DNA of 62,907 nucleotides, counting the filler. It is 12 parts of 12 records of this genome, joined end to end, with 100 filler letters (N's around TTAATTAATTAA, not from the genome) between each part and the next. Parts side by side here need not be neighbours in the genome. Positions count along the whole stretch, not along the records: positions 16,663 to 22,351 come from SRR7504441_19348; 11 more parts are not named here. One strand, 5' to 3'. Position numbers and translations under genes: made by a program. Shown one piece after another: positions 1 through 62,907 of the stretch. Position 1 is the stretch's first letter. The number at the start of each line of letters is the position of its first letter. The notes beneath the pieces are model-generated. The model did no database searches. It had not been told where the DNA came from and worked only from the letters and a program-made list of their open reading frames with translations.

Positions 1-120
1 CCATCGTCTGAGTATGCACATCGTTCTACGTATAACAATTGAAGTCCTCCTACATGTAGTCGGGCACAACACGATTAAAGACGATTGATTGATTGATCTA
101 ATAAAGCGAATCTTACTCAC

Positions 121-1306
121 CTACTCACATGCGGGCACGTCCTCACACGGCTCACAATCCTCGGACGCGACGGACGCGGGGGACCAATGCTGCGCGTCGG
201 CCCAACGCCACATCCTGTCCTCGCCACATTGTATCCAGGCCTTGCCACACGAAATCTGCTTTGGCTGGTCGACAGTGCCAATGAACTTCTGGTCATCAGC
301 ATCAGAGCCCGCAGCCCCATATAGCGCGTCAGAGAACACAAACCTGGGCGCCCCGCACTCGGCATACTGCTCCTTGCTGATCCACTCTGACACTTGGAGC
401 GTCTTGTCAGGATCTCTGAAAGCGAAGTTGCCGTAAATCGAGCCTCCAATCCAGGCGCTCAGCTGGCGGTCTGGTGGCGCGATAACTTTGACGCCGACGC
501 CGATCCCGAAGGGGTCGAACCCAGCCACGCAAGCTGCCTTGAATGCGTCTATCATGCTTGGCTCGGTGCTCGGCCGGCCGCTCACCACAATGTTCCCGAC
601 AAGCTCGCTTAATACCTTTCCAGGCTGGGTGGTCGCGTCATGAGTAGTATACACCAGATCATAGCCCTCGACCGCGCCCAGCACCGAGTTCAACGCACCA
701 AAGCCTAGCTGGGCCAGCACTTTGGAGCCGTCCGGGAGCGTGAGACCTTCGGCATTGCATGGAAAGTCGCACGCCCCGGTGAGGTCGCAGGTCATGGTCC
801 CGGGGTACTTGGCCGCGAGCACCAGCCCCTCGTAGTGGGCCACCACCTGGGCCGCAATGCTCAAACGGATGGGCTGCATGGCTCACCTGGGTCAGATCGT
901 GCCCAAAGTCGATGTTGACCGCGGTGGTCCGGCCGGAGGCGTAGCAGGCCATGGTGGGCTTGAGCCCGAATAGCACCCGCTCCTGGTCCTCAGTCTCGAA
1001 AAGGAACTCGCACACCTTGGACCGGTCAACCGCCTGCCGGAGTGAGTGGACCAGCACGGCCTGCTTGTGGTAAGCCGCCTCGTTCTGGGTGAAGGGTGAC
1101 AGCCTGCGGACAGCGCATTATGAAACTAGCAGTGGCCGGGCTCACATCTGGTGGAGCTTGTCAGGGTCGCTGATCACACCGCGCGCGTACCCCCGGCCTC
1201 TGGTGAGCACACTGACTTCGGGTGCGTCCTCGCCGGTGGTGCCTAGCTGGCACTCGTACCCATCAAGCGAGATCAGAAGCGCTTCGCGTTCGCCTTCGGG
1301 CCACAT
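121..1306 (-). CDS. Highly divergent actin-related protein, 3 exons, with C-terminal extension
   Basis: Spliced translation has actin motifs ACYASGRTTAVNIDFG, LTLPDGSKV, GNIVVSG, KVIAPPDRQLSAWIGGSI and WISKEQYAECG. Two ~40-nt GT-AG introns join ORFs 1142-1366, 659-1057 and 121-879. ATG at 1306. Confidence 0.8.
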
Positions 1307-1465
1307 GCTTGCGGTGTGCCGGTACGCGGTGTAGGATTGGCCGTTATATGCGGTTAGGCGTCTCACGGGATGACTGAGATGCTATTCCCATGGAGCCCTA
1401 TTCCCTACTAATTATTCCCTGATATTAACAAGCGGCTTATACCTGTACTATAATTATGCGATATT

Positions 1466-3151
<1,686 letters not shown>

Positions 3152-3192
3152 CGCCGGTTCTATCGAGCACTGCCCGGCTTTCCGTTGGAGCC
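3152..3192. promoter_or_regulatory. 41-nt divergent intergenic region with CCGTTG motif
   Basis: Lies between ATG 3151(-) and ATG 3193(+); CCGTTG at 3182-3187. Confidence 0.6.
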
Positions 3193-4188
3193 ATGCGCGT
3201 TTGGGCGCTGCTGGTGTTGTGCTGCAGCCCGGCGGCCGCCAGTGTGTGCCGCGGCTCCACCTTCGCCCCCGGGCGGCACAACCTGACGCTGTCCACTGCG
3301 GACGGCCGGAACCGCAGCTTCGCCCTCTTCGTGCCCTTCTGGGCCTCGGGATCCCCCCCGTGGCGCACCTTCGCACCGAGCCAGCCGCGGCCGTTGGTGG
3401 TCAACTGGCACGGTTGCAACGCGCACATGCCGCTCACAGAGTACCATGACTATATATCGAGGCTCACCGAGGCCGCTGCCGACCGCAGCTGGTTCGTAAT
3501 CACACCGGTGGGCAGCAGGGCGCCGCTGCCCGACCCGAACCAAGGGGCGCACTCGTGGGGCTGGTCGGCATACGGGATCGGGCCCGGGGTGTGCTCGGCG
3601 CTTGGGGTAGACGACTTTGAATTTTACGAGCGGCTGGTTGGCTGGGCGGCGGATAACCTTTGCGTGGACCTGGCCAGGCTGTACAGCACAGGTTTCAGCA
3701 ACGGCGGATTCATGAGCTACTCGCTCGGCTGCCGCCAGGCACCTTTCCGTTACCCACTGGCGGCGGTTGCCTCAATGGCGGGCTCGCTGTCACGCGCCCG
3801 CTTAGCAGAGTGCGGAGCAGGCCCTCCGCTGCCGGTTCTTTCATTCCACTCGATAGATGACCCAACTGTGCCGTTCAACGGATCTCTGTGGACCGCTGGC
3901 CAGCTGGAAGTCAATGCGATGTGGGCCGCTAGGGCCGGGTGTGCCGAGCCGGCCAAGCTCGTGCTAAAGACGGCCACCACTACATGCTCTCGATGCAGCG
4001 GCCGCGGTGCCGCAGTGGAGCTTTGTGCGGTGTCAGGACTGGACCATTGCTGGGTGGGCGGCCGGTCGGGCGGGTTCCCGACGTGTGAGGCCCGGCCGGG
4101 CGACGTGCACGCCACGGAGCGCATGATGAACTTCTTCTCTAGATACGCGTTGGATCCTCAAGTCGTCGAGCAGCTGCGAGCCGGTTGA
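3193..4188 (+). CDS. Secreted alpha/beta-hydrolase, PHB depolymerase/LpqC-like esterase
   Basis: Signal peptide MRVWALLVLCCSPAAA; PLVVNWHG, GVDDFEF, VDLARLYSTGFSNGG (nucleophile elbow), HSIDDPTVP, GLDHCW. No intron needed. Confidence 0.85.
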   Translation: MRVWALLVLCCSPAAASVCRGSTFAPGRHNLTLSTADGRNRSFALFVPFWASGSPPWRTFAPSQPRPLVVNWHGCNAHMPLTEYHDYISRLTEAAADRSWFVITPVGSRAPLPDPNQGAHSWGWSAYGIGPGVCSALGVDDFEFYERLVGWAADNLCVDLARLYSTGFSNGGFMSYSLGCRQAPFRYPLAAVASMAGSLSRARLAECGAGPPLPVLSFHSIDDPTVPFNGSLWTAGQLEVNAMWAARAGCAEPAKLVLKTATTTCSRCSGRGAAVELCAVSGLDHCWVGGRSGGFPTCEARPGDVHATERMMNFFSRYALDPQVVEQLRAG

Positions 4189-4234
4189 TTAATCAATCTA
4201 CTTGAAGATTCTAATAAATAGAGTTTATCGCGAA

Positions 4235-4813
4235 TCATGGCCGGTTGGAGCTATGCCTCTCGGCATGCCGCTCGGTGGCTTGCACTAGCCTCTTGCTCGC
4301 AGCCTTCACGCGCTTCTTGGCCGCCTTCCAACTCCTCAGCTTCTCCAGCTCGACCGCGGACGACCGGCTTGCCGACGCCCTCGCCGCCCGGTACGCCACC
4401 TCGGCCTGGGCTCGCCGCACCTTGGCTCGCAGATGCGCGGCCCTGGCCGCCGCCCCGCCCTGAACCGTCGACAGCTTGGAACTGACCAGGAGTCCGGCGT
4501 CGGCCTTGGCCCGTCGGAGTGCCGCGCGGGCCGCGCTCACGGCCTTTTGATGCCGGGTGAGCTCCCGACCGGCCTTGCGCAGGCGGGCCTGGGCCCGGCG
4601 AAGCTCGTTCGGGCCGGCGGGGGCCGGTGGGAGGGCGTTGTCCAGTTCGTCTAGCGCGTGTCGGTACTCGGACGGAATTCGGTGCTGATCGGCCCGGGCG
4701 GCGGCTTGCTCGGTGGCCCGGAGCTCGTCAAACATCTGCAAGCCCACGTCCGGCTGCACCCCCAGCGCCAGCCCGGCAAGCAACCCAAGCGCTAGCGCCC
4801 AGGACAAGCGCAT
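4235..4813 (-). CDS. Hypothetical secreted Ala/Arg-rich coiled-coil protein
   Basis: ATG 4813 gives a signal peptide MRLSWALALGLLAGLALG followed by helical sequence; the stop borders an AT-rich spacer. Confidence 0.6.
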   Translation of the reverse strand: MRLSWALALGLLAGLALGVQPDVGLQMFDELRATEQAAARADQHRIPSEYRHALDELDNALPPAPAGPNELRRAQARLRKAGRELTRHQKAVSAARAALRRAKADAGLLVSSKLSTVQGGAAARAAHLRAKVRRAQAEVAYRAARASASRSSAVELEKLRSWKAAKKRVKAASKRLVQATERHAERHSSNRP

Positions 4814-4873
4814 CTTGATGGAAAATATGCCCCAACGCAAAAACCGTTGAACGAGCCGAGGTGCGCGGGCAAT
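4814..4873. promoter_or_regulatory. 60-nt divergent intergenic region with CCGTTG motif
   Basis: Lies between ATG 4813(-) and ATG 4874(+); CCGTTG at 4844-4849. Confidence 0.55.
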
Positions 4874-5764
4874 ATGGCGGCTTCTGGACGCTCGCCCGGG
4901 GTCAAGGACCGCTCGGACGTCGAGGTGATGAACTGGCTGGGCGGGATGGACACGGACGGCGACGGCGTGGTGAGCCTGCAGGAGTTTCAGGCAGCCGGGG
5001 GGAGCAAGCAGGCCTTCGAGCAGTACGATCTGAACAACGATGGCGTCCTGGATCTTCAGGAGATGGAGGCCGCGGCCTCCAGCTTCGACATCGGCCATTC
5101 CAAGAGGCTCGGCCCGGACTGGACCGGCCAGGAGATGGAGGAGGCCCTCCGCGGCCAGGGCGTCGGCATCGGCCGGCCCGAGAGCAGGTGGTCAGATCAG
5201 ACAATCGAGGGCGCCCGCCGCCGTGACGAGGCCCGGGCACAGGCGGCGGCCCAGACGGCCCCGGGCGAGTCGCCCGGGTACCAGGCCCGGGCCCGGCACC
5301 AGGCCTCCGGGTGTTATGACTACCAAGCCAAAATGGAAATCGTCTCGCAACTCCAGTCCCGTCGAGAGAGCCGCATCGAGCCGCCAGCCGCCGAGCCGCC
5401 AGCCGAGCTGCCGGTGGGCGCCGAGGGGCCGTCCGAACAACCGGCCGGGTTGGTGTCGCCCCCGCCGATGCTGGATGGCCCTCCAGAGCTATGCAGAGCC
5501 CCGACCTCTCCACTGGTTGAGGAGATGGAGGCAATTGCGGGCGGAGCAATGGCTGCGACCCGGTCGGGTGACGGACGGTCCAAGACTGTGGCCGGGGTGG
5601 TGGCTAGCCGGATGGCAAATCGGGTCGAGAGGGACAGCCAGGAGATGTATGTCAGAATGCTCGCAGTCCAGGCGGGCAGGCTGAGGAGCCCAGGAGCCGG
5701 CCAGCTGAGCTCAGGCACACCTTCCGATCTGGACAACATCTTGGGGCCGTGGGGCGCCCGCTGA
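4874..5764 (+). CDS. EF-hand pair protein with disordered C-terminus
   Basis: Canonical loops DTDGDGVVSLQEF and DLNNDGVLDLQEM. Confidence 0.8.
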   Translation: MAASGRSPGVKDRSDVEVMNWLGGMDTDGDGVVSLQEFQAAGGSKQAFEQYDLNNDGVLDLQEMEAAASSFDIGHSKRLGPDWTGQEMEEALRGQGVGIGRPESRWSDQTIEGARRRDEARAQAAAQTAPGESPGYQARARHQASGCYDYQAKMEIVSQLQSRRESRIEPPAAEPPAELPVGAEGPSEQPAGLVSPPPMLDGPPELCRAPTSPLVEEMEAIAGGAMAATRSGDGRSKTVAGVVASRMANRVERDSQEMYVRMLAVQAGRLRSPGAGQLSSGTPSDLDNILGPWGAR

Positions 5765-5888
5765 GCAGCCCGGGCGTACAGGCGAGAGCCCGTGTAACGT
5801 TATTAATTAAACGTGATATCATGACTTTTGCGGTGTGGTCCAAAGAGCTCTTTGAATCCTCACTTGTAAGTAATACTTTATTTCGCAT

Positions 5889-7280
5889 CTACTTCTGGAT
5901 CGACCTCACCACCATCGCCACCATGCTCGTCAGCAAGTCGTCCCCTTCTCCGCCGCCCCCGCACGCCACTCCGCCAGGGAACTGCTCGCCCGGTGGAGAA
6001 GTCGTTACTATTGTCGGCGCCGCCTCCGAAAATGTCCAGTTCCAGCCACTGGCCCCACTACACAGCCCATCGTTACTCGACACCGTCTGTCCGGTAGCGC
6101 CGACAATATGCCCGGTGTCGGCAAGCAACTCGCCCGGTTTTGGTAGAAACTCCGTGGCATTCTCAGGCCAGGAGCCAAAGTCATCCGGCGGCGCGAACCG
6201 AGCCATCCGCGCCCCGGTGAAGGTCACAATCACCAGATCCAGCGACGGTATCACCACCCCGAACTGCCCACCGCCGCCGTATGCAAAGAAAGCATCCGAC
6301 GGGACCCCATTCCCGAGCGGCTTCCTCCACACGAAATGCGAGTAATTCGAGCATCCTCCCACGCCCGCAGGGGTAGGCTCCTGCATCGCGCGCACGTACG
6401 CCTCGTCCAGCAGCTGATCCCCGTCCCAACGGCCGCCGTTGAGCAAAAGGTAAGCGAGCCTGGCAAAGTTGCGGAGCTGATGATAACTGCTCCCATCCAA
6501 CTCGCTCTCTCCCTGCTTGTTGCCCATCCAGCGCCAGGTGCCGTTACGAATCCCGATCTTTTCAAACAGCCCTCCCGGCTGCGCAGCGTATGCCGCCAAC
6601 CCCCGGCCTGTGGCTTTGGTGAATATCCCGCTTGCCAGCCCCGTATTGCACCATGAATAGACAAACGAGCTGCCCGGACGATCCAGCAGCCCATGGCTGG
6701 CCACAAACTGACCGACCTCCTGACCGTCGGGCCCGGTGCCCTGCCGGAAGGCCCGGTTCCAGTCACGGCAGTGTCCAAACCAAGTCGGATCCCGCCAGTA
6801 GGTTCCGTTAAGACCGCCCGACATGGCCAACAGGTTCTCCAGCAGCAGCGGGGCGGCGGCGGCGGCCGGTGTCAGCGGCTTGATTCGATAGTACCGGCTC
6901 ACTGGCGTCCGGACTGCGAGTTTGTTATGCTGTATCGCGTGGGCGATCAGGGCAGACGAGATGCTCTTTGTTGCCGACTCCATGTCGTGCATACTGCTGC
7001 GGCTGGTGCTCCCCCAGTAATGCTCGGCCACAACGTAACCGCCGCGCACCACCAGCAGCCCATCGGCGTGCCCGGTGGCCCGCCAGTGTGTTTTGTTGAT
7101 CCGGCGACCGCCCTGGTTGAACAGGCGTACATGCTCCACAGCCGCGGCCAGCTTGCCCGCATCCATGCCCTGCGCCTCCGGGGCCGCGTGTCGCCAGTCT
7201 GCAGTCGGCCAGTACGGTCGGTCGATGGCCGCGCCGACCATCAGGCTCGCCAGCAGAGCCGAGACCCCCAGGGCAGGCAT
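5889..7280 (-). CDS. Secreted serine hydrolase, beta-lactamase class C/NylB-like family
   Basis: Signal peptide; WPTADW, LLVVRGGYVVAEHY, SxxK (SATK), PGSSFVYS, FFAYGGGGQFGVVIPSLDLVIV. Intronless 463-aa ORF. Confidence 0.88.
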   Translation of the reverse strand: MPALGVSALLASLMVGAAIDRPYWPTADWRHAAPEAQGMDAGKLAAAVEHVRLFNQGGRRINKTHWRATGHADGLLVVRGGYVVAEHYWGSTSRSSMHDMESATKSISSALIAHAIQHNKLAVRTPVSRYYRIKPLTPAAAAAPLLLENLLAMSGGLNGTYWRDPTWFGHCRDWNRAFRQGTGPDGQEVGQFVASHGLLDRPGSSFVYSWCNTGLASGIFTKATGRGLAAYAAQPGGLFEKIGIRNGTWRWMGNKQGESELDGSSYHQLRNFARLAYLLLNGGRWDGDQLLDEAYVRAMQEPTPAGVGGCSNYSHFVWRKPLGNGVPSDAFFAYGGGGQFGVVIPSLDLVIVTFTGARMARFAPPDDFGSWPENATEFLPKPGELLADTGHIVGATGQTVSSNDGLCSGASGWNWTFSEAAPTIVTTSPPGEQFPGGVACGGGGEGDDLLTSMVAMVVRSIQK

Positions 7281-7490
7281 TCGTTCCGTTAGGTCGCCCG
7301 TGATTTTTTTTTAAATTTTTTAATGAATTTAATTATTAATTTAATTCTATTTCTACGAGTATTTAGGACCTACGAGTATTTCTATTTCTATTTCTATTAT
7401 ATTTTTTTTTCTCTCTCTCTAGATAGCTTGCAGCACTTGATTAATATTTCATGTGCGAGTAACTAATTACTCTCCAGAATAGAGCTGCCG

Positions 7491-8101
7491 GTGACTGGAT
7501 GCACTGCTGACCCGCTGTATGCGCCCACTGAATACCCAGTCACACTCAAGCTATCCGATACACAGTTTTACGTGGGCACACGCCACTGTTCAAACCAGGC
7601 CGAGTGGCGTGCGGCGCTGGCCGAACTCCGCGGTGCCCTCGGGCGAGGGAAGTGCGCAACCTCGTCAATCGGATTAGGCTGGCACTGGGAGGCAGCCCCG
7701 TCACTTTGCCATGCAGGGATGAGCGCTACAAGGCCAAAGTGGCCGCATTCATTTATACAAACCAGACTGGGGCAATTGACAGCTTTTTCAATACCTCTAG
7801 ACTGGATAGCATGGTCAGTGGCAGCTTGATTGATGCCTGGATGCCCAAGCCCTGTTTTGCGCGAGGTGAGGTGGTCAAGGCCGACCTGGATGTCTACCAC
7901 GGCTGGGCTAAGCTTGGGTGCATGCTTATGACTTGTGAGAGTGATAACGAGAGCATCAATACAGAGTTGGACGCGATTGTCAGGGAACTCTTTGGAAATC
8001 GCGACGGCACATTCTTGCCACTACACATAGACCAAGACGCTCGGCGACAAAACGAAGCGGCAATCGACTGCAAGATGCTTCGCGAGGGCCATGCATGGTA
8101 G
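7491..8101 (+). CDS. Hypothetical protein, 5' end unresolved
   Basis: ORFs 7491-7829 and 7604-8101 join in phase through a ~65-nt GT-AG intron at about 7652-7717. No recognisable motif or clear ATG. Confidence 0.35.
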
Positions 8102-8417
8102 GTTGGCCACGCCCATTACAATAGAAAGGCACTCGTGGCCAAGTGAGCTTACAATACTCTTGAATGATAATAAGGCTTTGAACAATAGATGCCTAATAGA
8201 TGCCAATCTATCGGTTGCGATTTTAATAATACAGTACGTAAACTCGTACAGTATTGCTCGGGTCTGACCGTTCAGCGTGCACTTCGGCGCCCTTAATCCA
8301 TAAACTCGCTCGCGATCGAATCATATCTGGCACTAAGTGCCCTTCTAATGCCAAAACGCCTCATTCGGTGGCACAGACACCTCATCCTGCCCCCCCTCAA
8401 CATACCAGCCTCAGTCT

Positions 8418-9297
8418 TCAGTGGACCGGCTTCATAGTGCAATCTTGGTATAGCATAACCGCCTCCTCGAACGAATCCTTATTCAGCGCGAGCTTCTTCT
8501 TGCAGTGTAGGTAGAACTCCGACTGTGTCCGCCCTCAGTCGCCGGCGCCCCTGCACGCACCGGGCTGATGACTCCGTCTGCATTCTTATCGATATTCTCT
8601 ACCTGACCTTCCACTCGCCCGGGCCTCCGGGGCTCAGCACCTCCCGGTCACTCATCTCTCTGGTCCACGCAGAGCCGGGCGATCGGAGCCTAGAGCTTTC
8701 AGGCCCGTCTCAGTGCTGCCCGGCCGGGCCTGCACACCTCACAGTCCAGTACTCGTCCTTGTCAATCACCCCGTTACCATCCGTATCGTAGAGCTCAAAC
8801 ATCTGGAATGCCCGCACAAGCAGCGAGGCGTTCTGGCGCTGCAGCTGGCGCAGCACCGAGGCATCCTCATCCTGCAGTTCGTCGGCCTCCATGGTCACAT
8901 CCTACCCGACCGCTCGCGCGCACCGGGCACACATCCCACCTGGTGCATGGCGACCGCGGCCTCAAACGTGGCCGTGTTGACGTGCAGAACCTTCCGGCAA
9001 TGGGTGTAGAATTCGGACGGGCTGATCACGCCGTCTCTGTTGATGTCCATTGAGTCCAACTAGCCGCCGCTCCCCGCCGGCCCGGCCGGCCCGGCCCACC
9101 TGGTTGTCACTCATCTCCCGGGTCCACTCGCTGCTATCAACCCGCATTCTGAGCTGGTTGCTGGCCGGGCCGGCTCGGCTCGCCCCCTCGGCCAGGGCTG
9201 CCTGATGGTCCAATACTCGTCCTTGTCGATGCTCCCGTTCCCGTCAACGTCATAGACGTCAAAAAGCTCGAACATCTGGGTGAGCAGCTTGGCCCTG
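8418..9297 (-). CDS. Multi-EF-hand protein with internally duplicated module (5'-truncated)
   Basis: YDVDGNGSIDKDEYWT, MDINRDGVISPSEFY and YDTDGNGVIDKDEYWT in short exons; the SEFYxHCxKxL segment occurs twice; stop at 8418-8420. Confidence 0.8.
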
Positions 9298-9397
9298 NNN
9301 NNNNNNNNNNNNNNNNNNNNNNNNNNNNNNNNNNNNNNNNNTTAATTAATTAANNNNNNNNNNNNNNNNNNNNNNNNNNNNNNNNNNNNNNNNNNNN
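9298..9397. other. Artificial contig linker
   Basis: N-run + TTAATTAATTAA (stops in all six frames) + N-run, 100 nt. Confidence 0.98.
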
Positions 9398-9469
9398 TAG
9401 TTTATCATTGTAATAAAAAGCCTATTTTTTTTTTAAAAAAAGAGGCCTATACCCACTTACGACGTACAG

Positions 9470-9533
9470 TAGATGTACCGGTATTTACAAGTACGGTACG
9501 TACCGGTATTTACAAGTATTGCAAGTACATCTA
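9470..9533. repeat. 64-nt GTAC-rich element: 9-bp terminal inverted repeat around a 19-nt direct repeat
   Basis: TAGATGTAC (9470-9478) / GTACATCTA (9525-9533); GTACCGGTATTTACAAGTA at 9475-9493 and 9500-9518. Confidence 0.7.
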
Positions 9534-9548
9534 AAAGCCAAAGAGCGC

Positions 9549-12491
9549 ATGTCGGGCAAGACGCTGAAGGACTTTTCGAAGCTCCCGCCGCACCTGCAAG
9601 AGCGGTGTCAGCCACCGGAGGCGAGCTCCTCGCGAGCGCACCGGCAGGTACTACAATTTTTTTGTGGACAACAACGTGCGATTTTTGAAGGTGAAGCCCG
9701 GCTGATCGTGCGTTCAGCGGCTGGGCAGAACGACGAGGGGGAGTACGTGGCCACCATGCGGGTTGTCGATCCCGACAACACTCCTGCCCAGTGAGCTGCG
9801 TCTCAGTCTCGCCGCTGAGCTGTACCCAGTTCGACTCGGCGACACAGCCAACGCGACGAGTCCCTGACGCGCAGCACGGCAGCGAGTGCGATGAAATCGG
9901 TACTGGGTGAGCGTGCACGGCCCTGAACCGCAGACCGGTGAGCCACCTGGAGCAGGTCAGCTGCCGTCGATGGGGCGGCCCAAGTCTCTGGTCAAATCTT
10001 CGGTGCATGGGAAGCGTGCGGCGCACTGGCAACCGGCAGAGTTCAATACCAAACTGTACCCGCGATTCTGTGTGTGGCTCCGGAGGGTGGCCGCACGATA
10101 CGGGTGGCTGTTGGCAGGTTCACTGATCCAGCAGAGGGGCTTTCTAAAGGCCAAGCAGCGGCCAGTCACTTGGCTGCTCAAGGTCGCCGTTGCCTACCGG
10201 CAATTATATGCTTGTGTGAGCGCTGGCTGGGTATGTTTCAGTTGATTGAGGAAATATACGACTGCCGGTACGCACACGATCTCAACGAGGGGAAAAGTGA
10301 AGCTTTTTCTGCACCCAAGGTGTCGATTGCTACTCAAAACACCACGTTGAGCAAGGGCAGGCCAATCACTTGTTTCCCGTGTTTGTTAATGAGCTCTTCT
10401 GCAAAAAGTATGGGCTCAAATCCCTTGTAGAACAGGTGGCGACTTGCGTTAGCTTGCTCTCTTGCTGGCAGCCTGCGCATCACTCATATTCAGGGCTGCT
10501 GGGATTTGGTATGCAACGTCCAGGAGTACCGCGCAAACTATCAGGTTGGATACATCACGGAGGGCCCTAACAGCTCCCATGTTGTGCCTACAGGAGGTCG
10601 AAATCTTTGCGAGTCTGCTGGACGAGTTTTATGATCCTGATGACTTACTTTTCTTCCTTTACGTGCGAAGGTTTGCAGTTCTCTGTGCTTCCAACTGACA
10701 GGAGGCCCGCCTGACAGCTTAGTGCAACAGCAGCAAGCAAAGCTGGCCAAGCATGTAAACTTGCGTGATGAATGTTGAAGTAAGTGTTTGGGCTGATTAG
10801 GGTTCTCAAGGACACTCGAAGCAGCTCTCAGATCGCACATGCATGAATATTGTCCGGATTGTGTTTGGCGACGACCCGGACCAGCTGCTAGATGAATTTC
10901 TTGGTCGCCCACACTTTGCTGTCATATTTGACTCCTGTATGTTATCCCAGGCGCGATTGATGAACATTTGGTCGGTGAAAGTGGCAGTCGTGAGCGCGTG
11001 ATTGATGTACACACTTTCCTGGCTCTAGCACTTGAGGAATACCATAATAGCCGACCACAAGATGACTTCAAAACTGAATCGCAGTTTGGAAGTCCACACC
11101 TGGCTCTTGAGACTGAGATGGGAATGCGCGAAGAAGAGAATCAGCAGCAGAAGCAATGGTCGGAACGGATAAGTCAGCTTGAGGCTGCCCGCAACCTGGC
11201 TATCCAAGAGCAGCAGGTGATCTGACTTGATCGTCATAATTTCAGCTCGGCAAGTGCTCACTTTGTCTCGCTTTTCAGGAGATGACTCTGTTAGATGAGG
11301 ACAAGATGTTGCAAGCAAAGATCCTGGAGGCCATGAAGGCCAATGGATTTAAGTCTCAGCAAATAGAGAGCCCTCGAGAGGAACAGCGGACTAAGCGAAG
11401 CAAGTCTCGCAGCAAATCTCCATCGCGATACACAGCCCAGTCCCAGTCATCGCCAGATGTACCCGCTTTGCCATCGCTGCACGAAGTTTTCTCCTTTTCA
11501 GTGTCCCCAACTTCAACAGAAGGCCCAGAAACCCCCAAGGATCTGACCGCAGGGGCAAAAGACGCGCTCAGTCCGATCCGGAATGAGGTCAGCATAAGGG
11601 TCTATCCTGCGTTTTTGACTCGAAAGTGCCTTTTGCAGGGTACGCTGCAGCTTATCATGGAGCTCAGGGAGTGCTTGGTTGAGGATACACGTAGCTATTT
11701 GGACACAATCATGAGTGCAGCTGAAGGATTGCCTGCGCCTGCACAGCAGGAGATCCGTGCTGTGGTAGAAGGCCGTCTACAAGCCAAGGCAAGTGCAAAT
11801 ATGAAGCTGCCTATGACCGTATTGCATTCTCAGGTTGCAGCAGCACTATCCGAGATACTTGAGGTGTGCCAAGGTGCTTTCGATACAACAGATGCTGTTG
11901 TTGAAGTTGTTGTAGGCCATCAGGAAGACTCTGAGCTACCTGAGGAAGAGCTGACTCCTGAGTTGCAAATGCAGGTCATGCACGAACTTGATCCTGTGGC
12001 TAGCTCGTCTGCCAAATTGCCATATGAGAGGTAAGGCATGGGGTATGCAGGTGAATGCAGCGGTTGCCAATATGGTCGACCAGTCATTGGTGGCCTGCCA
12101 AGGTCCAATGTCCACCGTGAGCGATTACGAGGTGCTTCTGTTCTCCCTTTGCGAAGTATTTATTTCCAACATCTGCCTTAACCTGCCTGTAACCTGCCTG
12201 CACTGCCTTTAATTCCTCAACCAGGTACCAAATCCTAGCACAGAGGCGGAGGAGCTCACACGACGATACCGCCATCTTCTCGTGTACCAACTCGACTCGT
12301 TAACCAGACAAGTTGTGATGAAATCACCTAGATTACACCATGACACACTGTGCACTTTCAGTCGAACCTTGCTGGGATCGCCAGAATTAAGGCAAGAGAT
12401 TGAACCATTGGTGGTCTTTCTTGTCATCTTTGCCACGAAGCAATTTGAAAGCCCAGAGAATGGCAATTCCCCCGGTCATTTTGCAGACTGA
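9549..12491 (+). CDS. Large multi-exon protein with a TSNAXIP1-like helical domain (possibly ciliary)
   Basis: Spliced segments LIEEIYDCRY, FPVFVNELFCKKYGLKSLVEQ and EVEIFASLLDEFYDPDDLLFFLYVR resemble, from memory, TSNAXIP1-type domains. Exon model approximate. Confidence 0.5.
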
Positions 12492-12543
12492 AAATGCTGG
12501 TATGTTTCTCACAAGAGAGTTAAAGTCGTTTATTGATATCTAA

Positions 12544-12643
12544 NNNNNNNNNNNNNNNNNNNNNNNNNNNNNNNNNNNNNNNNNNNNTTAATTAATTAAN
12601 NNNNNNNNNNNNNNNNNNNNNNNNNNNNNNNNNNNNNNNNNNN
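12544..12643. other. Artificial contig linker
   Basis: Same 100-nt N/TTAATTAATTAA/N pattern. Confidence 0.98.
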
Positions 12644-12780
12644 AATGTTACAAATAAAATCAAGAACATTACACTCCTTATCGGTGTCGGCGTTTGATTT
12701 AGATTAAAATCCACTTTTTAATTCGGAAAACCGTGGAGATTATACACGGTATACTTGAACCGGATGGCCGGCGGCTGGGC

Positions 12781-14108
12781 TTACTTGATGTAGTTGTTAG
12801 CGTAGTCCCGGATGATCTCTTTCAAGTCGACATCCATCGGGAACCCTAGCTCGCGCGCCTTGGAGCAATCCAGGTACGGGCATACGTCAATCTCCTTCAC
12901 CGTGGTGGTGCCCTCGCTGGCCGGCACTTGCTTGATCCGCCCGAGCGCCAGCCCCTCCTCCGCGGCCACCTCCTGTGTGGCTGCCCAGATCTGGCTGAGC
13001 GTGTAAGTCTCCGCCGGGATCTGGATCACTCGGTTGGCTCCGAGCTTGCTGCCGTCCAGGCTGGAGATGGCGTGCAGCAGGCAGTCGATGTTGTTGTTCA
13101 GGCTGGAGCAGGGGTACGGCACGTCCATTGGGAGCGACACAGCATACTCCTTACCCTCTAGAGGCTGGGTGAATATGCCAGTAAACGGGTACGAAATCGA
13201 GTTTGAGAAGCCCGGCCGGCCTATCACCGCAGACAGCCGGGTGACCCGGCCGTCCAGGAAGCCTTTGCGGGTCCAGTCGCACACCTGTTGTCCAGTCACA
13301 CGTGGTGAGGGCAATTCAGGGGCTGCCTGCAGCTCCATGCACGCCTTCTGGCACCCGTAGCTCACAGGCGATAAACGGAACGATTCCTCGTTACACGGGT
13401 GGGTCTTGTTGAACTCGTTAAAGCAGGTGACGTAATCCGTCGAGCAATAGAGGTATATCTGGCTCCAACGGTCGGATCAGCCCGCCGGCGCGCTACCTGA
13501 GGAGCCCCCAGCAGTTCGCCAAGCTCCCGGACGCACTGCATAACGTTCAGCGTCCCGAATATGTTCACCTTGAGTCCGAGATCGAAGTTGTCCTCCGCAT
13601 ACCTCGCCCGCCGGATCGGGCCGGCCCCAGGCCCGGACCCACCCGGAGAGCACCGCGGCAAGGTGGACCACCGTGACGTGGCTGGCGCCGTTAGGAGCGA
13701 GCACCCGGTCCATGGTCGGCTTGTCGCACAGGTCCCCGAGCTCGACGCTCACCCGGCTGTCGGACATCACTTCGGAGCCCACCGTGCCGGACGGGTCTTT
13801 CATGTCGAAGAGCACGATCTGGCTCAACGGCAGCTCGGTCGCCGGGCCCACCTGGCTGCCCCGGGGGTGAGCGGGCCGCCGGGTCGGGCCGGGCACATGG
13901 TGGGCTTGGCGATCATTTTCTTGCACATGCGGGCTCCGACGAGGCCGCCGGCTCCGAGTATCACCACCTTGACGCTCGGCTGGCTCGGCTCGACCGCCGG
14001 GGGCTCGGTCCACATCCAGGATCGGGCCTGGAAGGCAGGGGTGCGCACTACGGCCGGGAACGGGCCCGCGCGTGGCGGCCAGGCGGGTGGGAGCGGCGGA
14101 GACGACAT
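12781..14108 (-). CDS. Extended SDR, NAD-dependent epimerase/dehydratase (D-erythronate dehydrogenase DenD-like), 5 exons
   Basis: VVILGAGGLVG, HLAAVLSGYAEDNFDLGLKVNIFGT, YxxxK (SYGCQKA), DWTRKGFLDGR. Start may instead be the ATG near 14015. Confidence 0.85.
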
Positions 14109-14231
14109 GCTACCTCTTCGGTGGGGCTTCGGCTCTGTAGTAACGGTCAGTCTGCTTCAGTCTGTAATAACGGACGGGCTTGCTTTGGCACGGGTCACTG
14201 ACAGGGGCACCGTCGGGTCGGAGGGGCGCAG
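14109..14231. promoter_or_regulatory. Divergent intergenic region with duplicated TCTGTARTAACGG
   Basis: 13-nt repeat (1 mismatch) at 14134-14146 and 14161-14173, each ending in TAACGG. Confidence 0.6.
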
Positions 14232-15730
14232 ATGCAGGAGGGCGGGGGCGAGCTGGACGATTTCTCGCCGGAGCCGAGCCTGACGGAGGCGCCCCCGCCG
14301 GAGGGCGATGTCTTCCAGAACCAGCCGTTCGACGAGGCGATGGCTCTCACCGACGAGAGCTCGGTCGCGGACGAGTCCGAGGACGAGCTCGGTATGGACC
14401 TAGGTGCCGGGCCCCGGCCGCCCGGGCCAGCCGGGCACAGGCCAGCCGGGCGAGCGGTCCACTGAGCTGGTGGCCAACCAGTCGTTCGACGAGGCCATCG
14501 ACGTGTCGGACGCCTCCACCGTCAGCCCCGGTCTGGGGCGGCGGGGCCGGGGCGCTGAGGGTTACCGGGGCAGCTAACATGAGCGGGATGAGCGGGAGCG
14601 GGCCCCGGGAGCCCAGCCTGAGTCCGGAGGAGAAGGGGGCGGCCCGCAACCCCGAGATGCTGCTGCTGAACGAGGGAGACACTGAATCGAGCAGCGAGCC
14701 CGAAATGGACGAGCTGCCGCACACCGGCGGGCTCGGGGAGTCGATGGATCCGGAGGAGACCCAGAAGGGGTTCACGGTGCGCCCAGCCGCCAGCTGGCTC
14801 GGCCGAGCGCCTGTTGCAGCCGATCGAAGGAGGGTACGACCCTGCGGATTTCGAGGATCTGGACTGCGGCGAGGATGTGAGGGATCTATTCATGTGCGGC
14901 TACCCGGTCGGGCCGGGGCCGACTGGGGGCAGGTATATTACGCGCTACCAGGCCCACGCGGCCGAGCTTGAGTCGACGCTTAAGCCATTCATCCCAGAGT
15001 ACATGCCAGCCGTGGGCGACATCGATGCGTTCATCCGCATTCCCAAGCCGGGGCGGGCGGAGGCGGAGGAGCCGCTCGGACTGAAAGTGCTGGACGAGCC
15101 GGCGGCGGTGCAGACGGACCGGACGGTGTGGGCTGGGCCGCTGGGGAGTAAGTTTGGGCAGGTTCTGGAGATGCAGCTGAGGGCACATACCAAGCAGACG
15201 GGGCTGCAGGCGCAGGAGGTGGCATCGATCAATGAAGCGGCGCACAACCCTCAGGTGGGCTGGTCAGAGCCGTGCCGTGCGATCCGGGCGACAGGCGATA
15301 AGGAAGTGGATAGCTTCTGTTGAGAGCCTGCATAGCTCCAAGCCTGAGAGCTCAATTGCGTTCAGCCGGCCGATGCCGGAGATCGAGGCGCTGATGCAGG
15401 TCAAACTCGCCCGGTGCACCGGCGTGGAGTGTGCGGGCAGGTGTGGCCTGCAGGGTTTGAGGAAGCGCTGGGGAATGTGCCGCTGCCTCCACCACACTTG
15501 GACTGCTCGGTGGAGGTGGCTAGCGGATCCGTGGCGGCTGGATGGGTGCGGGGCAGGAATACGCTCGGCTTTGTTGCGCGCTGCTGGACATCCCGGTGCA
15601 GGACAACCTGATCCACTCATTGCACACGATGTGTATGCTGTACTCCGAGTTTAAGGGCAACCAGCACTTTGGTGACCTAGGCGAGCCGGGGCTTGACCAA
15701 CAAGACGGCAACGCGATGATGTTCCAATAG
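14232..15730 (+). CDS. IFT46: Intraflagellar transport protein 46
   Basis: Acidic N-terminus with NQPFDEA-type repeats; GYDPADF, LFMYITRY, LKPFIPEYMPAVGDIDAFIRIP, LGLKVLDEP, MPEIEALMQVWP, ALLDIPV, LYSEFKGNQHF; 8 short GT-AG introns. Confidence 0.95.
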
Positions 15731-15917
15731 CTAAACCCCCCATTCTCAGGAGCTAGCGATGATGTCGTTTAATTGCGATAACTGGCTTTTACAAGATACA
15801 TGTACCGCGTTTTTCAATCGGATATAAATCGGATAGCTTGACGAGTTCGCGAACACCTGTGTGCACCTTCAAATAGCGTATTCTACAGTAAGCGTATTCA
15901 ACACATCATGATCCAGC

Positions 15918-16562
15918 TTAAAGTCCAGTGAAGGCCGGGCTGTTCACCACGCCCACAAAAAGCAGCTCGCCACCGGCAATGCTTTCGATTGCCAGCAAGA
16001 ACGGTCGGTCCACCAAAAACTTCGGCACCGGCGGTGGCATGCACCGCCTGGTCATCACCACAGCAGTGGCCGCCGCAGCCTCCGTGCCCTCCTCGTTCAC
16101 CTCGACCACCGCTTTATGCAGCACGTTGCCCACCTTGACGTCCACATCCCCCATCCTCAGGAACCCGCCGTCTTGCTCGAAGATCACGCCCAGGCCGAGC
16201 TCGCTCAGTGCCGGTTTCAGTTCAGCCAAGCCATATTCCAGCTTGAACCGAGGCAGTCCGATCTCGAGCTTGAGCTCGCCCCGCGGCCGCAGCCCGTCCC
16301 ATGCCGCCCCGGACTCCGCCAGCGCTCGGCACAGCTCTGGCATCCCAGCAGGCTCCGAAGGCAGGACCACCACAGCCCGGACAGAGGCGCCTTGGTAAGC
16401 CAGTCCAATCGACCTGCCCAGCGGCGACTCGGCGTAGGCAACGGATCGCGTGGCGCGCATCATCCGGCAGGCTACGGGACCGGCCGGGGTTTGGAACTGG
16501 CTAGTCGAGGTGCGCTCCGGCGCAAACTGGGCCAGCCAGCTTCCCTTGAAGTACACCGCGTT
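15918..16562 (-). CDS. Serpin, C-terminal half (5'-truncated)
   Basis: NAVYFKGSW, LPRFKLE, HKAVVEVNEEGTEAAAAT, FLVDRPFL, LFVGVVNSP. Confidence 0.95.
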   Translation of the reverse strand, partial: NAVYFKGSWLAQFAPERTSTSQFQTPAGPVACRMMRATRSVAYAESPLGRSIGLAYQGASVRAVVVLPSEPAGMPELCRALAESGAAWDGLRPRGELKLEIGLPRFKLEYGLAELKPALSELGLGVIFEQDGGFLRMGDVDVKVGNVLHKAVVEVNEEGTEAAAATAVVMTRRCMPPPVPKFLVDRPFLLAIESIAGGELLFVGVVNSPAFTGL

Positions 16563-16662
16563 NNNNNNNNNNNNNNNNNNNNNNNNNNNNNNNNNNNNNN
16601 NNNNNNTTAATTAATTAANNNNNNNNNNNNNNNNNNNNNNNNNNNNNNNNNNNNNNNNNNNN
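16563..16662. other. Artificial contig linker
   Basis: Same 100-nt pattern. Confidence 0.98.
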
Positions 16663-16881
16663 AGCAGAAGCTAGCCCGACTCCAGTTGGAGCGGCAGCCC
16701 GGGCGGGCCTGCAAGACGCTCGGGCTGTGCCTCCATGGTTGTTGAGCAGCTAAGGCCTATCACACAAAGCTTAGACCTATCCCAAGTGCTGGCCCAGACC
16801 TTGCTGCTGCAGCTGCCATGACAGGTGAGTGGCCGTGATTCTATCGCTCAACACTGCGGCGAGTGCTCCAAACTCATCCTG

Positions 16882-17815
16882 TCACCCGCTCAGGCGCAGC
16901 CCCTGGCAACACACCTCGGTCAGAAACCGCTCGCACTCCCTGCCGAGCCAGGTGCTGCACCGGCACTCGACCGACCCTGCACCAAGCTCAAGCGGCAAGC
17001 AGTACGGCCATACTCGGTGAGTGAGGCTCCACCCTGAAGCCCTTGCCCGGAGGCTGCTGCCAGCCGTATCCTGCCCCAGAGTCAGACCACTCCAGTCCAG
17101 GCTCCACCTGCCAGCTCGCCGTCGAACAGCACCGCTGCCTCCTGGAACGGCGGGCAATCCCTCACTCGCTGCAGGACTGGCCCGCTCCCGCCCATCATCG
17201 CAGTAAACGTGGGGCTCGTATCGCCCGAGGAGCCCCTGCAGCGGCGGGTCAGCTCCAACCGACAGCTTGCCCGGCGCCTGCCGTGCAGCTTGAGCATAAA
17301 CCTGACGGTTTGGACCCCGTGATCGGCAGCGGCCGCCAGCCAGTCCATCACCACTGGCACGGCCGCCTCGAGCGGCGCTAGTTCGATCTGGGCCTCGAGG
17401 CCCTGCACAAACCTGGCCTTGGACACCCGTGCCAGCCGGTCCCCGGCCGTCTCCACCAGGCAGGTCGGGCCGTTGGCCTGGAGCTGCTGGAGCAATCCAG
17501 CCAGCCCAAAGTACTGAGCCTCGGCGCACACAGCCTCCAGCTGCTCCGGCGGGGGCTGGCGGACCCCCCGCAAGTAGTTTAGCAAGTAGTGGAAGTGCCG
17601 CCCGTCACGGTCGATGAAGATCCGGCCGGCGCTGTCCCGCTCGTGTCGCAAGCCGTGAGAGAACAAGGCGGCCAGCATGCTCTGCTCATCGCCCCGCAGC
17701 GTGTCCAGTGTGGTGCTCACGCACACGCCTGACCCCCCGGCTGGCTCGGCCCATACGCCCGCCCACCCCCCACGTTGAGCTCCACCACTGACGAGCTGGT
17801 GGACGGCCCGGCCAT
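16882..17815 (-). CDS. BTB/POZ (KCTD-type) protein; 3' end uncertain
   Basis: Spliced VVELNVGGVCVSTTLDTL, SMLAALFS, IFIDRDGRHFHYLLNYLR, EAQYFGL. ATG at 17815. Confidence 0.85.
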
Positions 17816-17897
17816 CACAACAGCGCGGCACCCCTGGCAGTCCTCCTTCCCGCCAAACTCTCGTCGATTGTCCAGCTGCAGGCTCCAAGCTGGTAGT

Positions 17898-18728
17898 ATG
17901 GGCAACGCGGCCAGTCCGCGGTACCGCAGCTCCGGCCTGGAGGAGCCGGACTCGCTCCAGGGGCTGGTGCTGGCCGCCCCGCCCACCGCCGGCCTGGCCC
18001 CGGGGCTCCAAGTGCTGATCGAGCTGGACAGCGCCGGGCTGAGGGTGCTGCCGGCTGACGGCTCGGCCCGGCCACTGTGCGCGCTCAGCCTGTTCGAGCT
18101 CCGGTCGTGGCGTCTGGACCCGGGCGATGCGATCTCGCTGGTGCTGCGCGACGGCGGGCAGTGCAACACATTCACATTTAAGGTGCGCAACCCGACCGAG
18201 GTGTTCAACCGGCTCACCCTGACGGCTGAGCTAGTTTTGCGGGAGCTAGCGCACCAGGAGCTGAGTCACTCGCCCCGCAGCCCCGCTCAGCGGATCAGAC
18301 AGGACATGAAGAGCCAGGGGCTCCGCCGGAGAATTTCGTCCAGCCTGGAGCTGGACTGGTCAGTCAGCCCAGCGAGCCCACAGACGCCTGTGAGCCGCTC
18401 AGAACTAACCCACTGTGTCAAGGATCTAAACAGCGAGCTAGCTGAGGTGCACAAGTCGAAGCTCGATCTGCTGGCAGCAATCGAGGCACGTGGCGAGGCC
18501 AGCCCACCCAGCCCGCACACGCCTTACAGCGACGACGGCCCTTGTGGAGGCTTTACCGTGCTAGTCCGCAAAGGCGAAAAGGAGAGGCTTGCCCGTATGG
18601 ACACGCGGGCGCAAACCAAAGAAGTTAAGATTGGGCGATATCTCCAAAAGCTACGACGAGTGGCACGGGAGCAAGAGAATCCGCTCCTGCGGGTTCTTGC
18701 CAAGTGGCACAAGCAACCAGCATTATAA
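17898..18728 (+). CDS. Hypothetical protein with possible N-myristoylation, PH-like region and coiled coil
   Basis: MGNAAS start; beta-rich segment ending in a helix (FTFKVRNPTEVFNRL); heptad-like C-terminal region. Confidence 0.55.
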   Translation: MGNAASPRYRSSGLEEPDSLQGLVLAAPPTAGLAPGLQVLIELDSAGLRVLPADGSARPLCALSLFELRSWRLDPGDAISLVLRDGGQCNTFTFKVRNPTEVFNRLTLTAELVLRELAHQELSHSPRSPAQRIRQDMKSQGLRRRISSSLELDWSVSPASPQTPVSRSELTHCVKDLNSELAEVHKSKLDLLAAIEARGEASPPSPHTPYSDDGPCGGFTVLVRKGEKERLARMDTRAQTKEVKIGRYLQKLRRVAREQENPLLRVLAKWHKQPAL

Positions 18729-18904
18729 AAACACTTGCGTCGAATCGTTTGAGAATTGCTTTGTCTGAATAGTGATTAAATCATAAATACCTTCACGCAA
18801 AATATATGTACAGGATTTGGTCGAGCCACTTTTAATAAGCCCTACACGTAAGTGGTGTGGTTTTACATACGGCGCGAGCTGTTATAATTATGCATGCTTC
18901 AAGA

Positions 18905-21900
18905 TTATTTCATGAGGCGACGGAGTCTTAGCATCGCAATTCCAACCAAGGCACAAGCCATCATCGCTGCGACGGAGCCCCGGTGGCTGCTCAACTGCTT
19001 GAGCAGCCTAGCGATCGCCGCCCCCAGCCCCGTTTTGGATGCCACCGCGTTGTCTTGCAATCCGAGCTTCATTGTCGCCGCCTTGCTGGCTGGCAGAGCA
19101 TTGCTACCAGTCCAGCGCTCACCAAGCTTGGGTCCAGTCTTGGGCTTGCCCTTCTTACTCTCGGGCGGGGCGCCGTTGGCCGACATGTCCTGGTGGTCTG
19201 GCTTGGCATTGTCTATCGAGAGCATCGGCATCAGCGCCGCCTTCAAGTTGTTGAAAAGCTGCGGTGTCTGGTGCTCCTGAGCTGCCAGCAGCTGCTTGCA
19301 CCGCACGCGTTCCTTGGGTGCCTCGAAGCAGGCCGGACAGTTCTCGTTGATCACCGGAAGATTAGCCTCGGCGGCGAAAGCTCGTAAGTCGCGCTCTCTC
19401 ACGAACGTGAGCGGCCGGATCACTCGGAGGTCTTCCTGAGCAACTGCGTAGTTTGCCTTGATCGTGCGGAGCACTCCGTTGAAGAAGGCGGCCATCAGGA
19501 AGGATTCAGCCGCGTCATCCAGGTGCTGACCGAGTGCGAGCACATTGTACCCCTCGCGCCGCATTGCCGCATAGAGCCGGCCGCGCTTCATGCGGGCGCA
19601 GAACGAGCAGATCGAGCTGGGCGGCTGCTGCTGGCTCCTGGCCAGGTCGATGATCGGCTGCTCCTCGAAGAAATAATCCATCCCAAGAGCCTCAAAGTAG
19701 GCCCGCAGCGGCCGCGGGTCAAACCCGTCGGCCTTGGGATCGACTGTGACTGCCCCAAGAGAGAAGTTGACTCCGCGGTGCTTCATCATCTGCTGGTAGC
19801 TCCGCAGAATGTGGACCATGCTTAGACTGTCCTTGCCCCCGCTCACTCCGATCATCACTCTGTCCCCGTCCTCAATCATCTTGAACTTCTCTATCGCTTT
19901 CACAGTCGCCCCGAACACTGGTTTAGGCGGCTTCACAAACCCCCACTCCCGTTCCACAACCACCGGTTCCGGCACTGGCGGCGCTGCAGCCGGAGCGGCG
20001 CACCCGCGCACCCTGAAGAGCGGCTCCCTCGCACAGCCCTCGCCGCCGCCCCGGAGATATTCAACGGCTTCAGTAGGATACAGGAACCAGCGCAGCCGCT
20101 CCCTGGCAGGGTCCAGCACGGACTGCTCGCCAGTGCGCTGCTTGGAGGCCCCTTGGTCCAGGATCCGCGCCGCCTGCCCACCCTAGCAGCAGCCCCACCC
20201 AGAGCAGCCGCCTGTGAAAGCGTCTCGGCATAGTATTCCTCCTCACTGGCGCTAGCCGCCTGCTCGGGTAGCTCCGGTGCGTTGAACCTGCCCAGCCAGG
20301 CTCAGCTGCTGGCTCCAGACGCTCACCTGAGCCGATCGTTGTTGTCGGCCTCGAGGGCGACATCCGAGAGCCAGAGTCGGCTGCTGGCGCTCTTGAAGTT
20401 CCTGTGCGACCACTCGCCCGTCTCGGGGTCCATTTGGTAGTCGGCCATCACCCGCCACCCGTCCCGGGCCACCTGCGGCCGGGCTCGCTCAGGCCGGGGC
20501 CGGGGCTCGCCATCTTGATCGCGCTGCACACAAACTGGATCAGCTGCGTCGAGGCCGTGTAATGCAGGCTCACACGCACAAACCCTGCCCCGAGCCTCAC
20601 ACCCACCCACAGCCGGCATACCCGGCCGGAGCAGCTCGCGGCCCGAGCCCCGGCGGGCCTGGTCGGTTAAGAGCTCGGCCAGGCCTCCCCGCTCGTCGAG
20701 CACGGACCGCTCTAGTTCGCGGGCGAGGGTGAGGTCGATCCCAAGCAGCCACTGGGCGTACGGCCCGGCACACGCGCACCCGGCCCTGGCTTGGATCCCG
20801 AACAGATCGTTTAGCAGGGTGGCCACCAAGTTGTGGTGCAGGTACCGGCCCGACTTGCGGTGCAGCACCACAAAGGAGAAGACCGGCAGTCGGGCTGTAC
20901 TCGTGTCGCCCAGCAGCTGGAGCGGCTCGCAGCCCACCAGCTGCTCCATCGCCGAGCAAGCCACCGCCCTCTCCAGCCGCTCTATCGCCGCGGCACCAAC
21001 GGTCCGGTGCACGTGCATGGCCAGTCCGGCCCGGATCGCGCCGACGATATCTGGCGTGCCGCCCTCCTCGCGTTCCTCAAGCTGCCACAAGTACCGGTGC
21101 TCCTCGGCCGTCACGAAGAACACCGAGCCGCCCCCGTGCCCGCTCGGCACCGGGTTGGCCCACAGCGCCCGTTTGGCCACCAGCACCCCCGGCGTGCCCG
21201 GGCCGCCGGCCATCTTGTGCGGCGAGATGAACACAGCATCCTTTGCAATCGATTCCGCAGAGTACTGCGGATCCACAGGGTTCATATCGCATCCTAGCCC
21301 AGGGAAGCCCGACCCGTAGTCCCAGAAGGCGAGCGCCCTGTGCGCCTTGAGCAGGGCCGTCACCTTGTGCACATCGCATAGCGCGCCAGTCACGTTGCTA
21401 GCCGCTGTGAACGAGCCCATCAGCAGCGGTCGGTCCTTGCACTCCACCAGCAGTCGCTCGAGCGCCGACAAGTCCAGCCCACCGCTCTCGTCTGCCGGGA
21501 CTGTCCGCATCTCCACGTGCGGGCACTCCCGCCAGGGCAGCTGCCCGCCGTCAGCCCGCCCAGACCGGGGCGCACCAGGTTGCTGTGGTGCTCCTGCAGG
21601 CCGACGAACACCACCGGCCGAGCCCCAACGAACCGATCGAGCTGGAGCGCGTGGATCAGCTTGTGCACCGCCGCGGTGGTCCCAGAGCCGGTGAAGAGCA
21701 CCACGTCGTCCACGGCCGAGCCGTTGCACGCCGACTGGATGATGGCCCGGGCCTCCTCGCGGCACCAGGACGAGCTCAGCCCGGCCCGCGAGGCACTGGT
21801 GTGTGTGTTGCCGTACAACGGCAGCACACGGTCCGTTATGAACCGCTCGACGAACCGCAGCGCCCGGCCAGACGCAGACCAGTCGCAGTAGACCAGCCGG

Positions 21901-22049
21901 CGCTGGCCGTACGGCGAGGCGATCGGGCACCGCTCGCCCACCAGCTCGTCACGCAGCCCACGGGCGACCGCCTCGGCGTCATCCGCCAGCGGCGGCCGCA
22001 GCCAGAACCGGGCGTCGCTCTGGGTCCACCGCCTGTCGCCGAACCCCAT
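18905..22049 (-). CDS. Class V aminotransferase (SufS-type cysteine desulfurase) fused to a TtcA-like tRNA thiolase, with C-terminal TM segment
   Basis: N-part: YCDWSASGR, YGNTHT, FTGSGTT, EHHSN, AASNVTG, SPHK (PLP Lys), GGTP, RAGCACA. C-part: SGGKDS PP-loop, CSFC, GQHLDD, IRPL, CPAC. Introns 20288-20326 and 20174-20211 keep one reading frame. Confidence 0.85.
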
Positions 22050-22351
22050 GCGGCACAGACGCTCGAAGACCGGTCCAGCTTGACCGTTAGACTCAGCGGC
22101 CCGTGTACGAGTGTCTCTCAATCTGTATCTCGATGTATTCTTCTATTCAACACAATAAAACCAACTAAACAGAACGCTAGAAGCAATCTCATGATCGATA
22201 TATGATCGATAATTATCATCAAATGAGCTTCGTCCCTTGGAGGGTCTCATGATCATGGAGGTCTACTATTGTAGGTTCACCAGGCTCAGTTCCTCAACCT
22301 TGGCTCTAGTCTTCTCCAGGAGTAGCCAGAATCTGGATCGACTGGTCCTTG

Positions 22352-22451
22352 NNNNNNNNNNNNNNNNNNNNNNNNNNNNNNNNNNNNNNNNNNNNTTAAT
22401 TAATTAANNNNNNNNNNNNNNNNNNNNNNNNNNNNNNNNNNNNNNNNNNNN
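22352..22451. other. Artificial contig linker
   Basis: Same 100-nt pattern. Confidence 0.98.
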
Positions 22452-22828
22452 CATACCTGTGGGTCTCACATGGAATGGGGTGGGTGATGTTAGCATGGTT
22501 TTACTTTGAATGCGACCTGCATGGTCAATGGTTGGTGGCATTTGGCATGCCATTTGCTACTGGAGTGGTAGCAGTGTGCATGTCTCGTACTCCGAGACTT
22601 ATGGCGTATGTTACTAATGCTGCCAGTCGTGGCAAGTACGGTATGGTATCAAGTGAAGGGAGCTACTATCTAATGGAACCAGCTACTAAACACGACAAAC
22701 ACGGTTCTTCGGGTCTTTCAATGACTGAATTTCCACGACACACCCTCGATACCACGGGCTCTTTGCCTGTAAGCATCACCCGTGATAGTGCCGGGTCTTA
22801 TGAACCCCCCATCTCACAAACGTTGTAG
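22452..22828 (+). CDS. 3' fragment of a membrane protein
   Basis: Two hydrophobic segments then a polar tail, open from near the contig edge. Confidence 0.4.
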
Positions 22829-23103
22829 TCCACTTAGTGATCCGTCCGGTGATCCACTTCGAAAACTTCTACTTTCGTGAGATCTTAAGAAGCAGATTGC
22901 TATGAGTTAGAGTGTAATTGAATAAAATTACAAGTAATATTGTACATGTAAAAGTTTATTTGTTGTTGTTCAATAGTGACACTCATAGTAATCGCTTGAA
23001 TTCGAATTGTTTCATCAAAATTCTCATAGTTATGCATGCAAGTTGCAATCAACCCAATAAGGCATTACAAGCGTTCCTGAGTGCATGCAGTCATGAAAGT
23101 CGC

Positions 23104-25741
23104 TCAAGCCTCTTGATCGTGAATCGTCCGCCCTTGATCAAAGCCACAGACCAGTTTAGTCGCTGGATCGCGAATCAAGCATCCTGATTGAAACTGGACC
23201 ATTCCCTGTTCCCACCCGGCCATGGATCGCAGCTGGTCGAGAACCTGTGTAGTTCCGAAAAATGGATGCGACGCCACGGTGTCATCCAGAATCCCATGCG
23301 CCAGACTAACGCACTCCACCCCGCATATTGACAACGATTGCCCACCTTCAAGCACAAAGCTGTATACTGCGCCGCAGGGCTGTTCTCGCGTTTCGGCCAG
23401 GTTTGCTGGGAATGTCCAACATCCGGCTGCTTTGACGGGATGCCACGGGGTGACCCGCAGCCCACTGCCCAACTCCACAAGCGCGGCTTTGCCATCCTTG
23501 CAGATGGTCTTGACCACGCACAGCACGGATGCCGGCCGACCAGAAGAAAGCACTTGGTCGCCTCGCTCAATACACTCCACACGCTTGTCAGGCATCCCTT
23601 GGGCCATCGCGACCATGCACTCCCCAGCAAAGCAAGGATTGTTAGCCTGATTGTAAGCCGCCATGCTAATTGGAGCCGAGCGCTGTGCGCTCTGGACTGA
23701 TTGGCCGGGCTGTGGTGCTGGGGCCGTGATAGACGGCGTGGGCGGGGGCATTTGGTTGAAGCACTCGTCTCCTTCGTCACGCAACCGGTCAAATTCGTCG
23801 CTGGCTGCGTACTCCTGCAGCCCGACGTCTTTGAAATTTGTGCACAGCTGCATCCGGTGGGCTAGCAGCAGCGAGCGGAGATAGTGCTTGCCCCAGCGGT
23901 TGAACCATTCGTCCAGTGAGAACGCCTCTTTGATCTGGCCGTCCAGGTCGCCAAGCACTGGGTCGCGCGCCAGTTTCCCAGGCACAATCTCGCGAGATAT
24001 GGCCGTCGGGTCCGCCCCCATCGACACCAGCTGCTCGCGGAGCGACTGGAGCCCGGCTTGGGCCTCAGCCAGAGTGACGTCTCCGGCCACCACTTGATCC
24101 ATCAGCTTGTGCACGCTATCAACGAACTTCACTCGCCGAGCCTGCGCGTACAGCTGCTCGTCCTCGCCCTCACCGGGCTGCATCCCAGCCGAACGGTCAC
24201 CCGCTGGAGTGTTGTACCGAAGCGTGGCATTGGCCACTGGAGAGCTGGTGCAGTTCCGGGCCTGGAGCACCACGGAGCGGCGTGCGCCATACTGGAGCAC
24301 ACCAAGGTCGACCACAGCTGTGCCCTCACTGGTGGCGACCGCATCGCTCCCGAGCAGCTCCACGCCGGGGGCTAGCTCGAGCTCCACCTGAGCCTTGCCG
24401 ATCTGGAGCAGCGAGTTGGCCAGCGAGTGTATGAACGCTGTGCCAACCATCCCGGAGTCTGGGATGAACGAGTACATGCCGTGCCCACGCAGCGCGATCG
24501 CTTCTAGCAGCTCCGAGTCCAGATTGTACCCGAACCCGAAGGTGTTGATCGAGGCGCTCAAAGGGGTGCTCTCTAGGTACTTGCGGAGCATCGGCAGGAT
24601 CCCACGCGGCGGGTTGAGGTTGGGCACCCCATCAGTGAGCAGCATCACTGAGGGCACGCTCCCGTCCTGATCAGACGTGCTGCGCCGGACTCAGCGGCGG
24701 CCGGGCGGACAAGGGCACCGGATGACCTCCATTGCGGTGTGCAGTCCGTCCCACAGGTTGGTTCCCCCGTAGGCTGTCATGTTTTCGACCTGGCCCTTCT
24801 CACAGGGCGAGGCTCTCAGATACACCCACCGCCGACACTGCCCGGGCCTTGCCAGCTTCGGTCATTCTAAGCGGGGTGAGCACAGTGGTGGCTTTGTTCG
24901 AGTAAGTGACCTGGCCGGCCGGTCGGGCGGTCCATGCGGGCTCGCACCAATGAGATTCTGTCCTGCTCGCTGAGCAACCGGATGATCACCTTGACCGAGT
25001 GCTTCACGATATCCAGGATAGACAGCCCTGCCGGCAGTTCTGAGCCGGGCGCCCGGTCGGGCCGGGTGCCGTGGCTCTCGACCCCCTCGCCGGTCTGAAT
25101 CTTGGACTCTAGTGACATTGAGCCCGATACGTCCACCTGGCTCGGCTGGACCCAGCCCGGCCTGACCAGCCACCACGCAGCAGATGTGCACGGGCACTCT
25201 GGCCGTCGCAGCCGGAGGGAGCGCCTCGAGCATCAGCAGCTGGGCGCCTGACCCCTCGCTAGCCGCCGCCAAATGCTCCCGACCCACCTGAGGCGCCCTC
25301 GGCCAGATCGGGCAGCACCCGGCTCGTGAGTTGGACTTGGACCTCCTTGGGCGCCGGGGCCGCCGGAGCCGCCGGGGCGGTGGAGTTGGCCGGCGGCTTG
25401 GCGCTGTCCGGCGTGTTGGCGCTCTTCCACTCGACGATCGCGTCCCGGAGCGCCCTGTTCGGGACCAACTGCCCGGCCGCCAGCGGGCTCCGGGTCATTG
25501 GCGAGACGGCCTGCCCCCAGCTGGGCCGGGGCGCGTCGGGGGGGGGGGGGGCGCCTCGCGGGAGAGCCATTCGAGGATGGCGGCGCGCTCGTAGGTGTTG
25601 CCCTCGGGGTCCACCACCTGCAGCCGCTCCGCCCCGGGGGCTGGGCGGCCGCACCGGGTCATCCATCACCACGTGGGTAATGCTGCACAGGAAGCTTTGC
25701 GGGGCCGACGCGGCGCGCGCGAGCGCAGCGCTGGAACTCAT
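23104..25741 (-). CDS. U-box - vWA - Vwaint - Hint (Vint) protein
   Basis: U-box FLCSITHVVMDDPVVDPEGNTYERAAILEWL...SPMTR...LVPNRALR; MIDAS DVSGSM, GGTNLWDGL, LLTDG; RWGKHYLRSL...CTNFKD; Hint begins NNP|CF at 23634 with VTPWHPV. Confidence 0.92.
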
Positions 25742-25917
25742 GGGCTTCTCTCGCCGCGTGACCCAGGCACAGCCCTGTCTAGTGGCCGGTTCACTCAGAG
25801 GAACCGTGAGCTGTGTCACCCCAATCCGTTGCAATGTCCGTTGGAAGCAGTTGGTGTCGCCAAGACGCAGGCACGGTCAGGAGGGCCGGCGGCAGGGGCT
25901 CCTGTGGCGCGAGACCG

Positions 25918-26090
25918 ATGGGCGGCACCATGGGCACCGAGTGCTCGTGCGAGCGCAACCCGGAGGAAGTGCCGATCGACACCGAGCCGGAGGGCCAGAT
26001 GGCCCCGCCCCAGAGCAACGGCCAATCGGGCAAAGTTCGGTTTGAGGACGAGCCGGCCGAGCCCCAGAATGCGATGGAACGGGCCGAGTA
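25918..26090 (+). CDS. 5' fragment of a hypothetical protein (MG/Cys N-terminus)
   Basis: MGGTMGTECSCERNPEE, open to the contig end; divergent from the Vint gene. Confidence 0.45.
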
Positions 26091-26190
26091 NNNNNNNNNN
26101 NNNNNNNNNNNNNNNNNNNNNNNNNNNNNNNNNNTTAATTAATTAANNNNNNNNNNNNNNNNNNNNNNNNNNNNNNNNNNNNNNNNNNNN
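26091..26190. other. Artificial contig linker
   Basis: Same 100-nt pattern. Confidence 0.98.
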
Positions 26191-26327
26191 ATCAATCACT
26201 AGGTGCTCTAGCTACACTTGTACATGTACATATGAATTTTAATTTTAAAGTTCTCTTAGGACATAGAGGACGTCCGGTGATAGAGTCACTGGTGATAGAG
26301 GGCTAAGTGTAGGCTAAGTGTAATCGA

Positions 26328-27890
26328 TCAACGGTATTTGGATGCAGCATTGTTGCAGGACACGTAGTACTCAAGCCAATCCGAGCCTTCAACCGCATTG
26401 TCCAATAAACTCTCCAACATCTCCACCACTCTCCCGCCCAGCTCACCCAACTGGCTGCATTCATCCTTATCGAAATCCTGCCCAGACTGTCAATAGACCA
26501 AACTGGATCAAAAACCTCTCGAGGCTTGTCATCCATCATGCAGAGCACCCCAATAAAGACCCGACCCCCCTGCAGCCAGGCTCAATGCAGGTTAACTGTG
26601 CCCAGTCCACCTCCGGGTACCGCACACTAATCGCCTTGGCGGCATAGAAGGCCACCCTGCAGCCGGGCTTACCACAAGCCAGGGGCCTGGCGGCGCCTGG
26701 GCTCGTCCACTACTAGAGGGTGCGCCACCAGCCGCGGGTCCTGCCTGTGATCCGCTGTCAATTTAACGCTCATGGGTCTCTCGCCTGGCGTCCAGGATCA
26801 CAGTCGGAGACTCGCGCCGGAAGCTATAGTGGCACAGGAGCAGGTTGTCCCTCAGCCGAAGCATGTTCGGATACTTGACATGGCTAATTTCTGCCGCCCA
26901 GTTATCGAGCCTCAGTGTCGCCGATGCCTTCTATCCCACGCCCGGCCCGCGCCACAAGGTCCACCCCATCCAACCCCACCTGGCATCCGATTGACCCAGT
27001 TCCGCCGGGTGTGGTGCACCAGCGAGACTGCAGCCGCCTTGACTTGGAATATCTCACATACCTGCAGCCGGGCGGTCGCACCGAATCCAACCGGGGCTGA
27101 CCTGGGCGCACATCTCGTTGAGTTGCTCAATCACCGGGATCGGGGCCGGCGCTTCACTGCACGGGGCCTGCCAGCGGCTCGCTCCGTATGCCAGCCAGCG
27201 CTCTGCAGCCACCCAGAGCGCGGCCCGGCCGTCCTTTGACTCGAGCTGGGAGAGCATCGACTCGCACATGCCGGCCCGCTTGGTCACCACCTGCCCCTTC
27301 TGTGAGCCCGGCCGCACACGCCCGGCGCCTTCATCCCAAGCTGTGTCAAGTAGTCCATCTGTCCCGGGCTCAGCCCACCGCCCCGCGAAGGGAGCCGATC
27401 ACTTGGTCGACCGGGATGATCGTACTGTCGACCGTGAGCAGACAGACCACAGTGCCTGCCGCCGCCAGCGTCTTCCTGTCCATTCGGGCGATGGTCTGGC
27501 CCCTCGATCGCCTGGGTCGGCGGGCGGGCGCGCCTGGACGCCGTCCATCATCGGCATCAAATAGTCGACCACAATCATATCCCAGAGGCACTCCCGGCTG
27601 CCCCGGGCAGCTCGCCCCGGAGCTGACCAACCCCCACCTGCTCAGGTCCTCCAGGAACTGGCCGCCCGATTCGAAGGTGGTCACCTACCCCAGGCGCTCG
27701 CCGGCAGGAAACTCGCGGCTACCTCCACGCCGAGCTTGTTGAGCTTCTCTCGGAGCAGCTGACGGTGCAGCGGATTGTCGTCCACCAGCGCCAGCCGATA
27801 CCGCTGGCCCAGCCCGGGGGGCTCCTCCATGCTCTGGGGAGACGCGCGGCGTGACCTGAGATCACTCGGAAAAGCCGGCAATTCCGGCAT
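26328..27890 (-). CDS. Response-regulator receiver + GAF domain protein, multi-exon
   Basis: REC: LALVDDN, IVVDYLMPMMDG, CLLT. GAF after splicing: EIFQVKAAAVSLV, LCHYSF...TVILDARQDPRLVAHPLVVDEPRVAFYAAKAI, IGVLCMMDDKPRE. Stop at 26328-26330. Confidence 0.8.
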
Positions 27891-27907
27891 TTGTAGCACG
27901 ACTAGGA

Positions 27908-28036
27908 ATTTCCGGGCATAAAGTTCGATCCTTTGCTACGAAATTGCCCGGAAATCCCTACGAAGTGATTTGTTTGTTATGAATGTTAGTTAGTTAGTTA
28001 ATCCCTACGAAGTAATTTGTTTGTAAGTTAGTTAGT
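27908..28036. repeat. 11-bp inverted repeat plus 47-nt-period direct repeat
   Basis: ATTTCCGGGCA (27908-27918) / TGCCCGGAAAT (27945-27955); AATCCCTACGAAGTRATTTGTTTGT at 27953 and 28000, each followed by (GTTA)n. Confidence 0.75.
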
Positions 28037-28054
28037 GGAAGCCTTTGAGAGCAA

Positions 28055-28481
28055 ATGGTCCTGGCGTGGCGGAGGCTCCGCGTGTTGGGGGGCGGCTGTT
28101 GCTGGCCGAGTGTCCCCCTCAGGTTACCCTCAGGTGCATTTGTACGCCATGATTACGCGGTGGCGGAGGAGTGGCTCGGAGATGGGCTGAGTGCTGGGGA
28201 GGAGATCACAGTGTGGCTGGATCATGGGCCAGATGGCGTGGAGCGGATAGCGTGGGCTGAGCGCCAAGATGGGTTCGCGGCGCGCTTTCGCTTTGGCCGA
28301 GTTAGATAATTCCTGCAGACCCTGTGTTTTTGATGGCCTCGTGGCCTCCTGGCCTCGATTCGGAATACCGCTTCGAGGCGCGCTGAAGCCTGCCGCGATC
28401 GAATTGCTCCTGCGGCGGATCAACTCTGGGCTCGACCTCCTCGGGGCCTGGCCATCCACGCCATCACTGCATGCAGTTTAA
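28055..28481 (+). CDS. Small hypothetical protein, exon structure unresolved
   Basis: ORFs 28055-28309 and 28269-28481 fill the gap between the repeat region and the RCC1 gene; no motif. Confidence 0.3.
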
Positions 28482-28555
28482 TTGTCGAGTCTGGACTTGC
28501 CGTTGGCAGCTCGCGTGATCCGAGCCGGTCGGTCGCGGTGGGCCGCCCGGGTGCG

Positions 28556-31500
28556 ATGGGGAGGACCGAACTGTACCTCTGGGGGCGCGGGTGCCCGGGC
28601 CGAGCGGTCACGCTAACGGCAACGGGACAGCTCGGACGGGCAGCTCGGTCTGGGCAGCACCGGCGACTCGAGGAAGCCGGGGCCGGTGCCGGGATTGGGG
28701 CCGGTGGCTGCTGCAGGGCTGGGCTACTGCCACTCGGCGGCGGTGGGGGCGGACGGGTGAGTGGGCGGGGTTGGTGCGTGTTCTTGATGCCGCCGGTGCA
28801 GGCGGGTGTGGACCTGGGGCCGGGGGGCGCTAGGGCTGCTCGGGCACGGCGATCTGACCGACGAGCTCAAGCCCCGGCCCGTCAAAGGGCTGGCCGCGGT
28901 ACACCACCGCCCGGGGGATGAGCCGACTGGTGTGCCAGGTGGCGGTTCGGGCGGTGTCGTGTGGCGTGTACCACTCGCTGGCGCTCACTGACACAGGCGC
29001 AGTGTACAGCTGGGGGTTGGCCCCCTCGCTGCGGGCGGCTGACAGCTGCTGGTTGCAGCTGGGGGAACGACGGCCGGCTGGGGCACGGCGACGAGTGCGT
29101 CAGCACCTGTTGTTTCCTGCCAATACGGGTGGCAGGTACTACATTCTCTCGCCGCGGCGGTTGGATGCCCTCGCGGAGAAGCCAGCGCACAAGGTGGCTT
29201 GCGGGCACTACCATTCGGGCGCAGTGCTGGCCGGAGGGGCGGTGGCGCTGTGGGGGTGAACCCGCTGTCCGGCTGTCCAGCTGAGAGCCGCAGGTGTGGG
29301 GGCGAGGGCCGGCTGGGGCTCGGACACCAGCATGATTCTACCTGGCCAGCTATTCTGGACAAGTTCTCAGGCAATCAAATAGTGTTTCAGTGGCGCCTCA
29401 CTCGGTCTGTACAGGCGTAGCCGAGCTGGCGCTGGGAGCTAGTCACACGCTGGCCCTCTCTGGCGATGGCCGAATCTACAGCTGGGGGTGGGTTGTGTAA
29501 TCATTTCACACACAATGCCCGGCTGGGATCTTTGCTCATGAGACTGTGCAGCTGCGGGGATGGCGGCCGGCTGGGTCAAGGCTCGCGCAAGACGCTCCGC
29601 CAGCCTAAGATGATCGACCTCCAAGGTGTGAATCGTTTGATTTGTTTGATAGCAAGGTCTGACGCCTGATGGGCGGGCTTCAGGCACCAAGGCGGTGGCA
29701 GTGGCAGCGGGTGAAGGCCACAGCCTTGCCATCACAGATCAGGGCGGTCTGAATCCATCGCTCGATCGCCCTGAGCCGAGTGCAGGTGTGCTCAGCTGGG
29801 GCCAAGGCGGCAAGGGCCAGCTCGGGCATGGCGAGTTTTCCGACCTGAACGTGCCAAGGCTAGTGACGTCGGTCGGCCCCTGCTCGGCGTGCGGGTGCGG
29901 CGTGAGCCACTCGCTGGTGCTCTCGCAGCAAGGGGTGATCAGATTGCTCATTAGGAGCCTAGTGTGAGCCACTTGCAGGTGCTCATATGGGGCGAACACG
30001 GTGGTGGTAGCTTCGGGGCCACCCCACGGCTGCTCGCTGGCACGTCAGGCGCCAGCCAGGTGCATTTCTTAGCCCACCCTGGCTCACAGCTAGCAGGTCG
30101 TGGCCGGAGGCTTCCACTCAGCTGTGCTCAGCGCGGAGCCAGTCCACGCAGGGCAGGCACGTTGCACCTCAATCCGAATTCAGTCAATGTATGCAGGGCT
30201 CACCGACCAGTTCGGTCTCCAGCTACGATGCTATTGCCCGACTGCTCGACACTGTCGCTAGGTTTGCGCTTGAACCCGATATGAATTCAAACTCTGTACA
30301 GCCCGGAGACACGGGAGAAACTGCAAGCGGCGCTCACAGGCCAGCCGCCGTCCTCTGGTGCGCTTGGATTTGACTTGAAGCTGAGCCTAGCACAGGCCGG
30401 TCCAGCTCCAAAACGCCGACTCGCGCCGAGGTGATAGACAAGATGCTCTCGCACACCCGCAACGCTGGTGTCTCGCTCTCGCAGTCGCCCTCGGGCTCAG
30501 GTTATATCTGTGTGAATCTGTGGCTGATGGCGCTCAATAGGGCTGCTCTCTCCTGAGGAGACTCTGCAACAGCTGCGGGACGCGAATGCGGTCAGTAACA
30601 CATCTTGGTCAATGGGAAGATGAGGTTGACAGGCGCTGAGGGACGAACTCCACACAATATGGGGTGCCGATCAGTCCCCGACTGCTGGGTTCACTGTCAC
30701 ACGGTCAGCACTCCCACCCCGAGAGCTATTTTCATGTGGCTGAGCGGAGTTGCAGGCAAATGTCACCGGCTAGTGCATCGTCAGCCGATTCTTACAGCTC
30801 AGCCGACCCTGCTGCTTCCCAGGTCATTAAACTGCCGTATGAGCAAATAACTGACGAGGGATTCAGGCGGCTCAGGAGCTGGCAGTGCTTGTGGGAGTCC
30901 CATCCAGCGGGTAGGCTGCTTGACTGTTAGCTTGCACACCACCCAAATAATTCGGCCACCCAATGAAAACTGACTCCGTTGACAGACCACTCGGGCCGCT
31001 GCTCCGGAGGATTGTGCCTGAGGTACGCTTGCTCTGCCAGGAGAGCCAGCCAGAGCCCCAGCTGCGTAAGCAGGTGGCTGGGTTGTCTGCGCTTCATAAG
31101 TGGCGGGGCAGATGGCAGCAGCAGAGGCTCGGGCCAGCAAGATGGAGAAGGAGCTGAGGTGATTGAATGAATTACTAGCAGGCTAGGGCTGAATGACGCG
31201 TTGGCCAACAGGCGACTGCGTGATGATACCGAAATCGTGCAGCTGGAGAAGCTGATGGGTCAGGTCGCACAATTAAATTGACACTGTGCCTGACTAGAGG
31301 GCAACAGCTTGAGATGAAAGTAGCTGCCAGCCAAGACGAAGCCAGGCGCAGCCAGCAGGCAGTGCCCTCCCCAAGCTCAGTGCGATTGAATGGGCGTTAT
31401 CAGGCTCTGGAGAAGGCCAATGCTGAGGCTGATCGGCTTCGGGCCCTGCTGGAGACCGATGGTGGGGTGAACTCGGCCGCAATTGAGCAGGTTGCTGCTC

Positions 31501-31613
31501 CCTCCTGATTGAAAATGCCATAGAAGGCGTTTCGTCTGATTCGTAACACCAGGCGGCAAAGGAGGCTGAAGGCAAGATGAGGACTTGCCCTTACCCAGAG
31601 GGCAGCCGGAAGC
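28556..31613 (+). CDS. RCC1-repeat protein with C-terminal coiled coil (3'-truncated)
   Basis: LYLWGRGSDGQLGLG, WTWGRGALGLLGHG, VSCGVYHSLAL, VACGHYHS, AAGEGHSLA, SWGQGGKGQLGHG, CGCGVSHSL; many short introns. Confidence 0.9.
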
Positions 31614-31713
31614 NNNNNNNNNNNNNNNNNNNNNNNNNNNNNNNNNNNNNNNNNNNNTTAATTAATTAANNNNNNNNNNNNNNNNNNNNNNNNNNNNNNN
31701 NNNNNNNNNNNNN
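31614..31713. other. Artificial contig linker
   Basis: Same 100-nt pattern. Confidence 0.98.
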
Positions 31714-32470
31714 CCCGCCTGCCAAGCAGCGCGAGCTCTCAGCGGCGGTCCGGCAGCTCCGGCTGATGGTCTCAGGATCGGCCGCGCTCCCGCCGTCGGT
31801 GATGGCTCGCTGGGAGGAGATCAGCGGACACAAGCTGCTCGAGCGATATGGGATGACCGAGACCGGGATGGTGCTCTCAAACCCATACGAAGGCGAGCGC
31901 AAGCCGCAGACTGTCGGGTTTCCGCTGCCAGGGGTAGCCTGCCAGGTGGATGCGGCCGGACAGCTGCTGGTCAAGGGCCCGAGTGTGTTCAAAGAGTACT
32001 GGGGCCGGCCGGAGCAGACGGCCGAGGAGTTTGACTCTGAGGGCTGGTTCAAGACTGGCGACATTGTGGAGGTCGATCCGACCGGGCGGTACAGCATCAA
32101 AGGCAGGGCATCGGTGGACATCCTCAAGACAGGCGAATGGCCGGTCGGTCGGGCTGAGCGGGCGGCAGGCGGGTACAAGGTGTCGGCACTGGATGTGGAA
32201 CAGCAGCTGCTCCAGCACGAGGCGATCTCGCAGGCGGCTGTGTTCGGGGTGGAGGACGAGGCTTGGGGCCAACGGATTGCTGCGGTGGTTACAATGCAGC
32301 CGGGTGCGGAGCCGCTGAGCCTGGATCAGCTGCGCGAGTGGGGGAAGCAGCGGATGGCCGGGTATCGCGTGCCGAGCGTGCTCAAGGTGCTCGACGAGAT
32401 CCCGAAGAACCCGATGGGCAAGGTCAACAAGAAGCAGCTGGCCGCGCTTTACGCCGCAGGCGAGCTCTGA
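31714..32470 (+). CDS. ACSF3: Malonyl-CoA synthetase (ACSF3/MatB-like), C-terminal part
   Basis: RLMVSGSAALP, LLERYGMTETGM, GWFKTGD, GRASVDILKTGGYKVSAL (after 36-nt GC-AG intron 32133-32168), PKNPMGKVNKK. Confidence 0.88.
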
Positions 32471-32693
32471 GTGTATAGAGCGCTGCTTCCTGTAAGGGCT
32501 CGCCTGACGCTCCGCCTCCGAGCCCAGCTAATCAACTAGCTTATACAATTTCATCTCTATTTCATGTCTAAGTGACGACTGCTCGTTAGCGCAGACCGAC
32601 AGTGCCACGCTGCCCTCTGCCGCGGACGCCGCTGTGCTTGTACAGCACAGAGCCGGATTAAGCAGTCATCGGCCGCCAGCGACCCCGAGTGGC

Positions 32694-32903
32694 TCAGTTG
32701 AGCGTGTGGCCGGTGGCCAGGGTCCAGTGCATCTTGCGGCAGATCAGCTTGGCCGCAAGCAGCAGAATCAGCAGTCCGAGCCACACCTGCAGCCCGTCGC
32801 GCAGCTGCTCGGTCCAGCCCTGCGCTGCCCGCTTCCGGCCGATCCTCAGTCCTGCATCCCCCAGTGGCCCAGTACCCTCTCCGGAGGCGGCCCCCACGGG
32901 CAT
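32694..32903 (-). CDS. Possible small single-pass membrane protein
   Basis: ATG at 32903, divergent from ZNHIT2; one hydrophobic stretch VWLGLLILLLAAKLI. Splicing not excluded. Confidence 0.35.
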   Translation of the reverse strand: MPVGAASGEGTGPLGDAGLRIGRKRAAQGWTEQLRDGLQVWLGLLILLLAAKLICRKMHWTLATGHTLN

Positions 32904-32972
32904 GTTCAAAGGGGCCAGCTCGGCGCGGAGCCGTTGCCGGCTCCACCGTAGCGCCGGCCGTGGTTCGATAAT

Positions 32973-34306
32973 ATGCGCGCCTCTGCTCGGGTGTGCCTCG
33001 TGTACCACCGGGCGGGCCGGGCGCGGGGCGAGCGGGCAGGGCAGGTGCCAGCGCGAGTTCGCAAAGTACCAATGCCCCCGGTGCAACGCGCCCTACTGCG
33101 GGCTGTCGTGCTACAAGGGCCATTCGGAGGGCTGCACCGAGTCTTTCTATCGCGAGGCCGCCACCGATCAGCTCCGGTGCCGGCCGCGCAGCCGTGCCAG
33201 CAGCTGGGCGGCAGCGGGCAGCGGGCTCCGGACGCGGTGCAGCGGGAGATGCTGGCCGCGCTGGCTAGGGATAACCAGACCCAAGCCGGTGGGCGGCCGG
33301 GGCTGCTCCGGCGGCTGATCGGCTCCGCAGACGAAGACGATGCCCTGTATGAAGGCCTGGAGGGGCTTGATCTCGGTTCGGCGGCTCTGGTCGGCCGAGG
33401 CTCAGTGGAGCGCAGATAACCTAAGTCTAGAGCAGCTCACTCCGGCGCAGCGACGGGACTTCGAGCGGTCAGTGGTGGATGGCCGGCTGGCCAGCGCAAT
33501 CGCGGTGGAGGAGCCTTGGTGGCGCCGGGCGGATGGACAGGCGGGTTGAGTGCGTACTGGTCTGAACATCGGTGCAGGGAGTAGCGCTGCCAGCTGAGCT
33601 GCCTGAGGTGACCAGCCTGACCGGCGGAGCGGCACCTTCAGCCTCGCTCTGGGTGCATCTAACCCAGATCCTGTACGCTGCTACGCAACAGTCGGTCTGA
33701 GCCAGGCTGGCAGCTGGGGCTATGCATACTGCGCTAGGATGTTCAACAACGACTGGTCAGACGACCCGCTTGGGTTTGCCGAGGCCTCGCTCCGCCTGTG
33801 CACAGTGCTCGGGCCCGGCGCACCCCCGGGGTCCATATCGGAGGCGCTCGGCGCTGCACTCGCTGGGGCGCGGAATGTGCGCGCGCAGCCCGCTTGGAGG
33901 TGAGGGGCGGGGCAGCCGGCAGTGTTTGTATCGGCAGAGTTTTCCGACGGAATTGTGGCCGAGCTCAAAGTGTTAGTTCGGCGGCCAACCTATATCCACA
34001 GGGCGCTGGCTGAGCTGCACGAGGCACACGGTCGAGCGGCCGAGCTGTGCATTCCCCCATCGGCCGAGCGGAGTGGCCGGGACAGGGCCGGGGGCAAGCG
34101 CCGGCGGAAAGTGGTGCACAAGCTCTGGTTCTTTATTGTGTGGGCTGGGTCGCTCAGCGCTAGTCAAGTGGCTGCCATAGCCGATCAGGTGGGGTAGCTG
34201 TACCAGGCGACGACTGAGAGGGCGGCAGGTCGACTCTGAGCTCGCCAGGCTTGATTGGGACCAACCTGATGGGTTTGAACTCAAGCTTCCGACCAAAATA
34301 ACATAG
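32973..34306 (+). CDS. ZNHIT2: Zinc finger HIT domain protein 2-like
   Basis: Spliced VCLVCQREFAKYQCPRCNAPYCGLSCYKGHSEGCTESFYRE; LTPAQRRDFER, EPWW, KLWFFIVW. Confidence 0.82.
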
Positions 34307-34347
34307 CAAAGTCCGCTACAACGATTATATCGCTTTCATTTTTTCAT

Positions 34348-35960
34348 TCAAACCGATTCGACGCCTTGATTCCGTTCGAATGAGTTGGCTAGGTGATTAA
34401 ACGTAGCAAGCGATGTTTCTGAGCTCAGCCTTGCTCGTGGTGGAGTCTTGCCCCGAGCGCTTCCAGGCGGGCTCCTTCTCCTCGGACTCCGGGGTGTGCT
34501 GCCTCTGGCACTTTGAGCAGCACCCGGTGGCAACCTACCCGTATAGCCTACTTGGCTAGAGCTGCACCTTGGGCTGGCAGCAGCCGGTTCAGGCTTGGCA
34601 GCAGGCTTTGGTCCCGGGGAGCTCCATTTCTCGGGGACTCGGGGCTCGGCTGGCACAGGCGAGAGCAAGAGCGTCCTGCGCCGATCCATTTGCTTCCCAA
34701 GCTCCTTTTCTAATGCCTGCCCCCAAGCTGAGCGGCCACACTCGATTGCTCACTCGCCTGCACGGCCTGCTCGGTCTCCTGCAGCTGCCGGTGTACCCTG
34801 CTGCCCTCCAGCTCCAGCCGCTGTTCCTGGGCCGCCACCTGCCTCGCGGCTGGGCATCACCCCCCTGCGGCAGCACCTGCTCCGTGAGCTGAGCGACCAT
34901 CGTGTCCCTCTCCCTCAGCCCGGCCTCCAGCTGTCCCAGCCGCTGCCCCGGGCTCAGCCCGCAAGTAGCGCAGGCCGGGCCTGCTTCTGCCGTTCGGCGT
35001 GCTGCAGCTGCAAGTGCAACGCGTCCAAGTTCCTCTGATGCACCTGCAGCCTTGCTCCAGCCAGCCACAGGCCCACGCACCGCTTCGGCGGCCTGCTGCG
35101 CCGTGCGTAGACTGGTCAGCTGCACGTCCAGCTCGCTAGCCCGTTGCTCGGCCTTGCCCCAGGCCCGCTTGACTGCGGCCAGCTCCTCGGCCAGCTGGCT
35201 CATGGCCTCGGACTCGGCCGAGCACGCCGACTCGAGCTGGCTGGCTAGCTCGATCCGCTCCACACGCTCGGCCTCCAGCTGACCGCGTGCCTGCTCGGCC
35301 ACACGCCGCTCGGCCTGCCAGAGCGCCTTCAATTGACCGAGCTCAGCGCGGCACTTGGCCTCCCCTGCAAGTGCCTGCCGCTCTGTCTCGCGCAGCTGCC
35401 CCAGCCCAGCTTCCAGCTCCGCCACTCGAGCCTCAGCATGCTCGCACCGCCGTTCCATTTCCGCCTGCTGAGCCACAGCCCCCGCCGCCTTGTGCTCCGC
35501 GGCAGCCGCCTGCTGCCTCCCCGCCTCCAAAGCCAACTGCTGCTGCGCCTCCCGCAACTGATTCTCGCGCAGTCCGCAGTAAGGGAACGCACACCCTGGC
35601 TCGGCCCGGCCTGCCCGCACTGCACAACACACCAGCTCCGCCCCAGGGGGCATCTCAAATCTCAATCCCACGCTTACCTGCCCCTCGCTCAGCGGTCGGC
35701 AATAGCAGCCTGCCGCACCGCGCTTCGCCCCCGCGTGAGCTGCAGCTCGCTGTGCGGCTCCGTGCTCTCTCTCGAGTCGCCGTTGCGGTCCAGCCACTGC
35801 CAGCGCAACTCAGCCGGCATCTTATCCGTCGGCGGCGCCCGCGGGCGAGGGCCGGTGAGCCTGCGCGCCGACAGGGCCGGGTCGGCGGCAGACTCGAGAA
35901 GCTGCTGGCTGGTCCTCTGGCGGATCTGGGCCAACACTGGGTTCTGCCGGCATGCGGCCG
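34348..35960 (-). CDS. Coiled-coil protein (5'-truncated)
   Basis: Long Ala/Glu/Gln heptad region in ORF 34589-35797, short introns, Pro/Ser-rich last exon. Confidence 0.6.
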
Positions 35961-36060
35961 NNNNNNNNNNNNNNNNNNNNNNNNNNNNNNNNNNNNNNNN
36001 NNNNTTAATTAATTAANNNNNNNNNNNNNNNNNNNNNNNNNNNNNNNNNNNNNNNNNNNN
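35961..36060. other. Artificial contig linker
   Basis: Same 100-nt pattern. Confidence 0.98.
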
Positions 36061-36196
36061 CGCAACCGCCATTGCCAACGGAAAAAGCCCAATCCCTGGT
36101 GAATTACTGGGCGGCGATTGAATTTATGTACAGAACCGATCGTACTTAGAAGTCGAATTTGAAGCCGAGCTGCGAAGCGATCACGAAGCGACGAGC

Positions 36197-37144
36197 CTAG
36201 AGCCGCGGAGTGATGAGTGTGTAGCTGACCACTGGGTCTGCCATCCCAGCCACATGCAGCGCGGTGGGCAGCCCAAGCCATTCGCCGTAGCTCCCGGACT
36301 CAAACACCTCCAGCCCGTAGCCGTCGCCCCCAGGGACACTCCGGGTGATCTGCGCCAGTTGTTCGGTTGAGTAAGCACGGAGTACGCTGACAGTTGCATC
36401 ATGCCACGCAATAAACGGCATCAGTGGCAGGAAAAGCATGTGCCAAACCCGCTCGGCTAGCGTCAGCGACATCAGGTGGCTGTACACCTCCTGCACCGGA
36501 GGTATGTACTTGAGCGCCAGCATGAAGTTGTACAGCAGCCCTCCTCTAGTTGGAGCAAGGTCCGCAATCATCAGCCCGGCTCCGTCACTCACGACGTCAG
36601 CCAGCAGCGATTTGACCAGCGGCTGCGGGAAGTGGTGCAAGGCCAGGTGGATCATCCGGAGCCCCCCGGCGCAGCCTCCGTGCGAGGCACTCAGGTTGGT
36701 GGCGTCCACAGGCTCCGGGGCGTACTCCACGAACTGTCCGTGGGCAGTCTGGAGCGCTTGCCAGGCTCGCTGGTTGGGCTGGAGGTCGGTGAGCAGCAGC
36801 CGGAGCGTCGGGCGGGTCCGGTTCCGGAGCGCCGCCACCCACATGACTGGAGCCAGCCCGCCGCCCGCGGCCAGCTCGGTGACCACTTGGCACGGCTGGT
36901 GGTCCAGATATTCTTCGAGGGCCCGGGTGACCTGCTGGCCGGTCTGGACGGCGCCCTTGCCGAAGCCGTCGCGCCACATGCTCGCCAGCACGTCCTGGGC
37001 CTGGTTGGCAAAGCTGGCGGGGAGCAGGCCATCAGTGAGAACCTCGAGCCACGTGACCGTCCGCCGCTCGGGGTAGACTGCGAGCCCCAGCCCGCACAGG
37101 ACCGCCAGGGCCCCAGCGCACAGCACCAGCGGCGGAGAGCGCAT
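36197..37144 (-). CDS. Class I SAM-dependent methyltransferase-like protein with N-terminal signal/anchor
   Basis: VTELAAGGG, LLLTDLQPN, PVDATNL, LALHHF, WHDATVSVLRAYS. Intronless. Confidence 0.7.
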   Translation of the reverse strand: MRSPPLVLCAGALAVLCGLGLAVYPERRTVTWLEVLTDGLLPASFANQAQDVLASMWRDGFGKGAVQTGQQVTRALEEYLDHQPCQVVTELAAGGGLAPVMWVAALRNRTRPTLRLLLTDLQPNQRAWQALQTAHGQFVEYAPEPVDATNLSASHGGCAGGLRMIHLALHHFPQPLVKSLLADVVSDGAGLMIADLAPTRGGLLYNFMLALKYIPPVQEVYSHLMSLTLAERVWHMLFLPLMPFIAWHDATVSVLRAYSTEQLAQITRSVPGGDGYGLEVFESGSYGEWLGLPTALHVAGMADPVVSYTLITPRL

Positions 37145-37289
37145 GTGTCACCGTCGCGAGCCACCCGTGGCCCAGCGCTGCGAGGCCGGCCGAAAGCTGC
37201 GACACCCCGGCTTGTGCGGAAAGACGCGAGAGCTCGGCAAAAAAACGGCAGCAAACGGCCGACGAGCTGCATCGACTACCGGTAGCACA

Positions 37290-38681
37290 ATGACGCCGCT
37301 GGAGAGGAGGCGGAGGCGGCTTGAGGAGCAGGAGGAGCAGGGGGGGCAGGGGGGGCTGGACGAGCTTGTGCGGGCCGGGCTGGCGGCGCACACGGCGGGC
37401 GAGGCGGCGGCGGCCCGAGGGCATCTGGAGCGGGCTCTGGCCCACCCGGCGGCTCCGGACCACCCGGGGCTGCACCAGGTGTATTACTTTCTCGGGGTGG
37501 TCTGCAACAGCATGGGCCAGCTCGAGCCAGCCCGAGACGCCTACCTGCACGCGGTACAGCTAGACTGGAACCAGGCCAACGCGCACTGCAACCTGGGCCG
37601 GACGTACGAGCTGCTCGGGGAGGTGCACACCGCGGTGCACCACCTCAAGGCGGCCACCGCGGCCGACCCGACCAACGCCCCGGCCTGGTGCAACCTGAGC
37701 TCGGCGCTTAAGTCGAGCGGGGACTATCCGGGCGCCATCCAGGCGGCCAGCCGGTCGGCCGAACTGAACGTAGAGCTCGGTGAGGCTTATATCAACCTTG
37801 CGGACGCCCTCTCGGCCAATGGGATGCATGGGCAGGCGCTGGGGCACGCCGAGCGGGCGGTCGAGCTCCGGCCGGGCATGTCCGGTTCTCACAAGGTGCT
37901 GGGCACTTGTCTCAAGGCGATGGGCCGGCTGAGCGAGGCAACGGATGCGTTCGAGCGCTCGCTAGAGCTGGACCCTGCACAGCCGGATGTGCGGCACCTG
38001 CTGACTGGGCTGCGCGGGGGGCGGCCGGAGCGGGCGCCTGACGAGTACACAGAGTCTTTGTTCGACGGGTATGCGATTAGGTACGATGCAGAGATGGTCG
38101 GACAGCTAGAGTACAAGGTGCCCAGCCAACTCGCAGGGCTGGTGCGCCAGCTGGGCCGCCGGCCGCCGGGCCGGGTGCTCGACCTCGGGTGCGGGACTGG
38201 GTTGTCGGGTGAGCAGTGGCGTGGGGCCGAGACACTCATTGGAGTCGATTTGAGCCGCAAGATGCTCGACCACGCCGAGCTCAAGGGTGTGTACCACGAG
38301 CTGCGCCAGGGTGAGATCGTGGCCGTGCTCGGCCAGCTCAGGGCCGAGCGGCGCTGGTTCGATCTGGTGGTGGCGTGCGACGTCTTGTGCTATTTTGGGG
38401 AGCTAGCCGGCGTGTTTGGCAGCGCGGCTGGCGTGATGGGCCCTGGAGGGTTGCTTGGGTTCTCTGTGGAGAGCGCGCTGGGCGAGGAGCAGTTCGCGCT
38501 GCAGCCGAGCGGCAGGTACGCGCACGCCGACGAGTTTGTGCTCGCACAGGCCGAACGGAGCGGGTTTGAGCTGGTTGGCTCGGAGGCCGCTGTGCTGCGG
38601 GCCGAGGGGAAAGGCAAGATCCTGGGCAAATTGTTCGTGTTCCAGAAAGACGACAACCAACCCGTACTCTCTAAAGGATAA
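37290..38681 (+). CDS. TPR-repeat + SAM methyltransferase (COG4976-like)
   Basis: About six TPRs; RAPDEYTESLFDGYA, VLDLGCGTGLSG, GVDLSRKML, DVLCYFGEL, LQPSGRYAH. Intronless. Confidence 0.9.
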   Translation: MTPLERRRRRLEEQEEQGGQGGLDELVRAGLAAHTAGEAAAARGHLERALAHPAAPDHPGLHQVYYFLGVVCNSMGQLEPARDAYLHAVQLDWNQANAHCNLGRTYELLGEVHTAVHHLKAATAADPTNAPAWCNLSSALKSSGDYPGAIQAASRSAELNVELGEAYINLADALSANGMHGQALGHAERAVELRPGMSGSHKVLGTCLKAMGRLSEATDAFERSLELDPAQPDVRHLLTGLRGGRPERAPDEYTESLFDGYAIRYDAEMVGQLEYKVPSQLAGLVRQLGRRPPGRVLDLGCGTGLSGEQWRGAETLIGVDLSRKMLDHAELKGVYHELRQGEIVAVLGQLRAERRWFDLVVACDVLCYFGELAGVFGSAAGVMGPGGLLGFSVESALGEEQFALQPSGRYAHADEFVLAQAERSGFELVGSEAAVLRAEGKGKILGKLFVFQKDDNQPVLSKG

Positions 38682-39218
38682 GTTAGAACGTAATACGTTA
38701 GTGCATAAATAACGCCCAACACATTTATTTGAGAACCCCGAATTAGACGAGACACCGGTCAGGTCGAAATGTGGTCGGGCCCGACGGGCCGTCGGGGCAT
38801 TGGGGAATCACAGATTCCAGAAGCCTTCCGACGAGTTCCGGTTGACTTATTAGACTGCATGCGGTGGCGAAATCGGTACGAAATCGGGGAGTTGATCGGG
38901 CAGATTGTGGCATGTTCTGATCAACATATTTTGAGTTCTGCAGAGGTCAAGAACGCTGGAAAGCATGGCGTTCGGTCTACCTAGGCAAAGGCGCGCCGTG
39001 GGGTCTGGCCCGGCTCATCTGGCACGGCCCACATAACCCCCCTTGCCTCAGCGTGGACCTGATCTAGGCGGCGGCGGCTCCTGGCGTGAGCTGAGAGGAA
39101 TACGCCGAGATGGCTCAGGCAGTCTTCGAGCTGGTGGTACCCGAGCCCAGCGAGCCGCACGAGAGTGCCACCCTGGTGCACCGGCTGCGCGAGTGGTGCC
39201 AGCGGCAGCCCAACAAGA

Positions 39219-39318
39219 NNNNNNNNNNNNNNNNNNNNNNNNNNNNNNNNNNNNNNNNNNNNTTAATTAATTAANNNNNNNNNNNNNNNNNNNNNNNNNN
39301 NNNNNNNNNNNNNNNNNN
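39219..39318. other. Artificial contig linker
   Basis: Same 100-nt pattern. Confidence 0.98.
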
Positions 39319-39567
39319 CTCACTCGACTTTAATAAATGTAATCACACATCAATGACATGCTGCCTATGCGCGCAGTGGACTCACCACCACCTCAAATCC
39401 CAATGGTACGCATAGCTATACCTCGCCTACTGGTGAGGTGCATGACGTCCCCATACCCAAGCCGATGCCCACCGATCCTCGGACGGGCAGCGGATTGGGG
39501 GGGTCACAAACTACGGTCAATGGATGGAACAGCACCTTGAAATCAGCTGCCTCGCCGTGGCGGCAGC

Positions 39568-41618
39568 TCACAGCTCACCGGAACGAAAGCGTAGATAATA
39601 ATCATCTGCTGATTTGGGGATGCCGACTTCATGAATTGGAGGTGTTGCGAGGTCTGGTACCTTGTTCGATTTGCAAACAGGCTGGGCACGCAAGCTTTCC
39701 ACAGACCGGGTTTCGAGGAATGTTGTGATTTTGTCCATGCACTTCTGCAGAGCAGGCAAGTCGTACAGTCCGTTGTATATCCTGGTCCCATGTCCAAACC
39801 CTTGCCATGTGAGAAGCGTGCCCTTTGGGAAAGCTGAGTGCTGTTCAGCAGACCATTTATAGAACGTCTGAGAGTCATACAGGTTGGTTACAATCAGCAC
39901 AGGCACATCTGGGTTGCCCATTGGTGCAGCTGGTGCTGGCATTGGGGTTTTGTCAAGGCCTGTCACACGATGGCTCACCTAACCACATGATGCCTACATG
40001 TCATGCATTTTTTTTAGAGACCTCGGCCGAGCAAAAGAAGACCCCATGCAATGCCAATAACGCGCCCGACTGTGCCAAACTGCTGCTGGAGCTCCTCAGC
40101 AAAGCGCACCAGCTGATCCTCATTATATGTGCCTGAGACAAAACGCTCCGTCACAGGCTTTCACTCCAAATGCATATGCGCACACCTTGGGTGTCAAGCC
40201 CCAGTACAGCACTGAGTGGGCCACCAAAGTGAGGTATGCATTCAACCTCGTCAGGGCCCTTATCACGTGACTGCTGTGCCGACAGATGTGCAAATATAGC
40301 GAAATCCTTCAGTGTCATCAATGTGTTCTTTGTCTGGAACAGGACACAACAGGCTCAGAAAATGATGGAAGGTTTTCATGACAGACGTACATCTATAGAA
40401 CAGACAGGTGTGAAAGCAGACTAATGTACACACCCTATCTTGATGTCCGAATCCACCCTGCAGCACATCAAAGAGGATATATGGTGAAATCTGCTTCCCT
40501 GCATCCACACCATCTATCCGCTCTGACAGAGTGTTCCAAACCTTGCCAGCATCCAGTGCAGTGGTCAGATCGTTGACGACCTGGTTGATGTCCTTTCCAA
40601 GCATCATTTTGCTACATTCTGCTTGGCCCATACAGAGATTCAATACGTAGTTTGTGGTCTCCACAGTGCCAGCAGCAGCCCCGAACATGACATCCTTGGC
40701 ATCCTGAGTGGGGTTGAAACCACCTGTCATCACAATCCGGTCTGCTCGTTCGGGGAAGAGGGAGGCATACATGGCAGCCACTTGCGTGCCGTATGAATTA
40801 CCAAAGATCGAGAGCTTGTCCCTGCCGATGGATTCCCGGAAGAGGTCGAGATCATGCGCCAAGTTGGCAGTCCCAGCATAGTCTCGGTAATTCTTCCCGC
40901 TAGGCATCTCATAAATCGGGTTGGTGTAGGCTTCAGCGTTGTGCTCGAGGTTCCGTCTGATTGCCTCACGCAGTGCACCCGTGGAGTTGTTGTTTGGCCG
41001 ACACAGCCTCCCATCTTCCCAAAAGACACCAAATGGATTCACATCATGATGCGCATTAGGTGGGACAGATTGCCCAATACCCCTCTGATCCACAGCGATG
41101 ACGTCATATTCTTGCCACAGCATGGGGATTTGCAGCGCATATGATGAAGCAAGCGTAATGGCGTCTATTCGGGTGTCGCCAGGTCCGCCGTTGTGGAACA
41201 GCATCGCTCCCCTGGCCGGCTGTCTCTCTGCCATGTGCATCCGGAAGCGAACCCGGACTGTCTCTCCCTCAGGCTCTGAGTAGTCCAAAGGGGTCGTCAG
41301 CCAACCATCACGGACGATGGCCATAGCCATAGTGTTGCTAGAGTTGAACTTGATGTCGTCCGGGCCCGTGATGAGCTTGGGGCCGCTGTACACGTTTTGT
41401 TGTGTTGCGTTCTCAGGGTCCCATTGAAGGGCAGGGCCCGGATTCAAGATGGTGTACTGCGAGCTTCTAGTCGCGTCCAACTCGGTGGCCCCACCCGAGA
41501 AGACAGCGGTGGCCCCACCCGAGAATGTCGATGTCGATGCTGATCCACCCGAGAAGACAGCGATGAGCCCACCGGAAACCAGTACCGACGCAGCAACTGC
41601 GACGATCGTCTTGAGCAT
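39568..41618 (-). CDS. Secreted/anchored alpha/beta-hydrolase, tripeptidyl aminopeptidase (TAP, S33)-like; 3' end uncertain
   Basis: TPLDYSEP, HNGGPG, DQRGIGQS, DLDLFRESIG, GNSYGT, LIVTNLYDSQT, LLTWQGFGHG; introns of roughly 50-100 nt. Confidence 0.85.
41483..41562. repeat. Coding minisatellite, three FSGG units
   Basis: CCACCCGAGAA three times, encoding AVFSGGSA, TFSGGAT, AVFSGGAT. Confidence 0.7.
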
Positions 41619-41768
41619 GGCGGCGTTTACTGTACGGTGTACCGGTAGACGTGTTCGAGCGGTGCGAACGCCGCCTGCCCTGCTGGAATGCCCTACGGTA
41701 ACCGAAGAAGGGGCACGTCCGTTAAAGTCCGTTATCAACCGAAGTGCGTCTACCGGTACCCAAAGGCA
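41619..41768. promoter_or_regulatory. Divergent intergenic region with tandem GTCCGTTA x2
   Basis: CCGTTA at 41719-41724 and 41729-41734, 10 nt apart. Confidence 0.6.
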
Positions 41769-43635
41769 ATGAGGAGGGTGCGCATCTTTCAATACACAGC
41801 CGATGAGATGGAGACGCTGCGAGAGCGGCAGAGCCCCACTGTCAACTCCATCAACCTGCAGGCCGTCACCAGCATGCCGTTGAATCGGAACGATAGGCGC
41901 ACGTTCGACTGCTCGCCGGACATGACCCTGGTCGAATTCGCCGGCAAGGTCACCGAGCTCACTGGAGTGGACCCAGCGCGTGTGCTCGTGCACAACGCGG
42001 CGAGCGACTTCTACCGGGGATCCGGCCACTTCAGCATGTACGGAGCTTCATTGCCTGTGGACTTCTCCAGCGTGCCACAGGACGAACTGCTGCTCATCCC
42101 TTCGACCGTTGGCGAAAACCTCACCCACCTCGTAGCCCAGGCGATCACCAATGCAGAGCCGCCCGCGGCGCACGCCGCGCGGTACCATGGCGAGTGTCAG
42201 GCGCTGATTAGTAAGGCCCGGCGGGAACACCAGCTATTGGTGGAGAGGGCATCGCAGATGAAAGCGATCCTGGATGAGCCGTCCGAGTTCAGCGAACTGA
42301 TCGCGGCCAACCCGGAACTGAAATTAAGAGGCGAGGGTGACTATGATAGATGGATATCCGTCGTGGAGCGGGTCGCTGGAGGCGATATTGTATTTGAGTG
42401 CCGGCTCGGCGAGTGGTGCGAAAAGCAGAGAAAGGCTGAGCAATGGAGAGCGGCCGTGGAGAGAGGCGAGATTCAGGAGCCAGGAGAGTTCGACCCGTCG
42501 GTCGTCGAGCTCCCGCCATCCCCTGAATCGGGTGCAACCTGGGCGAAGCGATTGGTGGCGGCTGCAGTGACTATGAAGAGCCTCGGAGTGCACAGGGCAG
42601 TGATGAGCTGGATTGCGCAGCAGATGGCTCTGCTCACGCTGCCCATCGCGAGCTGCCTGCCCAAGTCTCTAGATCCGCCCAAGAGCGGAGCCTTCCCCGT
42701 TCACCAGATCGGCCCAGATCAGACTGGATTCCTGAACGGGCTAGCCGCTGCAATGGTTGTTTATGACACGCCAGACGGGCTGCCAGCTGGTTGCAAACCG
42801 ATGGAAGTGACTGTCAGCTCTACTATCTCGGGGCCGGAGGCCAGGCAGCACACGCTCACCGTGAATGCCAGGGTGCAGATTGGCCAGCTGGTGCAGCTGG
42901 TGCTGGCTGCTGAGGGCCAGCGTCTGCCTCTGGATAGATATGGTCCGCGCTGCACCATGAGTGTGGATGGAGTTGCCAATGAAATCGATCCATTTCAGGC
43001 TGGGACCGATGCGCCAACTCTTGGATCTCTCGGGCTGACCCAAGGCTCTCTCGTACACCTCAAGATTGATCACGATGCTCCCCCACGGCCGAGACCTGTG
43101 ATGGGCCGGTATCCCGTATGCTAAGCTCATAACTCACAAAAACGACGGCAGGCCGTACACTGACGCACGGAGCGGCGCGTCAGTCACTGCAACAGCCAGC
43201 GCTGGAGCTAAGGTGCCTACAGCTGGCCTGGGCCAGGCCCAGCCGCTGGCTGCAGGGCTGGGGATTGCACACAGCTCAGCTAGGAGCCGAGCTGGAGGAA
43301 TACCGAACGGCTGTGGCTGCCGGTTGGGCCAACGACGCACTTGCCGAGCATGCCTCGGTAGCTGGCGCCCTGGGTGGCTGGATATATGCTCGGGTGCAGG
43401 TGGCATCGTTTGCGCGCCATCTTCTAGAGCTCCTGGCGCTGGGGGCCCCGGCCGAACTGCTGGCAGGAGCAACCAGAGCTGCCGCTGATGAGGTGAGGCA
43501 CGCCCAGATCTGCTTCGCGCTGGCCTCAAGCTACGGCGCCGGTTCTGTCGGCCCCGGAGAGTTTCCAGTGGATTCGAGCGCGCTGGGCAAGCCGTCGTTG
43601 CAGCTGGTGGCTGTGGCTGTGGCCAAGGAGGGCTG
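41769..43635 (+). CDS. Putative ubiquitin-like x2 + ferritin-like domain fusion protein (3'-truncated)
   Basis: ORF 41688-43124 joins through GT-AG intron 43109-43151 to GRPY...WANDALAEHASVASFARHLLELLALGAP...DEVRHAQICF...KEG. Confidence 0.65.
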
Positions 43636-43735
43636 NNNNNNNNNNNNNNNNNNNNNNNNNNNNNNNNNNNNNNNNNNNNTTAATTAATTAANNNNNNNNN
43701 NNNNNNNNNNNNNNNNNNNNNNNNNNNNNNNNNNN
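43636..43735. other. Artificial contig linker
   Basis: Same 100-nt pattern. Confidence 0.98.
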
Positions 43736-43904
43736 ACACCGGGAATGTGTTGTATAGTTACTCGGGTGGAGAGCCGAGTTACCAGTGCTGGTAGTAGGTA
43801 GCTAGTGGATTCGGTTCAATTAGAGGTCAGGCTAGTATCGCTTCCGTATTGCTTCGTACACGCGAGTTGCAACTTTATTATAAACACATCTTTTGTTCGC
43901 ACGA

Positions 43905-45101
43905 CTAGCTGGCTTGTTGGCCTGCGAGCTTCTCATACCAGCTCTCCCAGTACTGGTCCACGTAAGGCCTCTCGAAACAGCCAGTCCCAGGCGGGTGCAT
44001 CCAATAGTTGAAGGCCATATGCCCCCCGCCGCCCGGCCCGCTGCACGAGGTGACCTCATGGAACCAGGAGGCCGGTAGGTAGAGCATTTGGCCTGGCTCG
44101 AGCTCACACTCGACACACTTTGCCCGACTAAACAAAGGGAATTTGCTTGCTAACTTTTGTTTGCTCATCCGACTCGGCTGAGCCCGGCAGAAGTTGTCCG
44201 GTCGCCCGCCCTCCGGTTGGGATAGCATTTGCTCGAGCATCCGCTCAATCTGCTCCTCCTCGTCCTCCTCCTCGGCTTCCCGAACACTGCTACTGCAACC
44301 ATTAACAACGGGCTGCCCGTTTTCCGTTGGCACGCCGTCGCTTCGGGTGTCCGGGTGGTAGCTGATCAGTCCGTTGGAGTGCACCTCGTGCACCGGGCCC
44401 TCGGGGTACAGATTGGCCGCCTCGGCCGGCGGGTACAGCCGAAACTTCTTCCTGCCTCGGATCAACACATAAAGGTTGTCGTGGAAGTCGTGATGCAGTC
44501 CGGACGAGGCCCCCTCCTGCGAGCAGCCAAGCCACAGGTTGTACTGGCTCGGCACCAGCCTGCCCAGCAGCTCCGGCCTGCCCGGGAAATCCTTTTTGAG
44601 CTCGCTGACGGGCGCCGCGTGCAGAGCGGTCGGGCAGCCGTCCGGGCCCTCGGGTATGGGCTGCGTGGTCAGGTACAGATCAGACTGACCGGCCTCCACC
44701 GCCGTCAGCAGCTGGCTGAACCGGACCGGCACCCGCGGACGCCCCGACCCGAACGGCCGTCGCTCCACTTGGACGGTGGTGTGTCCGGCCTTGCGGCGGA
44801 GGTACTCACCCGACCATTTGTGCCACCCCCCGCCGGGCAGGTGACCCTCGAGGATGGCCGGCTGGCGGGCCGCAACGCACTCCCGCCAGAACCGCTCCGG
44901 CGGCGTGTCGGCCGGCATGCGGGCCACGGTGCCCGGGCAGCCGATCGGGCCGAACCGGACCAGCGGCCGGTCCAGACTTGCCGCCTGCCGCCGCTCCCGC
45001 CCGGCGGTCCGGTGGTGAAATCGGGCCAGTGCGGCCAGCCGGCGCTGCTTGCGGCTGCCGAGCACCAGCTCGGTCGCCCCGCGCTTCCGGCCCGCCGGCA
45101 T
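43905..45101 (-). CDS. JmjC (cupin-8 type) 2-oxoglutarate/Fe oxygenase
   Basis: LYLTTQ, NLWLG, SGLHHDFHDNLY (HxD), GRKKFRL, PGQMLYLPASWFHEV; basic NLS-like N-terminus. Intronless. Confidence 0.92.
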   Translation of the reverse strand: MPAGRKRGATELVLGSRKQRRLAALARFHHRTAGRERRQAASLDRPLVRFGPIGCPGTVARMPADTPPERFWRECVAARQPAILEGHLPGGGWHKWSGEYLRRKAGHTTVQVERRPFGSGRPRVPVRFSQLLTAVEAGQSDLYLTTQPIPEGPDGCPTALHAAPVSELKKDFPGRPELLGRLVPSQYNLWLGCSQEGASSGLHHDFHDNLYVLIRGRKKFRLYPPAEAANLYPEGPVHEVHSNGLISYHPDTRSDGVPTENGQPVVNGCSSSVREAEEEDEEEQIERMLEQMLSQPEGGRPDNFCRAQPSRMSKQKLASKFPLFSRAKCVECELEPGQMLYLPASWFHEVTSCSGPGGGGHMAFNYWMHPPGTGCFERPYVDQYWESWYEKLAGQQAS

Positions 45102-45191
45102 CGCAACCTGTGTGTCCTCCCGGCGCCGGCCGCCCAACTACGAAGCGCAGCTGCAGCTGAACCCGCGCGGCCGCGGGCGGCTGCTGCAGCG

Positions 45192-47358
45192 ATGGACCTG
45201 GAGGCGGCGGCGGCGGAGGAGCCGGAGGAGCTGGAGGAGGGTGCGGCGGCGGAGGGGGCGCCCGGCGGCAAGAAGAAGCGGGGCAAGCGGAGCAAGAAGA
45301 AGAAGAAGCCCAGCGCGGCTTACCGACTGGAGGAGGCCGAACTGGTCGGCAGGCAGGCGGTCGCCACGCGCGAGCTGCCCGCGGGGGCCGAGCTGTTCGT
45401 GGAGCAGCCGTTTGCGGCGGTGCCGGTGTGCCCGGGGCTCTGTCACCACTGCCTGGCCCCGGCGGCCGCTCTGGAGTGCGGTGCGTGTGGCCAAGTCGTC
45501 TGGTGCGGCCCAGAGTGTCAGGCCGCCATGGCAACTATCCACCAACGCGAGTGCCCCGCGCTGCGCCAGATCGACCAGCTGGCCGCTCGGTGCCGCCGCC
45601 GCCCGGGCGCGGCTGACCATTGGGCTGCAGGCACGATACTGACCCGACACTGCTGCGGCTGGTTCTGCGGATTCTGTGCACTGCACGACCGAGCGAGGCC
45701 CGACAGGCGGGGGCGGTCCGGCCTGAGAAGTCGGCGGTGCGCGGGCTGGTGGGGCACGAGGACAGGCAGCCGGCGGACTGGCTGGGCTGCGTGAGTGCTG
45801 GGCTGAGCGAGTTACTCGAAGGAGTTGCTGAGGGTGAAGATGGGCTGAAACCAACGCTCGAGGAGGCGGTGCAGCTGGCCTGTGTGGTGAATTCGAATTC
45901 GCACAGCCTGAGCGACCCGGCCAGCCAGGCCAGCGTGGCGGCGGTCGGGGTGCGTAGCTGATCTGTGCCCGAGCGTGACGATGGGTTAGGTTCTCCCAGA
46001 GCTGTCCATGCTCAATCACTCGTGTGCGCCCAACTGCCACTACGTTGGGATAGAGGGCGGGTGCATGGCGGTCCGGACTGTCACAGCGGTGCTGACCGAT
46101 TTAATCCGCAACCGATTGTCACACTGTCACAGGTGCCAGCCGGGCAGCCGCTTACAGTGAGCTACGTGGACCTCTACCAGGACACGCGCGCACGAAGGTC
46201 CGCCGTTTCAAGCCAACCGAATCTCACACTCTCCCAGGGCCGAGCTGCTCAAGACTAAGTTCTTCCACTGCCAATGCCCGCGGTCTCAATAGCGCCTGGC
46301 CGACCCGTTGACTGTCATTCTAGGTGCTCTGCCCCAGGACCAGACCCGCTGGCGCTGCTCTGCTGCCCAAAGTGCCAATCCCGACTGCTGCTCCCCACCG
46401 AGCTGGACCCGCCCGGCCCAGCCGCGCCAGACCGCCAGTGCGAGCGCTGCAAGTATAAGCTCGCTTCGCATGTGCAGCAGCAGAGCTTGAATGAGGTCCT
46501 CGCAGCCCCCCACACATCACGAGCCTTGCCGCAGTGTGCCGAGGCGGTCGCTCGCGCCAAGCGGCTGCACCGGAGCCAGCAGAGTGCGCCGCGACGGTGG
46601 CTGAGTCTCACTAGCATGGCAGGCGCGGCCGCAAGGGAGCTGCTGGATGCGACCGGGAATAAGTACCGTGCCGGGCCCGGGGCGGATAAGAAGGTTGGCT
46701 GCCTGCTCCACCCGGACCATGCGCTCATGTTTGAAGCGGTGCGGCGGGCGGTGGCGAGGAGCCGATGGCCGGCAGGCGCTGACGCTGATGAATTGCTGCA
46801 CGGCCGAGGGCGACCTGGTCGCGAGCGCCAAGCACTGCCAGGCAATCCCATACTATACTACTTTAGCACTATACTACTTTAGTACTATACTACTGCTTTA
46901 CTAGCACTGCCAGGCAATCCCATACTACTGTACTACTATACTATAATATGCTATGCTGAGCCAGCGATGCCAGGCGGTTGTCCGAATGATGAGCACCCAC
47001 ATGCCAGAGAACTGCGGGGAGACTAGCAACTACATGCACTGGCACGCCGAGGTGACCGACCATAGCTGAGCTGTACTAGCCTGGTGGCAGCTGGTCCAGA
47101 GGATTCTGGAGCCAGATAACGGCCAGCTCGAGCAGCCGCATCAGAAGGGGATCCGGAACAAGCCTGGACGGAGGAAGCTCCCACCAAAGGCAAGGTTAGC
47201 CTTAATTGTGGTCTGTGAGCAGTGCGCAGCTGCTGGGGGCGTACAAAGCCGAGATGATACGCAGCCTGGAGCAATGCCGGCAGATGAGATCGGTCTGCTT
47301 TGGGGCGGAGCATCAGCTGACTGTGGAGGTGTCAGCAGTGCTGCGCTTAGCTGACTGA
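45192..47358 (+). CDS. SMYD-type SET + MYND lysine methyltransferase
   Basis: GRQAVATREL, CHHC...CGAC...WCGPECQ...HQREC, NSNSH, SMLNHSCAPNC, LTVSYVD, FHCQC; final exon VCFGAEH. Confidence 0.9.
46831..46955. repeat. 25-nt direct repeat across a splice donor plus TACTA low-complexity tract
   Basis: AGCACTGCCAGGCAATCCCATACTA at 46831-46855 and 46903-46927. Confidence 0.8.
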
Positions 47359-47603
47359 GCGCTAGGTGAACCGAGAATTGGCTGAGCTAGGGCACTAAGA
47401 GGGGCGTTCATCTTAGCTTTATTTAGATTAGAATGAATTAGCTAAATGAAAGCTAGGGTTAGGTACCTTCTTTGCATGTCATTTTGCTAGGTACCTGATG
47501 CTCAGAAACCTCAGGCTGCTGTACAGTACTGCTGACTGACTAAAACTGATCATGTTGGCAGTTCCGTTTCGGGGAGACGCGCTTGAGACCCTGTCAAATG
47601 TCA

Positions 47604-47958
47604 ATGCGCGCCTGGCTCCTCGTCACTGGACTCCTAGCCACGTCGGCGGCAGCACCACCGACGTGCAAGACGGTGAAGACGGCCTACAAGTCCAGCGGCT
47701 GTTGCGGCAAATCGGGCGACTTGTCTCGCACCGTGAGCGGGCTCGAGCAAGTGGCAGCCGCCCCTGGTTGGGCTGGACGGAGCTACAAGGTGCAACTGGG
47801 CCGGGCACGAGCCTGATCTGTGTGTGGCAGATCAACGTTCACCTGGGCAAGTACAACGGCATCCTGGCCGACTCACCGCTGACCGAGCAGGAGGGTGCTA
47901 TTTATAGCACGTGGTTTATTCTTACAACGCGCTACCAGTGGGAGAGACTTGCGCGCAT
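47604..47958 (+). CDS. Secreted protein with N-terminal TCxxVKxxYKxxGCCG motif (3'-truncated)
   Basis: Signal peptide MRAWLLVTGLLATSAAA, then PPTCKTVKTAYKSSGCCGK; one short intron. Confidence 0.6.
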
Positions 47959-48058
47959 NNNNNNNNNNNNNNNNNNNNNNNNNNNNNNNNNNNNNNNNNN
48001 NNTTAATTAATTAANNNNNNNNNNNNNNNNNNNNNNNNNNNNNNNNNNNNNNNNNNNN
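47959..48058. other. Artificial contig linker
   Basis: Same 100-nt pattern. Confidence 0.98.
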
Positions 48059-49475
48059 CCCCCCCCGCTCGACATCCGGATGCTCCCGGGCCCATCGCGA
48101 GGCGCTGCACCAGTAACGGCCGCACTGGTTGCACGCGCCCACCTTGTGCAGGCGGAACAGCTTCCCTTCATACGGACGGACGACGGTCGGCCCACCCACG
48201 TCTGCCTGAGGTGCTTCGTTGGGCTCGGCACGAACAATCACTGCTGTCGCGGCCTCGCCGGCCTTGGCGCCCTGGCTGTCTGCGAGCGCCAGGGCGCAGG
48301 TGAACGAGCCCGGCGGCAGCCCGAGGCTGACCACGAGCGCGTCAGTGGCTGTGGCCGCGATGCCTCCGTCGGATCCGGTACATCTCCAGCTGATATCAGT
48401 GAGCAGGTCGCCTTCGGGGTCGAACGAGCCGCTCCCGTCCAGGGTGACCAGCGCCAGCTGGGTGCCGGGCAGGCCGTCGTGCGGCACGGTCACATCCTGC
48501 CCCGAGATCAGGCCTGCCGAGAGCTAAAGTCGCACCAGAGTCTCAGCCACTTTGGCAAACGGCGGTTGGTTTGCTGGCGGAGCCCGCACTGTAAGCGTCT
48601 GTGTGAAGCTGCCCTGGGCCCCGTACGGATCCGTGACGGTCAACTCGCAGCTGTGCTCGCCCGCTTCGAGCGCTGAAGTGTGCACCTCGAGCCCGTTGAA
48701 CGAGACCCCGCCGCATCGCCACACCGCACTCGTGATCGGATCGCACACGGTCGCCCGGGTGCCCTGGGCTGACCGGGTGATCCAGCAGTCCGGGTCGGAG
48801 CCAGTTCCTGCCAGGACCACTTCGGGGAGTCCGTCCCCTGCCCTAGGGCTAGCGAACTCCGTAGGGCTGCCCCCCCGCCAGCCAGCCACCTGTCCAATCC
48901 AGTCACCCCCCCAAACTGGGTGCTGTGGCTCACCGGCGCCGTGTTGGGCTCATCAAGGACCGTGATCTCAACCTGCCGCCACCCGACCGCCACTTTGCCC
49001 GCAACTGAGGCCGTGCATCTGTGCGACCCGGCAGGCAGGCTGATCTCAATCGCCGAACCGGGCATCACCACCCCGCGGTCGGCCTCGTTGCAGTCGGTCC
49101 GCCAATAGGGCAGCCGGCCGTCGGTGGTGGGACTGCACGCGGCCCGCTCCCAAGGGCCGTCCGCCACCTGCCCGTCAAGTTCTATGCCGGCCGGGGCTAG
49201 CCAGGACCGTCTGGCCGATGGGGCAGCTCCAGTTGTACGCCAGCCAGTCGTGCGGCGCGTCGGTCACGACGGCCTCCAGCCGGACTAGCGCGCTGGCGGA
49301 GGTCGGATCCCCGTCGTGCGGGATGGTGACGCCTGTTAGCGTCAGCGGCTCGTTCGAGCTGAGCAAGGCCTGTCCGTCGGGGGGTCAGCGGGTCGGCAGG
49401 GCGGCGGACCAGCGGGATCACGCCGGCTGCGGCCAGTGAGCCGCACAGCAAGCCAAGTGCCCACGCTCTCGCCAT
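48059..49475 (-). CDS. Secreted/surface protein with PKD-like Ig repeats (3'-truncated)
   Basis: Signal peptide MARAWALGLLCGSLAAA; VTIPHDGDP, LTVTDPYGAQ, ANQPPFA, VTLDGSGSFDPEGD, PNEAPQADVG. Confidence 0.7.
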
Positions 49476-49517
49476 TGGGCTCCGAAATATTCCAACGGCT
49501 CTCAGTCTGGTACCCAG
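49476..49517. promoter_or_regulatory. 42-nt divergent intergenic region with CAACGG motif
   Basis: Lies between ATG 49475(-) and ATG 49518(+); CAACGG at 49493-49498. Confidence 0.6.
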
Positions 49518-51080
49518 ATGCAAGAGGACGAGGACGAGCTGCGGCGTTCGTTCCGGCTGGCCGAGGACGAGAGCTTGTGGCGGGAGGACCAGGGCAACCG
49601 CTGCCCACCGCTCTGCGCCGGCAGGCTCAGGTTCGTGGGCGTCTTCACCAAAACCCGCCCGCGCGAGCACGACGCCGGTGCGGAGCGCGGCGGCCGGCGG
49701 GAGGGCGGCCGGCAGATCGGGCGAGCACGGTGACCGAGGTGTTTGTAGATTTGGTCTACATCTTCGTGCTCCAGGCAGCGTGGCCTGCGGCACAGCGCTG
49801 ACCGCCGCGGTTGCAGGCGATGCTCCAGAACAATATCAACGGCGCCGGGCCGCTCGGGCGGTTTGTGCTCACCTACGCGGCTATGTTCAACTCGTGGCTC
49901 GGGAACGCCTTCTAGTGCGCCCCACCCCGGGGCTGCCCCCGAGCGGGCCGGGCAGCAACACTCGGTTCGACCAGGAGGATTTCATCAGCCAGGCGCTGGT
50001 GTTGCTCGCAATGCTCGGTGTGATCGGGATGGCGTCGGCTATACCGCTTGAGTGGGGCGGGGCCCCGGCCGACACGATGGAGGACGGGCTCACGAGATTC
50101 GCCGTCTTCTACGCTGCTGTCCGGGCGGTTCTGATAATCAATTATATCAGGGCGTGGCTGGCGATGCCGCCGGTCCGGGCTCTACTGGGTGGGTTCGTAG
50201 TGGGGTTCGGGCTGGGCTGCGGCTGCTGGGTCGGGGCAGGGCTTGGCTCGGACAATGTTTGGGTGCGCGGGGTGCTGGTGGGGTTGGGGTTCGTATTTGA
50301 CTACGGGACGCCGTTCGGGCTGTTGCCTTGGATGATCAGAGTGCATCACACGCACATGACTGAGAGGTTCTTCTGCATCACCCAGATGGCGTTTGCGGGC
50401 ACTATTTTCATGTTTGTGGGGAACATAATGAGCATAGTGCATCAGGTGCTACGACCGTTGTACTATAATTATTCAATAACACTGACGTCATTGCGATGCA
50501 GGTGTCGGTGGTGAAAGTTCTGCAGGTCGGGGCGCTTGGGCTGCTGGTAGTCTATCCGTTCCAGCTGCTTCACGCTCGAGACACCGGCCCGTGGGTGCAG
50601 CGGTTTGAGTCGAGTACCCAGCACAGGCTCCGGGCGTATGCCTGGCTCTACATTCACATGCCCCTCACGATGGCCATCATGCTGGTCGGCGACTCGATGG
50701 CCAACGGCATTCAGATCAGTGACTTGCACTTCAAGAGAGCCCAAGCCGACTGGCACAGGGCCATGCTCTGCCTCAGTGCGGGCGTGTTCCACGTATTACT
50801 CGGGCTGCTGCATCTACTATCGGCTCCGAGCGTGGCACCGGTCGAGAAGAGGAAGCGATGGGTAATGCGATTCGGGGCGGCAGCGGTGCTGCTCGGCCTC
50901 GGGCTATCGGACTGGCCGGCGGTGCGCGTGTTGGTGACGATTAGCGTGGTGGGGCTCACGGAGGTGGTGGTGGATGCGCTGCACTTCACGCGATCAAGCT
51001 CTGGCTCGGGTCTAGAGAACAAGATTTCGGACCCGTGGTCCGACCAGCTCGGCGAGGTCCCACAGCACGAGTGGCCATGA
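49518..51080 (+). CDS. Low temperature requirement A (LtrA) family membrane protein
   Basis: TEVFVDLVYIF, NTRFDQED, HMTERF, YAWLYIHMPL; about ten TM segments; several short introns. Confidence 0.8.
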
Positions 51081-51258
51081 CATTTCGATGAATCGGTCGC
51101 ATTCGATCGTATCGTTGATTTATTAGAAAGTATTGTAGTTTAAACTTGTTCTTATTTCATTCAAGAATTAGCTCCCACTAATAGAACCCATTGAAAAATT
51201 ACATACAAGTACATATACATTTAGTATTATACTGGTATTTTCATTGATTTAACATTTG

Positions 51259-54200
51259 TCAAATGGTAATATCGAATGGTTCTCTACTCGGACCCTTGCT
51301 TTCCCCATTAGATCTAGAGTGGCTTGCAACTGGATGGTGTGCGAGCACGTTGGTCTCCAACCTGATCTCGTCAGGACTATTGTCGCTCTTAGGGCTCGGC
51401 AACTCCGCCTCACTCTCGCTAAGATCGTCGCGCCTAAGCTCGGAACGGGGCCAGCAGCAGTCGGGGCACCATGTGGGCTTCTCGCTCAACCAGCACCACT
51501 CGTTCGGGTTCTCTTCATAGTGCGGATCGGGCTGCAGCGAATCTCCCTGATGTTTTCTAAACTGGAGCAGCTCCGGACGCTTGGTCAGCAGCACCTGCCA
51601 CGAGCTGTGATCACGGGTAGGCTGGACTCTAGTGTCACCCATAGGTTGATTCGATTCACAAACTGCTCCCTCCGCAAGTGTGCGGCCTTCTCCTCCGCAG
51701 GGAGCGATTGGAGCTGGACCACGGCCGGTCAGTGGCGTGCGGGACTGGCGAGCGGACCCGGCGAGCCGACTGGAGCCACTCCTGAGACATGACTGTCAGA
51801 ATCGGGTTCTGAAGGTTGTTCAGCAGCATGGCCTGTCCAACAGCAGTTAGATCTGGACCAGCCAGCGGCTCACAGCAGCGTTGGTCGCGCGGTAGGTGAT
51901 GTCGAAACTGCACCATTCCCTGCTGAAGATCGTGTACTCAAACTGGAACAGAGAGAGAAACGAGAGCCCGAACAGGAAAGCGACCCTGAACCATATGTAC
52001 AGCCGGCCAACGAGATGAAATAGGAAGCAAGCGAAAACGAAGAGAACTGAGAACAGGGTCGGGTTGATCACAGTCAGCCCTCGGGCAGCAGCGTTGTTGA
52101 CAACTGAATATCCAAACAAGTTCTCCAACGCAGCAATGCAGCATATGGCCCCGATCTTCGGACCAAGAGTCGAAGCAAACCAGGTGAAAACAGGCCCCGC
52201 GCACACCACGATCAAAATGTAAAGAATGAAGGCCGGGAAGAAGGGCGCTATGGCGATCTGACTCACAGCCACGCCAAAGAACTGGGCGGCATAATGAGAC
52301 TTGAGCAGATGATGCGGCTCCCAGCTCTGGTCGTACTGGGCCTGGACAGCACTGAGCGGCTGCGGTCGGGCAAGAATCACCTGAGTGCCTTTGCGCAGCC
52401 GCATGGATACCCTTGAAAACCCACGGACCAGTCGAAAGAAAAGCAAAATCGACAGCGCGGCCCAAGCCGCAAATGCAGTCCAGTACGCGACATCAAATAC
52501 TCGATACCACCTGCCCAGCTACAGATGAGTGTGTGCCAGAGCGCTGGGAGACCCATCGAGACAGTTTGAAATAAAGTGGATCGTATCATGAACAATCACA
52601 ATTGCGCTCGCCCAAGTGCCGTCCGTGCAAGCCTGGTAGTAAGCCCCGCTATCTAGCGCAGCGCAGATCACCGCTCCAACGTCACTCCACTGCTTGCTAC
52701 TGCTAGTCCACGCACTGGCGGCTTCTGGCCCAAGCGAGCTGCTGATTTGTGTGACTATTGCCTCCAACGGCAACTGGAGCACGTCGCTGCTATCCGCATT
52801 GCAGTTTGCAGACTGCGCTATGTACGTGCGGTAAGCGGCACACTGGTTGTTCTGCAGCGCTATGGGCTGCCCTTGCACAAAGTCGCTGAGCACCGTAGCG
52901 AAACGGTCGACGGTGTCAAAGGAGTAAGCCCACTCTCGCACATTCTCGTAACTATCTACATCCTCCACGAAGAAATATCTGCAGCCCCCATGGTCGGCTC
53001 TGGACTCAGCGGCAGGCCACCGTTCGGGCTCGTTGGCCCTAAAGATATAGGCCATACCCATCGGAACGGCCGCGGCAACAGCAAACAAGACCGCAAGAAG
53101 TACGAACGTGGGGAAGGCGAACACTTGGTCCACAGTCGGGGCCACAAGCCTCCATAGCTTCAGCCGGATAGACTCACAAAAGCTAAACTGCGGATCCTGC
53201 TCGCCCTGCTCGCGTTGGATCAAGTCGGCGTACTGATCCTCATAGTAGTCGAAATAATGCGGGTGGTGCTTGTCCTTCTTGCACCACCGCAAGAAACTTC
53301 CAACTGCGGCATGATCAGTCCAGGCGGCCGGAGCGTCAACTCACAGCAGAACAAGTCCTTCTTGGGAGGCATGGGCTCGACGGCCGCGCCCAGCGCCCGT
53401 TTGACGTAATTAGTGACATTGCGCTGCCGCATCTCCCAGTAGCCTTTGTAGCCACAGCACAGGATCATCACAACCGGCCTGCAACTAGAGCTCATGCAGG
53501 ACAGCGAGCAGCCCACCCTAGCTGCGGCAGAATTAGGGTCCACAGCCGGAGCGTGTACGCGAAGCCTACCTCGTCCTGCTGAGCACTGGGCGAGTAGAAT
53601 GAAAACCCGAGCCACATGTACATAAATGAACTGGCTGCCCCTAGGAATATCCACCCGCGAGGCAGGAACGCGTTATTCCCAATCAATGCCAGCGAGCACA
53701 TGACGGGCGCGAGCAGAGCAGCCACCACCTCGGCTGCGAAAGTGGCGAAGTCCTTGGCCTCGCCGTCGGCCTTGTGGTAATCGTTCCCGCCTGCCTGGTA
53801 TATCCGCTCGAGGCACTCTTCAACCATAGACCAACCCTCGTCCGACTCCACGTACGTAAGGGTCATGATAAGCGTCACACTCAGCGCTGTCCAGTATCGG
53901 CTGCGCACACGATCATAGAGCAGGTCCATGGGCGCCCACCAGCGCGACCAGACCGGGTGGTCGCCGGTGAGGCCATACTCGCGTAGCACCACGGAGATCC
54001 TCAGGTCGTCCCTCTTGGGGGAGTTGGGGCAGTCCGGCTCCGGCTCCGGCTCCGGCTTGGGAGCCCGCCTGGCTGCCGCTGCGGCTGCGGCCAGTGCTGC
54101 GACCTGCTTACCCAGCTCCCGTCTGCTGTTGGCCTGCTCTTCGGCTTGCTGCTGCCGCTTCTGCCGCCGCAGCGCACGGTAGTGCGCCCCGACGGCGGCT

Positions 54201-54271
54201 TCGGCTGCAGCCAACTGGCGGCGCAGAGATTCGACCCGCTGCTGCAGCTCCGCGGGCGGCTCCTCCACCAT
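51259..54271 (-). CDS. Polytopic membrane protein with STRA6-like C-terminal region
   Basis: Seven overlapping minus ORFs appear to be joined by short introns (two junctions checked); INPTLFSVL...GRLYIWFRVAFLFG...EYTIFSREWCSFDITY...NLQNPIL...WQVLLTKRPELLQFRK resembles STRA6 from memory. Confidence 0.55.
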
Positions 54272-54357
54272 GGTGGCTCGTCGACTTGCCGTTACAGATC
54301 GTAGATCTACAGTCGTACTGGTGGTATAATTAGCTTTTCCGGGTAAGTCGATTTCAC

Positions 54358-54457
54358 NNNNNNNNNNNNNNNNNNNNNNNNNNNNNNNNNNNNNNNNNNN
54401 NTTAATTAATTAANNNNNNNNNNNNNNNNNNNNNNNNNNNNNNNNNNNNNNNNNNNN
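54358..54457. other. Artificial contig linker
   Basis: Same 100-nt pattern. Confidence 0.98.
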
Positions 54458-54637
54458 GGGGATCGCCGCAACGAGGGCGGAGGAGGGCGGAGGAGGGCAG
54501 GCGCGTACCGGGGGCAGTGACTTCGAGCTAGTTCCTTCGTCTGGCGTCGTGGACACCACCGCCAAAGCGACCGACATTCCGATGGCAGCGATTCCCACGC
54601 CCAACGCAACAAACTTCATCACCTGGCTACCGGCCAT
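54458..54637 (-). CDS. 5' fragment of a signal-anchored protein
   Basis: MAGSQVMKFVALGVGIAAIGMSVALAVV, open to the contig edge. Confidence 0.5.
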
Positions 54638-54723
54638 CTTGCTGTGCTCGGGGATGGATGACGTAGGCCCTAACCGACTGTCATAACGTAAAAATAACGG
54701 CACTCTAGGCGGCTCTCCTGGCT

Positions 54724-55818
54724 ATGGCACCAGTGTGGGAACGGGGCGTTCCCTTTGCCCTGTACAAGTACCAACAGGAGAAGGTCGCAGGGGAGGAGAA
54801 GCGTGTGGCCGATCTGCTGGTTTGCTCCCAGAGATTGGTGCAGATGGCGAACGAGTGCTGGTCCTTCGATCCTGTGGCTAGCGCGGCGCTGGAGTCGCGC
54901 GCTGACCACTGGCGTAGCGAGGCATTCAAGGAAAAGAGCCGAGGCACCCGGGGCCTGGCTTCCACCATCCTCCCATCGGATGCGCTAGTGCTCATGGCTA
55001 GACACTACGGCATGGCCTATGGCCTGCTCACAATGAGCGCTGTGTGCGGCCAGTGGCGCGGCGCGATCAAACAGTCCTGGGAGCAGCTATGGCGCCACGT
55101 AGCTATCATTCGCTTTCCACGTGTCGAAGCCCTCGCTGCTGTGGACCGCAATGCCATGAGCTGGCGCAATGTCTACGAATGTCAACTAGCTGAAGATCAC
55201 ACAAATTACCGCGCACCAATCGATACTCGAAGCTTCCCTGCGCCCAACGCCACTGAATTCGTGCTTTCCGTCAAGCTTGAACTCCCTTGGATCGACGGTG
55301 ATGGATGGCACTGCGTGAAGAAACTCGAGGAGACAAGCAGGCTGCCTCACCCAGGTCCAGGTTCAGTTTTAATGTCAGCGAGACTGTGGGAATCGCAATC
55401 CCTTTGGTGGAACGAGTGGTGGAACACTCAAATCCAGAGGTTGGAACCTGAGGGTCATTCCAATGACTCCAGGATCTCTGTTTGGATCTCGCGTGGAATG
55501 AAAACGTCTGAGCTGCTATTGAGTGCAACGATGAGCGACTATGATCTGGGAGCTAGGGCAATGTTTTTCGAACGCTCCTTTGCCGGTTTGGGGACAGGTT
55601 ATTATGGGTCGGCCGGGTATGGATTTGCTACGATGGAGCTCCGAAACCAACAGCTATGCTTCTACTATTCCAATCTCGAAAACCGAAACTTTCGTGTGGA
55701 CAATGACTCGATCTTGTGCGGGTTTAGTAGACTACTTCAATTCGACCCCTCTCCACGTGATTTCGATTTTGATCAAGGGTGTAGGTTGACCAATAGTCTT
55801 GGCATGGATTTAGAGTAG
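54724..55818 (+). CDS. F-box-like protein
   Basis: LPSDALVLMARH...LLTMSAVCGQWR...EQLWRH...RFP. Intronless 364-aa ORF. Confidence 0.6.
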   Translation: MAPVWERGVPFALYKYQQEKVAGEEKRVADLLVCSQRLVQMANECWSFDPVASAALESRADHWRSEAFKEKSRGTRGLASTILPSDALVLMARHYGMAYGLLTMSAVCGQWRGAIKQSWEQLWRHVAIIRFPRVEALAAVDRNAMSWRNVYECQLAEDHTNYRAPIDTRSFPAPNATEFVLSVKLELPWIDGDGWHCVKKLEETSRLPHPGPGSVLMSARLWESQSLWWNEWWNTQIQRLEPEGHSNDSRISVWISRGMKTSELLLSATMSDYDLGARAMFFERSFAGLGTGYYGSAGYGFATMELRNQQLCFYYSNLENRNFRVDNDSILCGFSRLLQFDPSPRDFDFDQGCRLTNSLGMDLE

Positions 55819-55959
55819 GGGTAGATTATAAGGGGCTGGAAGCATACACAGTATTGGTACCATACAAAACCGTATACATGAACTCTGGTGTCAATCTAGT
55901 TGCAATTTGAGCTAAATCGCGATGCAATTGTAAGCTTACGTTGTACAGGAGTCCCTCGG

Positions 55960-55993
55960 TACAAGTACCTGGTACCTAGGTACTTGTAAATAC
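55960..55993. repeat. GTAC-rich 11-bp inverted repeat
   Basis: TACAAGTACCT (55960-55970) / AGGTACTTGTA (55978-55988). Confidence 0.7.
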
Positions 55994-56058
55994 TGCGGGT
56001 CTTTCAGTGGCACCGTGGCACCGTTTTCTGGACAAACTCACAGCCGTTGGGACTGAGA

Positions 56059-57187
56059 ATGGCGGCGGTGGGTCGCTTCTTCCAGGACGCCACCCGGTCA
56101 ATCACCTTCAGCCTTTTCGTGCTGCTCATCATCCTGGTGGGCGCCGTCTCGACTGGCGCCCAGGCCTCGTGGCCGGAAGTCGACGGTACCCCCCCTCGCC
56201 TCCATCCCTGAGCCGGCGCCAGCGTTCCGGCTGTTGAATGGGCTGGTGCTCTGGTGTTTCGTGGGCGAGGCGTTTCTTCGGATGATGGCCTACTTCCCGT
56301 GGATCTGGGGCTACTGGACGGACGGCTGGAACCTGTTTGACACCGCCATCATCGCGGTCGGGGTTTACCAATTCTTCAGCGGCAGCGGCCACGGCGCCAC
56401 GATCGTTGGTCTCCGCAGTCTCCGGCTGCTCCGTCTGCTCAGTCGGCTCACGAGGATCGGATTGCCGCTGCGCGGGCAGCTTTCTCTGCTCGAGCTGGCT
56501 GCGGCCTCGATTCTGCACACGCTGCCATTGATGGCGGCGCTGATACTCGATGCTATAGTAGTGATCTACGTGTATGCTGTCTTGGGTGTTTTGCTCTTCC
56601 GCCAGAATGATCCAGTGAACTTTGGATCTCTCGGCCAGGGGCTGCTCACGCTCGTTAGAGTGAGTTGGCCGGGCAAAGTGGCCAGATCGAGCCAGCGGCA
56701 GGTGGCGACATCAGATGGCTGGCTGCAAGTACTAAGAGTGAACCAGTACGGCTGCGACAAGCAATACGCTTCACCTGATGCTGCGGAGTGCACCCACTCG
56801 GAGGCGTTCGGCGGGTTTGCAGTGCTATACTTTGTTAGCTTTATGCTGTTTGTTGGGATCTTCTGGCTCACGCTGCTAGCACTTGCCTGCTGCGCGATGG
56901 ACTCGATGGCCGCCGGTGATTAGGCCAGCCTGCCGAGCTCAGCCGCTGTATGTGCAGAGCGACTGGGCGAGAACCGAAAGGTCAAAGATGCGGAGGTGAC
57001 GCGTGATGCCGAGATGGACGACCCAGCACTTGTGCGGGGTGCTGAGCAGCACAAGGAATTGATGCTTGCACTGCGCGAGCTAGAGGACAAGGTGCCTGGG
57101 CGGGGGGTGCGAGAGGTAAAGGATCGGCAGGTGGAGCAACAAGCCAGGGACTTAACTGACATGAGATCGCAATTTGAGTATGAGTGA
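56059..57187 (+). CDS. Single-domain (6TM) voltage-gated cation channel
   Basis: FVGEAFLRM, DGWNLFD, S4 LRSLRLLRLLSRL, NDPVNFGSL, filter TSDGW, YFVSF; short coiled-coil tail. Confidence 0.88.
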
Positions 57188-57314
57188 ATAGCATTGCTAC
57201 AACTTGACATCGTGACATGTATCGCACAATGAGCTATTAAATTGAGCACTTGACTTATGATATTAAAATACTCAGACTTGTTGTCTTATGCTAGACTAGT
57301 CGCTACTATTGACT

Positions 57315-59893
57315 CTAGATCTGACTACTTGATGTTGCTAGTTTATGCAATAGCGGGCGAAATGCCTCTTGATAAGCTTGGTGCGTCTCTTGGACGGCCT
57401 GGAACAGCTTGACCTTAATTGCAGCAAGCCCATGCGGGTGGAGCTTCTGGTGCATCTTCACAAGCGTGCCCGCTGTGAGGCGTTCTGTGCTGACCACTTG
57501 CTCGGCCAGCCCGAGCGAGTCCGCGAAGTCAAACTGCTTGAGCCTGTACGCGAGTCCAATGAATGGTGTACCAGCGGCTGCGCTGCACCCCCAGAATCTG
57601 AATGCCACATCCAGCTGGGGTGATACCTGAGCACACAGCCGTGCAACCGGAAGCAGATAGATGACTCAGCCTGCTTCAGCATCCAGAGCAATACTGGGGC
57701 GTCCTTGACTTGCGGTATCCAACCCAGCCTGTGATCCAGCCGCACTCCAGTAGTTTCAGCAATCTTGAGTACTCGAGCAACCAATTGCTCGATGGCAGGG
57801 AGATCAGCCCCAGCCCACATCGGATAGATAACTATGGTATGCCTGTATCCTCCTCAGCAACTTGGGCCAGCAGCCGATAGATACCTCTTAGAGAGCGTGA
57901 CAAGCGCACCAGCCAGCGCTTCTGTCAGCGAGGCTGGGTCCTTGCCATAGATTTCACTGCTAGCGGCACCCCAACTAACCATCAGGAGTGGCCGCTGCCA
58001 ATCCAGCTTCAGACCGTTAAGCTGCTGCACACCCTCCCAGCCAGCATCGCCCGAGTGCCGCCCAAATAGCTCGTCAACACCATACAGCAGCCCCGGGTCC
58101 CTCAACATCTGCAGTTCCATCGACTGCGGAGCTGCAAGCTTAGCCACTCCAGCAGTGATTGGTCCCCGCCAGCCGCCAGCCTGCAGCTTGCTGAGCACAT
58201 TAAAGAACTTTAGATATTCTGGTGGGAGCACAGCTGACAGGTTGCCAGGCCACTGGCCCTCCCTCAGCTTTGCCACAAGCTCGAGGGCAATTGGGCGAAG
58301 CAAATCTTCGTAGCCCGTGCCGCAGGCAGCCAATGGCTTGCCGGCAGCAGCGGCGTGCGAGAGCTGGCATAGCTCAAGTGGCCGAAGCAGAGAGCCACCA
58401 CCCAGCATCACAAGGTCGTGTTCAGGAAAGTCGCCTGCACTTAGGGCTTGGCAGGTCTAGCCAGGGCTCGTACCCCGTTCATAGGTGGTGCAAAGCGGCT
58501 GGATGTTTTCAAATACCACTGCGAGTCCCTGCGAGTGCGCTGCCGCCGCTACTGCACGAGCACAGCCCTCATACACAAGCTCATCGCCGAGATTCTTGTA
58601 CCTGCCAGGCCAACTGAATCGCAGCCAGGTAGCCAGTCCACACCCGACATTGCCCACGTAGCCTACGCGGATAATTCGATCCCGCGGTGGACGTTTAGCT
58701 GGCAGCAGTGAGCCAGCCAGCTGCGCAACAAGTTGATCTTGTTGTTTACTGCCGGGTGTAACCAGCTCTGATTTGCACCCCTGCAGTTGCTCACAGCACC
58801 CTGGTCCGCCCCCGTGGCAAACAGTGGCCACTGGGACGCCCACAGCCGACAATACGTGTCCTAGACGATGCTCCACCCCCCCGTCGACAACTAACGCTGC
58901 ACCAGCCAACATGGCCACCAGAAGCCGCGGCTCCTGAGCTTTCCCGAGTGCAGCCACCCGTGACCCGGGCCAACCCGCGGCCATCAGCTGTTTGTACAGC
59001 TCGGCCACAGTTTCTCTGTCTTGGAACGGCCTGAGCGGGACTACTAGCAGGCTAAGCTCAGGCTCGAGCTGCTCTGCCAGCCCTTGCCTCCTCATCTCAC
59101 TCAGTTCAGCCACCAGCCCACTCAAACTCGCTACAGGGGTACCCCCGCCCAGCAGCACCACCACGAGCTTGCCAGGCGCCGGCAACAGCGCCAGCACCTG
59201 GGCGGCTGCCCGGTCCATAGGGAGACCAGCCCATCGCTCCAGCTCCGACTCTGCACGCAGCCCGGGCAGGCATCTGGGCAGTCCAGTGGCCTCCGCCAGC
59301 AACTGACTGGCTACACAGCCACTGGCCCGCTGCAGTCCGCTCAAATCCAGCTGGTCCAGCGCCGGGGGCGTCTCTGCCGGGCCGCGCAGCACCAGCACCG
59401 GCCGGTCGGCTCCAGCCGCCCGGGCCAGCTCGGCCAGCTGACAACGGTCGAGCGCGGCGCCCGGTCCGAGTATTGCGAAGTCAAACTGCTCCAAATGCCG
59501 CACAAATCCGCCGCACCGCGCCATCGACTGCAACAGCACCGCGGTCGCCCCGCGTGCCCCAAACCACCGGGCGACCGAGCGCGAGGCGGCCAGGTAGTGG
59601 AAATCCTCGTCCAGCCGGGTCATGTCGGTCCGGCCGTAATAGATCCCCACCAGCGCCCCGCCCGGCGCTGCCCCGCACACAAAGTCCAGCTGGGGCCGGC
59701 CGCGGCTCCAGGCCACTCCATCCAGCCGGCGCTCGCCGCAGCGGCCGAGCTTCGGCTGCACCGCCGACAGCAACGCCCGGGGGCCGGAGCCGGCCGGCGC
59801 GGGGATCCGGTGGCGGTGGGGTGGCTCAGACACCCGCAGCACCTGCCCGGCGCACAGCCAGGCCAATAGAGGCCACGCAAGCACGCCACGCAT
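57315..59893 (-). CDS. Polysaccharide pyruvyl transferase family protein with signal peptide, probably two domains
   Basis: C-half: RVGYVG..KNLGDE, MLGGGSLL, GTG, RGPIT, DPGLL, FRLHGCVL, LAYRLK. N-half is a degenerate parallel (ILGPGAAL, VLRGPAET). Confidence 0.75.
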
Positions 59894-59982
59894 GCTGCCT
59901 TGTTGGAGCCCCCGTCGGTCCGTTTTTTTTTTCGATTTGTTTTCGACAGCAGCACTGCTGCTCGCGGCCTCTGCTCGCTCAG

Positions 59983-62907
59983 ATGGAGGGGCTGGGGGTG
60001 CCAGCCCTCACCGAATCGGACCGGGCGGCCGCGCTGCTCCCGCTCGACCAGCTGGCCGACGCGATGACCGCCGCCGACGACCCTATGGCCGACCTGAACA
60101 AGCCGCGCGACCCGGCCGCGTTCAACCAAATCCTCAGGCAGATCCGGGGACAGGCGCGCTGCCCGCTGGTCTCCCCGCATGAGCCAGGCTGCCCAGGTGT
60201 GCCGCCGGCTCAACGACAGCAGCGGCGCTGCCGCCCGGTGCGTCCTTCGGCCTCCCCTCCCCCGCGAGCTGTCCGGCAGCCCGCGTGCCGCGTCGCCTGT
60301 ACCGCTGGCGCCAGACAAGAAGCCGGCGGCCTCGAAGAGTCGGGACGAGGAGCTCCGTGCGCTGGGTGGGTGCGCCGGAAGACTCGGCCGAGCTGGTCGG
60401 GCAGGCACCCAAGCCTCTCTGCGGACCCTAAAGTTGGTCGACAGCCCTCCTAAATCGCCCCCCGGCCGGGACGCAGTGCGAGGCCCGCAGGTGCAGCTGG
60501 CAGCCCTGGCTGGCGCCCACCCCGGGCAGGCGAGGCGGAGACCGGCGCCCAAGCCCGAGCCCAAGCCTCGGCCAGTGGCCCGGCGTGTACCGCCCAAATC
60601 GCAGCCGGCAGTCCGGCGAGCGCAGCCCAAGGCCCGAGCCAAGCCCCGGCCCAAGTCCAAGCCCAGAAAGCCGCCGACCCAGGATCGGCCCGAACCGCAG
60701 GAGGTGCAGAGTGGTGGCGTGGTGATGCACAGTCGAGCAGCGCGCTGAGCTGTGGGGCAGGACCACTTGATTGATAGCCTGCTCCCCCCAGGGACGGCTG
60801 TGCTGGTCGGCGCCGCCGTGGAACAGCCGATGCCGAGTCCCGTCGAAGGACTCCTAGGGTGAGTCGGCTCAGCCAGCCGGGCTGACAGGGTGGGGCCAGC
60901 GGGCGGTCACTGCCTGACGACTATCCAAGTGCGCCTTACGAGGTGCAGCGGGCACTGGCGCCACTGACCGGCCCGATCGCAGGATCTGTCGCAGATCGGC
61001 TCAGTCGACCCGATTTCAATTGCAGAGCTGGCCAGCCCCAGTCCACCTGTCAGGGCCCGCGACCCACTAGGTGTGTACACCCGACTGCTGACTGGTGTGA
61101 GGCCATGGATGCAGCGGGACTTGCAGAGCCTCCAGCCGAGTGCCCGTTGGAATTTCCGTTGGAGGAGAGTGTAGTGGGGGATGTTGGGCAGGCGGCGTTT
61201 GATAGGATCGACACGAACCACGACGGAGTGATTGACGCTCTAGAGTTTGAATCCGGCCTGCAGGTGCCAATTGCTGCGGTTAGTAGTAATCCGGGACTGA
61301 TGGCAGGCGGGTATCATCAATGTGAGCAGCATCACATATGGAGGAGCCATGGAGGAGGCTGGGCAGCAGCCTGGTGAGCCGGAGGGCACAGTGAGCCAGC
61401 GGCCGCCCGAGGCTGGACTGGCGCCGGGTGCGCTTCGGATCGACTTGAGTGAGACCACCTTGGAGAGCACAGCAGAGGCGCTCGATGAGGTCGCTGAGCA
61501 GCCTGAGGAGCAAGGGGACGAGCAGGAGAAATCTGGCAGTAACACCACAGGGGTGACCGGGCAAGCATGGCTTGCAGACATGCTGGCGCCCGGTGCGGCA
61601 GCGGCAGCAGACGAGCCTGCTAAGCCAGCCAGGAAAAGGATTCCGGACGAGGCCCGGCGCAAACCCAGATTACTCAGCTGCTCAGACAATAAGAAAAACC
61701 AGCGGCTTGGCGAGCAGCAGTTGAGCACCCTGGAGCAGAGGCAACTGGCCAAGTCGCAGAGGAAGAAGATCCCTGACGAGGCCCGGCGCGTCCCCAGACC
61801 CAAGAAACAAGCGCCAGCAGAGCCTGAGTTGCCTGTGCGAAAGCGGCGAACCATGAGCGGACAACAGGCTAGCCGGATCCGAAAATACATGAAAAAGCAG
61901 AAGCAACAGGTCGCAGCTCGTCAGCGGCAGGAGCAGGCAGTGCAGTCAGCGGCTGAGCATCGCCGACGGGCCAATTTGCTGAGGCTGGAGGAGGAGGTGA
62001 CTCAGCAGCGGGTCTTTGGGCCGGCGGTAGTGCCCTTGCAGCACAAGGAGAACCGCTGGATTGGACCTTTGGACGATGACGAGGAAGAGGATGCGTCAGA
62101 GGCTCAGCCGACCTTCGACCGCGATTGGACTGAGCTGTGCCGGCTGAAGAAGCCAGAGTCTAACCAGCTGAAACGGGGCAAGGCGTTGCTGAAAGCTGAG
62201 GGGCGGAAGGGCACGACACTGATGAGCTCCCGTGGGGAGGACGAGGATGGGCAGCATCGGGCTTCCCGGATCGACCAGATGAAGCAGACCACTGCGGCGA
62301 TTAAGCAGCGGATCAAGTCAATTCAGGCTGCCCACCATGAGGCTTCGGCATGGATCTGGCAACAACCTCTTGGGCCAGTGGAGCCATTAGGACTAGCACT
62401 TGATGACCGAAGCCGCCCAGTTGCAATTTCAGGGTTCAACACAGCTGAGCCCAGAAAAGATGACAGCTGGATGTATGATGCAGAGTTTGATCGGCTCGAT
62501 GTAAACAAGGATGGTGTGATCGATCGCAGAGAATTTGAAGAGCTTGACGCATCTAGGCTGCCACAGTCTCAGGCAACAGTGAGCTTGCCACCTGCAGCCC
62601 AAGCATTTGCCGAAAACACTACTGCTGATGCCGCCACTAGCCCGGACAATTCTTATAAAGATGGAACGATCGAGGAGATCAACCCGTCAATAGACGCTGC
62701 TACCAGTCCGCTTGCCCGCAGTTCTTTGCATCCTTGGCTGAGGGAAGCAGCGACCAGTCCCATGCCAAAGTACAATAATGCTACAAGCATTGCCACCAGC
62801 CCGATGCCGCTGCAAGGAACACAGGGAGATCTGGCAAAAGCTAAAGAGAAGGTTACAAAGGAGGACAAGGAAATTACGGAGAAGGAGGACAAGAAGGTCA
62901 AGAAGGA
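59983..62907 (+). CDS. Large low-complexity protein with isolated EF-hand loops (3'-truncated)
   Basis: DTNHDGVIDALEF (~61210) and DVNKDGVIDRREF (~62500); coding-like sequence continues to the window end. Confidence 0.65.

Follow-up and report, generated by a model that had tools for sequence, protein, structure and literature searches.

The gene described here lies on the record SRR7504441_19348, which occupies positions 16663 to 22351 of the window, i.e. the whole stretch of 62,907 nucleotides that was analysed, and is bordered by joining spacers at both ends. The spacer at each contig border consists of 44 N, TTAATTAATTAA and another 44 N. It is artificial, and 11 identical joining spacers are present in the window. 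Since the N runs flanking the contig are artificial, neighbouring genes were dropped as context. No tRNA genes were found in the window.

Gene structure and splicing

The gene spans positions 18905 to 22049, as had been proposed in an earlier sequence-only reading of this DNA, and lies on the minus strand, with the ATG start codon located at 22049-22047 and the stop codon at 18907-18905. It comprises six exons and five mini-introns of 35 to 39 nt, and removal of all five introns results in a single open frame of 2958 nt that encodes 985 amino acids. Exon 1 (21576..22049; 158 codons) specifies the N-terminus and the first third of a PLP domain, and its start coincides with the start of the homologue P0001. 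Intron 1 (21541..21575; GT-AG, 35 nt) interrupts the SufS-aligned motif EHHSNL/LPW, and the Pfam Aminotran_5 match runs on across this intron, from profile position 102 at the end of exon 1 to position 113 at the start of exon 2. Exon 2 (20622..21540) encodes the core of the PLP domain, including the SPHK lysine and the RAGCACAGP cysteine motif. It is followed by intron 2 (20585..20621; GT-AG, 37 nt), exon 3 (20511..20584; 24 whole codons and one shared codon), intron 3 (20473..20510; GC-AG, 38 nt) and exon 4 (20327..20472), which belongs to a C-terminal extension of the PLP module. Retention of intron 4 (20288..20326; GT-AG, 39 nt) leads at once to an in-frame TGA. Exon 5 (20212..20287) contributes 25 whole codons and is separated by intron 5 (20174..20211; GC-AG, 38 nt) from exon 6 (18905..20173), which encodes the end of the PLP module, a linker, a TtcA-like domain, a spacer, the tail anchor and the stop codon. 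Introns 1 to 3 are located within the PLP part. All of these features are on the minus strand.

We infer the positions of the five splice junctions from homology to fused proteins, which for the GC-AG introns 3 and 5 is the sole basis. Comparison of the spliced protein with P0001 and seven other full-length fused proteins revealed no gaps at any of the five junctions. This end-to-end alignment with fused homologues indicates that the fused frame is more than a chance result, and it upholds the earlier proposal of one gene in one frame. Introns 20326-20288 (GT-AG) and 20211-20174 (GC-AG) are as that proposal described them, but five introns are needed and three had been missed.

The RNA data are from one seawater metatranscriptome run, in which a fraction of 0.05 of the sampled words was present. 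A single 256-nt contig from this run matched the gene at 19259-19514 with 3 differences, wholly within exon 6, and no intron-crossing reads were found in this run at that coverage of sampled words. In exon 6, the first in-frame methionine comes 17 residues past the point where the conserved TtcA module begins, and the TtcA-like domain could therefore not be made whole on its own. The closest relative, P0001, has 1016 amino acids and derives from a 3150-nt contig, which indicates a continuous coding sequence.

The N-terminal PLP module

Pfam searches with the exon translations identified Aminotran_5 and, further along the same polypeptide, ATP_bind_3. A complete PLP enzyme of the SufS/CsdA-like type II, with a predicted activity, takes up residues 1 to about 600. 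The PLP lysine K267 is part of the SPHK motif (21214-21225, residues 264-267, minus strand), and the cysteine motif RAGCACAGP is found at 20761-20787 (residues 410-418, minus strand). Both were recognized as motifs and in alignments with SufS, and HMMER alignments with two SufS chains (7e6d and 8d8s) place the lysine and the cysteine of the active-site loop at the SufS positions, in agreement with the SufS-type assignment made previously. C415 is the cysteine at the SufS position, and C413 is a second invariant cysteine. The module ends with the conserved sequence LRWFLYPTE (20069..20095, minus strand), and an LRWF motif also forms the C-terminal end of stand-alone bacterial PLP relatives.

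SufS is the best NCBIfam model for the PLP part, with scores that miss the TIGR01979 family cut-off of 475 bits (85.6 for exon 2 and 114 for full-length P0001), and the module is also far under the CsdA cut-off. The module shares the class-V fold family with SufS/CsdA enzymes such as B. subtilis SufS (PDB 5xt5, 7e6d), with which it aligns in the EHH(A/S)N motif, at the PLP lysine and at both the arginine and the cysteine in the active-site loop. It differs in having about 120 additional C-terminal residues that end in LRWFxxPxE, and in the active-site motif GCxCAGP, which contains two cysteines versus one in the aligned SufS stretch. The nearest relatives of the module are stand-alone bacterial enzymes that are about 50% identical and carry generic names in the sources, namely 'aminotransferase class V-fold PLP-dependent enzyme' or 'selenocysteine lyase/cysteine desulfurase'. 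No assayed member of this subfamily was found in the literature searched.

The C-terminal TtcA-like domain

A complete TtcA-like PP-loop domain, again with a predicted activity, extends over residues ~645-900. The PP-loop SGGKDS, identified by motif and alignment and expected to serve in ATP binding and adenylation, is located at 19826..19843 (residues 674-679). In the alignment with E. coli TtcA, CSFC (19598..19609, residues 752-755) corresponds to CSLC, and CPAC (19328..19339, residues 842-845), the second CXXC motif, to CNLC; all three are on the minus strand. According to the work on E. coli TtcA (PMC4081106), CSLC provides the cluster ligands Cys122 and Cys125, CNLC holds the third cluster ligand, and these cysteines are indispensable both for s2C32 formation and for the [4Fe-4S] cluster. 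The PP-loop and the three cluster-binding cysteine positions are all present in the alignment with E. coli TtcA.

The C-domain scored 188 bits with the TtcA model, as compared to 56 bits for TilS (TilS_N), 55 for TtuA and 31 for NcsA. The TtcA assignment of the sequence-only reading is borne out by this comparison, with the caveat that 188 bits is below the TtcA equivalog cut-off of 272 bits (NCBIfam NF007972) and that the domain belongs to a separate short-form clade. On the same model, 37 canonical TtcA proteins reached 324 to 512 bits. Canonical TtcA takes its sulfur from a separate IscS. The canonical enzyme (E. coli b1344, NF007972), for which [4Fe-4S]-dependent s2C32 formation is described in PMC4081106, has the PP-loop and two CXXC motifs in positions that align with those of the C-domain, whereas the identity between the two is 28% and they fall into separate clades. 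The best match of the C-domain among solved structures is the TtuA protein PH0300. Ncs6/CTU1, NcsA and TtuA likewise combine a PP-loop with a [4Fe-4S] site of three cysteines, but the similarity of the C-domain to NcsA and TtuA is far weaker (31-55 bits). These eukaryotic and archaeal 2-thiouridine synthases receive sulfur from Urm1 or TtuB thiocarboxylates.

Distribution and relationships of the fused proteins

The search for longer matches returned 736, of which 120 were listed. Both Pfam domains are present in 113 of these 120, which come from animals, a choanoflagellate and protists, and the invertebrate fusions that the sequence-only reading mentioned indeed exist, as animal proteins with both domains are among them. 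Tractable species that carry the fusion include Nematostella, Salpingoeca and Naegleria. LRWF was found in 114 of the 120 listed matches, SGGKDS in 120 and CPAC in 118, and the protein encoded in the window has all the family motifs, i.e. GCxCAGP, LRWFxxPxE, SGGKDS, CSFC and CPAC. An alignment of 49 fused proteins shows no variation in SGGKDS, in the active-site arginine, in either cysteine of GCxCAG or in any of the four cysteines that make up the two CXXC motifs, and the PLP lysine is conserved in at least 90%. The fusion of a CsdA/SufS-like with a TtcA-like protein is therefore widespread in eukaryotes and its architecture is not new; what is unusual in the present protein is only the tail.

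In a quick IQ-TREE analysis, the eukaryotic fused PP-loop domains formed one clade of 34 rows (SH-aLRT 100), in which the window's protein and P0001 form a pair (support 100). The sampled mollusc fusion (Haliotis) and other animal fusions belong to the same clade; the Aplysia protein discussed below was not among the rows. The eukaryotic domains share a clade with a short bacterial form (support 98) and canonical TtcA is separate (support 96), the two being divided by long, well-supported branches. According to this tree, the thiolase part is derived from a distinct clade of short bacterial TtcA-like proteins and not from E. coli-type TtcA. The bacterial short forms, among them proteins of Thermithiobacillus tepidarius, Thiothrix and Acidithiobacillus, have 245-260 amino acids, are 49-57% identical to the C-domain and share with it the PPK start, SGGKDS, CSFC and CPAC. 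With phmmer they gave 256-288 bits versus 88-126 bits for canonical TtcA. Unlike the window's protein they are stand-alone and have no tail. Several of them are called TtcA by the sources, yet they are under the NCBI cut-off, and no tested member of the clade was found in the literature searched.

The short form was the only TtcA-like gene in all five genomes checked, and in a sample of 121 genomes none had both forms together, while 40 had a match, one each. That the short and canonical forms never occurred together in these 45 genomes with a match fits one shared function. A gene for the PLP module was not found next to bacterial TtcA-like genes at any of 86 loci searched by tblastn, 80 of which had up to 6 kb of flanking sequence on each side and 6 about 1.5 kb.

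A relevant known case is LOC101861551 of Aplysia californica, termed 'IscS-TtcA' in a preprint of September 2026 (10.64898/2026.09.27.754811). According to that preprint, Aplysia tRNA-Lys(UUU) contains s2C32, and the fused gene, found as the blastp match to E. coli TtcA, is proposed to encode the synthase, the link between gene and modification being a correlation. This protein has the same two-domain order as the window's protein with a variable linker, and the PLP lysine, the C-CSFC-CPAC pattern and SGGKDS are common to both. The two proteins differ in length (985 amino acids versus 1177 in Aplysia) and in their linkers (about 45 residues versus 405). The preprint considers the PLP part IscS-like and leaves its catalytic cysteine unplaced, whereas in our alignments this cysteine corresponds to that of SufS (type II).

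Linker, spacer and C-terminal tail

The two modules are connected by a short variable linker of about 45 residues. The TtcA-like domain is followed by a low-complexity spacer of about 60 residues (18974..19180, minus strand) in which Lys, Ala, Gly and Leu are abundant; its counterpart in P0001 is predicted to be disordered. The protein then ends with a putative tail anchor (18908..18973, minus strand), composed of a hydrophobic segment (residues 964-978; 18929-18973) and the sequence RLRRLMK with a net charge of +4. All motifs quoted in the sequence-only reading (SPHK, RAGCACA, SGGKDS, CSFC, CPAC and the hydrophobic tail with RLRRLMK) are thus present, and its description of the C-terminus as anchor-like agrees with the single hydrophobic segment and the basic end. 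In the 985 residues, 17-residue segments with a Kyte-Doolittle mean of at least 1.6 start only at positions 961-965. As expected of tail anchors, this one hydrophobic segment is at most about 30 residues away from the C-terminus, and there is neither another such segment nor a signal peptide.

A comparable hydrophobic tail was found in 10 of 375 relatives examined, namely P0001, P0169 and eight more. In all of these it is at the very end, 85-188 residues beyond CPxC, and in 9 of the 10 it is followed by basic residues. None of the 119 other longer matches listed (P0002-P0120), the named animal proteins included, has a terminal hydrophobic tail. The tail is therefore a real feature of the sequence that is rare among relatives, and its composition suggests insertion into a membrane. 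A single origin of the tail was considered and rejected, because on a FastTree tree with 154 rows the distribution of the 10 that bear a tail requires 8 changes, of which starred branches force at least 5. Accordingly, the tail is scattered among the relatives. Shuffling gave a mean of 9.8 changes, and in 9 of 500 shuffles the number was no higher than the observed 8. Many rows of this tree are fragments or predictions with possibly cut C-termini, and the tree therefore does not separate gain from loss.

A proposed function and its alternatives

The reading that we favour, and regard as moderately probable, is that we are dealing with a single spliced gene from the nucleus of a flagellated marine protist, and that it encodes a bifunctional, tail-anchored protein of 985 amino acids that would act as a desulfurase and as an s2C32 thiolase. 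In the proposed mechanism, the PLP module would take sulfur from L-cysteine and carry it on C415 in the form of a persulfide. From there the sulfur would move to a [4Fe-4S] cluster, onto the iron left free by the three ligands that the four CSFC and CPAC cysteines provide, while the PP-loop would use ATP to adenylate C2 of cytidine 32 in a cytosolic tRNA; replacement of AMP by the sulfur would yield s2C32. The tail would keep the enzyme at the cytosolic face of an organelle membrane, most likely the mitochondrial outer membrane or the ER, both of which are suggested by the moderately hydrophobic segment and the charge of +4 behind it. The Fe-S assembly machinery of the cell would have to supply the cluster. 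For this reason the term 'self-contained', used in the sequence-only reading, is too strong.

As an alternative to an anchor, the terminal hydrophobic run could be a degron, a helix that is amphipathic or serves oligomerisation, or a product of chance, which we consider rather unlikely. Its hydrophobicity is moderate (best 17-residue Kyte-Doolittle mean 2.15), in the AlphaFold2 model of P0001 the spacer is disordered and the terminal helix that follows it has low confidence, and the other 119 longer matches listed have no such tail. However, the feature persists in P0001 and P0169 despite a changed sequence, it recurs in the 10 relatives mentioned, mostly with a basic end, and its position at the very end of the protein does not vary.

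It is unlikely, to a somewhat greater degree, that the same fused enzyme makes another product, for instance by thiolating a different position or base (such as 2-thiouridine), another RNA or a small molecule. The s2C32 of Aplysia would then come from elsewhere or be one product among several. The score below the TtcA equivalog cut-off, the long branches that separate the clade from canonical TtcA, the 28% identity to the E. coli enzyme and the failure to find a tested clade member in the literature searched are in line with this view. Against it, no model of another thiolase comes near TtcA (at most 56 bits versus 188), the short and canonical forms never occur together in the 45 genomes with a match, and Aplysia, according to the preprint (10.64898/2026.09.27.754811), has s2C32 together with a fused gene that is its blastp match to E. 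coli TtcA.

Still less probable, in our view, is that the PLP module does not donate sulfur to its neighbour. The module might have another class-V activity, for example that of a selenocysteine lyase, and be fused for co-expression or regulation, and sulfur would arrive by the mitochondrial NFS1 route as in other cytosolic thiolations. The scores far under the SufS and CsdA cut-offs, the second cysteine in GCxCAGP where the aligned SufS stretch has one, and the lack of a bacterial operon precedent at the 86 loci would be compatible with this. Yet the lysine, the preceding arginine and the cysteine align with those of SufS, the arginine and cysteine are invariant in the 49 fused proteins, and the fusion has been retained in very distant eukaryotes, which is a classic sign of a functional link.

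Lastly, it is very improbable that the modules are two separate proteins, arising through separate or alternative transcripts or cleavage of the linker, with the fusion being a construct of the gene model: this idea could draw on the junction-spanning RNA not found in the one metatranscriptome run, on the variable and predicted disordered linker, and on the cleavage raised as possible in the preprint (10.64898/2026.09.27.754811), but no ATG could start the whole C-terminal module, the 113 of 120 longer matches listed have both domains in one predicted protein, many of them from transcript assemblies, P0001 is a single continuous ORF, and the Aplysia gene is evenly covered by RNA-seq according to the same preprint.

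Implications

2-Thiocytidine has long been seen as a bacterial and archaeal tRNA mark, and cytosolic thiolation as a rule depends on mitochondrial NFS1. If the proposed chemistry of the bifunctional enzyme is true, a marine protist would join the evidence for wide eukaryotic synthesis of 2-thiocytidine, and a thiolase that carries its own cysteine desulfurase would be an exception to the NFS1 rule. Beyond what the available part of the preprint (10.64898/2026.09.27.754811) describes, our analysis places the catalytic cysteine in a SufS-like PLP part, traces the thiolase part to a distinct short bacterial TtcA-like clade, and identifies a putative tail anchor in a minority of the protist members, from which a membrane location is predicted. 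The picture at the level of the family is unchanged by the gene in this window.

A further idea, which is speculative and which we consider improbable as it stands, is that the tail-anchored fusions serve as stations for tRNA thiolation at an organelle surface, either the mitochondrial outer membrane or the ER, where a dedicated, NFS1-independent cytosolic cysteine desulfurase would feed an Fe-S thiolase held to the membrane by a flexible tether of about 60 residues. If so, s2C32 would be written beside Fe-S or sulfur export, tRNA import or localised translation, and lineages with a soluble form and lineages with an anchored one would represent two modes of the same pathway.

Gene structure

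The fusion gene lies on the minus strand of a 5.7-kb contig (16663-22351), where the stretch 22121-18905 is covered by three long ORF pieces in differing frames. Reading of the DNA and joining of coordinates gave six exons (22049-21576, 21540-20622, 20584-20511, 20472-20327, 20287-20212 and 20173-18905) that form a single open frame of 985 codons. The five introns between them measure, in order, 35, 37, 38, 39 and 38 nt; three are GT-AG and two are GC-AG (20510-20473 and 20211-20174), and GGGCAG forms the 3' end of four of the five. The two introns recognised in the sequence-only reading are the last two of this series, but three more, all inside the PLP domain, had been overlooked. By eye, 40-nt GT-AG mini-introns were also seen on other contigs, where they would join two IFT46 ORF pieces (15255-15294, plus strand) and two actin-like ORF pieces (886-847, minus strand), and the intron size of the fusion gene therefore fits this genome. 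At about 50446-50501, an LtrA-like gene likewise has, by eye, a mini-intron of roughly 56 nt. In this genome, very short introns seem to be usual.

A MAFFT alignment with eight fused homologues is gap-free across all five junctions, and identity with these proteins spans the first residues to the end, the MGFG start being common to P0001, the closest relative. The Pfam profile Aminotran_5 is continuous over intron 1, with exon 1 reaching profile position 102 and exon 2 resuming at 113, and retention of intron 4 leads at once to an in-frame TGA. Since the first in-frame ATG of exon 6 lies 17 residues downstream of where the conserved thiolase module starts, the C-terminal domain alone cannot be produced whole. 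P0001 itself has 1016 aa on a 3150-nt contig, and its coding sequence is thus continuous. In the one metatranscriptome run, the sole match was an RNA contig of 256 nt with three differences (19259-19514), which lies within exon 6; no intron-crossing joints were found in that run. At the level of homology, the two modules are shown to belong to one gene of the predicted structure.

The spacer joining the contigs (44 N, TTAATTAATTAA, 44 N) has stop codons in all six frames and occurs in 11 identical copies, at 9298-9397, 12544-12643, 16563-16662, 22352-22451, 26091-26190, 31614-31713, 35961-36060, 39219-39318, 43636-43735, 47959-48058 and 54358-54457. The window is therefore an artificial chain of separate 3-6 kb contigs across which gene order is meaningless, and genes past the spacers were ruled out as neighbours of the fusion gene. 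One of these, on the neighbouring contig, is a 528-aa ORF (23107-24690, minus strand) with Vwaint (E 1e-19) and Vint (E 1e-43; Hint-type, hedgehog/intein-like) domains, of a family known from protists and some animals. On the gene's own contig, two long ORFs overlap on opposite strands (17085-18230, minus; 17733-18725, plus), of which only the former has a Pfam match (BTB_2, KCTD-like). Many spurious antisense ORFs occur throughout the window, also over the fusion gene, because of the high GC content.

Distribution of the fusion

A search for longer homologues returned 736 matches, the best 120 of which come mainly from sponges, cnidarians, echinoderms, molluscs, arthropods, hemichordates, tunicates, amphioxus, Monosiga and protist transcripts. 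PF00266 and PF01171 occur together in 113 of these 120, which bears out the earlier mention of similar fusions in some invertebrates. A September 2026 preprint reports s2C32 in Aplysia tRNA-Lys(UUU), identifies the fused gene and describes it as widespread in molluscs and beyond (10.64898/2026.09.27.754811). Our literature search turned up no other paper on the fusion, and none on a tail-anchored form. Two relatives have further domains: P0118 (1220 aa) carries a rhodanese domain (PF00581) plus both usual domains, and P0122 (588 aa), second to P0001 in closeness and predicted without a PLP domain, has a thioredoxin domain (PF00085) ahead of its TtcA-like domain. Some protists thus fuse other sulfur or redox partners to the thiolase.

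The PLP module

Aminotran_5 is the Pfam match of the N-terminal module, and SufS is its best match in NCBIfam. In HMMER alignments to solved SufS chains, the EHHSNL/LPW motif, K267 in SPHK and C415 (the second cysteine of GCACAGP) lie opposite the SufS counterpart, PLP lysine and cysteine, respectively. These three features identify a type II (SufS/CsdA-like) rather than an IscS-like module, in agreement with the initial assignment. The catalytic cysteine of the fused protein, which could not be placed in the Aplysia preprint (10.64898/2026.09.27.754811), can on this alignment be given a predicted position. Where SufS has one cysteine, the fused module has a pair, C413 and C415 (window 20778-20770). 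All 49 fused proteins aligned have both, and GCSCAGP is present in 106 of 120 stand-alone bacterial relatives listed, which share about 50% identity, come from many phyla and bear generic names only. This pair may act as a relay or resolving pair. Compared with SufS, the module is also longer, ending in a conserved LRWFxxPxE that is found in 114 of 120 fused matches listed and at the C-terminal end of 47 of 120 stand-alone relatives listed, many of them partial. As this motif is the module's own end, a short stretch of about 45 residues is left here as the fusion's linker.

The TtcA-like module and its origin

The C-terminal module matches ATP_bind_3 and scores 188 bits with the TtcA model, below the cut-off of 272, compared with 56 for TilS, 55 for TtuA and 31 for NcsA; the TtcA-like PP-loop domain proposed initially is supported. 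Aligned to E. coli TtcA, its CSFC and CPAC motifs lie opposite CSLC and CNLC. According to PMC4081106, three of the CXXC cysteines of that enzyme are essential for its [4Fe-4S] cluster and s2C32. That paper numbers the CNLC cysteines 219/222, as against 210/213 in the E. coli K-12 RefSeq protein, and both concur on Cys122 and Cys125; the published numbering seems to be offset beyond the first CXXC motif. SGGKDS, all four CXXC cysteines, the GCxCAG cysteines and the arginine preceding these are invariant in the 49-protein fused alignment.

The nearest stand-alone relatives are short bacterial proteins (245-260 aa; 53-57% identity for those named), the named ones being from Pseudomonadota, mostly sulfur oxidisers. 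These short forms also score below the TtcA cut-off (200-224 bits), and in all five genomes examined the short form is the sole TtcA-like gene. Among 121 sampled Pseudomonadota genomes, 40 have a TtcA-like match, always in single copy; it is canonical in 37 (324-512 bits) and of the short form in 3 (196-214 bits). With phmmer, the window's domain scored 256-288 bits against 15 short forms versus 88-126 bits against 30 canonical proteins. A quick IQ-TREE analysis (80 rows) compared the window's protein with 33 proteins chosen for taxonomic spread among 240 matches, 15 of the 80 loci with a short form, the full set of 30 canonical loci and one TilS outgroup. The 34 eukaryotic rows form a single clade (SH-aLRT 100) that groups with the short forms (support 98), separate from canonical TtcA (support 96), with the root unsure because the TilS branch is very long. 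The window's protein is sister to P0001 (support 100), followed by P0122 (support 95).

The predicted tail anchor

Kyte-Doolittle windows of 17 residues with a mean of at least 1.6 start only at positions 961-965 of 985 (best mean 2.15) and are followed by RLRRLMK, net charge +4; the hydrophobic tail with a basic end noted earlier is thus present. Among the 120 longer matches listed, P0001 is the only one to end in a comparable tail; P0024 was flagged, but its hydrophobic segment is not terminal. Three of 120 near-length matches listed carry one (P0169, P0194 and P0196), as do nine of 150 representatives at 50% identity (the same three, P0394, P0398, P0401, P0406, P0416 and P0446), giving 10 of 375 distinct relatives examined. 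The spacer from CPxC to the tail measures 85-188 residues in every carrier, and basic residues follow the tail in 9 of the 10. The tails of the window's protein, P0001 and P0169 differ in sequence and retain their character. In a 154-row FastTree tree, from which eight proteins with less than 200 aa of domain were left out, the carriers are scattered and eight changes are needed. More carriers may be hidden by incomplete predictions. In an AlphaFold2 model of P0001 from the 49-row alignment (mean pLDDT 77, pTM 0.63), two blocks are well folded, at about 30-630 and 667-926; the linker (634-665) and the spacer (927-1003) are disordered, and the chain ends in a low-confidence helix (1004-1015).

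Proposed function

Taken together, the data best support a bifunctional enzyme, the domains and catalytic residues of which are placed by alignment; from these we infer the sulfur hand-over, substrate, product and membrane attachment. A PLP-dependent persulfide would form on C415, and its sulfur would pass to the free iron of a [4Fe-4S] cluster with three cysteine ligands. Cytidine 32 would be adenylated at the expense of ATP, and sulfur substitution would then yield s2C32, on the model of E. coli TtcA (PMC4081106). The entire enzyme would be tethered on the cytosolic side of a membrane. The gene is a sound member of a recently recognised fusion family, and the predicted tail anchor is its sole unusual feature.
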